Part shown: positions 1 through 8,321 of the stretch, piece after piece
Layout of the letters: each line of letters opens with the position of its first letter
Position numbering within the stretch: position 1 is the stretch's first letter
From: a virus
Lineage: Duplodnaviria; Heunggongvirae; Uroviricota; Caudoviricetes
Reading direction: 5' to 3' (one strand)
IMG/VR virus record: IMGVR_UViG_3300029249_000159
DNA: 8,321 bases
The notes under the pieces: model-generated
The model's input: the letters and a program-made list of their open reading frames with translations, nothing else
Database searches by the model: none
Told to the model about the DNA's origin: nothing
Translations under genes and position numbers: made by a program

Positions 1-821
1 TGTGTCTTTACCCAGCGTGTGTATTTCTCATTTACCCAGCGGCGACGTTTAGGTCGTTTCATGAAGGATTCCGGAGACTCCGGATCAACGGTAATGCTGA
101 CCACCGCCTTTTCCTGTGCTGGGTTCTGTGGCTGGTGGGTGTGAAGCAACGGCGCAAGATTTTTTGTGCGCTGCTTCAGTATGCTGGTGGCGGTCTGCTC
201 TCCCGGTACGATGTCGCTTTCGCGGTACAAGGAGCGGATTTTTTCCGCACGCAACCCCAGTGAACGACGTAATACAGCTTCCGGTAGCGCGTCCGCCACC
301 TGATTGCGGACCGCCCACCAGGATAATTCAGCCAGAGATAATTCCCGCTCCTGTGTGCCATTCATTGCATGGCGTATGACGTCAATCATCCATGCTGACA
401 GGTTTTGATGAGCAAGTTGCCCGAGTGATTCAGAGGTCTGGTCACGCAGCTGGTTGTCGCAGTGCCAGCACAACACCATCGCGCCGGTACCGTAACGATG
501 TATGACGGTTTCACTGTGATGATAGTCACCATGAGGCCACTGGCAGGATTTGACATGACGCAACAGCCAGTCAGACAGTGCACCAGCGCCGCCAGCAGCA
601 CGAATCACCCGCTCATCGCTGAAAAATGGCAGTAATGATTTATCCTCCGCCAGCGGCTGGCGAACGGCAGGAACGACTCCGGACGGCAGACCGCGCATGC
701 TTTTTGGTTCCGGCTCCACCAGCACTCGAGGGTTATGAAATACCTGCATGGATTCACGGCCCGGCTTAAGGACCACCAGCCCAAGTTCCGGTACCGGAAC
801 AGGTCGAAGTAATACCCGCAC
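1..821 (-). CDS. Hypothetical prophage protein, 3'-partial (continues past left window edge)
   Basis: My own translation of the minus strand shows one frame open from the stop at 897-899 down to position 1 (about 300 codons), reading ...VRVLLRPVPVPELGLVVLKPGRESMQVFHNPRVLVEPEPKSMRGLPSGVVPAVRQPLAEDKSLLPFFSDERVIRAAGGAGALSDWLLRHVKSCQWPHGDYHHSETVIHRYGTGAMVLCWHCDNQ...MKRPKRRRWVNEKYTRWVKT. Likely start is GTG 819-821, 4 nt after a GGAGG (826-830); alternative ATG at 747-749. Absent from the ORF track only because it has no in-window stop. Track ORFs 85..318, 176..361 and 386..601 are out-of-frame shadows of it. Confidence 0.6.
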   Translation of the reverse strand, partial: MRVLLRPVPVPELGLVVLKPGRESMQVFHNPRVLVEPEPKSMRGLPSGVVPAVRQPLAEDKSLLPFFSDERVIRAAGGAGALSDWLLRHVKSCQWPHGDYHHSETVIHRYGTGAMVLCWHCDNQLRDQTSESLGQLAHQNLSAWMIDVIRHAMNGTQERELSLAELSWWAVRNQVADALPEAVLRRSLGLRAEKIRSLYRESDIVPGEQTATSILKQRTKNLAPLLHTHQPQNPAQEKAVVSITVDPESPESFMKRPKRRRWVNEKYTRWVKT

Positions 822-822
822 G

Positions 823-1101
823 TTACCTCCAGATGCGTTGCTGGAATGTGCGGGACGGACGCGGTGGGCGTTCGGAATAAGGGAGCCTGACGTAGATTAT
901 CCAGTGACGATAATCGAGGCTGAGGGCTTTCCTAAACTCATACCCACGCCTGCGGTAGTTCTGAATCAGCCATTCGGCCTGTTCTTCAGTGCATGGGTCA
1001 TGCTGGTACCAGTCATATTTGAATGCATGAGAACGCCGCCCGTGCCTGCTGGCAAAGACGGCTGAATTATCAGAATTGTGTGGTCTGGAATTTTGCGCCA
1101 T
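823..1101 (-). CDS. Hypothetical prophage protein (92 aa)
   Basis: ATG at 1099-1101 preceded by GGAG about 7 nt upstream on the minus strand; protein-like composition (…FKYDWYQHDPCTEEQAEWLIQNYRRRGYEF…). Its TAA stop (823-825) lies inside the GGAGG that precedes the GTG of the downstream long ORF, a typical translational-coupling layout. No family recognised. Confidence 0.5.
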   Translation of the reverse strand: MAQNSRPHNSDNSAVFASRHGRRSHAFKYDWYQHDPCTEEQAEWLIQNYRRRGYEFRKALSLDYRHWIIYVRLPYSERPPRPSRTFQQRIWR

Positions 1102-1167
1102 CGGTTTTCTCCGGTGGCACAGTGTTACTCAACAGGGGTTCAGCCCTGTGCTGAATTGTAGATGAAT

Positions 1168-1428
1168 TTACTCATCTTCAAAAGCAGAAAAACCAGCCTT
1201 AAGCCCAGCTTCTTTCAGAGACTGCAATGATGTGACAAATTCATTTTCACGCAAAATAAAACCATCTGTCACAAGTTCATCCACAAAATAAATTAACGCA
1301 GCACCACTCTTCCTTTGTTTAGATTGTAAACATTTAATACGGCAGTGACTGACAATAGCACCATTCTCAACGCGCACAGTATAGAGGCCATCTTCAGTAA
1401 AAATTTCACGTAATTCTTCGATTTTCAT
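1168..1428 (-). CDS. Hypothetical prophage protein (86 aa)
   Basis: Track ORF 1168..1431 begins at a TTG; the adjacent in-frame ATG at 1426-1428 is preceded by GGAAGGA about 8 nt upstream, giving MKIEELREIFTEDGLYTVRVENG.... Sits directly downstream of the hok terminator. Function unknown. Confidence 0.55.
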   Translation of the reverse strand: MKIEELREIFTEDGLYTVRVENGAIVSHCRIKCLQSKQRKSGAALIYFVDELVTDGFILRENEFVTSLQSLKEAGLKAGFSAFEDE

Positions 1429-1510
1429 CAACAGAATCCTTCCAGATAAATAGCACTCCCCTGTTCGGGGTCCATCCCTCTTATCCCTGCGCGCTACTTA
1501 AGTATTTTTG

Positions 1511-1540
1511 ATTCTATTCCGGCACCGCCCAGAACTTCAA
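1511..1540 (-). promoter_or_regulatory. Candidate sigma70 promoter for the 86-aa/92-aa/long-ORF operon
   Basis: On the minus strand: -35 TTGAAG (complement of 1535-1540), 18-bp spacer, -10 TAGAAT (complement of 1511-1516), just downstream of the hok terminator and about 80 nt upstream of the ATG at 1428. Hexamer match only. Confidence 0.3.
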
Positions 1541-1547
1541 ACGCGTT

Positions 1548-1580
1548 GAAAATAAAAACAAAAACCCGCCGAAGCGGGTT
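1548..1580 (-). terminator. Rho-independent terminator downstream of hok
   Basis: 7-bp GC-rich stem (1563-1569 aacccgc pairing with 1574-1580 gcgggtt, loop cgaa) followed on the minus strand by TTTTGTTTTTATTTT (complement of 1548-1562). Confidence 0.65.
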
Positions 1581-1619
1581 AAGTGCGGGTGCGTTGAGGA
1601 TGCCTGCCACATCAGAGGT

Positions 1620-1641
1620 GGCGAGGGATTTCTCCCTCGCC
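1620..1641 (-). other. Stable hairpin in the hok 3' UTR
   Basis: Perfect 9-bp inverted repeat ggcgaggga / tccctcgcc with a 4-nt loop, 8 nt after the hok stop; no U-tract follows, so it is more likely a 3' stabilising stem than a terminator. Confidence 0.4.
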
Positions 1642-1648
1642 GGGTCTC

Positions 1649-1804
1649 TTACTCCTCAGGTTCGTAAGCTGTGAAGACAGCGACCTCCGTCTGGCCGGTT
1701 CGGATTCGTACCTCGCAGAGGTCTTTCCTCGTTACCAGTGCCGTCACTATGACGGTTAAACAGATGACGATCAGGGCGATTAACATCGCCTTTTGCTGCT
1801 TCAT
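1649..1804 (-). CDS. hokD: Hok/Gef family membrane toxin (51 aa), HokD/RelF-like
   Basis: Translation MKQQKAMLIALIVICLTVIVTALVTRKDLCEVRIRTGQTEVAVFTAYEPEE has the Hok/Gef signature (N-terminal hydrophobic helix, TRKxLCE, GxTEVA, AYE) and matches my recollection of E. coli RelF/HokD. ATG at 1802-1804 with AGGAG 9 nt upstream (complement of 1814-1818). The track ORF 1649..1843 is a TTG-initiated 5' extension of the same frame. Confidence 0.85.
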   Translation of the reverse strand: MKQQKAMLIALIVICLTVIVTALVTRKDLCEVRIRTGQTEVAVFTAYEPEE

Positions 1805-1817
1805 AGCCTGCTTCTCC

Positions 1818-2965
1818 TGTGTAAGTTCACAGAGATATTGCAATTGCCTCCGGATAAGTAAGGGGAGATTGCACTATGCAAATGCAGCATCTGATGGTTG
1901 GCTATCCTAAGTACTACCAAACGGCCGATTATGCGTTGAGGCTTTCAGTGATGGCTGATATAGCAACAATGAGAATGAAGGCTCTGCACTTCTGGGATAA
2001 ACACGGTATTTCTGCAGCTTCTGAAGCCTTTGGCGTGTCCTGCCGCACGCTTTACTGGTGGCGTCAGTTACTGAACAAGGAAGGACCTGAGGGGCTAATC
2101 CCGCACAGTAAGGCACCTCTGGTGCGACGAAAAAAACACTGGCATCCCGATGTGCTGAAAGAGATTCGACGCCTCAGGACAGAGCTGCCGAACCTCGGTA
2201 AAGAGCAGATTTTTGTTCGCCTGAAGCCCTGGTGCGAACAGCGCTATCTGGCCTGTCCGAGTGTTTCCACCATCGGCAGAATGATCGCTGCCGCACATGA
2301 TAAAATGCGGATGATACCTGTGCGTCTGGGATCGCGGGGGAAGGCACTGCTTGTCAAAAAGCGGTCTGCCAAACCCCGCAGGCCAAAGCACTACCGCCCG
2401 GTAAAGACAGGTGAGCTCATTGGGATGGACGCCATTGAGCTCAGAATGGGCGAACTGCGTCGCTATGTCATCACCATGATCGACGAATGCAGCAATTACG
2501 CGCTGGCGCTGGCTGTGCCGTCACTCAACAGTGATATCGTCAATCACTTCTTCAGCCGCGCAGCCCGGTTGTTCCCGGTCGGTATCAGCCAGATAATCAC
2601 AGATAACGGAAAAGAGTTCCTGGGAAACTTCGACAAAACGCTGCAGGAAGCCGCTATCAAACACCTCTGGACCTATCCCTACACGCCAAAAATGAACGCT
2701 ATCTGTGAACGTTTTAACCGGACGTTAAGAGAGCAGTTTATTGAATTTAATGAGATTTTACTCTTTGAAGATCTGGCGCTATTTAACCAGAAGCTGGCGG
2801 AATATCTGGTGCTGTATAACAGCAAAAGACCCCACAAGGCGCTCGCACTAATGACGCCCGTGGAATATATTTTAAAAGAGAATAAAAATTGCAATATGTG
2901 GTGGACCCATACATCTCCTTGCCTTTCGGCACGTAAGAGGCTAACCTACATGTGTCTAGCATGAA
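1818..2965 (+). mobile_element. Putative IS481-family-like insertion sequence (ends not resolved)
   Basis: Single-ORF transposase with N-terminal HTH and DDE core. A TGTGTAAGTTCACAG motif at 1818 resembles the TGT-initiated terminal repeats of IS481-type elements and a ...CTAACCTACA end lies at 2941-2950, but I could not find a convincing matching inverted repeat or target duplication by eye. Boundaries are approximate. Confidence 0.4.
1876..2964 (+). CDS. DDE transposase / integrase catalytic (rve) domain protein, IS481-family-like (362 aa)
   Basis: ATG start; N-terminal helix-turn-helix-like region (GISAASEAFGVSCRTLYWWRQ); candidate catalytic triad in rve-type spacing: D in IGMDAIE, D in ITDNGKEF, E in NAICERFNRTLREQF, followed by the conserved K/R-rich segment YNSKRPHKAL. 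Single ORF rather than the two-frame IS3 arrangement. Confidence 0.75.
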   Translation: MQMQHLMVGYPKYYQTADYALRLSVMADIATMRMKALHFWDKHGISAASEAFGVSCRTLYWWRQLLNKEGPEGLIPHSKAPLVRRKKHWHPDVLKEIRRLRTELPNLGKEQIFVRLKPWCEQRYLACPSVSTIGRMIAAAHDKMRMIPVRLGSRGKALLVKKRSAKPRRPKHYRPVKTGELIGMDAIELRMGELRRYVITMIDECSNYALALAVPSLNSDIVNHFFSRAARLFPVGISQIITDNGKEFLGNFDKTLQEAAIKHLWTYPYTPKMNAICERFNRTLREQFIEFNEILLFEDLALFNQKLAEYLVLYNSKRPHKALALMTPVEYILKENKNCNMWWTHTSPCLSARKRLTYMCLA

Positions 2966-3487
2966 ATTGGCCTCAGATTAATGTTAAGCGTCTTGCAGGA
3001 CGCGTAATGTTAACTGGGGCTTTTCTCTATCTGCCGTTGGTGTTCATGCCTGAGGCAGATAGCCTCAAGCACCCGCAGCCATTCTACTTAACTCCCGTTA
3101 CCTCGCCAATATGAAATCAGTCAGAAAGGCGATCCATAAGAACAATAGCAAGACAATAAATCGCCATTACAGCCGTAATAGCCAGCGCACATTTGAGAAC
3201 CAGCACCACAACCTCCTGTATTGGATGTACACCAGTCCTGATGAATATGAGGCTGTCTCGTCAGTGATTCAATGCAACTATTGGGTATAGTTTCTCTGAT
3301 TTTTTCTGTGGAAATGGGGCTCAACCACTAGTCACCACCAGCACTTCTTTTAATACGCAAAGTCCGACACAAGCTAACCTTCTAGTCCGCTTTGAGCGAA
3401 AAGCAGGAGTTCATAGTTTATTACCCCTGTACTGCCTCTGCTTAGGTGGTCATATCCAGTGTGCCATTATCCTGTTAGGGCTCACTA

Positions 3488-4075
3488 TTAATCATTAGTC
3501 AAATGGAATTCTGTGAGTTTTGCAACGTTTCGTTGTATTTCGAACCATGGGTATTCGCTCGATGGTGCGGCCAAGAATGGTACTATTTGTAATCGTATGG
3601 TTGGCCAACATTCTTGTCCGTTATCGAGGCGGTCGAGAAGAGCTTGATCGATTACCCATACTCCCACCGGAACATTTTCTTCTTTCAACTGATTGAAGAT
3701 TACTTCTGCGTTCTGTATGCCACCTCCATTGCCCTCAAAACTCATGCGGCCTCGCGGGAAAACATACCATTCCCCTGTGATTTGAGATTCCAGAACCAAG
3801 CTAGGGAGCCGATAGTACGTTGATGGTTGCTCCTCTATCAAAACAGATATTTTGGGTTCTTTCACAACCTTTAGCAATTTGTCCAAATCACTCCATACGT
3901 CGAATGTCTTGAATTTTTTTGGCAAATTTGCACTTAGCGAGAATTTGTCTGGTTCTTCAATCACATCTGGTATAACTTCATTCATTTGAGCTGAGGTGCC
4001 CTTCGGTTTTGAGAAATCAAGTCTGTTTGCAAGAAGTCCGGCTAAGATACTAAGGCCGAAATCATCCAGTCCCAT
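3488..4075 (-). CDS. Orphan hypothetical protein (195 aa) on a cargo segment
   Basis: ATG at 4073-4075 with GAGGAG about 10 nt upstream; 195 codons with no recognisable motif (MGLDDFGLSILAGLLANRLDFSKPK...). Hand counts of sample stretches give about 41% GC here versus about 49% in the flanking replication genes; flanking intergenic DNA also looks AT-rich by eye. Confidence 0.6.
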   Translation of the reverse strand: MGLDDFGLSILAGLLANRLDFSKPKGTSAQMNEVIPDVIEEPDKFSLSANLPKKFKTFDVWSDLDKLLKVVKEPKISVLIEEQPSTYYRLPSLVLESQITGEWYVFPRGRMSFEGNGGGIQNAEVIFNQLKEENVPVGVWVIDQALLDRLDNGQECWPTIRLQIVPFLAAPSSEYPWFEIQRNVAKLTEFHLTND

Positions 4076-4114
4076 TATGTTAAAACTCCTCGTTGGTGCT
4101 TATGCATGCTCTAA

Positions 4115-4143
4115 ACACTATGATGCCATGTGGTAACAGTCAA
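4115..4143 (-). promoter_or_regulatory. Candidate promoter for the 195-aa ORF
   Basis: Minus strand: -35 TTGACT (complement of 4138-4143), 17-bp spacer, weak -10 TAGTGT (complement of 4115-4120), about 40 nt upstream of the ATG at 4075. Hexamer match only. Confidence 0.2.
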
Positions 4144-4348
4144 AGTTGTGAGTTATTCCCTAATTTATTGATGTTGAGCAGCTTGCAGTGATGCACTGAA
4201 TTTAAGAACCAAGTAGATATATTAGACGTCTGCTCCTGGTACAAAGCGGACAACCACGCCAGATCTACCCTGTGCCATGAAAAATGAGAATGTCAATTCA
4301 CTCCTGAACTAATGCTTTTTAATCTAGTAACGTCTAAAATACCTAACA

Positions 4349-4750
4349 TTATCCCTGATAAAATGCCAGTATGCGCTGCATAACTTCACTCTTCCGGCAC
4401 TCGCGACAGATTATGTTCAGACGACTGTCGTAGCGACGTATTTCTCCGTCAGGTAATGACCAGATAAGGTCCGGATCAACCACAGCAGGTTTCTTCACCT
4501 TTGCCCTCGAGAGTTTTTTGCGGGCGTTTTGCCAGTCCTTACGCGCCTGTTCAGACGGGAATACCCCGTAGCCGGAGTTGTATACATCGCCACTGGCTAC
4601 CAGCTCTCTGGCAAGAACGCTCATCAGATATCTAGTCGCACCTGTTTTAGCTTCCAGTTGCCGTAACGTCTCACGACCGCTCTGGCGCACGAGTTCCACC
4701 ACCTGCCCTTTAATTTTTTCCCGCTCTTCTTGTGTAAAAACTTTTGCCAC
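4349..4750 (-). CDS. Hypothetical phage early protein (133 aa), downstream of replication initiator
   Basis: GTG start at 4748-4750 preceded by AAGGGGGA about 4-5 nt upstream; begins MAKVFTQEEREKIKGQVVELV...; located about 40 nt after the stop of the O-like gene, at the position a helicase loader would occupy but too short to be one. No family recognised. Confidence 0.5.
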   Translation of the reverse strand: MAKVFTQEEREKIKGQVVELVRQSGRETLRQLEAKTGATRYLMSVLARELVASGDVYNSGYGVFPSEQARKDWQNARKKLSRAKVKKPAVVDPDLIWSLPDGEIRRYDSRLNIICRECRKSEVMQRILAFYQG

Positions 4751-4790
4751 AAGTCCCCCTTAAAATTACCTCATGACCTGAAATCAACAC

Positions 4791-5756
4791 TTATCCCCTG
4801 AAACCAGGCGGAATTTCTGTATCCGGTTCAGAAATATGATTCACACAACGCTGTACAGGTGAACGTCCCAGGCGGATGACCAGTTCGTCCCATTTTTCGC
4901 GGAGTTTTGACGGGCTCATGATGTTTTTTACCCAGAATGGATCCCGCTGTACCCGACCAAACATTTCGCAAATTTGTCTGTGGCTTCTGCCATCCAGCAT
5001 CCGCATTGTGCGCACGTCATTGGCCCAGGCTGTCCAGTTAGGCTCTTTTGGTCGCATGATCTCTCCATCGTCGCTGGCAGCCTGTTCGTAAAGGTTCACG
5101 ATCCGCCCCCAAATCCACTGCGCACACGCCAAATCCTCCCTGCTACCCCACTGGCGTTTTTTCACACTAAACACAACCGCGTCGGGGTTCCGGGTTAAAA
5201 AATCCTGTTCAGTCGTCTGCGGGTCCGGTTGCGAAGCTTCCGGACGAAAAGTGTTTTTATTCTCTGTAGTAATCTCTGTTGTATTCTCTGTAAGATCATC
5301 AGGCCATTTTGACCCGATGACATTGGGTCGTTTTGAACCAATGGAGCGTTTCATTTTGACCTCTTCCATCGTGTCATTTTGACCTGATGGAGCGGCGCAT
5401 TTTGAACCGATGGATTCGTTCAATTTGCCACCATCTAAAAGCTCGCTCCCATAGTTGATCGTGTAGAAATTGGTCATATCGCGCTTTGATTTATTGAGCT
5501 TTTCACAACGCAAAAGCCCCAGCGTTTTCAGACTTGCAAACGCGCGCTTTAACGTTGACTCTGACCAGAATGGGAACTGTTCCAGCCATTGTTCCGTTGT
5601 GTTATAAATCCAGCGAACACCATCACATTCCATACCGGAGTTGGTATCTCTCAACCAGTAGTGCAGTTGTTGCAAAACAATGGCTTCGTTTAAGCCGATT
5701 TTCATTGCCAGCTGCGTGTTTATAACCAGTGGGCGTTCAGCAAAAAGAAGACTCAT
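4791..5756 (-). CDS. Phage replication initiator, lambda O-like / replisome-organiser family
   Basis: N-terminal winged-helix-like segment typical of phage replication initiators (LNEAIVLQQLHYWLRDTN...GVRWIYNTTEQWLEQFPFWSESTLKRAFASLKTLGLLR); central low-complexity linker (SIGSK repeats) that is encoded by a DNA iteron array, as in lambda O. Start assigned to ATG 5754-5756 (MSLLFAERPLV...), which overlaps the upstream gene by 20 nt; track start 5810 is a TTG, and ATG 5703-5705 is an alternative. Confidence 0.7.
   Translation of the reverse strand: MSLLFAERPLVINTQLAMKIGLNEAIVLQQLHYWLRDTNSGMECDGVRWIYNTTEQWLEQFPFWSESTLKRAFASLKTLGLLRCEKLNKSKRDMTNFYTINYGSELLDGGKLNESIGSKCAAPSGQNDTMEEVKMKRSIGSKRPNVIGSKWPDDLTENTTEITTENKNTFRPEASQPDPQTTEQDFLTRNPDAVVFSVKKRQWGSREDLACAQWIWGRIVNLYEQAASDDGEIMRPKEPNWTAWANDVRTMRMLDGRSHRQICEMFGRVQRDPFWVKNIMSPSKLREKWDELVIRLGRSPVQRCVNHISEPDTEIPPGFRG
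5305..5442. repeat. Iteron array (candidate prophage replication origin) inside the O-like gene
   Basis: Five to six tandem direct repeats with 23-24-bp periodicity, consensus about tCATTTTGAcCnGATGGAgcg, starting at 5306, 5330, 5353, 5376, 5399 and a degenerate copy at 5422. An AT-rich tract with TCTCTGT repeats (about 5250-5300) lies immediately 3' in the initiator's coding direction, mirroring the iterons-plus-AT-rich layout of ori lambda. Confidence 0.7.
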
Positions 5757-6258
5757 AATTCCATCCAGCTTTTTGTTGGTATTGCTGTCGATACGCAAGC
5801 TTGAAAGCAATTGCTTTTTCTATAAGTTCGTCAGTTTCACGATCTACAACGGCAGGATCTGCAAAAAGTAGTCCGGATTCCACCACATCGCCATATTCTT
5901 TATTTAACCCGGCGATCATGTACGTAATACTTTTTCCATCACTGATCTCACGATACAACCTGAAATCACTAATCCGGATAGCCTTCATAATTGCAGGCAC
6001 TAGCGCTGTGAACTTTTCACGCTTATCCCTAGTGTCGATAGCCTTCCAGCGTTCGAATATCTTCACTCGATTAACGCTAAGCGCTCGCTGATCAACCGCG
6101 CCACCTTCATATGTGACACGCTGAACATCGATGTTCGGGCGCTCTTTCAAAGCCCAGAATGCTTCAGTGATTAATATCGTCGCCTGCTCCTGTGTCATTC
6201 CTGGTCGACATATCCAGGCATCCAGAGCCTCACGAGCCTGTTCAGGAGTGATTTTCAT
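5737..6258 (-). CDS. Hypothetical early regulatory protein at the cII/YdaT position (173 aa)
   Basis: ATG at 6256-6258; immediately downstream of the cro-like gene (17-nt overlap) and upstream of the replication initiator, the position occupied by cII in lambda and YdaT in Rac. Assignment is positional only. Confidence 0.45.
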   Translation of the reverse strand: MKITPEQAREALDAWICRPGMTQEQATILITEAFWALKERPNIDVQRVTYEGGAVDQRALSVNRVKIFERWKAIDTRDKREKFTALVPAIMKAIRISDFRLYREISDGKSITYMIAGLNKEYGDVVESGLLFADPAVVDRETDELIEKAIAFKLAYRQQYQQKAGWNYESSFC

Positions 6259-6469
6259 TGTTCAACCGCCCCGCCCGCTTCGTCTTACGATATTCGTCAT
6301 AAACTTTGGGATCATACTGAAGCTCCCCGCCAGATGCCTCCTGTAGACGCATCGCGCGACCTTCAGGAACCAGTATCCCCCAAGCAGCAACACTTGCCAG
6401 TCTCACTCCTGCGGCATTGGCAAGCTTTGTTTTGCTGCCAAAAAAAGTAATTGCGTCAGCTTTAAGCAT
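6242..6469 (-). CDS. dicC: Cro-like regulator, DicC-like (75 aa)
   Basis: Divergent from the dicA-like repressor across an 80-bp operator-bearing intergenic region. ATG at 6467-6469 (track start 6472 is a TTG) with GAGGGGG 5 nt upstream. Sequence MLKADAITFFGSKTKLANAAGVRLASVAAWG... looks like a helix-turn-helix Cro/YdaS-type protein; the DicC name is by synteny and partial recollection. Confidence 0.65.
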   Translation of the reverse strand: MLKADAITFFGSKTKLANAAGVRLASVAAWGILVPEGRAMRLQEASGGELQYDPKVYDEYRKTKRAGRLNNENHS

Positions 6470-6482
6470 CAAAGCCCCCTCT

Positions 6483-6500
6483 TGTTAGACTTTTCTAACA
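6483..6500. promoter_or_regulatory. Operator palindrome in the dicC-dicA intergenic region
   Basis: TGTTAGA-cttt-TCTAACA near-perfect inverted repeat; the same half-site recurs downstream of dicA at 6993-7012. It overlaps the predicted -10/transcription start region of the dicC promoter. Confidence 0.55.
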
Positions 6501-6527
6501 TTATTGTGCGCGGGATACCTAAGTCAA
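6500..6527 (-). promoter_or_regulatory. Candidate dicC (cro-like) promoter
   Basis: Minus strand: -35 TTGACT (complement of 6522-6527), 16-bp spacer, -10 AATAAT (complement of 6500-6505); the predicted start falls inside the operator palindrome. Confidence 0.4.
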
Positions 6528-6549
6528 GAAAAATTAGAATTACCTAACT

Positions 6550-6957
6550 ATGGATACAAGAACCCTAGGCCAGCGAGTTCTGGCGCGACGAAAAGAATTA
6601 CGCTTAACACAACGAGAAGCTGCGCGCCTCGCTGGAGTTGCTCACGTCACAATTTCACAATGGGAAAGAGACGAAACCCAGCCAGTCGGAAAACGATTGT
6701 TTGCTTTAGCGGATGCTCTGAAGTGCTCACCTACATGGCTAATGTTTGGTGACGAAGACAAGGCACCAGTGCCGGCACAAGAACTTCATGTGGAAACAGA
6801 GCTAACTCCCAACCACAAAGAATTGATCGAATTATTCGATGCTCTTCCATCTTCCGAGCAGGAAGCCTTGCTGTCTGAAATGCGCGCAAGAGTAGAAAAC
6901 TTCAACAAACTCTTCGAAGAAATGCTTAAAGCGCGTAAAAATAAATCAATAAAATAA
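6550..6957 (+). CDS. dicA: HTH XRE-family repressor, DicA-like (135 aa)
   Basis: ATG at 6550; N-terminal HTH (LRLTQREAARLAGVAHVTISQWERDETQP) and a C-terminal tail (SSEQEALLSEMRARVENFNKLFEEMLKAR) that closely resemble my recollection of E. coli DicA, same length. A TAGAAT hexamer sits only 9 nt upstream of the ATG, so the transcript may be leaderless like lambda cI from PRM (inference). Confidence 0.85.
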   Translation: MDTRTLGQRVLARRKELRLTQREAARLAGVAHVTISQWERDETQPVGKRLFALADALKCSPTWLMFGDEDKAPVPAQELHVETELTPNHKELIELFDALPSSEQEALLSEMRARVENFNKLFEEMLKARKNKSIK

Positions 6958-6992
6958 CATTCTTTTCAAGTGATTAGTTGCGCCCACTCTTT

Positions 6993-7012
6993 TTGTTAGA
7001 TCAATCTAACAA
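6993..7012. promoter_or_regulatory. Operator palindrome upstream of the ydfA-dicF operon
   Basis: Perfect inverted repeat TTGTTAGA-tcaa-TCTAACAA, the same half-site as the intergenic operator at 6483-6500. A degenerate third copy (TGTTAGG-ttat-TCTAAAT) at 7030-7047 lies within the spacer of the candidate promoter. Confidence 0.55.
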
Positions 7013-7019
7013 AAAACAC

Positions 7020-7048
7020 TTGCCTCTTATGTTAGGTTATTCTAAATT
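7020..7048 (+). promoter_or_regulatory. Candidate promoter of the ydfA-dicF-dicB-like operon
   Basis: -35 TTGCCT (7020-7025), 17-bp spacer, -10 TAAATT (7043-7048), flanked and overlapped by the operator palindromes. Confidence 0.35.
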
Positions 7049-7125
7049 ACTTTCCATCAAGACACCGCACGGTGTTCTCAGCAAACAGTTCCGCTACCCC
7101 GGCGTTAAGGGGAAATGAGGTCAGC

Positions 7126-7278
7126 ATGGATACTATCGATCTTGGCAACAGCGAATCTCTAGTATGTGCCGTGTTCCCCAACCAAGACGGTACGTTCACC
7201 GCGATGACATATACCAAAAGCAAAACGTTTAAAACCGAATCTGGCGCGCGTTGCTGGTTAGCCAGAAACACTGACTGA
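7126..7278 (+). CDS. ydfA: Small protein, YdfA-like (50 aa)
   Basis: ATG at 7126 with GAGG 5 nt upstream; MDTIDLGNSESLVCAVFPNQDGTFTAMTYTKSKTFKTESGARCWLARNTD. First gene after dicA, as ydfA is in Qin. The track ORF 7072..7278 is a GTG-initiated 5' extension. Confidence 0.6.
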   Translation: MDTIDLGNSESLVCAVFPNQDGTFTAMTYTKSKTFKTESGARCWLARNTD

Positions 7279-7289
7279 TGAGGCTGACG

Positions 7290-7655
7290 ATGGAATTTAA
7301 AGATTTACCGTCTGATGTACAGAAAACAGCAGCTCATACATTGCATTCTGTGCTGCGAGAAATCGGGAAAGATATTGCAAGCGAGCCAGCAAAAGATCTG
7401 GCCCGGAAAATCAAGACCGCTTTCGTTGAGCTTTATAATGTTGGCACTGACTCTGAAACTGTCGAGACCAAGACCGTAAGTTCACCAATATTCTCACTTG
7501 AGCCAAGCGTATTATCAGGTGAAATATGCACCGAGATTTCCAGCGAACTGCTTCCGGTAATACGAGAAGCAATTTGCCGTCGCGGTTTGGATGGAAGTTA
7601 CGATCATGACGTCCTGCAAGTTCTCAGGACAATGGTGACGTCACTGGGGATTTGA
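7290..7655 (+). CDS. Hypothetical protein (121 aa; 125 aa if started at 7278)
   Basis: ATG at 7290 with GAGG 5 nt upstream (MEFKDLPSDVQKTAAHTLHSVLREIGK...). An alternative ATG at 7278 overlaps the ydfA stop (ATGA). No family recognised; occupies the slot where Qin has ydfB/ydfC. Confidence 0.5.
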   Translation: MEFKDLPSDVQKTAAHTLHSVLREIGKDIASEPAKDLARKIKTAFVELYNVGTDSETVETKTVSSPIFSLEPSVLSGEICTEISSELLPVIREAICRRGLDGSYDHDVLQVLRTMVTSLGI

Positions 7656-7824
7656 TCCCTGCGTCCTCTAACCTTTTGATATAGCGGTCCTCCAAGAAGC
7701 GGTAAATTTTGTCGAAATCATCTTTCCCCTCTGGTTTATTCAGAGGATTACAGGACCCGTAAGTAGCGGCATACATTTCAACCGTTTTATCAAAAATATA
7801 AGAGACAAATTCTTCTTTAGTCAT
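7624..7824 (-). CDS. Hypothetical small protein (66 aa), antisense to the operon
   Basis: ATG at 7822-7824 with AAGGAAA 6 nt upstream (MTKEEFVSYIFDKTVEMYAATYGSCNPLNKPEGKDDFDKIYRFLEDRYIKRLEDAGIK...). The track ORF starts further upstream without a comparable RBS. Its 3' end overlaps the 3' end of the 121-aa gene by 32 nt (convergent); local sequence is AT-rich by eye. Confidence 0.45.
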   Translation of the reverse strand: MTKEEFVSYIFDKTVEMYAATYGSCNPLNKPEGKDDFDKIYRFLEDRYIKRLEDAGIKSPVTSPLS

Positions 7825-8089
7825 ATAGATTTCCTTCTTGGTTATTCGGGATAAGAAGGATACCACCTCGCCTGACGTGGTTAAAAGCAGGCACACAACA
7901 CGAAAGCGCACGGCGAAGTTCGTCTCACTGTACGGTGTCGTTAAATTTAATTCGACCGTGCGCTTCCGGTTGTGGCAACCCGCGAAATGGCGCGGCGGTA
8001 AGTATGGCGGGGTTATTCCTTCCCCGTTGAGGACACCGGGTTGTCAGGTTGACCATACGCTTAAGTGACACCCCTGCCACAACACTCCA

Positions 8090-8147
8090 TGTTGATTGGT
8101 ACCTTTGGCGGCATCAGTTTCATTGCTGGCTGATGTCCGCCCTTTTT
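8090..8147 (+). ncRNA. dicF: DicF-like small regulatory RNA
   Basis: Positioned between the operon ORFs and the downstream gene start as in Qin. Contains the TTTGGCGG...ATCAGTTT core (8104-8119) and a terminal GGCGG/CCGCC stem plus CCCTTTTT (8137-8147) that match my recollection of E. coli DicF, with differences in the loop region. The 5' end is a guess (RNase processing in K-12). Confidence 0.6.
8107..8147 (+). terminator. Intrinsic terminator forming the 3' end of the DicF-like RNA
   Basis: Stem GGCGG (8107-8111) pairing with CCGCC (8137-8141) enclosing an internal structured loop, followed by CTTTTT (8142-8147). Confidence 0.55.
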
Positions 8148-8315
8148 AAAGTGAATTTTGTGATGCGGTGAATGCGGCTGAGCGCACGCGGAACAGTTAA
8201 AACCAAAAACAGTGTTATGGGTGGATTCTCTGTATCCGGCGTTAATTGTTAACTGGTTAACGTCACCTGGAGGCACCAGGCACTGCATCACAAAATTCAT
8301 TATTGAGGACGCGAT

Positions 8316-8321
8316 AATGAA
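8316..8321 (+). CDS. Start of a downstream gene (5'-partial view; DicB-like by position)
   Basis: ATG at 8316 with GAGGA 6 nt upstream (8305-8309); only ATGAA is inside the window, consistent with a start such as Met-Lys. The DicB identity is inferred from synteny alone. Confidence 0.3.

What the first reader, a model, noticed from the sequence alone, without database searches (positions are those of the whole stretch)
1649..2965. Hok toxin gene with no mok/sok region, abutted by an IS481-like transposase where Qin carries relBE
The Hok ORF looks intact with a strong RBS and its own terminator, but the upstream DNA is replaced almost immediately (from about 1818) by a transposase gene on the opposite strand. 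There is no room for the usual mok overlap, sok antisense gene, or the relB-relE genes that precede hokD in K-12 Qin. Any hok expression would then depend on an outward or read-through promoter, which could make this an unregulated or IS-activated toxin.
Basis: partly seen in the sequence, partly recalled or inferred. Interest (0 to 1): 0.55.

Follow-up and report, generated by a model that had tools for sequence, protein, structure and literature searches.

The report
Hok/sok toxin locus split by IS
The hok toxin gene has not lost its mok/sok control region: a 1.1-kb insertion sequence has moved that region to the far side of the element, and this IS appears to insert just upstream of bacterial promoters, which would explain why it keeps hitting small-toxin genes.

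Summary
The observed sequence features are real. There is an intact hokD-type ORF at 1649-1804(-) with an SD and a terminator, and an IS481-family transposase gene (1876-2964,+) starts 13 nt upstream. The reading "no mok/sok" is wrong. The transposase belongs to a discrete 1096-bp IS (1818-2913) with imperfect inverted repeats and a 5-bp duplication, TCTCC. Just past its right end lie the sok promoter, Sok RNA, mok start, tac element and hok promoter (2914-3110; Rfam sok 111.9 bits). With the IS removed, the locus is contiguous in 4,027 of 5,426 complete E. coli genomes. relBE was never here; the K-12 relE-hokD arrangement is a separate rearrangement with a breakpoint within about 1 nt of this insertion point. 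The IS splits mok at codon 16/17 and separates hok from its leader, so hok is most likely silent while Sok is still made. IS-damaged hok loci are already known. The insertion site, however, is not random. Across 22 independent right-flank families, the IS sits exactly 5 bp upstream of a -35 TTG, followed at canonical spacing by G(-14) and a TAnnnT -10. Nine of 30 left-flank families are Hok or Ldr toxin start codons. I found no published description of this promoter-directed targeting.

The parts
1563..1580 (-). hok mRNA terminator hairpin with U tract
   Evidence: Terminator scan. Identical to the K-12 hokD 3' end.
1587..1599 (-). fbi-like element (CCUCAACGCACCC) that pairs with the mRNA 5' end
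   Evidence: In the fold of the IS-less mRNA, the 5' GGGUGCUUGAGG pairs with this stretch (z=-7.2).
1649..1804 (-). hokD-type toxin ORF (51 aa), intact
   Evidence: Pfam HOK_GEF 1.2e-23. The ORF is identical to K-12 hokD. It is annotated hokD in matching genomes.
1813..1817 (.). left copy of the 5-bp target-site duplication TCTCC; on the hok strand this is the hok SD, GGAGA
   Evidence: Same pentamer at 2914-2918. It occurs once in IS-less genomes.
1818..2913 (+). 1096-bp IS481-family insertion sequence. Left end TGTGTAAGTTCACAGAGATATTGCAATT; right end AATTGCAATATGTGGTGGACCCATACA.
   Evidence: Inverted-repeat core ATATTGCAATT (I13). Copies 100% identical over positions 1-1096 occur at unrelated sites (H56 and H57).
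1876..2964 (+). transposase ORF. 346 codons lie inside the IS with no stop codon; the ORF runs 51 nt into the flank, across the sok promoter.
   Evidence: ORF list. Pfam rve/rve_3/HTH. NCBIfam transpos_IS481 at 221.4 bits against a cut-off of 224.
2914..2918 (.). right copy of the target-site duplication TCTCC
2919..2947 (+). sok promoter: -35 TTGCCT (2919-2924), 17-nt spacer, -10 TAACCT (2942-2947)
   Evidence: Same layout as K-12 sokC, TTGACC-17-CACTCT, whose annotated RNA 5' end lies 7 nt after the -10. The following heptamer ACATGTG is identical.
2954..3030 (+). Sok antisense RNA; ends inferred by analogy with sokC
   Evidence: Long hairpin followed by GGGGCUUUUCUCU. MFE -30.5 kcal/mol, z=-5.5. 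It is antisense to the mok start region.
2783..2962 (-). mok start (ATG at 2962-2960), now fused to antisense IS sequence and stopping at 2783. Without the IS it is in frame with hok, giving a Hok with 19 extra N-terminal residues.
   Evidence: ORF list. Restored sequence. K-12 mokC and hokC share a stop codon and differ by 19 codons.
2914..3074 (-). hok mRNA 5' leader: tac, ucb, mok SD and start, Sok target
   Evidence: Rfam RF01794, model positions 1-~143, 111.9 bits.
3081..3109 (-). hok promoter TTGGCG-17-TAGAAT, 7 nt upstream of the leader's first base
   Evidence: Promoter scan, 9 of 12 matches. Its position fits position 1 of the Rfam model.

Best explanation
This is a complete hokD-type hok/mok/sok type I toxin-antitoxin locus of a Qin-like lambdoid prophage, cut in two by a 1096-bp IS481-family insertion sequence. 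The IS entered 13 nt upstream of the hok ATG and duplicated TCTCC, which is the hok SD on the other strand.

Shown:
- The hok ORF, 3' UTR and terminator lie left of the IS.
- The sok promoter begins 5 bp from the IS right end. Sok RNA, the mok start, the leader and the hok promoter follow it.

Inferred consequences:
- mok translation now ends inside the IS, about 1 kb before hok, so the mok-hok coupling needed for Hok synthesis is lost.
- Transcripts from the hok promoter must cross 1.1 kb of untranslated antisense IS RNA.
- hok is therefore most likely silent, while Sok is still made.

Why the IS sits exactly here (shown statistically, mechanism inferred): this IS inserts in one orientation with its right end 5 bp upstream of the -35 hexamer of sigma70-type promoters. 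The sok promoter is such a target. Because it lies back-to-back with the hok start codon, hok and ldr loci are hit repeatedly. My guess is that the transpososome reads promoters through promoter-bound RNA polymerase or the DNA bend it makes.
For: Locus structure:
- IS boundaries and duplication.
- Identical IS copies at other sites: (H56, H57).
- The IS-less joined sequence is contiguous at 99.5% identity over 413 nt. It covers at least 80% of the query in 4,027 of 5,426 genomes.
- Rfam sok, full length, 111.9 bits, at 2908-3074(-).
- hok promoter. Sok hairpin z=-5.5. tac/fbi pairing in the restored mRNA z=-7.2.
- mok in frame with hok, as for K-12 mokC/hokC.
- Truncated Mok means no Hok translation: PMC9841398, Table 1.
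- The same junction is found in 33 complete genomes. It also occurs in 19 loci carrying at least 6 sok alleles, with IS copies 97.5-100% identical.

Targeting:
- In 22 right-flank families, the mean match to TTGACA-17-TATAAT is 6.3 of 12 at offset 5, against 2.1-3.7 at 23 other offsets.
- TTG occurs in 12 of 22 families, against 0-2 at other offsets. At 1/64 per site, P is about 1e-16.
- G at -14 occurs in 16 of 22.
- The left flanks show no such signal.
- Two target promoters are validated by annotated RNA 5' ends: sokC and rdlD.
- 9 of 30 left-flank families are Hok or Ldr ORFs starting 3-15 nt from the IS tip.
Against: - There are no expression data. Silencing of hok and continued Sok synthesis are inferences.
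- The Hok ORF is intact in all 19 IS-bearing loci. This could mean residual function, or simply recent insertion.
- No terminator is predicted on the minus strand inside the IS, so a read-through hok transcript is possible.
- IS insertion replaces the DNA upstream of the sok -35, which might weaken the promoter.
- On targeting: several target promoters are homologous sok promoters, so they are not fully independent. 5-6 flank families do not fit; some of these are rearranged or degenerate copies.
- Only retained insertions are sampled, so selection contributes to an unknown extent.
- Involvement of RNA polymerase is untested.
Confidence: 0.82

Rival explanations
1. One reading: hok is an orphan with no mok/sok. 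An IS replaced the upstream region (relBE in Qin), leaving an unregulated toxin or one activated from an IS outward promoter.
For: hok keeps an SD, because the duplication regenerates GGAGA, and it keeps its terminator. It is separated from its own leader. An in-frame TTG ORF starts inside the IS (1649-1843). PGAP called a similar IS-hok fusion a 'Hok/Gef family protein' on a plasmid.
Against: mok, sok and the leader are present at 2914-3110. The IS is a simple insertion into a full locus. No sigma70-like outward promoter is predicted at the IS left end. The predicted local fold pairs the SD with IS-end sequence (weak evidence). The arrangement is carried stably in 33 complete genomes, which would not be expected for a deregulated lethal toxin.
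Confidence: 0.08
2. The IS inserts more or less randomly. Its repeated presence at hok and ldr start codons reflects selection for insertions that silence toxins, as is assumed for IS150 in evolution experiments, and not promoter targeting.
For: IS150 insertions recur next to hok/sok and ldr loci in evolving E. coli and are read as inactivation of redundant functions (PMC5419217). K-12 hokA, hokC and hokE carry IS elements (PMC12214031; IS186 lies 20 nt past hokC). Only retained insertions are sampled here.
Against: Selection does not explain three things: the exact 5-bp register to the -35, the fixed orientation, or the same register at non-toxin promoters. Those include putative lambdoid late promoters upstream of holin genes and other promoter-like sites. 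100%-identical IS copies sit at the same nucleotide in different sok alleles.
Confidence: 0.12
3. The targeting is real, but the transposase reads DNA directly, recognising a short motif such as NNNNN-TTG or local DNA shape. RNA polymerase plays no part.
For: TTG directly after the duplication is the strongest signal (16, 16 and 15 of 22). Many transposases have short target consensus sequences; from memory, IS481 itself uses NCTAGN.
Against: The -14 G (16 of 22) and the -10 T1/A2/T6 positions, 21-28 bp from the joint, are also enriched at canonical promoter spacing. A transposase motif would not be expected to mimic this.
Confidence: 0.3

Closest known systems
hok/mok/sok of plasmid R1 and chromosomal hokC/mokC/sokC of E. 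coli (type I toxin-antitoxin)
   Same: Hok/Gef toxin ORF; overlapping mok frame; antisense Sok with its promoter between the mok and hok starts; a 5' tac element pairing with a 3' fbi element; full-length match to the Rfam sok model.
   Different: A 1096-bp IS sits between the sok -35 and the hok ATG, so the mok frame and the mRNA are interrupted. As in mokC, mok is in frame with hok, whereas I recall R1 mok being out of frame. The Sok hairpin is longer: about 77 nt against 59 nt for sokC.
IS-inactivated hok loci of E. coli K-12 and B (hokA, hokC, hokE, hokX; Pedersen & Gerdes 1999 as cited in PMC12214031 and PMC7232551)
   Same: A chromosomal or prophage hok/sok locus damaged by an insertion sequence while the toxin ORF stays intact.
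   Different: In K-12, IS186 lies 20 nt downstream of hokC and disrupts the fbi region (PMC3562002). Here the IS is upstream, inside mok and the hok SD. It belongs to the IS481 family, and its position follows from a promoter-linked target rule.
K-12 Qin relB-relE-hokD (relF)
   Same: The hokD ORF, SD and 3' UTR are essentially identical, and so is the downstream neighbour rem. Homology to the full locus stops 14 nt upstream of the ATG, within 0-1 nt of the IS left junction here.
   Different: K-12 has relE-proximal DNA upstream and no mok, sok or leader anywhere nearby. That arrangement is found in 1,201 of 5,426 genomes. The window has no relBE and keeps the whole leader beyond the IS.
IS481 family insertion sequences
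   Same: A single DDE (rve) transposase with an N-terminal HTH; ends beginning TGT; about 1.1 kb long; an ORF that runs to or through the right end.
   Different: The NCBIfam score is just under the family cut-off (221.4 against 224). The duplication is 5 bp and the target is a promoter, whereas from memory IS481 makes a 6-bp NCTAGN duplication. PGAP gives the element no specific IS name.
IS150 hot spots next to hok/sok and ldr loci in experimental evolution (PMC5419217)
   Same: Recurrent, independent IS insertions at type I toxin-antitoxin loci of both the Hok and Ldr families.
   Different: A different IS family (IS3). No fixed register to the antitoxin promoter has been reported, and the pattern is interpreted as selection.

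Membership tests
[quoted passage not shown] | Hok/Gef-family small membrane toxin ORF | tested here: met
   Pfam PF01848, 82.9 bits, E=1.2e-23. The ORF is identical to K-12 hokD.
[quoted passage not shown] | cis-encoded antisense Sok RNA gene with its own promoter, overlapping the mok translation start | tested here: met
   Rfam RF01794 at 111.9 bits against a gathering score of 59. The promoter and start align with annotated K-12 sokC. Hairpin z=-5.5. Expression was not tested.
[quoted passage not shown] | mok reading frame overlapping hok, to which hok translation is coupled | tested here: not met
   The mok ATG is present at 2962-2960. The frame is broken by the IS after codon 16 and stops at 2783. 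It is met only in the IS-less reconstruction.
[quoted passage not shown] | 5' tac and 3' fbi long-range pairing in the full-length mRNA | tested here: met
   Predicted in the restored 414-nt mRNA. In the actual locus the two elements lie about 1.5 kb apart on the transcript.
[quoted passage not shown] | post-segregational killing or toxicity controlled by Sok | not testable with these tools
   This needs cloning, Northern blots and killing assays.
IS481 family insertion sequence | DDE transposase matching the family profile | tested here: inconclusive
   NCBIfam NF033577 at 221.4 bits against a cut-off of 224, far ahead of IS3 at 98 bits. Pfam rve, rve_3 and HTH_32, plus a weak LZ_Tnp_IS481 match. 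PGAP annotates it as an IS481 family transposase.
IS481 family insertion sequence | discrete element with terminal inverted repeats and a target-site duplication, present in several copies | tested here: met
   Inverted repeats. 5-bp duplications at six sites: TCTCC, CTGTG, CCTCC, AGCAC, CACTC and TCCAC. Matches in 1,420 genomes, with up to 38 places in a single genome.
K-12-type relBE-hokD operon | relB and relE immediately upstream of hokD | tested here: not met
   There is no relBE in the window. The alignment with K-12 diverges 14 nt upstream of the hok ATG.

The most novel reading that the evidence does not exclude
The IS in this window is a promoter-homing element. It integrates in a fixed orientation exactly 5 bp upstream of the -35 hexamer of sigma70 promoters, probably by sensing promoter-bound RNA polymerase. 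As a by-product it systematically disconnects type I toxins (Hok, Ldr) from their leaders while sparing the antitoxin promoter. The K-12 relE-hokD breakpoint, which lies at the same nucleotide and carries the same ACA as the IS tip, may be a scar of such an event. I found no description of this target rule in four literature searches. ISfinder and subscription journals could not be checked.
Probability: 0.5. Interest if true: 0.75.

Novelty: new variant of a known kind. Interest (0 to 1): 0.55.

Why it matters
For annotation, a 'lone' hok next to a transposase should be read as a split hok/sok locus. The antitoxin should be looked for on the far side of the IS before any claim of an unregulated toxin.

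For toxin-antitoxin biology, the compact back-to-back layout of toxin start codon and antitoxin promoter makes Hok and Ldr loci natural victims of a promoter-seeking IS. This offers a mechanistic reason, besides selection, for the long-noted IS damage to chromosomal hok loci. It also produces cells that keep Sok without Hok. Such cells might resist killing by an incoming hok locus that has the same Sok specificity.

For transposon biology, an IS that reads core promoters would be a bacterial counterpart of eukaryotic elements that integrate next to Pol III initiation complexes. It is directly testable.

Tried and rejected
- relBE remnants: none found in the ORF list or Pfam, and the K-12 alignment shows no similarity upstream of -14.
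- Outward promoter at the IS left end: none at 9 or more of 12 matches; manual inspection found only poor -10 candidates.
- IS name: PGAP gives only the family. The species-representative genome scan found the IS only in E. albertii. No paper links IS481-type elements to hok.
- The review I recalled as PMC2593563 is not held.
- Weak Rfam hits were discounted as below threshold: isrK-like at 1559-1640, E=0.023, which is just the hok 3' hairpins; ceN48; sR19.
- I asked whether the IS tip mimics the target, that is whether the TTCACA inside the left inverted repeat resembles a -35. I rejected this because the targets have G, not C, at position 3.
- I could not list all 38 copies in the copy-rich strain IAL7255, because the search tool reports only one place per record. 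An unselected recent burst was therefore not analysed.

Full report
**What is in the sequence**

The minus-strand ORF 1649-1804 encodes a 51-aa Hok/Gef toxin (Pfam PF01848, E=1.2e-23). Its DNA is identical to K-12 hokD from 14 nt upstream of the ATG through the stop codon. The 3' UTR differs at one position. It keeps a GGAGA Shine-Dalgarno and the terminator at 1563-1580.

The plus-strand ORF 1876-2964 is a DDE transposase with rve, rve_3 and HTH domains. Its best family match is IS481, at 221.4 bits against a cut-off of 224. PGAP annotates it as an IS481 family transposase in matching genomes. The nearest record is a lambdoid prophage on the 420-kb plasmid pDCE7-1 of a pig E. coli, with the gene order ydfU-like, rem, hokD, IS.

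**The transposase belongs to a discrete IS**

- The imperfect terminal repeats are TGTGTAAGTTCACAGAGATATTGCAATT and AATTGCAATATGTGGTGGACCCATACA. They bound 1818-2913, which is 1096 bp.
- The pentamer TCTCC is present on both sides, at 1813-1817 and 2914-2918.
- The same 1096 bp occur at 100% identity over positions 1-1096 at unrelated places. One copy lies next to an ldr gene and another at a truncated ppc.
- Matches to the IS occur in 1,420 of 5,426 complete E. coli genomes.

**The mok/sok region is not missing**

Rfam's sok model (RF01794) is built on the hok-leader strand. It matches 2908-3074(-) over its full length, at 111.9 bits and E=1.7e-25. The alignment stays convincing up to GGCAAGGAGA, which is the IS joint.

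Reading leftwards on the minus strand, I find:
- the hok promoter, TTGGCG-17-TAGAAT, at 3109-3081;
- the leader, starting at about 3074 with the tac sequence GGGUGCUUGAGG;
- the mok SD and its ATG at 2962-2960.

On the plus strand I find:
- the sok promoter, TTGCCT (2919-2924), a 17-nt spacer, then TAACCT (2942-2947);
- a Sok RNA from about 2954 to about 3030. It folds into a long hairpin followed by GGGGCUUUUCUCU (z=-5.5).

The promoter layout and the heptamer after the -10 match K-12 sokC, whose RNA 5' end is annotated.

Joining window ..1817 to 2919.. restores a normal locus. This joined sequence is contiguous at up to 99.5% identity over 413 nt. It covers at least 80% of the query in 4,027 of 5,426 genomes. 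In the restored mRNA, mok is in frame with hok and 19 codons longer, exactly as for K-12 mokC and hokC, which share a stop codon. The 5' end pairs with CCUCAACGCACCC near the 3' end, which is the tac/fbi pairing (z=-7.2).

**relBE was never here**

The K-12 relE-hokD arrangement occurs in 1,201 of 5,426 genomes. In the other genomes the match to K-12 stops 14 nt upstream of the hok ATG. The literature already describes K-12 hokD as inactivated by rearrangement, and hokA, hokC and hokE as inactivated by IS elements (PMC12214031, PMC7232551).

One curiosity remains. The K-12 breakpoint lies within 0-1 nt of the IS left junction. K-12 reads ACA|GGAGA, like the IS tip (..CACA|GGAGA). The intact locus reads CAA|GGAGA.

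**Likely consequence (inferred)**

- The IS splits mok after codon 16. The frame now runs into antisense IS sequence and stops at 2783.
- In the R1 system, mutations that truncate Mok abolish Hok translation (PMC9841398).
- Any transcript from the hok promoter must cross 1.1 kb of untranslated RNA.
- No sigma70-like outward promoter is predicted at the IS left end.
- The predicted local fold pairs the SD with IS-end sequence (weak evidence).

I therefore expect hok to be silent and Sok still to be made from its intact core promoter. Against this, the Hok ORF is intact in all 19 IS-bearing loci examined, no terminator is predicted inside the IS on the hok strand, and there are no expression data.

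**Why the IS is exactly there**

The same junction and duplication occur in 33 complete genomes. They also occur in 19 loci drawn from genomes, metagenomes and IMG/VR. Those loci carry at least 6 different sok alleles, with IS copies 97.5-100% identical. This points to repeated hits on one nucleotide.

I scanned public contigs for the IS ends:
- There are 30 distinct left-flank families. Nine are Hok or Ldr toxin ORFs starting 3-15 nt from the IS tip and reading away from it: hokD, hokA, hokE, an E. albertii hokE-like gene, four other hok types and ldr. All were confirmed by Pfam.
- There are 22 right-flank families. Laid out as a 5-bp duplication followed by flank, TTG follows the duplication in 12 of 22. 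At other offsets the count is 0-2. At 1/64 per site, P is about 1e-16.
- The mean match to TTGACA-17-TATAAT is 6.3 of 12, against 2.1-3.7 at 23 other offsets.
- G at -14 occurs in 16 of 22. The -10 positions T1, A2 and T6 are enriched.
- The left flanks show nothing comparable.

Two of these promoters are validated by annotated RNA 5' ends, sokC and rdlD. Others lie upstream of phage holin genes and look like lambdoid late promoters.

The IS therefore appears to insert, in one orientation, 5 bp upstream of the -35 of sigma70 promoters. In type I toxin-antitoxin loci the antitoxin promoter is back-to-back with the toxin start codon, so the toxin is uncoupled while the antitoxin promoter is spared. 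That three separate promoter elements are enriched at canonical spacing suggests recognition through promoter-bound RNA polymerase or the bend it makes. That step is a guess.

**What is known and what may be new**

IS-damaged hok loci are known, as are recurrent IS150 insertions next to hok/sok and ldr (PMC5419217). As a locus, this is another member of a known kind.

The promoter-register rule for this IS did not turn up in four literature searches. ISfinder and much of the subscription literature could not be checked.

**Verdict**

The most interesting result is the target rule of the IS, which is strongly supported statistically but untested experimentally.

Noticed in passing
window 1805-1818 compared with L002 3776-3792 (K-12 relE-hokD junction): The K-12 hokD truncation breakpoint lies within 0-1 nt of this IS's left junction. 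K-12 carries ACA before GGAGA, like the IS tip, whereas intact loci have CAA. This could be a scar of an IS-mediated rearrangement, or it could be coincidence.
   Followed up: partly
L008 1380-1501 and 2596-2640 (E. coli 2015C-3163, ldr/rdl repeat region): A 100%-identical IS copy sits 13 nt upstream of an ldr toxin ATG, with duplication CTGTG. Its right end is 5 bp from the rdl promoter TTGTAA-17-TATTCT. K-12 annotation places the RdlD 5' end 7 nt after that -10.
   Followed up: yes
L009 and L010 (E. albertii NBRC 107761 contigs): One contig starts exactly at GGAGAAGCAGGCTATG of hokD and ends in the IS left end 11 nt past the hokD terminator U-tract. hokD therefore seems to be flanked by IS copies on both sides. 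A second contig has the IS 3 nt upstream of a hokE-like ATG.
   Followed up: partly
window 1876-2964: The transposase frame has no stop codon inside the IS: there are exactly 346 codons up to base 2913. Its C-terminal tail and stop therefore depend on the insertion site. Here it reads across the sok promoter and stops at TGA 2962-2964, which overlaps the mok ATG on the other strand.
   Followed up: partly
window 8094-8142 (+) and 8154-8294 (+): There is a DicF-like RNA (38.8 bits, below the gathering score of 48) and an STnc100-like match (35.5 bits, below 47). In the matching plasmid record, dicB follows shortly after the window ends. This is a Qin/Rac-type dicF-dicB region.
   Followed up: no
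window 3117-3209 (-): A 30-aa very hydrophobic ORF (MVLVLKCALAITAVMAIYCLAIVLMDRLSD) lies just upstream of the hok promoter on the same strand. It has no Pfam match and is unannotated in the matching record. It could be a chance ORF or a small membrane peptide.
   Followed up: no
L005 and about 40 metagenome loci (ColV-type plasmids, between iss and iroB): The most common copy of this IS is a degenerate one: about 93% identical, 1085-1086 bp, frameshifted, first base changed, with no matching duplication. It sits at a fixed plasmid site that does not fit the promoter register.
   Followed up: partly
L004 2347-2571 (plasmid pJSWP006_2): PGAP annotates a 74-aa 'Hok/Gef family protein' whose N-terminus is translated from a 71-nt remnant of this IS's left end. 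This is an annotation artefact of the same kind of junction.
   Followed up: yes
window 4349-6957: The prophage immunity and replication region contains DUF977, an O-like replication protein, a YdaT-family protein, Cro-like and cI-like repressors. The whole prophage sits on a record deposited as a 420-kb plasmid.
   Followed up: no

What the first reader, a model, noticed from the sequence alone, without database searches (positions are those of the whole stretch)
3000..4350. Slightly AT-richer cargo segment with an orphan 195-aa ORF between the replication module and hok
The 195-aa ORF (3488..4075, minus) has a good RBS, no motif I recognise, and sits in DNA that looks compositionally different from the flanking prophage genes (about 41% vs about 49% GC by hand count of sample stretches). 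It lies next to an IS-like transposase and a Hok toxin. Single-gene cargo at this position in lambdoid prophages is often a superinfection-exclusion or anti-phage defence function, so this is the best candidate here for an undescribed system, possibly acting alone or with hok.
Basis: partly seen in the sequence, partly recalled or inferred. Interest (0 to 1): 0.7.

Follow-up and report, generated by a model that had tools for sequence, protein, structure and literature searches.

The report
Mobile orphan-gene cassette in phage defence hotspot
The 195-aa ORF is a real but rare protein of unknown family, carried on an 867-bp cassette with conserved palindromic ends that sits in a swap-able, defence-rich slot of Qin-like E. 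coli phages and also occurs in genomic islands and a transposon; a phage-defence role is likely but unproven.

Summary
The ORF (3488-4075, minus) is real. It is under purifying selection, has about 75 distant relatives in 1.8 billion proteins, and gives a confident AlphaFold core. It matches no Pfam, NCBIfam, PHROG or PADLOC model; its only fold relative is the uncharacterised TT1805 (PDB 1wn9).

The GC dip is real but modest: 43.1% against 47.9%, not 41 against 49.

The new result is the anatomy. The gene is the only cargo of a discrete unit, 3385-4251, bounded by two 24-bp dyad "arms" (GTCCGCT-N10-AGCGGAC). The same unit, with the same ends, occurs in an O157 island, a Citrobacter island and a Salmonella Tn3 context.

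In Qin-like phages the arms are conserved and the cargo between them differs. Among 60 cargo families from arm-bounded cassettes, roughly a dozen or more match defence models (ThsB, PycC, DarT, DRT, PDC-S15/35/39). Distant homologues also sit beside AbiE, an AriA-like ATPase, PD-Lambda-4, a STAND NTPase and HNH genes.

hok is not a partner. It belongs to the backbone and is cut from its sok leader by a strain-specific IS481 insertion.

Best reading: a stand-alone, self-promoted defence or exclusion moron. Its biochemistry is unknown.

The parts
3385..4251 (.). ORF195 cargo cassette (867 bp): L arm, 3' spacer, ORF195, 5' region with promoter-like site, R arm
   Evidence: The same unit with the same ends is found at 98.5% identity in an O157:H7 island (L002 7001-7867), and at about 89-91% in a Citrobacter braakii island (L021) and a Salmonella Tn3-like context (L022). 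The prophage backbone diverges from other Qin-like phages exactly inside the arms.
3385..3408 (+). L arm: a 24-bp dyad, GTCCGCT-TTGAGCGAAA-AGCAGGA (family consensus GTCCGCT.TGAGCGA..AGCGGAC)
   Evidence: No chance matches were found in shuffles. The arm is conserved in all sampled Qin-like prophages and in three isolated phages.
4228..4251 (-). R arm: a 24-bp dyad, read on the minus strand as GTCCGCT-TTGTACCAGG-AGCAGAC (family consensus GTCCGCT.TGTGCCA..AGCGGAC)
3488..4075 (-). ORF195 coding sequence (195 aa): N-terminal hydrophobic helix (residues ~6-20), variable linker (~23-54) and a conserved alpha/beta core (55-190)
4086..4091 (-). Shine-Dalgarno sequence GAGGAG, 10 nt before the ATG
   Evidence: Read directly from the sequence.
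4115..4143 (-). Sigma-70-like promoter candidate inside the cassette: TTGACT (4143-4138), 17-nt spacer, TAGTGT (4120-4115)
   Evidence: Read from the sequence. Both hexamers are invariant and the spacer has a single A/G difference, in the Citrobacter copy, across the four contexts. It falls below the threshold of the consensus scan, so this is an inference.
2908..3074 (-). Context: sok antisense / hok mRNA leader (backbone, not cargo)
   Evidence: Rfam RF01794, 111.9 bits, E 1.7e-25.
3117..3209 (-). Context: conserved, unannotated 30-aa hydrophobic small ORF in the backbone
   Evidence: 9 of 12 variable alignment columns fall at the wobble position, while the flanks show no periodicity. AGGAGG lies just upstream. 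No Pfam hit.
1819..2913 (+). Context: IS481-family insertion sequence with a 6-bp target duplication, TCTCCT
1649..1804 (-). Context: hokD coding sequence, separated from its leader by the IS
   Evidence: Pfam HOK_GEF 2.7e-23; annotated as hokD.
4349..4750 (-). Context: DUF977 / Ren-like gene, the conserved right-hand neighbour of the slot
   Evidence: Pfam DUF977 1.6e-28; PHROG 142 'Ren-like exclusion protein' 3.5e-45.

Best explanation
SHOWN. ORF195 is the single passenger of an 867-bp gene cassette (3385-4251). The cassette is delimited by two 24-bp dyad-symmetric arms (GTCCGCT-N10-AGCGGAC) that differ in their central 10 bp: the L type has TGAGCGA and the R type TGTGCCA. It occupies a dedicated cargo slot of Qin-like lambdoid phages, between the hok/sok leader and the Ren-like DUF977 gene. 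In that slot the arms are conserved, the slot is never empty, and the cargo differs from phage to phage. Many of the alternative cargos are known or candidate anti-phage systems. The same cassette, with the same ends, has moved into non-phage islands and a Tn3-type context. In islands, such cassettes are strung together with an R arm, an 11-18-bp spacer and an L arm between neighbours.

INFERRED. The gene is expressed in the lysogen from the conserved promoter-like site carried inside the cassette. Its product acts alone as a phage-exclusion or abortive-infection factor that benefits the carrying element. The protein is acidic and cytoplasmic. It has a conserved ~15-residue N-terminal hydrophobic helix, a flexible variable linker, and a TT1805-like alpha/beta domain. 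In that domain the invariant Glu81, Glu96 and Trp103 and the Gly-rich strand-loop-helix (F-E/Q-G-x-G-G-G) form the probable ligand- or partner-sensing pocket. Some relatives carry an XRE-type HTH in place of the helix and linker. I therefore read the core as the sensor and the N-terminus as the output module, which would be membrane or partner engagement here and DNA binding in the fusions.

Cassette exchange most likely occurs by recombination within the arms. This could be site-specific, or short-homology recombination by the phage RecET-type system.
For: The gene is real. dN/dS is 0.14-0.41 between the four contexts. There are 16 clusters at 90% identity and 75 representatives at 50% identity. 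Nine positions are nearly invariant across 51 diverse members. The AlphaFold core has pLDDT of about 85-92.

The cassette is discrete. The arms appear, with 0 chance matches in shuffles. The unit ends are identical in the O157, Citrobacter and Salmonella contexts. A 76%-identical homologue also keeps an L arm.

The slot is variable. In E. coli prophages the cargo is PDC-S39/DUF4209, DUF262, AbiH, DUF5677, a 269-aa protein, two hypotheticals, or MFS+GGCT+LysR. The isolated phages Tritos, mEp460_ev081 and Evi have still other cargo between the same arms. None of 1,105 genomes has an empty slot.

The slot is defence-rich. 84 arm-bounded cassettes in IMG/VR contigs give 60 distinct cargo families. 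These include ThsB, PycC, DarT, RT_UG17, Drt3a, NsnA/PD-T4-2, PDC-S15, PDC-S35, PDC-S39 and Hp2. Cargo from other arm-bounded slots matches HEC-08 and Drt1b.

Distant homologues are associated with defence genes and have no conserved partner. Neighbours include AbiEi/AbiEii, HNH_5 and SNF2, an NsnB/AriA-like ATPase, PD-Lambda-4_A and a NERD helicase, a 1,910-aa STAND NTPase, HNH_2 twice, a YobI ATPase, and HsdM_N and DUF2726.

The promoter-like site is conserved in all four contexts. HTH_3 fusions are seen in P0034 and P0078.
Against: No model of any known or candidate defence protein matches (PADLOC, E up to 1). No homologue was found in 50,697 phage records or in BFVD. The only structural relative has no known activity.

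The majority of the 60 cargo families in such slots showed no listed PADLOC match. Some cargo is clearly not defence, such as the TonB-receptor/ABC iron-uptake operon, the MFS/LysR set and an acetyltransferase. Neighbourhood evidence is therefore suggestive only.

The gene is rare, occurring in 38 of 5,426 E. coli genomes. The N-terminal helix is too short for a transmembrane segment (best 19-residue Kyte-Doolittle mean 0.98), and its role is a guess. No canonical terminator or strong consensus promoter was found. The recombination mechanism at the arms is not established: there are no target duplications, folding of the composite sites is inconsistent, and no recombinase lies nearby in the window.
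Confidence: 0.45

Rival explanations
1. ORF195 is an anti-defence or inter-element conflict factor. The acidic protein would bind and neutralise a host or rival-element immune or restriction component, helping the carrier element establish itself, rather than protecting the cell from phages.
For: The protein is acidic (pI 4.7, net charge about -9) and has no catalytic signature. It is carried on conjugative and integrative elements near DUF932, antirestriction and RadC modules, and near T4SS genes (TraG_N, DUF2274). It is a stand-alone small gene with its own promoter.
Against: The acidity is moderate and far from that of DNA mimics. In phages the gene sits in the slot used for lysogen-expressed defence cargo, not in an early anti-defence region. 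Its immediate neighbours in distant taxa are mostly defence genes. The DUF932 and antirestriction genes are simply the fixed architecture of those islands.
Confidence: 0.17
2. ORF195 is a non-immune accessory (fitness or regulatory) moron. The core domain would sense a small molecule or host protein and modulate host physiology such as stress, envelope or colonisation. The defence-like neighbourhood would reflect only the general cargo nature of the slot.
For: Arm-bounded slots also carry iron-uptake, transporter, regulator and acetyltransferase cargo. HTH-fused relatives look like one-component regulators, and one of them sits among efflux, TetR and RHS genes. E. coli carriers are mostly bovine or STEC strains.
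Against: The gene is repeatedly adjacent to Abi, STAND, HNH and ATPase defence genes in unrelated taxa. No metabolic or virulence partner is conserved. The patchy distribution with frequent horizontal transfer is typical of conflict genes.
Confidence: 0.2
3. ORF195 works together with hok as a two-gene toxin-based exclusion module.
For: The two genes are close in this window, with ORF195 about 580 bp from hokD once the IS is removed.
Against: The cassette occurs without hok in the O157 island, the Citrobacter island and the Salmonella Tn3 context. hok/sok is present in 1,735 genomes, nearly all of which lack ORF195. Here hok is detached from its promoter and sok-controlled leader by IS481.
Confidence: 0.02
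4. ORF195 is a core phage function (replication or nin-region accessory), or a decaying ORF with no function.
For: The gene is co-oriented with the early-right operon, and no terminator was predicted between DUF977 and the ORF.
Against: It is absent from nearly all related phages and replaced there by unrelated genes. It occurs outside phages. It shows purifying selection and deep conservation.
Confidence: 0.03

Closest known systems
Morons of lambdoid phages (extra, independently expressed genes between conserved genes; concept of Juhala/Hendrix, cited from my own knowledge)
   Same: The gene is an extra gene between conserved neighbours that is absent or replaced in relatives. It has a lower GC content, its own promoter-like site, and plausible lysogen expression.
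   Different: Here the moron is a discrete unit with conserved 24-bp dyad ends. These ends are shared by many unrelated cargos and are also found, in arrays, in non-phage islands. No canonical terminator was found.
Defence hotspots of P2-like phages and P4-like satellites (Rousset et al. 2022, PMC9122126; Vassallo et al. 2022, PMC9519451)
   Same: A fixed position in a temperate-phage backbone holds a highly diverse, mostly single-system cargo that is rich in anti-phage genes and hypothetical proteins.
   Different: The phage family and position differ (between the hok/sok leader and the Ren-like gene of Qin-like lambdoids). The cargo is framed by specific palindromic arms, and the same framed cassettes recur outside phages. 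I found no description of this slot or motif in the searchable literature.
Integron gene cassettes and Xer-dependent pdif modules
   Same: Small, mostly single-gene units with conserved imperfect-palindromic boundary sites. They are arrayed head-to-tail, carry very diverse cargo, and the same cassette is seen in different replicons.
   Different: The arms have no attC-type R''/R' cores (GTTRRRY), and there is no IntI, attI or Pc nearby. Gene orientation is random (45 against 37). One arm sits at each end rather than one site per cassette. The arms do not resemble dif (consensus from memory). The recombinase is unknown.
TT1805 of Thermus thermophilus HB8 (PDB 1wn9), a structural-genomics 'hypothetical protein'
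   Different: Identity is 11-12%. It was not detected by a profile search of PDB sequences at E up to 10. TT1805 lacks the N-terminal helix and linker, and its function is unknown, so it gives no mechanism.
Single-protein defence candidates that occupy the same slot (PDC-S39/DUF4209, AbiH, NsnA-like DUF262)
   Same: They occupy the same genomic position between the same arms and have a stand-alone architecture.
   Different: There is no sequence or fold relationship to ORF195.

Membership tests
Lambdoid-phage moron | An extra gene between conserved genes, absent or replaced in closely related phages | tested here: met
   Eleven other Qin-like prophages or phages keep the flanks but carry different cargo.
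Lambdoid-phage moron | Own promoter and terminator flanking the gene | tested here: inconclusive
   TTGACT-17-TAGTGT has both hexamers invariant in four contexts, but it falls below the scan threshold, and no intrinsic terminator was found downstream.
Lambdoid-phage moron | Base composition deviating from the neighbours | tested here: met
   42.9% GC against 47.7-50.7% for the adjacent replication genes. The difference is modest and not unique in the window.
Known or candidate anti-phage defence systems (PADLOC-DB v2) | Match to a defence-protein HMM | tested here: not met
   0 families at E up to 1.
Known or candidate anti-phage defence systems (PADLOC-DB v2) | Recurrent location beside defence genes or in defence hotspots | tested here: met
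   Slot cargo includes ThsB, PycC, DarT, DRT and PDC-S15/35/39. Homologues sit beside AbiE, an AriA-like ATPase, PD-Lambda-4_A, a STAND NTPase and HNH_2.
Known or candidate anti-phage defence systems (PADLOC-DB v2) | Protection against phage infection | not testable with these tools
   This needs cloning and phage challenge.
Integron gene cassette | attC site with inverse core RYYYAAC and core GTTRRRY | tested here: not met
   The arms read GTCCGCT-N10-AGCGGAC. No GTTRRRY core is present at the boundaries. The attC consensus is taken from my own knowledge.
Integron gene cassette | Adjacent intI integrase with attI and Pc | tested here: not met
   No integron integrase is annotated within 9 kb in the identical prophage.
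Transposon-like mobile insertion cassette / MITE | Terminal inverted repeats | tested here: met
   The 22-24-nt arms are 77% complementary.
Transposon-like mobile insertion cassette / MITE | Target-site duplication flanking the unit | tested here: not met
   The flanks differ on the two sides in all four contexts.
Hok/Sok type I toxin-antitoxin (ORF195 as a component) | Obligate co-occurrence with hok/sok | tested here: not met
   The cassette is found without hok in L002, L021 and L022. hok/sok is found without ORF195 in more than 1,700 genomes.
TT1805-like fold (PDB 1wn9) | Same fold over most of the domain | tested here: met
TT1805-like fold (PDB 1wn9) | Detectable sequence-profile homology | tested here: not met
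   1wn9 is not among the PDB hits at E up to 10 with the family profile.
Membrane-anchored superinfection-exclusion proteins (SieB / Imm / Cor type) | Transmembrane segment, signal peptide or lipobox | tested here: not met
   The best 19-residue Kyte-Doolittle mean is 0.98. The hydrophobic run is only 11-15 residues, the N-terminus is acidic, and there is no Cys lipobox.
Class I release-factor GGQ domain (PrfH / ArfB-like) | GGQ motif and a match to the RF-1 domain | tested here: not met
   The only evidence is a weak PrfH alignment (E 0.39). The motif is GGG, not GGQ. None of 51 members hits RF-1 at E up to 1, and no release factor appears among the fold matches.

The most novel reading that the evidence does not exclude
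Enterobacterial temperate phages and genomic islands share a previously undescribed gene-cassette exchange system. Cargo genes, many of them immune systems, are framed by two heterotypic 24-bp dyad sites (L and R, 7-10-7). A dedicated recombinase swaps them between replicons by double site-specific recombination, a natural analogue of recombinase-mediated cassette exchange. The candidate recombinase is the 200-aa catalytic-domain-only tyrosine recombinase embedded in such arrays in the E. coli Nissle and AVS0501 islands. ORF195 would be one such cassette and would encode a new single-protein anti-phage factor with a TT1805-like sensor domain.
Probability: 0.2. Interest if true: 0.85.

Novelty: new variant of a known kind. 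Interest (0 to 1): 0.66.

Why it matters
If ORF195 protects against phages, it adds a new single-protein immune family with a fold of unknown function. It would also give the TT1805 fold its first biological role.

The framing arms matter independently of that. They give a simple 24-bp sequence handle for harvesting hundreds of cargo genes from lambdoid phages and islands: 60 families came from only 84 cassettes, most of them uncharacterised. They also point to a mechanism by which defence genes shuttle between phages, islands and transposons. That makes the question of how prophage hotspots exchange their cargo directly testable.

Tried and rejected
- Family searches: Pfam, NCBIfam, PHROGs and PADLOC gave nothing for ORF195. 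Scanning all 51 diverse members against Pfam gave only the HTH and FliG_C fusion partners.
- PDB sequence-profile search: only sub-threshold hits, to PrfH around the Gly-rich loop, ArsC and Alba. The release-factor idea was rejected: the motif is GGG not GGQ, there is no RF-1 hit, and there is no fold match.
- TT1805 literature: the text search gave no functional information linked to 1wn9.
- Accession and motif literature searches gave no paper.
- Locus searches: the search for related loci with the wide alignment failed because it has no conserved 7-mer. P0005 was not on record.
- Arms as one long hairpin or terminator: folding of the composite sites is inconsistent (z from -4.2 to +1.0), there is no T-run, and Rfam finds nothing.
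- Arms as transposon ends: there are no target duplications.
- Second shared cassette: the 269-aa cargos of the prophage slot and of the Nissle island are unrelated.
- Empty slot: none was found in 1,105 genomes.
- Larger ORFs in 3075-3385 (59 aa on the plus strand, 67 aa on the minus strand): their frames do not fit the substitution pattern, whereas the 30-aa minus-strand ORF does.
Full report
**1. What the window is**

The window is the early region of a Qin-like lambdoid prophage of E. coli integrated next to rspB. The finding's 1,351-bp segment (3000-4350) is 100% identical to NZ_CP090612; the whole window aligns to that record at about 97%.

On the minus strand it carries the following genes:
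- a Cro-like gene (6242-6472)
- a YdaT-like gene (5737-6258)
- an O-like replication initiator (4791-5810)
- a DUF977 / 'Ren-like' gene (4349-4750)
- the 195-aa ORF (3488-4075)
- hokD (1649-1804)
- rem (1168-1431)

A cI-like repressor (6550-6957) lies on the plus strand.

**2. Check of the observation**

The ORF, its coordinates, its strand and its RBS are as described: GAGGAG at 4091-4086, 10 nt from the ATG.

The GC claim is partly right. The segment 3000-4350 is 43.1% GC, against 47.9% for 4791-6469 and 47.8% for the whole window. It lies in the lowest 2% of equally sized windows. The difference is 4.8 points, not 8, and several true phage genes here are equally or more AT-rich.

The 'IS-like transposase' is an IS481-family element spanning 1819-2913. 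It is absent from otherwise near-identical prophages such as strain R1. It carries a 6-bp target duplication, TCTCCT, which is the hok Shine-Dalgarno sequence read on the other strand. The insertion separates the hok coding sequence from its sok/mok leader, which Rfam finds at 2908-3074 (112 bits).

A further 310 bp (3075-3384) is conserved backbone present in 1,735 E. coli genomes.

**3. The protein**

ORF195 has no hit in Pfam, NCBIfam, PHROGs or PADLOC. Every source calls it hypothetical.

The family is small:
- 16 clusters at 90% identity among 5.8 billion proteins
- 75 representatives at 50% identity among 1.8 billion proteins, 54 of them with E below 1e-10
- members scattered over Enterobacteriaceae, Burkholderiales, Pseudomonas, Ferrimonas, Pectobacterium, a Chlamydiae MAG and a Spirochaetota MAG

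The gene is real. dN/dS is 0.14-0.41 among the four enterobacterial contexts. Across 51 diverse members, E81, E96, W103, F106, G115, G119, G153, W157 and P166 are at least 90% conserved, within the signature IE(D/E)xPST ... V(L/I)E(S/D) ... EWYVFxRGRxxF(E/Q)GxGGG.

AlphaFold2 gives a confident alpha/beta core for residues 55-190, with pLDDT about 85-92. Residues 1-51 are low-confidence and contain only a short helix at 8-18.

The N-terminal segment (D)FGLSxLAxxLAN is conserved even in distant members. It is hydrophobic rather than amphipathic (mean hydrophobicity 0.57, hydrophobic moment 0.21) and too short for a transmembrane helix (best 19-residue Kyte-Doolittle mean 0.98). The protein is acidic, with pI 4.7.

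The Gly-rich motif sits in the loop between strand 3 and helix 1. This geometry is often used to bind phosphate or other ligands; that reading is an inference.

Two representatives replace the N-terminal helix and linker with an XRE-type HTH (P0034, P0078), and one carries FliG_C. This suggests that the core is a sensor or interaction module joined to interchangeable output modules.

**4. The cargo unit and its ends**

Only 38 of 5,426 complete E. coli genomes carry the gene. Ten of these have it in this prophage position and 28 have it elsewhere.

In O157:H7 FRIK944 and related strains, an 872-bp stretch (window 3385-4256) recurs at 98.5% identity in a non-phage island, between IS66 copies and a YeeP-like GTPase/dynamin/patatin cluster. 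In Citrobacter braakii the gene lies in a CP4-like island. In Salmonella it lies between the resolvase genes of a Tn3-type element.

In all three, similarity to the window begins at 3385-3389 and ends at 4252-4256. These ends are an imperfect inverted repeat (0.01 chance matches expected):
- 3385-3406, GTCCGCTTTGAGCGAAAAGCAG
- 4230-4251, CTGCTCCTGGTACAAAGCGGAC

Each arm is itself a dyad, GTCCGCT-N10-AGCGGAC. From 65-66 unique examples, the consensus is GTCCGCT.TGAGCGA..AGCGGAC for the L arm and GTCCGCT.TGTGCCA..AGCGGAC for the R arm.

In islands, neighbouring cassettes are separated by an R arm, an 11-18-bp spacer (often ending CTGAGCTGAAG) and an L arm. Examples are three boundaries in the Citrobacter locus, two each in the E. 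coli Nissle and AVS0501 islands, and three in another prophage. A 76-bp composite site finds full-length copies in 680 E. coli genomes, 1-6 per genome, always unannotated.

The arms are absent from the non-enterobacterial loci that carry homologues. The framing system is therefore narrower than the protein family.

**5. The slot**

Alignment of other Qin-like prophages shows that the backbone is conserved up to and including the outer approximately 15 nt of the L arm, and resumes at the R arm. The DNA between the arms is unrelated from one prophage to another.

| Cargo between the arms | Source |
|---|---|
| PDC-S39 / DUF4209 | E. coli prophage |
| NsnA-like DUF262 | E. coli prophage |
| AbiH | E. 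coli prophage |
| DUF5677 | E. coli prophage |
| 269-aa protein | E. coli prophages |
| two hypotheticals | E. coli prophage |
| MFS + GGCT + LysR | E. coli prophage |
| other, different cargo | isolated phages Tritos, mEp460_ev081, Evi |

No empty slot exists among 1,105 genomes. From memory, K-12 Qin has relBE at the corresponding place; I did not test this.

Eighty-four cassettes had both arms and ranged from 367 to 5,827 bp. Their longest ORFs fall into 60 families, in either orientation.

PADLOC matched, among these 60 families, ThsB, PycC, DarT, RT_UG17, Drt3a, NsnA/PD-T4-2 (two families), PDC-S15, PDC-S35, PDC-S39, a CARF protein and Hp2. Other arm-bounded cargo matched HEC-08 and DRT type 1. 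This is therefore a defence-rich cargo system. It is not exclusive, because the Nissle island has a TonB-receptor/ABC iron-uptake operon between two sites.

**6. Neighbourhoods of distant homologues**

There is no conserved partner gene. The immediate neighbours are repeatedly defence-type:
- AbiEi/AbiEii, HNH_5 and an SNF2 helicase in Collimonas
- an NsnB/AriA-like AAA_15 ATPase in Pseudomonas simiae
- PD-Lambda-4_A and a NERD helicase in a metagenome contig
- a 1,910-aa STAND NTPase
- HNH_2 in two unrelated contexts, with a weak TIR_2 nearby
- a YobI ATPase in Citrobacter
- HsdM_N and a relaxase in the Spirochaetota MAG, and TraG_N with DUF2726 in Pectobacterium
- the end of an integrative conjugative element, next to its integrase

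**7. How it most likely works**

Shown: ORF195 is a discrete, horizontally exchanged, single-gene cassette in a defence-rich, always-occupied phage slot, and it has no obligatory partner.

Inferred:
- Expression is from a promoter-like site inside the cassette, TTGACT-17-TAGTGT at 4143-4115, whose hexamers are invariant in all four contexts. No terminator was predicted between DUF977 and the ORF, so read-through from the early operon after induction is also possible.
- The protein acts alone. Its conserved core senses a ligand or a phage or host protein. The N-terminal hydrophobic helix is the output or docking element.
- The result is exclusion or abortive infection.

I put 0.45 on this whole reading. 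I put about 0.9 on the cassette and slot anatomy taken alone.

Exchange probably occurs within the arms. In the window, the outer part of each arm carries the phage-type base (T at position 8), and the inner part matches the island copy. This rests on very few diagnostic bases. Whether exchange is site-specific or short-homology recombination is open.

**8. Rivals**

- Anti-defence or inter-element conflict factor, 0.17
- Non-immune accessory or regulatory moron, 0.20
- Partnership with hok, 0.02, contradicted by the distribution
- Core phage function or dead ORF, 0.03

**9. Comparison with what is known, and novelty**

The unit behaves like a lambdoid moron and like the P2/P4 defence hotspots (PMC9122126, PMC9519451). 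It resembles integron or pdif cassettes in being framed and arrayed. It fails the defining tests of integrons (no attC cores, no IntI), of transposon-like cassettes (no target duplication), and of all defence families in PADLOC v2.

I found no paper mentioning the protein accessions or the arm motif in the searchable library. That library is incomplete.

I rate the finding a new variant of a known kind: a hotspot moron from an undescribed protein family, in a cassette framing that I could not find described.

Noticed in passing
window 1819-2913 (IS) with 1813-1818 and 2914-2919 (duplication): The IS481-family element inserted exactly at the hokD Shine-Dalgarno sequence; the target duplication TCTCCT is AGGAGA on the hok strand. 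This leaves the hok coding sequence with an SD but cuts it off from its promoter and its mok/sok leader (2908-3074). Related prophages lack the IS. hok is probably silenced here, as at IS-disrupted hok loci of K-12 (the K-12 comparison is from memory).
   Followed up: yes
window 3117-3209, minus strand: An unannotated 30-aa hydrophobic ORF, (M)VLVLKCALAITAVMAIYCLAIVLMDRLSD, with AGGAGG just upstream. It lies in backbone DNA shared by about 1,700 E. coli genomes. 9 of 12 variable alignment columns fall at its wobble position (binomial P about 0.004), while the flanks show no periodicity. It has no Pfam hit. It could be a small membrane or toxin-like peptide next to hok/sok.
   Followed up: partly
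L033 9116-9718 and L034 4858-5460 (E. coli Nissle and AVS0501 islands): A 200-aa tyrosine recombinase with a catalytic domain only (Pfam Phage_integrase 5e-19) sits inside arrays of arm-bounded cassettes. It is a candidate for the enzyme that moves them. Co-occurrence with the arms was not tested.
   Followed up: no
L033 1272-7015 (E. coli Nissle island): An L arm and an R arm frame a 5.7-kb TonB-dependent receptor / ABC transporter iron-uptake operon. The framed cassettes are therefore not restricted to single genes or to defence.
   Followed up: partly
L016, L017, L018 (one Spirochaetota MAG): Three copies of an HTH_3-fused homologue (223 aa) lie on three contigs, next to a TrwC relaxase, an HsdM_N-only gene and an integrase. 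This suggests a repeated small mobile element whose regulator uses the ORF195 core domain.
   Followed up: no
window 8094-8142 (+), 8154-8294 (+), 1559-1640 (-): Sub-threshold Rfam matches to DicF (38.8 bits against a gathering score of 48), STnc100 and isrK. The DicF-like hit fits the Qin-type dicB region seen in the related record.
   Followed up: no
L001 (NZ_CP090612.1, 'plasmid pDCE7-1', 420 kb): The record with the identical locus is labelled a plasmid but carries this prophage integrated next to the chromosomal gene rspB. It is predicted non-mobilizable. It may be a misassigned chromosomal segment.
   Followed up: no
window 4076-4229 and 3409-3487: The non-coding parts of the cassette differ by only about 6-9% between E. 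coli, Citrobacter and Salmonella. That is no more than the synonymous divergence of the ORF (dS 0.11-0.15). It hints at constrained regulatory sequence beyond the promoter-like site.
   Followed up: partly

What the first reader, a model, noticed from the sequence alone, without database searches (positions are those of the whole stretch)
5240..5442. Iteron array plus AT-rich tract inside the O-like gene: candidate prophage origin
Five to six 23-bp direct repeats (consensus about CATTTTGACCnGATGGAgcg) sit in the linker-coding part of the replication initiator gene and are followed by an AT-rich tract with short TCTCTGT repeats. This is the architecture of ori lambda embedded in gene O and suggests the prophage keeps a potentially functional origin, unlike the replication-deleted Qin of K-12.
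Basis: partly seen in the sequence, partly recalled or inferred. Interest (0 to 1): 0.5.

Follow-up and report, generated by a model that had tools for sequence, protein, structure and literature searches.

The report
Prophage replication origin inside initiator gene
The repeats are real and are very probably the replication origin of a Qin-like lambdoid prophage, lying inside its own initiator gene as in phage lambda; this arrangement is expected, but the second half of the origin is a 12-base repeat that stays almost unchanged in phages of very distant bacteria.

Summary
Observation confirmed. Six 23-bp units lie at 23/24-bp spacing (5297-5435). Each is an imperfect palindrome, CATCrGGTCAAAATGACCyGATG on the gene strand. 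Next to them are three 12-mers, TACAGAGAnTAC on the gene strand (5258-5293), at 30% GC, the least stable duplex in the gene. All of this lies in the part of a 321-aa O-like gene (4791-5756, minus strand) that encodes a disordered linker between two folded domains.

The units fall in all three reading frames. In diverged homologues the same positions carry 23-nt-phased dyad repeats whose core changes symmetrically (GGTCA..TGACC, GGACA..TGTCC, GGGCA..TGCCC). They are followed by the same 12-mers, which use invariant synonymous codons (ACA 149/149, GAG 145/149). The constraint is therefore on the DNA, not the peptide.

- The N-terminal domain is not the lambda O family.
- There is no P-like loader gene.
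- The "AT-rich tract" is a conserved 12-mer array.

Origin function is inferred, not shown. This is an ordinary kind of element and an uncharacterised family member.

The parts
4791..5756 (-). O-like replication initiator gene (321 aa, ATG at 5756, stop at 4791-4793). N-terminal domain aa 1-107, disordered linker aa 108-175, C-terminal domain aa 180-297.
   Evidence: ORF and translation. phrog_391 'replication initiation O-like', E 1.9e-92. No Pfam family. AlphaFold2 domain and linker pattern. C-terminal domain 37% identical to lambda O aa 170-294.
5413..5435 (.). Iteron 1, first in gene direction and degenerate. Gene strand GATGGTGGCAAATTGAACGAATC.
   Evidence: In 23-nt register with the others. 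Corresponds to a better-conserved copy in Klebsiella and mEp460 homologues.
5390..5412 (.). Iteron 2. Gene strand CATCGGTTCAAAATGCGCCGCTC.
5367..5389 (.). Iteron 3. Gene strand CATCAGGTCAAAATGACACGATG (16 of 23 self-complementary).
5344..5366 (.). Iteron 4, outer arms degenerate. Gene strand GAAGAGGTCAAAATGAAACGCTC.
5321..5343 (.). Iteron 5. Gene strand CATTGGTTCAAAACGACCCAATG.
5297..5319 (.). Iteron 6, next to the 12-mers. Gene strand CATCGGGTCAAAATGGCCTGATG.
5258..5293 (.). Three tandem 12-mers (gene strand TACAGAGAATAC / AACAGAGATTAC / TACAGAGAATAA). Candidate DNA-unwinding or loading element.
   Evidence: TRF and the repeat finder. Lowest duplex stability in the gene and 30% GC. Conserved in homologues with invariant synonymous codons. 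Exact two-unit pattern in at least 120 viral contigs. Only 1 variable site of 36 among 53 close variants.
4794..4856 (-). Codons for the C-terminal tail ..VQRCVNHISEPDTEIPPGFRG, which resembles the C-terminus of host DnaT. Possible hook for host helicase-loading machinery.
   Evidence: phmmer against PDB entries 2ru8, 6aep and 9zbt. Weak NCBIfam DnaT match. Tail present in 4 of 4 initiators without a loader gene next door and absent in 4 of 4 with one.
6500..6527 (-). pR-like promoter upstream of the cro-like gene. Transcription from it would run through cro, the cII/YdaT-like gene, the O-like gene and the origin.
   Evidence: Only sigma-70 consensus match in 4300-7000 (10 of 12 positions). 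Gene order. Function inferred.
4349..4750 (-). DUF977 / Ren-like / 'LygF' gene directly downstream of the initiator gene, where lambda has P and then ren.
   Evidence: Pfam DUF977 E 1.6e-28. phrog_142.

Best explanation
This is the vegetative (theta-type) replication origin of a Qin-like lambdoid prophage, embedded in the linker-coding part of its own initiator gene.

Proposed mechanism:
1. Dimers of the initiator's N-terminal winged-helix domain bind the five to six 23-bp dyad iterons. Each iteron is an inverted repeat converging on an A-tract, phased every 23 bp.
2. The resulting nucleoprotein complex destabilises the adjacent three 12-mers (ACAGAGAnTAC, 30% GC). Their sequence is itself recognised, most likely as single-stranded or distorted DNA by a conserved part of the initiator.
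3. The C-terminal domain is lambda-O-like and ends in a DnaT-like tail. It brings in the host helicase machinery, because the phage encodes no P/DnaC-type loader.
4. Transcription from the cro-side promoter passes through the site, as in lambda.

Shown here: the anatomy, the DNA-level constraint, the co-variation of iteron and protein, and the conservation of the 12-mers.

Inferred: binding, melting, helicase recruitment, and activity in this particular prophage.
For: Anatomy and chance.

The repeats are constrained as DNA, not as peptide:
- The six units occupy reading phases 2, 2, 0, 1, 2, 0 and encode different peptides: IGSK, SGQND, EEVKM.
- Among 53 unique close variants, divergence per site is 0.086 at third codon positions of the N-terminal domain, 0.018 in the iteron array and 0.006 in the 12-mers, although these encode a disordered linker.

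Conservation in homologues:
- 23/24-nt-spaced repeats directly follow the N-terminal-domain coding part in most of about 80 loci from Enterobacterales, Pseudomonas, Xenorhabdus, Campylobacterales, Desulfuromonas and Lactobacillales, and in Staphylococcus phage 96.
- The core motif GNCAWWWTGNC is 17 times denser there than in the rest of the genes.
- Its two variable bases are complementary (T/A, G/C or A/T) in 119 of 183 sites, as expected for a dimer site.
- The variable base tracks residue 67, at the start of the predicted recognition helix: Ser 19/24, Asp 15/15, Lys 4/4.

12-mers:
- Anchored on the peptide (TE..TE), Thr is ACA in 149/149 cases (background 24%) and Glu is GAG in 145/149 (background 47%). 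The next codon is A-N-T while its amino acid varies among N, I, T and S.
- The exact two-unit pattern occurs in at least 120 viral contigs, always mid-ORF. It appears in initiator-like genes of at least three N-terminal sequence families, each preceded by its own 23-nt-phased repeats.

Module boundary: nucleotide similarity to Klebsiella phages stops at 5261, the outer edge of the 12-mers.

Support from known systems:
- The lambda control behaves the same way.
- The definition of ori-lambda is from PMC7466680.
- RepA_N iterons are described as semi-palindromes converging on a poly-A tract (PMC7145576).
- The best fold match of the N-terminal domain is a staphylococcal RepA-DNA complex.

Viable relatives: the same module occurs in the phage genome records PhiR42_1, mEp460_ev081 and HannyBb.
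Against: - There is no experimental evidence for binding, melting or origin activity in this family in the literature I could search.
- The N-terminal domain matches no curated family. The fold match is weak: Foldseek E 0.012, and model pLDDT about 70 for that domain.
- Two of the six units are degenerate.
- The residue-67 co-variation is not corrected for phylogeny.
- Many Bacillus and Neobacillus homologues show neither clear iterons nor 12-mers, so the grammar is not universal in the family.
- The partner of the DnaT-like tail is unknown. The 2026 preprimosome paper does not assign a role to those residues.
Confidence: 0.8

Rival explanations
1. The repeats are only a by-product of a repetitive peptide (a low-complexity linker such as IGSK / TENTTE) and have no role as DNA.
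For: The region encodes a disordered linker. The peptides IGSK and TE(N/I)TTE do recur.
Against: - The 23-nt units fall in all three reading phases and encode unrelated peptides.
- Synonymous positions in the 12-mers are invariant, while the residue encoded by the A-N-T codon changes freely.
- All codon positions in the region are more conserved than third positions of the folded domain.
- The iteron core changes symmetrically, as a palindrome would.
Confidence: 0.02
2. The iterons are initiator-binding sites used for regulation only (autorepression, copy control, or exclusion of related phages). The true start site of replication lies elsewhere in the prophage.
For: In iteron plasmids and in lambda, extra copies of initiator sites also act as inhibitors (titles and abstracts of PMC3349717 and PMC4488673). 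Nothing here measures where synthesis starts.
Against: The sites sit next to the least stable duplex of the gene. The arrangement has the same order as ori-lambda and lies in the same intragenic position. No second repeat cluster exists in the window. Less stable AT-rich stretches elsewhere in the window carry no repeats.
Confidence: 0.07
3. The 12-mer array is kept mainly as a recombination 'linker' at the junction between exchangeable modules (N-terminal domain plus iterons versus C-terminal domain), not as an unwinding element. This is compatible with the iterons being the origin.
For: Similarity to Klebsiella phages ends exactly at the 12-mers. Stx-phage O genes, which share no other BLAST similarity, share a 40-nt island of 97.5% identity there. 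The same N-terminal domain is joined to at least four different C-terminal domains.
Against: - The motif is kept in phages of Pseudomonas, Staphylococcus and Lactobacillus, where exchange with coliphages is unlikely.
- It is tandem with a strict 12-nt period and variable copy number (2-5).
- It always lies on the same side of the iterons and is the melting-prone spot.
Confidence: 0.12
4. The element is of the origin type but is a dead relic in this prophage, as expected for a defective Qin-like element.
For: The prophage carries an IS481-family insertion nearby. Qin-type elements are often defective; K-12 Qin lost the whole region.
Against: The initiator ORF is intact and 98.8% identical to that of phage PhiR42_1. 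The ori DNA differs from close relatives at very few positions. The promoter-cro-cII-O operon is contiguous.
Confidence: 0.15

Closest known systems
ori-lambda in gene O of phage lambda, and the six-iteron origins of Stx phages 933W and P27
   Same: Several dyad-symmetric initiator sites at about 20-24-bp spacing with an A-rich centre (lambda ATCCCTCAAAACGAGGGA). They are followed, in the direction of transcription, by an easily melted purine-rich tract. Everything lies inside the linker-coding middle of the initiator gene, downstream of a cro-side promoter. [quoted passage not shown]
   Different: The N-terminal DNA-binding domain is not Phage_rep_O. The iteron sequence differs and the units are 23 bp rather than 19 bp. 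Lambda has an anonymous AT-rich tract where this element has a conserved ACAGAGAnTAC 12-mer array. There is no P gene. The protein ends in a DnaT-like tail.
RepA_N-type replicons (staphylococcal plasmids pSK41 and pTZ2162; Vibrio PLE RepA)
   Same: [quoted passage not shown] The initiator has a DNA-binding winged-helix N-terminal domain plus an exchangeable, host-specific C-terminal domain. From my own knowledge (Weaver et al. 2009, Plasmid 61:94), the origin lies in the central part of the rep gene. The best structural match of the modelled N-terminal domain is 4pql/5kbj.
   Different: There is no sequence match to Pfam RepA_N. The fold match is weak. The context here is a lambdoid phage early operon, not a plasmid. 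I am not aware of 12-mer arrays being described for RepA_N origins.
Iteron plasmids with sequence-specific unwinding elements (RK2 TrfA, F RepE, pPS10 RepA)
   Same: Iterons lie next to repeated 13-mers in the unwinding element, and the Rep protein binds those repeats on one strand as ssDNA (abstracts of PMC4081077 and PMC10602881). This is the best precedent for a conserved repeat within the melted region.
   Different: The initiator families are unrelated. Those origins are intergenic, use DnaA boxes, and have different repeat sequences. DnaA boxes are not enriched here.
Phage 'replisome organiser' genes with internal origins (SPP1 G38P/oriL; lactococcal TP901-1 and Tuc2009). Cited from my own knowledge, not checked here.
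   Same: The origin repeats are embedded in the initiator gene of a temperate or virulent siphophage. A helicase loader or helicase gene often lies downstream, as in the Staphylococcus phage 96 and Lactobacillus mv4 homologues found here.
   Different: Whether those proteins share this N-terminal domain or the 12-mers was not tested.

Membership tests
Lambda-type origin (ori inside gene O) | Four or more repeated, dyad-symmetric initiator sites in the middle of the initiator gene | tested here: met
   Six units at 23/24-bp spacing, 5297-5435, inside ORF 4791-5756. 16 of 23 self-complementary positions in the good copies.
Lambda-type origin (ori inside gene O) | AT-rich, easily unwound tract adjoining the iterons on the promoter-distal side | tested here: met
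   5250-5296 is 29.8% GC. 5254-5299 is the least stable duplex in the gene. Same order as in lambda.
Lambda-type origin (ori inside gene O) | Initiator N-terminal domain of the Phage_rep_O family (PF04492) | tested here: not met
   No Pfam hit for the window protein at E 0.01 or for its N-terminal domain at E 1. Lambda O scores 5.7e-36 in the same scan.
Lambda-type origin (ori inside gene O) | Initiator C-terminal domain homologous to that of lambda O | tested here: met
   tblastn: aa 170-294, 36.8% identity, E 2e-17 to lambda O.
Lambda-type origin (ori inside gene O) | P-type (or DnaC/DnaB-type) helicase loader gene next to the initiator gene | tested here: not met
   The downstream genes are DUF977 and an unassigned 195-aa ORF. 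The same arrangement occurs in PhiR42_1, mEp460 and SfII.
Lambda-type origin (ori inside gene O) | Initiator binds the iterons and the fragment replicates in an initiator-dependent way | not testable with these tools
   Needs EMSA or footprinting and a conditional-replicon assay.
RepA_N replicons | [quoted passage not shown] | tested here: met
   CATCrGGTC-AAAA-TGACCyGATG. Position weight matrix from 63 sites. Definition quoted from PMC7145576.
RepA_N replicons | N-terminal domain matches Pfam RepA_N (PF06970) | tested here: not met
   No match in the window protein or in eight homologues, even at E 1.
RepA_N replicons | N-terminal domain has the RepA_N / DnaD-N winged-helix fold | tested here: inconclusive
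   Foldseek top hits 4pql_B and 5kbj_H: E 0.012-0.016, TM (target) 0.55, 101 columns. DnaD-N 2v79 is lower in the list. Model pLDDT for this domain is only 56-76.
PHROG 391 'replication initiation O-like' | Full-length profile match | tested here: met
   E 1.9e-92, aa 17-321 on profile positions 11-298 of 298.
Coding tandem repeat (peptide repeat) | Repeat period a multiple of three, with copies encoding the same peptide | tested here: not met
   For the iterons, the period is 23/24 nt, the phases are 2, 2, 0, 1, 2, 0, and the peptides differ. The 12-mers are in frame, but their synonymous sites are frozen.

The most novel reading that the evidence does not exclude
The window may hold one example of an origin 'grammar' that has not been described. 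It would be shared by a large superfamily of phage and prophage initiators across Proteobacteria and Firmicutes. The grammar has two parts: lineage-specific dyad iterons locked to a 23-bp phase, and an almost invariant ACAGAGAnTAC 12-mer array. The array would act as a sequence-specific melting or helicase-entry element, read by a conserved feature of the initiator or by a universal host factor. In the loader-less branch, which includes this prophage, the initiator would carry a copy of the DnaT C-terminal tail and use it to recruit the host's replication-restart or helicase-loading machinery in place of a P protein.
Probability: 0.3. Interest if true: 0.65.

Novelty: new member of a known kind. 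Interest (0 to 1): 0.38.

Why it matters
For this prophage, it means the replication module (initiator plus origin) that K-12 Qin has lost is intact. The element could therefore amplify after induction and could be turned into an initiator-dependent replicon.

More generally, the family gives a clean natural experiment in initiator-origin co-evolution. One residue at the start of the recognition helix tracks one symmetric base pair of the site.

The family also points to a short, phylum-spanning 12-mer that is conserved at synonymous sites. If that 12-mer is the place where the duplex opens or the helicase enters, it would be a simple and widely applicable marker for finding phage origins in sequence data. 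It would also offer a way to study how initiators without a dedicated loader recruit the host helicase.

Tried and rejected
- A viral-contig scan with the N-terminal-domain alignment returned only near-identical E. coli loci, which were useless for co-variation. I replaced it with the one-genome-per-species collection.
- My first codon test was circular, because it selected sites by the DNA motif. I redid it anchored on the peptide.
- Pfam and NCBIfam give no family for the N-terminal domain.
- The PDB sequence search matched only the last 21 residues, to DnaT.
- The fold search gave only weak winged-helix matches.
- DnaA boxes (TTWTNCACA): two matches, not above chance. DnaA-dependent opening was therefore not pursued.
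- Rfam finds nothing in the region, so an RNA element is not indicated.
- BLASTP between the window initiator and the Stx2_14040 O protein aligns only the 12-mer-encoded peptide. I therefore do not claim that their N-terminal domains are homologous.
- Six literature searches found no description of this family's origin or of the 12-mer. The library holds open-access papers only, so absence is weak evidence.
- I read the 2026 preprimosome paper to learn what the DnaT tail binds. It does not say.
Full report
CONTEXT

The window is part of a Qin-like lambdoid prophage of Escherichia coli. In a complete chromosome the same DNA lies between ynfU/cspB and rspB. The gene order in the window is:
- DicA/cI-like repressor, 6550-6957 (+)
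- DicC/Cro-like, 6242-6472 (-)
- YdaT/cII-like, 5737-6258 (-)
- a 321-aa 'replication initiation O-like' protein, 4791-5756 (-)
- a DUF977/Ren-like gene, 4349-4750 (-)

The 1.2 kb around the finding is present at 80% coverage or more in 1733 of 5426 complete E. coli genomes. It is 96-98% identical, over its whole length, to the phage genome records PhiR42_1, mEp460_ev081 and HannyBb.

K-12 Qin aligns with window 1-1820 and 5979-6562 but has nothing corresponding to 1821-5978.

THE OBSERVATION

The iterons:
- Six 23-nt units start at 5297, 5321, 5344, 5367, 5390 and 5413 on the + strand.
- Tandem Repeats Finder sees only 3.7 of them, because two are degenerate.
- A 15-nt core pattern allowing three mismatches hits five times in 5305-5412 and once elsewhere. 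Shuffles give 0.97 expected hits, and none of 200 shuffles reaches six.
- Read on the gene strand, the good copies are imperfect palindromes, CATCrGGTCAAAATGACCyGATG.

The 12-mers:
- Downstream in gene direction lie three 12-mers at 5258-5293, gene strand TACAGAGAnTAC.
- The tract is 30% GC and is the least stable 46-bp duplex in the gene.

Position in the protein: an AlphaFold2 model built from 18 homologues folds aa 9-107 and 180-297 and leaves aa 108-175 disordered, at pLDDT 24-40. That disordered stretch is the segment these repeats encode.

DNA ELEMENT OR PEPTIDE REPEAT?

Three results point to a DNA element.
- A 23-nt period is not a multiple of three, so the six units sit in reading phases 2, 2, 0, 1, 2, 0 and encode different peptides.
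- Among 53 unique close variants (91-100% identity), per-site divergence is 0.086 at third codon positions of the folded N-terminal domain. It is 0.018 in the iteron array and 0.006 in the 12-mers, where 1 of 36 sites varies. A disordered linker under peptide-level selection alone would not be the most conserved DNA in the gene.
- I located the 12-mers through the peptide only, as TE dipeptides repeated at 4-aa spacing (48 of 82 non-redundant homologues, 149 dipeptides). Thr is ACA in 149/149 cases against 24% elsewhere. Glu is GAG in 145/149 against 47%. The following codon is A-N-T while its amino acid varies among N, I, T and S.

The constraint is therefore on the nucleotides.

COMPARATIVE EVIDENCE

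tblastn shows that the protein is modular.
- Its C-terminal domain is 37% identical to that of lambda O (E 2e-17).
- Its N-terminal domain is shared, at 73% to about 45% identity, with proteins of Klebsiella, Hafnia, Pseudomonas, Staphylococcus and Lactobacillus phages that have other C-terminal domains: Phg_2220_C, DnaB_2, or the DnaT DNA-binding domain.

In these phages, and in about 80 loci from one-genome-per-species contigs, the DNA just after the N-terminal-domain coding part usually carries 3-6 repeats at 23/24-nt spacing. These are followed by 2-5 CAGAGA motifs at 12-nt spacing. Lambda, run as a control, yields its four known iterons.

The iteron core differs between lineages, and it changes symmetrically:
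- GGTCAAAATGACC in E. coli, Klebsiella, Citrobacter and Xenorhabdus
- GGACAAATTGTCC in Hafnia and Mixta
- GGGCAATTTGCCC in Pantoea and Pseudomonas

The motif GNCAWWWTGNC is 17-fold enriched in the linker DNA. Its two variable bases are complementary (T/A, G/C or A/T) in 119 of 183 sites.

The variable base co-varies with residue 67, at the start of the predicted helix 66-78: Ser with T (19/24), Asp with G (15/15), Lys with A (4/4). This is the top column by mutual information. Phylogeny was not controlled, so I treat it as a lead. It is nonetheless what a recognition contact would look like.

THE 12-MER ARRAY

This array turned out to be the more unusual part.
- Nucleotide similarity to Klebsiella phages ends at its outer edge, 5261.
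- An Stx2a phage 'O' gene shares a 40-nt island of 97.5% identity exactly there. That gene's protein aligns with the window protein only over the 12-mer-encoded peptide, and it has different iterons.
- In all of them the motif, read in the ACA-GAG frame, lies in the middle of an ORF, with a median of 159 aa upstream and 149 aa downstream.
- 74 have the window's N-terminal domain, 19 have the Stx2_14040 type, and about 17 have a third type ('LLSEIVYWYRP'). A few are of other types.
- The 170 nt upstream of the motif hold lineage-specific 11-mers repeated on average 4.7 times (window type) or 3.8 times (Stx type). Control DNA from the same genes gives about 1.8. Of about 310 spacings, 218 are exactly 23 nt and 39 are 24 nt.

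The general layout is therefore variable iterons on a fixed 23-nt phase, followed by an almost invariant 12-mer array. Many Bacillus and Neobacillus homologues lack both features.

MECHANISM

By analogy with lambda (PMC7466680) and with RepA_N replicons, I propose the following. RepA_N iterons are described as semi-palindromes converging on a poly-A tract (PMC7145576).
1. Dimers of the N-terminal winged-helix domain occupy the iterons.
2. The assembly opens the adjacent 12-mers.
3. The C-terminal domain recruits the helicase.

The conservation of the 12-mer sequence, not just of its AT content, suggests that something reads it. The precedent is Rep proteins of iteron plasmids, which bind one strand of the 13-mers in their unwinding element (PMC4081077). 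A pR-like promoter at 6527-6500 would send transcription through the site.

These steps are inferred. None was tested.

HELICASE RECRUITMENT

There is no P, DnaC or DnaB-type gene after the initiator gene in the window, or in PhiR42_1, mEp460 or SfII.

The protein ends in ..RCVNHISEPDTEIPPGFRG. This nearly copies the C-terminus of E. coli DnaT..RDVNTVSEPDSQIPPGFRG.

A tail of the form xP(P/A)GFR(G/S/N) is present in four of four initiators with no loader gene next door. It is absent in four of four that have one: lambda, Stx2_14040, Staphylococcus phage 96 and Lactobacillus mv4. The mv4 protein instead ends in DDDLPF, which is like an SSB tail.

The sample is small, and the partner of the DnaT tail is not stated in the preprimosome paper I read. 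This remains a hypothesis.

COMPARISON WITH KNOWN SYSTEMS, AND NOVELTY

The kind of element, an iteron-plus-unwinding-element origin embedded in the initiator gene, is textbook. It is what a specialist would expect in a lambdoid early operon.

The element works like ori-lambda but fails two lambda membership tests: it has no Phage_rep_O N-terminal domain and no P gene. It resembles RepA_N origins in iteron design, and weakly in fold (Foldseek E 0.012), but it has no RepA_N sequence match.

I therefore file it as a new, uncharacterised member of a known kind. I found no description of this family's origin or of the 12-mer array in the searchable open-access literature. That is only weak evidence that none exists.

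VERDICT

- Confidence that this is the origin of the replication module is about 0.8.
- Interest is moderate to low for the finding as stated. The conserved 12-mer grammar and the DnaT-like tail raise it somewhat.

Noticed in passing
window 4794-4856 (- strand), last 21 codons of the O-like gene: The C-terminal tail ..VNHISEPDTEIPPGFRG nearly copies the C-terminus of host DnaT (..VNTVSEPDSQIPPGFRG). Similar xP(P/A)GFR tails occur in 4 of 4 related initiators with no helicase-loader gene downstream and in 0 of 4 with one.
   Followed up: partly
L009 1992-2867 (Lactobacillus phage mv4 ORF292): This homologue ends in DDDLPF, which resembles the SSB C-terminal tail (DDDIPF). Different branches of the family appear to carry different short host-mimicking tails.
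   Followed up: no
L010 1983-2849 (Xanthomonas phage HXX_Dennis): The same N-terminal domain is fused to a Pfam 'DnaT DNA-binding domain' (PF17948, E 1.5e-13).
   Followed up: no
window codon 67 of the O-like gene (about 5556-5558); loci L092-L171: Residue 67 (Ser, Asp or Lys) tracks the symmetric variable base of the iteron (T, G or A): 19/24, 15/15 and 4/4. It is the top mutual-information column. Phylogeny was not controlled.
   Followed up: partly
L174 1094-1987 (Stx2a phage Stx2_14040 'O' gene); viral loci from L175 on (120 loci): The ACAGAGAnTAC array also sits mid-gene in initiator-like ORFs of at least two other N-terminal sequence families. Each is preceded by its own 23-nt-phased repeats.
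   Followed up: yes
window about 1819-2913 (transposase ORF 1876-2964, + strand): An IS481-family element is inserted with a 6-bp duplication relative to an uninterrupted relative (L001 4177-4182). It separates the hokD coding sequence (about 1649-1805, -) from the Rfam sok / hok-leader match at 2908-3074 (-).
   Followed up: partly
window 3488-4075 (- strand): This 195-aa ORF between the DUF977 gene and the IS has no match in Pfam, PHROGs or NCBIfam. In another strain the same position holds Drt2 and RipA defence genes, so this may be a variable cargo slot.
   Followed up: no
record NZ_CP090612.1 (L172): The only plasmid-labelled record among the three 100%-identical matches is a 420-kb 'plasmid pDCE7-1' that carries this prophage region. 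The other two 100% matches (H2, H3) are chromosomes, and nearly all matches overall are chromosomal: 7645 places against 17 on plasmids.
   Followed up: no
L006 2627-2790 (Shigella phage SfII initiator gene): SfII has the same lambda-O-like C-terminal domain and DnaT-like tail as the window, but an HTH_36 N-terminal domain. Its repeats differ (six 15-nt units, TCAAAATCTGACCCG) and it has no ACAGAGA 12-mers. The 12-mers therefore travel with the N-terminal domain and iteron module, not with the C-terminal domain.
   Followed up: partly

What the first reader, a model, noticed from the sequence alone, without database searches (positions are those of the whole stretch)
7290..7824. Convergent, 3'-overlapping gene pair (121 aa plus, 66 aa minus) between ydfA and DicF
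Where K-12 Qin has ydfB and ydfC, this window has a different 121-aa ORF and an antisense 66-aa ORF with its own strong RBS; their 3' ends overlap by 32 nt. An antisense gene inside a repressor-controlled early operon is unusual and could be a moron with its own regulation, or a two-component module of unknown function (toxin/antitoxin-like or anti-defence).
Basis: partly seen in the sequence, partly recalled or inferred. Interest (0 to 1): 0.5.

Follow-up and report, generated by a model that had tools for sequence, protein, structure and literature searches.

The report
Prophage small-gene pair with antisense promoter
Two overlapping, facing small genes in a Qin-type E. coli prophage (also in BL21(DE3)) are both real and travel together, the antisense one behind a promoter-like element shared by many prophages, but what they do is unknown.

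Summary
A 121-aa ORF (A, + 7290..7655) and a 66-aa ORF (B, - 7624..7824) overlap by 32 nt and replace K-12 ydfB/ydfC between ydfA and a variant DicF. RefSeq annotates both as hypothetical proteins, including in BL21(DE3). Both have PHROG families of unknown function.

B is under purifying selection: dN/dS is 0.11-0.25, and synonymous sites are saturated against Cedecea.

B sits about 34 nt behind a conserved ~40-nt promoter-like element (TTAACC, 16 nt, TGgTATCCT). In other lambdoid prophages the same element precedes at least 10 different small ORF types. This makes it a swappable antisense gene slot. Lambda sieB is a precedent for an antisense gene in an early operon.

Only the C-terminal ~47 aa of A always accompanies B. 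This holds in five independent contexts, with three different N-terminal architectures. That supports a functional pair.

No homology or fold match supports a toxin-antitoxin, defence or anti-defence role.

My best reading, which is inferred, is a lysogen-phase protein B and an early-lytic partner domain A-C, with mutually exclusive expression. Transcription was not tested.

The parts
7126..7278 (+). ydfA homologue (DUF1391). It is the first gene of the DicA-repressed early (dicB-type) operon and the left conserved flank of the cassette.
   Evidence: Pfam DUF1391, E 1.6e-25. PGAP annotation. Aligned to K-12 ydfA.
7290..7655 (+). Gene A, 121 aa, sense with the early operon. It is acidic and soluble. 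It consists of an N-domain, a disordered linker and a C-domain.
   Evidence: ORF. PGAP CDS WP_024165664. phrog_33007, E 8.5e-82. AF2 domain layout. Selection by region.
7290..7445 (+). A N-domain (aa 1-52, MEFKDLP...ELY), a predicted helical hairpin. It also occurs alone (~62 aa) or fused to unrelated C-termini.
   Evidence: Matches to phrog_9419, 1363, 2151 and 6937 over residues 1-55 only. Alignment A2. Stand-alone forms. pLDDT about 78. dN/dS 0.1-0.35.
7446..7511 (+). A linker, predicted disordered and fast-evolving.
   Evidence: pLDDT below 50 for residues 52-84. dN/dS about 0.6-0.85 for the tested block aa 53-84, window 7446..7541, in the more divergent pairs.
7512..7652 (+). A C-domain (aa 75-121, LSGEICTEISSELLPVIREAICRRGLDGSYDHDVLQVLRTMVTSLGI). 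This is the only part of A that always accompanies B.
   Evidence: Cedecea encodes only this domain next to B. Against Cedecea, dS is saturated, dN is 0.26, and 24 of 41 differences are at third codon positions. L259 partner: hhalign probability 95%, E 3.7e-8, with a different N-terminus. All 62 C-domain loci in IMG/VR carry B or a remnant of it.
7624..7824 (-). Gene B, 66 aa, antisense to the early operon. It is an acidic, soluble, predicted two-helix hairpin (helices 3-22 and 31-54) with a floppy C-terminal tail.
   Evidence: ORF. PGAP CDS WP_024242775. phrog_34441, E 1.3e-49. dN/dS 0.11-0.25 and third-position excess. AF2 pLDDT 76. pI 5.0 and no membrane segment.
7624..7655 (.). The 32-nt overlap of the two coding 3' ends. 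It encodes B's low-confidence tail and A's last 10 codons.
   Evidence: The same 32 nt are kept in nearly all close relatives. In distant pairs the overlap is 56 nt (L259), 35 nt (L260) and 39 nt (SfII).
7832..7836 (-). Shine-Dalgarno sequence AAGGA of B, 7 nt before the ATG.
   Evidence: Read. AAGGAAAT is conserved in relatives and before the other cargo ORFs.
7858..7896 (-). Conserved promoter-like element TGTGCCTGCTTTTAACCACGTCAGGCGAGGTGGTATCCT. The -35 TTAACC is at 7885..7880, the spacer is 16 nt, the extended -10 TGgTATCCT is at 7866..7858, and the predicted start is near 7851.
   Evidence: Read. A 37-40-nt core is 97-100% identical in the sampled short-match records, and roughly 1,700 E. 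coli records have only such a short match. Also present in SfII, SfV, phiES15 and EDL933. Both flanks vary. In 192 copies it is followed 31-37 nt later by SD+ATG of 12 or more distinct small ORF types. Function as a promoter is inferred, not shown. The generic promoter scan (threshold 9 of 12) did not list it.
7279..7896 (.). Mosaic cassette that replaces ydfB/ydfC of K-12 Qin.
   Evidence: Three-way alignment with K-12 and BL21(DE3). 392 of 5426 complete E. coli genomes carry at least 80% of it. Phage mEp460_ev081 carries it.
8094..8142 (+). DicF-like sRNA variant downstream. In K-12, DicF is made by processing of the dicBp read-through transcript, so the same transcript here must cross gene B in antisense.
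   Evidence: Rfam RF00039, 38.8 bits, E 1.5e-6. Terminator-like hairpin at 8110..8137. K-12 processing described in PMC10448788.

Best explanation
This is a mobile two-gene cassette of lambdoid prophages.

Gene B (66 aa, minus strand) is an autonomous accessory gene of the moron type. It sits in a conserved 'antisense slot': a ~40-nt sigma-70-like element (TTAACC, 16 nt, TGgTATCCT) plus a canonical Shine-Dalgarno sequence. In other prophages this slot carries other small genes. B is read against the DicA-repressed early transcript (dicBp -> ydfA -> A -> DicF -> dicB). It is therefore most likely made in the lysogen, while early transcription is off.

Gene A belongs to the early transcript. Only its C-terminal ~47-aa helical domain (A-C) is always linked to B. 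I therefore infer that A-C and B act on each other as proteins. A-C would be the lytic-phase partner of the lysogen-phase protein B. Either A-C neutralises B (self-immunity, as esc does for sieB), or B buffers leaky A.

The facing, overlapping layout would make the two expression states mutually exclusive. Early read-through collides with B transcription, and it forms a duplex with the whole B mRNA, which RNase III could cut.

Shown: both genes are real, they are linked at domain level, and the slot element is conserved with changing cargo. Inferred: promoter activity, timing of expression, protein-protein contact and the biological role.
For: B is coding: dN/dS is 0.11-0.25 in the non-overlapping codons, dS is saturated against Cedecea with dN 0.17-0.21, and 26-30 of 46-53 differences fall at third positions. 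Its length is exactly 66 codons in nearly all close relatives.

A-C is coding.

The pair is kept in five independent contexts. These are Qin/ydfA, next to an S24 repressor with a 137-aa A (L007), next to an HTH_19 repressor (L008), between cro and a cII-like gene with A-C alone (Cedecea), and L259, where B is 55% identical and the partner's C-terminus matches A-C (hhalign 95%, E 3.7e-8) behind an unrelated N-terminus. A sixth candidate is SfII: SfII_36 matches the B profile (92.5%, E 4.8e-7) and faces an unannotated 68-aa ORF with weak A-C similarity (E 6.9e-4).

In every case the partner ORF is sense and B is antisense to the early lytic operon.

The element is conserved between variable flanks and varying cargo. 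The extended -10 is kept even in Cedecea and L259. L260 has a different upstream region containing a perfect TATAAT.

In K-12 the early transcript runs from dicBp through to DicF (PMC10448788). No terminator-like site was found between A and DicF.
Against: No transcription, translation or interaction data exist for either gene.

The element scores only 4/6 + 4/6 plus TG, and the generic scan missed it. SfV's authors annotated the same place as a terminator.

Physical overlap alone forces co-inheritance of B with the last 10 codons of A. Most sampled loci are near-identical, so the number of independent observations is small (about 5).

The A-C model is low-confidence (pLDDT about 50).

No intrinsic terminator for B was found.

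The partners in L260 and SfII are not significantly or only weakly similar to A-C.

The other cargo types in the slot do not obviously come with a partner.
Confidence: 0.45

Rival explanations
1. B is an independent accessory gene and A is an unrelated early gene. B is a stand-alone lysogen-expressed small protein, for example for exclusion or host modulation. A is an ordinary early gene. They overlap only because phage genomes are compact, and they travel together only because they are physically interleaved.
For: The same slot carries at least 10 other cargo ORF types, most without an evident conserved partner. Lambda sieB likewise abuts N with no functional link to N. Most pair-bearing loci are near-identical. 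The partner in L260 shows no significant similarity to A-C.
Against: Overlap explains linkage of only 10 codons. Yet about 47 codons of A-C are kept under protein-level selection in Cedecea, with a new start codon and without the N-domain. In L259 they are kept behind an unrelated N-terminus.
Confidence: 0.3
2. The RNA is the main actor. The minus-strand transcript works as an antisense RNA. It could act as a brake on leaky dicBp transcription of the toxic DicF/DicB, through transcriptional interference and RNase III cutting. Or it could exclude superinfecting phages that carry the same early sequence. In this reading the peptide is secondary.
For: The whole B mRNA is complementary to the early polycistronic transcript that must yield DicF and DicB. 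A prophage antisense RNA, STnc6030, mediates superinfection exclusion (PMC7067206). The region just downstream of B's stop (7542..7622) has unusually few synonymous changes in A among Escherichia-type relatives: dS 0-0.24, mostly about 0.1, against 0.3-1.6 in the flanks of the divergent pairs. The B 3' region folds better than shuffled sequence (z = -2.8).
Against: B's protein sequence is clearly under purifying selection, with saturated synonymous sites against Cedecea. So the protein matters. Covariation in the 3' structure is weak, with 2 compensated pairs of 42. The pair also sits in prophages without dicF/dicB.
Confidence: 0.12
3. The pair is a classical toxin-antitoxin module, either type II-like or type I-like with 3' overlap.
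For: The genes are small and facing, their transcripts overlap at the 3' end, and they lie in a prophage. This superficially resembles the txpA/RatA-type loci of Bacillus (from my own knowledge). A hok/sok system lies elsewhere in the same prophage.
Against: There is no match to any toxin or antitoxin family. Neither protein has a hydrophobic or membrane segment. The 'antisense' partner is itself a conserved protein-coding gene. The genes are not co-directional as in a type II operon.
Confidence: 0.06
4. The 66-aa ORF is not expressed. It would be an annotation artefact that stays open by chance, or because it mirrors constraints on the other strand.
For: Many spurious ORFs of this size exist in the window. 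The mirror frame on the opposite strand also shows a low dN/dS (frame r1). There is no expression evidence.
Against: No ORF of 30 aa or more lies on the plus strand across 7656..7824, so there is no other-strand gene to mirror. B keeps its start, length, Shine-Dalgarno sequence and upstream element at 71% and 55% identity in other genera and contexts.
Confidence: 0.04

Closest known systems
sieB (with esc) of phage lambda, P22 and Rac
   Same: It is a prophage accessory gene lying antisense inside the repressor-controlled early-left operon and facing the upstream early gene. Lambda sieB is at 34482..35036 (+) and abuts N (-). From my own knowledge, it has its own promoter, is expressed in the lysogen, and has a phage-encoded self-immunity determinant.
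   Different: SieB is a ~190-aa membrane protein with no sequence similarity to B. esc is an internal product of sieB itself, not a separate facing gene. B is a 66-aa soluble acidic hairpin. An exclusion function is not shown here.
Morons, i.e. prophage accessory loci (Hendrix-type definition; transcriptome signatures in Owen et al. 2020, PMC7067206)
   Same: B is a gene present in some relatives and absent in others. It has its own promoter-like element and lies antisense to lytic genes. That position is described as characteristic of accessory loci.
   Different: No terminator was found for B. The promoter module is shared by many unrelated cargo genes at one fixed slot. The cargo here comes with a conserved facing partner domain.
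K-12 Qin ydfB/ydfC segment of the dicBF operon
   Same: Same position, between ydfA and dicF. Same flanks and same DicA/dicBp control region.
   Different: There is no sequence similarity to YdfB or YdfC. K-12 has no antisense gene and lacks the promoter-like element.
cII/OOP of lambda and the 3'-overlapping type I toxin-antitoxin loci of Bacillus (txpA/RatA, bsrG/SR4)
   Same: Facing transcripts overlap at the 3' end of an early or toxic gene, which allows RNase III-dependent control. OOP is described in PMC7067206. The Bacillus loci are from my own knowledge.
   Different: Here the antisense transcript encodes a conserved protein, and neither product looks like a membrane toxin.
ECs_2282-family zinc-binding protein of O157 prophages, SfII_36, and an unannotated SfV ORF
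   Same: They occupy the same slot behind the same ~40-nt element, on the antisense strand, and are 63-81 aa long. SfII_36 is a remote homologue of B.
   Different: The ECs_2282 family (a zinc ribbon) and the SfV 81-aa ORF are unrelated in sequence to B. Their functions are also unknown.

Membership tests
Moron / prophage accessory gene | Present in some closely related prophages and absent from others, inserted between conserved genes | tested here: met
   The cassette replaces ydfB/ydfC of K-12, and its flanks are conserved. It is present in 392 of 5426 E. coli genomes.
Moron / prophage accessory gene | Own promoter | tested here: inconclusive
   A conserved TTAACC-16-TGgTATCCT element lies at a fixed distance from the start codon, between variable flanks and varying cargo. 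Its activity was not measured, and the generic scan did not list it.
Moron / prophage accessory gene | Own terminator | tested here: not met
   No terminator-like site lies downstream of B on the minus strand. There are only structured hairpins without a U-tract.
Moron / prophage accessory gene | Expressed from the repressed prophage | not testable with these tools
   No usable transcriptome data were found. The BL21(DE3) tiling-array paper has no held supplement.
Type II toxin-antitoxin system | Co-directional two-gene operon with recognisable toxin and antitoxin domains | tested here: not met
   The genes face each other. There are no Pfam, NCBIfam or PADLOC matches.
Type I toxin-antitoxin system (3'-overlap type) | Small hydrophobic toxin peptide | tested here: not met
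   The maximum Kyte-Doolittle 19-residue window is 0.31 for B and 1.02 for A, and both proteins are acidic and soluble.
Type I toxin-antitoxin system (3'-overlap type) | Non-coding antisense RNA antitoxin overlapping the toxin mRNA | tested here: not met
   The antisense transcript carries a protein-coding frame under purifying selection. The facing 3' overlap itself is present.
SieB-type superinfection exclusion | Homology to SieB, or a membrane protein | tested here: not met
   No family match and no membrane segment. Only the position and orientation resemble sieB.
Known anti-phage defence or anti-defence proteins | Match to a curated defence model or to a solved anti-defence fold | tested here: not met
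   PADLOC gave 0 families. PDB sequence profiles gave E of 0.069 or worse. All Foldseek matches against PDB and BFVD have E above 1.
phrog_34441 (B) and phrog_33007 (A) | Full-length profile match | tested here: met
   E 1.3e-49 over 1-66/66 and E 8.5e-82 over 1-121/121. Both families are of unknown function.
Transcription factor + small-ORF antirepressor modules (Silpe et al. 2023, PMC10432266) | Adjacent transcription factor that activates a small antirepressor gene | not tested
   Only the abstract was seen. No DNA-binding domain was detected in A or B. The prophage has a separate antirepressor gene, rem.

The most novel reading that the evidence does not exclude
B and the A C-domain form a previously undescribed two-protein module whose halves are wired to opposite phases of the prophage life cycle. 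B would be a lysogen-expressed small effector, for example one that excludes or aborts incoming phages or buffers leaky early genes. A-C would be its early-lytic neutraliser. The conserved ~40-nt element would mark a general, swappable slot for lysogen-expressed small proteins in the early operons of lambdoid prophages, including the Qin prophage of BL21(DE3).
Probability: 0.25. Interest if true: 0.7.

Novelty: new variant of a known kind. Interest (0 to 1): 0.42.

Why it matters
If the model holds, it would give a function to a gene pair present in about 7% of complete E. coli genomes and in the laboratory strains BL21(DE3) and REL606.

It would also define a recognisable promoter-plus-cargo slot. 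That slot could be used to find lysogen-expressed small proteins in lambdoid prophages, several of which are currently unannotated.

It bears on how the toxic DicF/DicB output of Qin-type prophages is tuned as well. In these strains the early transcript has to run head-on through an antisense gene.

If the model does not hold, the pair is one more moron of unknown function next to an ordinary early gene.

Tried and rejected
Family searches for A and B found nothing above threshold in Pfam, NCBIfam or PADLOC. The only weak hits were chance-level: Dynein_light, Zn_ribbon_16, BrxL_N and histone, with E 0.04-0.23.

PDB sequence-profile searches found nothing significant. Foldseek of both models against PDB, and of B against BFVD, gave only E above 1. 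Two-helix hairpins are not discriminating, and the A model is poor.

The exhaustive profile search with B gave two true distant homologues (P0042, P0044). It also gave four ~1300-1400-aa repeat proteins; the two I inspected (a WD40-repeat protein and an acidic tandem-repeat protein) looked spurious, and I set the other two aside on the same pattern of short repeated partial matches.

The third word-indexed search, with the A N-domain, returned only short fragments and stand-alone forms, with no fusion to a known domain.

The genome-contig scan added only near-identical loci.

Literature searches for the accession numbers, for ECs_2282 and for antisense genes in the dicB operon found nothing on these genes. 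The BL21(DE3) transcriptome paper has no held supplement and does not mention the locus.

A terminator between the two genes was looked for and not found.

An RNA-structure explanation for the conserved 3' region is only weakly supported.

The 95-aa version of B, starting at the GTG at 7911, was rejected. Its extension runs through the promoter-like element, and the flanks upstream of that element differ between loci.

The 125-aa version of A, starting at the ATG at 7278, was rejected. That upstream ATG is not conserved, for example in L068.

Full report
**Context.** The window is the immunity and early region of a Qin/mEp460-type lambdoid prophage. It is 100% identical to E. coli DCE7 record NZ_CP090612. 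Over 7000-8321 it is about 97% identical to the Qin prophage of E. coli B strains, including BL21(DE3) and REL606. The gene order is dicC-like cro (-), dicA-like repressor (+ 6550..6957), ydfA (+ 7126..7278), the two ORFs in question, a DicF-like RNA (8094..8142) and dicB.

**Observation.** A runs + 7290..7655 (121 aa). B runs - 7624..7824 (66 aa). They overlap by 32 nt, and each has a canonical Shine-Dalgarno sequence 7 nt before its ATG. Alignment with K-12 shows that homology stops just after ydfA and resumes at about 7896-7935. The segment therefore replaces ydfB/ydfC, and it shares no similarity with them. PGAP annotates both ORFs as hypothetical proteins with the same coordinates. The cassette is present at 80% coverage or more in 392 of 5426 complete E. 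coli genomes. It is also in phage mEp460_ev081.

**Are they genes?** ORFs of this size are common by chance in the window, so I tested conservation.

For B, I used the 56 codons that A does not overlap. Nei-Gojobori dN/dS is 0.11-0.25 among Escherichia-type relatives. Against a Cedecea homologue (71% identical protein), synonymous sites are saturated while dN is 0.17-0.21. In those comparisons 26-30 of 46-53 differences lie at third codon positions. Four of the five alternative frames show no consistent purifying pattern. The exception is the mirror frame on the other strand, as expected, and that frame carries no ORF of 30 aa or more here. B keeps exactly 66 codons in nearly all of the roughly 70 close loci examined.

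For A, selection differs by region. The N-domain (aa 1-52) is under purifying selection, with dN/dS 0.1-0.35. A disordered linker evolves almost neutrally, at about 0.6-0.85 in the more divergent pairs. The C-terminal domain is under protein-level selection against Cedecea: dS is saturated, dN is 0.26, and 24 of 41 differences are at third positions.

**Anatomy of the proteins.** B is a soluble, acidic protein (pI 5.0, no membrane segment). It is predicted to be a two-helix hairpin (helices 3-22 and 31-54, mean pLDDT 76) with a low-confidence tail, and the tail is the part encoded in the overlap.

A has three parts. The N-terminal part is a helical hairpin (pLDDT about 78). Residues 52-84 are a disordered linker. 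The C-terminal part is a helical region of low confidence.

The N-domain also matches several other PHROG families of different lengths. It occurs alone (~62 aa) or with unrelated C-termini. A is therefore a fusion of two modules.

**The pair is conserved at the level of a domain.** B homologues are few, and each sits facing, and overlapping, a sense-strand ORF. The contexts are:
- (i) Qin type, after ydfA.
- (ii) L007, directly after an S24-type repressor, with a 137-aa A.
- (iii) L008, after an HTH_19 repressor.
- (iv) Cedecea, between cro and a cII-like gene, that is, in the rightward early operon. Here the facing ORF starts with a new methionine and encodes only the A C-domain (MGKEQVILTGELTIEIAGEVLPVIREAIRRKGLEGDYDHYVMPVIRTMAISLGV). 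Its stop codon is lost, so it reads on through B in antisense.
- (v) L259, where B is 55% identical. The facing 129-aa ORF has an unrelated N-terminus, but its C-terminus matches the A C-domain profile (hhalign probability 95%, E 3.7e-8). The overlap is 56 nt.

A sixth candidate is phage SfII. SfII_36 matches the B profile (probability 92.5%, E 4.8e-7). It faces an unannotated 68-aa ORF with weak similarity to the C-domain (E 6.9e-4, probability 27%), and the overlap is 39 nt.

In L260 (B 42% identical) a 63-aa facing ORF overlaps B by 35 nt, but its similarity to the C-domain is not significant.

In IMG/VR, all 62 loci with the C-domain carry B or a remnant of it. Of these, 56 have full-length B, 4 lack B's first six residues at or near a contig end, and 2 have only a truncated remnant. 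Most of these loci are near-identical, so the real weight lies in the five or six independent contexts.

Overlap alone would link only 10 codons. The retention of about 47 codons, with three different N-terminal architectures, argues for a functional tie between A-C and B.

In every context the partner ORF is sense and B is antisense to the early lytic operon.

**B has its own conserved upstream element.** Immediately upstream of B lies TGTGCCTGCTTTTAACCACGTCAGGCGAGGTGGTATCCT (minus strand, 7896..7858). It reads as -35 TTAACC, a 16-nt spacer and an extended -10 TGgTATCCT. The predicted start is near 7851, which gives a leader of about 27 nt.

A 37-40-nt core of this element is 97-100% identical in the short-match records sampled. 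Roughly 1,700 E. coli records have only such a short match, so most of them lack the cassette. The element also occurs in SfII, SfV, phiES15 and O157 prophages.

The sequence upstream of the element differs between loci: the dicF leader here, ydfC in EDL933, and another sequence in SfII, SfV and L007. The sequence downstream differs too.

I counted 192 copies in the fetched loci. The element is followed 31-37 nt later by SD+ATG of at least 10 different small ORF types:
- B and the SfII_36 type.
- An 81-aa ORF, unannotated in SfV.
- A 106-aa hydrophobic protein, unannotated in FDAARGOS_144.
- The 66-aa ECs_2282-family zinc-ribbon protein of EDL933.
- Several others.

None of these has a known function or a defence-family match.

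The extended -10 survives in Cedecea and L259, where the small inverted repeat inside the element does not. This favours a promoter over a hairpin. SfV's authors annotated the spot as a terminator, but no U-tract follows it. Promoter activity remains an inference, and the generic scan did not list the site.

**Consequences for the early operon.** In K-12, DicF and DicB come from one transcript. [quoted passage not shown] Here no terminator-like site lies between A and DicF. The early transcript must therefore cross the whole of gene B in antisense. The overlap at RNA level is thus the whole B mRNA, not 32 nt.

The stretch just downstream of B's stop (7542..7622) has few synonymous changes in A among Escherichia-type relatives. 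There dS is 0-0.24, mostly about 0.1, against 0.3-1.6 in the flanks of the divergent pairs and 0.3-0.5 in B for the three pairs tested. The B 3' region also folds better than shuffled sequence (z = -2.8). Covariation is weak. I treat this as a hint of an RNA-level constraint, not a result.

**Mechanism.** My best reading is given at 0.45 confidence as a whole. For its parts I put B being a real gene at about 0.9, B having its own promoter at about 0.7, and A-C and B being functionally coupled at about 0.6.

B is a lysogen-phase small protein expressed from a shared antisense slot. A-C is its early-lytic partner. The facing layout makes the two states exclusive, through transcriptional interference and duplex RNA. 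The direction of the relationship is open: A-C may neutralise B, or B may buffer leaky A. The biological role is also open.

The rivals are:
- An unrelated moron plus an ordinary early gene (0.30).
- A mainly RNA-level role (0.12).
- A classical toxin-antitoxin system (0.06).
- A non-expressed ORF (0.04).

**Comparison with known systems.** The closest analogue in position and logic is sieB of lambda, P22 and Rac. In the lambda record sieB lies antisense inside the PL operon and abuts N. Owen et al. describe the antisense position with an own promoter as typical of accessory loci, and they show that a prophage antisense RNA can mediate exclusion (PMC7067206). So an antisense gene in an early operon is not in itself unusual.

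There is no sequence or fold link to SieB, to toxin-antitoxin families or to defence or anti-defence proteins.

Three things are not, to my knowledge or in the searched literature, described. The first is the shared promoter-like slot with changing cargo. The second is the domain-level pairing of B with a facing early gene. The third is any function for either protein.

**Verdict.** The toxin-antitoxin and anti-defence labels are unsupported. I classify it as a new variant of a known kind, a prophage accessory gene antisense in an early operon. It is moderately interesting and easy to test, because BL21(DE3) carries it.

Noticed in passing
window 7858..7896 (-); L073-L076 and about 120 IMG/VR loci (L078 onwards): The ~40-nt element upstream of B is a shared module. 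In other lambdoid prophages it precedes at least 10 different small ORF types at a fixed 31-37-nt distance. This looks like a swappable antisense gene slot. None of the seven cargo types I scanned has a known function.
   Followed up: partly
L073 2261..2506 (-), L074 2156..2362 (+), L076 about 2144..2464 (-): Several ORFs tied to the slot are unannotated in public records. They are an 81-aa antisense ORF in phage SfV, a 68-aa ORF facing SfII_36 in phage SfII, and a 106-aa hydrophobic protein in E. coli FDAARGOS_144.
   Followed up: partly
window 8094..8142 (+): The DicF copy is a variant. Relative to K-12 and BL21 it has an 8-nt deletion before the conserved core and a different stem-loop sequence. 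It scores 38.8 bits, below Rfam's gathering score of 48. Its target range could differ from that of K-12 DicF.
   Followed up: no
window 8154..8294 (+): There is a sub-threshold match to Rfam STnc100 (35.5 bits against a gathering score of 47, E 1e-5) in the leader between DicF and dicB. This stretch is almost invariant between this window, K-12 and BL21.
   Followed up: no
window 7542..7622: Synonymous sites of gene A just downstream of B's stop are unusually conserved among Escherichia-type relatives. The minus-strand RNA here folds better than shuffled sequence (z = -2.8). This may reflect a 3'-UTR or RNA-duplex constraint.
   Followed up: partly
window 1876..2964 (+) and 2908..3074 (-); protein P0040: An IS481-family transposase gene sits next to the hokD/sok locus, and its 3' end overlaps the sok match (RF01794, 111.9 bits). 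In another genome the C-terminus of the same transposase is fused in frame to the sequence just upstream of B (P0040). This suggests that the same IS has inserted into the promoter-like element there.
   Followed up: no
L001 (NZ_CP090612.1, 'plasmid pDCE7-1', 420 kb): The only 100%-identical record is labelled a plasmid. Yet it carries this prophage next to the chromosomal genes rspAB, ynfA-C and speG, as at the K-12 and BL21 Qin site. This could be a misassigned replicon or a very large chromosome-derived element.
   Followed up: no
L005 3568..3897 (-): In the Cedecea prophage the A C-domain ORF has lost its stop codon and reads for 62 more codons straight through gene B on the opposite strand. 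Gene callers did not call this ORF.
   Followed up: partly
L075 1365..1836: In EDL933 a relBE-type toxin-antitoxin pair occupies the position right after the repressor. It is followed by a remnant of the ydfA leader, and then by the slot carrying the zinc-ribbon cargo and ydfC. This stretch of the early operon is highly mosaic.
   Followed up: no

What the first reader, a model, noticed from the sequence alone, without database searches (positions are those of the whole stretch)
8090..8147. Divergent DicF-like sRNA variant
The RNA keeps the TTTGGCGG...ATCAGTTT core and terminator of DicF, but the internal region differs from the K-12 sequence as I recall it. Because DicF represses ftsZ and other mRNAs by base pairing through specific regions, sequence changes could shift its target spectrum.
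Basis: partly seen in the sequence, partly recalled or inferred. Interest (0 to 1): 0.45.

Follow-up and report, generated by a model that had tools for sequence, protein, structure and literature searches.

The report
Divergent, unannotated DicF small-RNA allele
This is a real but divergent version of the prophage small RNA DicF. It keeps the family's terminator scaffold and genomic position but has replaced the stretches that the E. coli K-12 RNA uses to silence the cell-division gene ftsZ and other genes, so it probably regulates different targets.

Summary
Window 8094-8147 (+) lies where K-12 dicF lies, in the early-left (dicBF) operon of an intact Qin-type lambdoid prophage, 171 nt upstream of dicB. 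The flanks are 97.7% and 97.8% identical to K-12, but the 73-nt core is only 60% identical.

It matches Rfam DicF over the full model (38.8 bits, E 5e-7). That is below the gathering score of 48; K-12 scores 76.7. It folds into a stronger terminator hairpin (-21 against -15.9 kcal/mol) followed by five U.

Conserved: UUUGGCGG.AUCAGUUU, the CCGCCC stem base and the U-tail. Replaced: the 5' tail, the loop and the inner 3' arm, which are the parts K-12 DicF uses to pair with xylR, ftsZ, pykA and manX.

Binding calculations that recover all four validated K-12 interactions give no signal above background for this allele on ftsZ, xylR or pykA. The manX signal is weak and depends on the method.

The allele recurs. 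Its stem-loop module is in 147 of 5,426 complete E. coli genomes. It is one of several classes that combine different tails and loops, and every non-K-12 E. coli-type class tested falls below Rfam's threshold.

Verdict: a new variant of a known kind. Expression and targets are untested.

The parts
8094..8106 (+). Predicted single-stranded 5' tail GAUUGGUACCUUU, the candidate seed region. Its 5' end is uncertain (about 8090-8100). The UUU directly before the hairpin is conserved in most alleles.
   Evidence: Rfam alignment starts at 8094. Unpaired in the MFE structure. Differs from the K-12 tail UUUCUGGUGACGUUU.
8107..8141 (+). Terminator hairpin: 5' arm GGCGGCAUCAGUU (8107-8119), loop UCAUUGCU (8120-8127), 3' arm GGCUGAUG-U-CCGCC (8128-8141). 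The base GGCGG/CCGCC and CAG/CUG are invariant across alleles; the loop and inner 3' arm are replaced relative to K-12.
   Evidence: Energy -21.0 against -15.9 kcal/mol for K-12.
8142..8147 (+). C followed by a run of five U: the intrinsic termination point and likely Hfq-binding 3' tail.
   Evidence: Identical in all 14 aligned alleles.
8069..8093 (+). Upstream part of the divergent patch. In the precursor fold, about 8076-8099 is predicted to form a small hairpin with a CUCCA loop. The 5'-processing site must lie here or at the start of the tail.
7885..8068 (+). Untranslated, structured leader shared with K-12 (97.7% identity over 7940-8068). This is the precursor from which DicF is processed.
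   Evidence: ORFs here have no Pfam match.
8148..8317 (+). Conserved dicF-dicB spacer. It is nearly invariant across 102 loci and gives a sub-threshold STnc100-like match at 8154-8294. In K-12 it carries the read-through 3' extension of the 72-nt form.
   Evidence: The 72-nt form is described in PMC5069750.
8318..8321 (+). Start of dicB (cut by the window end).
6550..6957 (+). DicA-like HTH repressor (135 aa), upstream of the operon that carries the sRNA.
   Evidence: compared with K-12 dicA.
7126..7278 (+). ydfA-like DUF1391 gene, the first gene of the dicBF-type operon. It is followed by a 121-aa ORF (7290-7655) with no Pfam match, which replaces ydfB and ydfC.

Best explanation
The element is an allele of the prophage sRNA gene dicF with retargeted pairing regions.

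Inferred by homology with K-12: transcription of the DicA-controlled early-left operon (ydfA-like gene, orf121, leader) stops at the intrinsic terminator at 8107-8147. Nuclease processing near 8090-8100 then releases an RNA of about 50 nt. That RNA consists of a short single-stranded 5' tail (GAUUGGUACCUUU), a GC-clamped hairpin and a U-tail, which is the usual architecture of an Hfq-binding sRNA. In cis, the hairpin also separates the immunity-proximal genes from dicB and the recombination genes.

Shown here: the scaffold (UUUGGCGG.AUCAGUUU ... CCGCCCUUUUU) is conserved, while the tail, the loop and the inner 3' arm are exchanged.

Inferred from energy calculations: the RNA no longer forms the K-12 duplexes with ftsZ (3' part), pykA (loop and 3' arm), manX (+35..+50, 3' arm) or xylR (5' tail). 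It therefore most likely acts on a different, still unknown, set of mRNAs through its 5' tail and possibly its loop. Division inhibition at this locus would be left to DicB.
For: Homology and position. Structure.

Modular family. The IMG/VR sample gave 120 loci and 24 distinct sequences:
- K-12-like: 94
- class B: 12
- window-like loop class: 10
- hybrids: 4
Tails and loops recombine: the K-12 tail occurs with another loop in L115 and in E. albertii L137, and a K-12-like loop occurs with another tail in Salmonella L135.

The allele is maintained. The 40-nt stem-loop module is in 147 of 5,426 E. coli genomes and is exact in 77 records. The 66-nt allele is at least 99% identical in 21 records.

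The hybrid L115 keeps only xylR (z -4.5), as expected if the 5' tail carries that specificity. Against 183 real translation-initiation regions, the allele ranks 90/183 on ftsZ, 73/183 on pykA and 72/183 on xylR. An accessibility-aware local method gives the same result.

The ftsZ leader (-70..+40) is at least 99% identical in 5,389 of 5,425 genomes, so the divergence does not compensate for a changed target.

The K-12 pairing regions are taken from PMC5069750 and PMC5861419.
Against: - No expression, processing or Hfq data exist for this allele, and its 5' end is unknown.
- The stem pairs are invariant, so there is no covariation support.
- Energy-based target calls are weak tests. The local method did not recover the validated K-12 DicF-ftsZ pair (rank 64/120).
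- The tail AUUGGUA is perfectly complementary to ftsZ +21..+27, with further pairs at +10..+16, so residual ftsZ control is not excluded.
- No positive target was identified. The only hint is manX: -8.9 kcal/mol, z -2.6, rank 7/183, but 19/120. It relies on a generic anti-Shine-Dalgarno-like UACCUUU.
Confidence: 0.6

Rival explanations
1. It is functionally equivalent to DicF. The allele still represses ftsZ and inhibits division, but through its 5' tail pairing in the early ftsZ coding region (+10..+27) rather than through the 3' part pairing at the ribosome-binding site. Hfq might assist, as at manX.
For: AUUGGUA pairs perfectly with ftsZ +21..+27, with CC/GG and UUGG/CCAA pairs at +10..+16. 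The K-12 tail is complementary to the same ftsZ stretch. Only 6-7% of shuffled targets bind as well. The locus is otherwise a division-inhibition module, with dicB downstream.
Against: Predicted binding is -7.0 kcal/mol against -14.4 for K-12, z -1.2. Rank is 90/183 among real leaders. The CUCCG anti-Shine-Dalgarno segment and the CUGCUCUGCC arm needed in K-12 (DicF9 and DicF23 mutants) are absent. In K-12 a 5'-end mutation (DicF3) did not affect ftsZ control. Most of the predicted duplex lies outside the five-codon window described.
Confidence: 0.15
2. It is only a cis-acting intrinsic terminator of the early-left operon, analogous to lambda tL1. Any released RNA has no trans function. The divergence would be drift, or recombination constrained only to keep a hairpin and a U-tract.
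For: The hairpin is more regular and more stable than in K-12. Loop and tail sequences vary widely among alleles. No convincing target was found. Diversity over the sRNA is no higher than over the upstream leader in 102 loci.
Against: The K-12 homologue is a proven Hfq-dependent trans-acting sRNA. A terminator alone would not need the sequence conserved beyond the stem base (UUU before the stem, AUCAGUUU). The allele classes are discrete, and each is kept unchanged in many unrelated strains, for example 77 exact copies of the 40-nt module.
Confidence: 0.22
3. It is a chance resemblance: an unrelated GC-rich terminator that happens to share short motifs with DicF.
For: The score is below the Rfam gathering threshold.
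Against: The model match is full length at E 5e-7. The position relative to dicB is identical and the flanks are about 98% identical to K-12. A graded series of intermediate alleles exists.
Confidence: 0.01

Closest known systems
DicF of E. coli K-12 prophage Qin (Rfam RF00039; b1574)
   Same: Same locus in the dicBF-type operon and same strand, about 170 nt upstream of dicB. The flanks are about 98% identical. It shares UUUGGCGG.AUCAGUUU, the CCGCCC stem base and five U, and has the same overall design of 5' tail plus terminator hairpin.
   Different: - The tail region is 4-8 nt shorter, depending on the alignment used, and has a different sequence.
- The loop UUUUACUCCGUGA is replaced by UCAUUGCU, with loss of the CUCCG anti-Shine-Dalgarno segment.
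- The 3' arm is CUGAUGUCCGCC instead of CUGCUCUGCCGCC.
- The hairpin is stronger (-21.0 against -15.9 kcal/mol).
- The Rfam score is 38.8 against 76.7 bits.
- The ftsZ, xylR and pykA duplexes predicted for K-12 DicF are lost, as is the validated manX duplex at +35..+50.
Multiple DicF copies of enterohaemorrhagic E. coli
   Same: They are prophage-borne dicF genes in dicB-containing early operons. Several copies per genome are common, up to 11 places per genome for the dicF-dicB region.
   Different: The EHEC-type copy examined here (strain 2014C-4423, L005) is K-12-like: 75 bits, one substitution in the loop region. The published EHEC work concerns such copies (reviews read). The window allele belongs to a different sequence class.
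Other DicF-like allele classes found here: class B, the E. albertii/L115 hybrid and Salmonella L135
   Same: Same scaffold and same downstream flank. All the non-K-12 E. coli-type classes are sub-threshold for Rfam, at 28.6-45.4 bits.
   Different: Each class has its own tail and/or loop. The window allele combines the tail GAUUGGUACCUUU with the loop class (C/A/U)AUUGCUGG. Salmonella keeps the K-12-like ACUCC loop and passes the Rfam threshold (60.6 bits).
Other intra-operonic or 3'-UTR-derived Hfq sRNAs made by early termination plus RNase E processing (for example SdhX, SroC)
   Same: The inferred biogenesis is the same. As reported for SdhX, the sequence outside a short functional segment is free to vary (PMC9438474).
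   Different: Here the presumed pairing segments are what differ between alleles, and the element is carried on a mobile prophage rather than in the core genome.

Membership tests
DicF RNA (Rfam RF00039) | Score at or above the family's gathering threshold (48 bits) against the covariance model | tested here: not met
   38.8 bits, E 5.3e-7, full-length alignment 1-52. Not reported in the gathering-threshold scan. K-12 scores 76.7, EHEC 75 and Salmonella 60.6.
DicF RNA (Rfam RF00039) | Orthologous position: inside the dicBF-type operon, downstream of the ydfA-type genes, same strand as dicB and about 170 nt upstream of it, in a lambdoid prophage immunity region | tested here: met
   dicA-like repressor, DUF1391 gene, leader, sRNA, then dicB at 8318. 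Flanks are 97.7% and 97.8% identical to K-12.
DicF RNA (Rfam RF00039) | 3' Rho-independent terminator hairpin with a GGCGG/CCGCC base and a U-tract, preceded by a single-stranded 5' segment | tested here: met
DicF as functionally defined (antisense inhibitor of ftsZ translation) | Extended complementarity of the 3' part to the ftsZ ribosome-binding region (-28..-2), including CUCCG opposite the Shine-Dalgarno sequence | tested here: not met
   K-12 gives 37 intermolecular pairs, -14.4 kcal/mol, z -3.6. The window allele gives -7.0 kcal/mol, z -1.2, with only CGCC pairing at -28..-25 in that region. Rank is 90/183. This is an in-silico test only.
DicF as functionally defined (antisense inhibitor of ftsZ translation) | 5'-end pairing with xylR (+10..+19), and loop/3'-arm pairing with pykA and manX (+35..+50) | tested here: not met
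   xylR z -0.4 and pykA z +1.6. The K-12 manX site is lost. An alternative weak tail pairing with the manX Shine-Dalgarno region depends on the method.
DicF as functionally defined (antisense inhibitor of ftsZ translation) | Accumulates as an RNA of about 53 nt (72 nt from read-through), binds Hfq, has an RNase E-generated 5' end, and causes filamentation when expressed | not testable with these tools
   Needs northern blot or RNA-seq, 5' RACE, Hfq co-immunoprecipitation and microscopy.
STnc100 (Rfam RF02076) | Score at or above the gathering threshold (47 bits) | tested here: not met
   The adjacent region 8154-8294 scores 35.5 bits. The K-12 spacer scores 34.4. It is not part of the sRNA itself.

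The most novel reading that the evidence does not exclude
dicF is not one sRNA but a modular scaffold carried by lambdoid prophages. A fixed Hfq-binding and terminator module would have interchangeable 5' tails and loops shuffled onto it by recombination, giving different prophages different host or competitor-phage targets. The textbook ftsZ-antisense DicF would then be only one class, and this allele would be a non-ftsZ class. Its target set might include the mannose transporter operon manXYZ, which is also the entry route for lambda DNA.
Probability: 0.3. Interest if true: 0.55.

Novelty: new variant of a known kind. Interest (0 to 1): 0.4.

Why it matters
DicF is the classic prophage-encoded sRNA. 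It is usually treated as a single sequence that blocks ftsZ translation.

This allele and its sister classes are invisible to Rfam-threshold annotation. They occur in about 2-3% of complete E. coli genomes and lack the ftsZ, xylR and pykA pairing segments.

If they are expressed, 'DicF-positive' strains are heterogeneous in what the RNA controls. Conclusions from K-12 or EHEC copies on division, metabolism, virulence and phage exclusion cannot then be transferred automatically. The allele series also offers natural seed-swap mutants on a constant scaffold for testing how sRNA specificity evolves on mobile elements.

Tried and rejected
1. Longer 5' ends. An ACUCCAUGUUGAUUG stretch at 8082-8096 resembles the K-12 loop ACUCCGUGACUG, and in an MFE cofold it pairs with the pykA ribosome-binding site. 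With shuffled-target controls, RNAs starting at 8080 or 8070 show no significant binding to pykA or ftsZ (z -0.3 to +1.3). STEC379 lacks the CUCC. Rejected as coincidence.

2. The idea that the sRNA body is a population-wide diversity hotspot. In 102 distinct loci the upstream leader is as diverse as the tail and loop. Only the pairwise contrast with K-12 is sharp.

3. Covariation support for the hairpin. All stem-base pairs are invariant, so this is uninformative.

4. Extended antisense target by BLAST. The 40-nt and 66-nt queries hit only dicF-type loci in 5,426 genomes. The sensitivity is too low to detect short seeds.

5. Literature search for the allele sequence found no paper containing it. 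The EHEC primary paper, Faubladier & Bouché 1994 and Murashko & Lin-Chao 2017 are not held, so earlier descriptions of dicF-like variants could not be checked.

6. Protein-coding readings of the overlapping ORFs (8049-8171 +, 8061-8300 -, 7925-8080 -, 7838-8068 +). None has a Pfam match.

7. A top background hit was judged chance-level: a 10-nt complement to the loop and 3' arm in a phage gene leader in L083 and L072. About 0.8 such matches are expected by chance.

8. A genome-wide target search was not possible, because no whole host genome could be loaded.

Full report
**What is in the sequence**

The finding's coordinates hold a 5' segment followed by a strong hairpin and a U-run:
- 5' segment TGTTGATTGGTACCTTT (8090-8106)
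- hairpin GGCGGCATCAGTT / TCATTGCT / GGCTGATG-T-CCGCC (8107-8141)
- C plus TTTTT (8142-8147)

As RNA the hairpin folds at -21.0 kcal/mol (z -3.07; 0 of 200 shuffles fold as well). It is the only + strand terminator-like site in 7000-8321.

The default Rfam scan of the window reported only a sok match far away. A permissive scan aligns the whole DicF model (1-52) to 8094-8142 at 38.8 bits, E 5.3e-7, below the gathering score of 48. K-12 and an EHEC-type copy score 76.7 and 75 bits under the same conditions.

**Context**

The window is identical to part of E. coli DCE7 record NZ_CP090612.1. It covers the immunity and early region of an apparently complete lambdoid prophage. The genes annotated in that record are:
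- antiterminator Q, RusA, hok and an IS
- replication genes and a Cro-like regulator
- a DicA-like repressor
- a DUF1391 (ydfA-like) gene and a 121-aa ORF
- then the sRNA, dicB, ydfD-like gene, exonuclease, xis and int, next to rspB

This is the K-12 Qin arrangement ydfA-ydfB-ydfC-dicF-dicB-ydfD. dicB starts at 8318, at the same spacing from the sRNA as in K-12.

Pfam confirms the HTH repressor and DUF1391. It finds nothing for the four ORFs that overlap the sRNA and its leader on either strand.

**Homology and the pattern of divergence**

I aligned the window with K-12, an EHEC-type strain and two other strains. Against K-12 the identities are:

| Window segment | Identity to K-12 |
|---|---|
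| upstream leader 7940-8068 | 97.7% |
| core 8069-8141 | 60.2%, with 10 gap columns |
| dicF-dicB spacer 8142-8321 | 97.8% |

Conserved inside the RNA are UUUGGCGG, AUCAGUUU, the CCGCCC stem base and the U-tract.

Three parts are changed:
- the 5' tail (K-12 UUUCUGGUGACGUUU; here GAUUGGUACCUUU)
- the loop (K-12 UUUUACUCCGUGA; here UCAUUGCU)
- the inner 3' arm (K-12 CUGCUCUGCC; here CUGAUGUCC)

The new arm pairs almost perfectly with the 5' arm. This explains the more stable hairpin (-21.0 against -15.9 kcal/mol).

**The allele is one of several recurrent classes**

I ran a pattern scan of IMG/VR anchored on the conserved scaffold.

| Class | Loci |
|---|---|
| K-12-like | 94 |
| class B (a long U-rich loop) | 12 |
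| window's loop class, (C/A/U)AUUGCUGG, with at least six different 5' tails; one locus (L043) identical to the window | 10 |
| hybrids | 4 |

The same pattern in one genome per species found true matches only in Escherichia, Shigella and Salmonella, plus a few metagenome bins that look contaminated.

Modules recombine:
- The K-12 tail occurs with a different loop in L115 and in E. albertii L137.
- Salmonella L135 has a K-12-like ACUCC loop and 3' arm with a different tail.
- The class B tail occurs with the window's loop class in L102.

In 5,426 complete E. coli genomes the 40-nt stem-loop module is present in 147 genomes and is exact in 77 records. The 66-nt allele including the tail is at least 99% identical in 21 records and 95-99% identical in 15.

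The non-K-12 E. coli-type classes tested score 28.6-45.4 bits against Rfam DicF, so threshold-based annotation would miss them. No paper in the searchable library contains the allele's sequence.

**Does it still pair with the known DicF targets?**

The literature gives these pairing regions for K-12 DicF:
- The 3' part pairs with the ftsZ ribosome-binding site and with pykA (PMC5069750).
- The 5' end pairs with xylR (PMC5069750).
- The 3' end pairs inside the manX coding region (PMC5861419).

I computed ensemble binding energies (dimer minus monomers) for each sRNA with -70..+50 of each target (to +80 for manX). Each was compared with 100 dinucleotide shuffles of the target.

| Target | K-12 DicF (z) | Window allele |
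|---|---|---|
| ftsZ | -3.6 | -7.0 kcal/mol, z -1.2 |
| xylR | -4.6 | z -0.4 |
| pykA | -3.6 | z +1.6 |
| manX | -2.5 | -8.9 kcal/mol, z -2.6 |

The K-12 MFE duplexes fall where the papers place them: ftsZ -28..+25, xylR +10..+19 and manX +35..+50.

The natural hybrid L115 (K-12 tail, other loop) keeps only xylR (z -4.5). This is an internal check that specificity is modular.

Against 183 real translation-initiation regions taken from the fetched prophage loci, the allele ranks 90/183 on ftsZ, 73 on pykA, 72 on xylR and 7 on manX.

A second, accessibility-aware local method ranks K-12 DicF first or second of 120 on xylR, manX and pykA. It missed the long, discontinuous ftsZ duplex. It gives the allele no target better than background, with manX at 19/120.

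The manX signal comes from UUGGUACCUUU pairing with the Shine-Dalgarno region GGAGGUAGCAA. That is a generic kind of match, so I treat it as a lead only.

The tail AUUGGUA is perfectly complementary to ftsZ +21..+27, so some residual ftsZ interaction cannot be excluded.

The ftsZ leader is at least 99% identical in 5,389 of 5,425 genomes. The allele differences therefore do not track target variation.

**Interpretation**

Shown here:
- The element is a homologue of dicF at the orthologous locus.
- Its scaffold is conserved.
- The segments that K-12 DicF uses for pairing are replaced.
- It belongs to a recurrent, unannotated allele class.
- It loses the predicted K-12 duplexes.

Inferred:
- It is made like DicF, by termination plus 5' processing.
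- It binds Hfq.
- It acts in trans on a different set of mRNAs, while also serving as the operon's internal terminator.

The main rival is that it is only a terminator. A second rival is that it still controls ftsZ through its tail. Neither can be excluded without experiments.

By homology it is a DicF-family allele. It fails two membership tests: the Rfam threshold and complementarity to the ftsZ ribosome-binding site. It should therefore not be annotated as a functional ftsZ-antisense DicF.

**Limits**

- No transcript data were available and the 5' end is unknown.
- Target prediction was restricted to four known targets plus a small background, because no host genome could be loaded.
- There is no covariation; the stem is invariant.
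- Population-level diversity is not specifically concentrated on the sRNA.
- Three primary papers that might describe dicF-like variants were not available.

Noticed in passing
window 1649-3074 (- strand hok/sok; IS at about 1835-2897): A hok/sok-type toxin-antitoxin locus appears to be split by an IS481-family insertion. The sok/hok-leader Rfam match (111.9 bits) is at 2908-3074, while the annotated hokD CDS is at about 1649-1804. Between them lie a 362-aa transposase ORF (1876-2964 +) and perfect 11-nt inverted repeats at 1835-1845 and 2887-2897. The transposase ORF runs 67 nt past the right repeat, into the hok leader.
   Followed up: partly
window 8148-8296: The dicF-dicB spacer is more conserved than DicF itself across 102 distinct loci: mean pairwise difference is 0-0.08 over 8137-8196 and 0.01-0.09 over 8237-8296. 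It gives a reproducible sub-threshold match to Salmonella sRNA STnc100 (35.5 bits here; 29-41 bits in ten other loci). This suggests a conserved structured RNA or dicB leader of unknown role.
   Followed up: partly
L001 (NZ_CP090612.1, 'plasmid' pDCE7-1, 420 kb): The only 100% match to the window is on a record labelled as a 420-kb plasmid. Next to the prophage integrase it carries the chromosomal genes rspB, rspA, ynfA, ynfB, speG and ynfC, which is the K-12 Qin neighbourhood. Possible explanations are a mis-assigned chromosome fragment, a mis-assembly or a very large chromosome-derived replicon.
   Followed up: no
window 7890-8070: The roughly 180-nt untranslated leader upstream of the sRNA is 97.7% identical to K-12 over 7940-8068. 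It folds into a long irregular helix plus several hairpins. Folded together with the sRNA (7890-8147), the energy is -99.2 kcal/mol (z -3.06). Its function in processing or antitermination is unknown.
   Followed up: no
L143 (Candidatus Nanosynbacter bin), L138 ('Proteobacteria bacterium' bin): Short contigs in metagenome-assembled genomes of unrelated taxa carry a class B dicF with the exact E. coli-type downstream flank. This is most likely contamination of the bins by Escherichia prophage DNA.
   Followed up: no
L068 (894-1359) and L127 (4834-5318): In two IMG/VR loci with unusual DicF-like alleles, the sRNA lies within a few hundred bases of isrK and C4 antisense RNA matches that are above threshold. 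These prophages therefore cluster several regulatory RNAs in one early region.
   Followed up: no
window 7290-7824: ydfB and ydfC of K-12 are replaced here by a 121-aa ORF (7290-7655 +). A convergent 66-aa ORF (7624-7824 -) is annotated on the opposite strand inside the operon. Neither has a Pfam match.
   Followed up: partly
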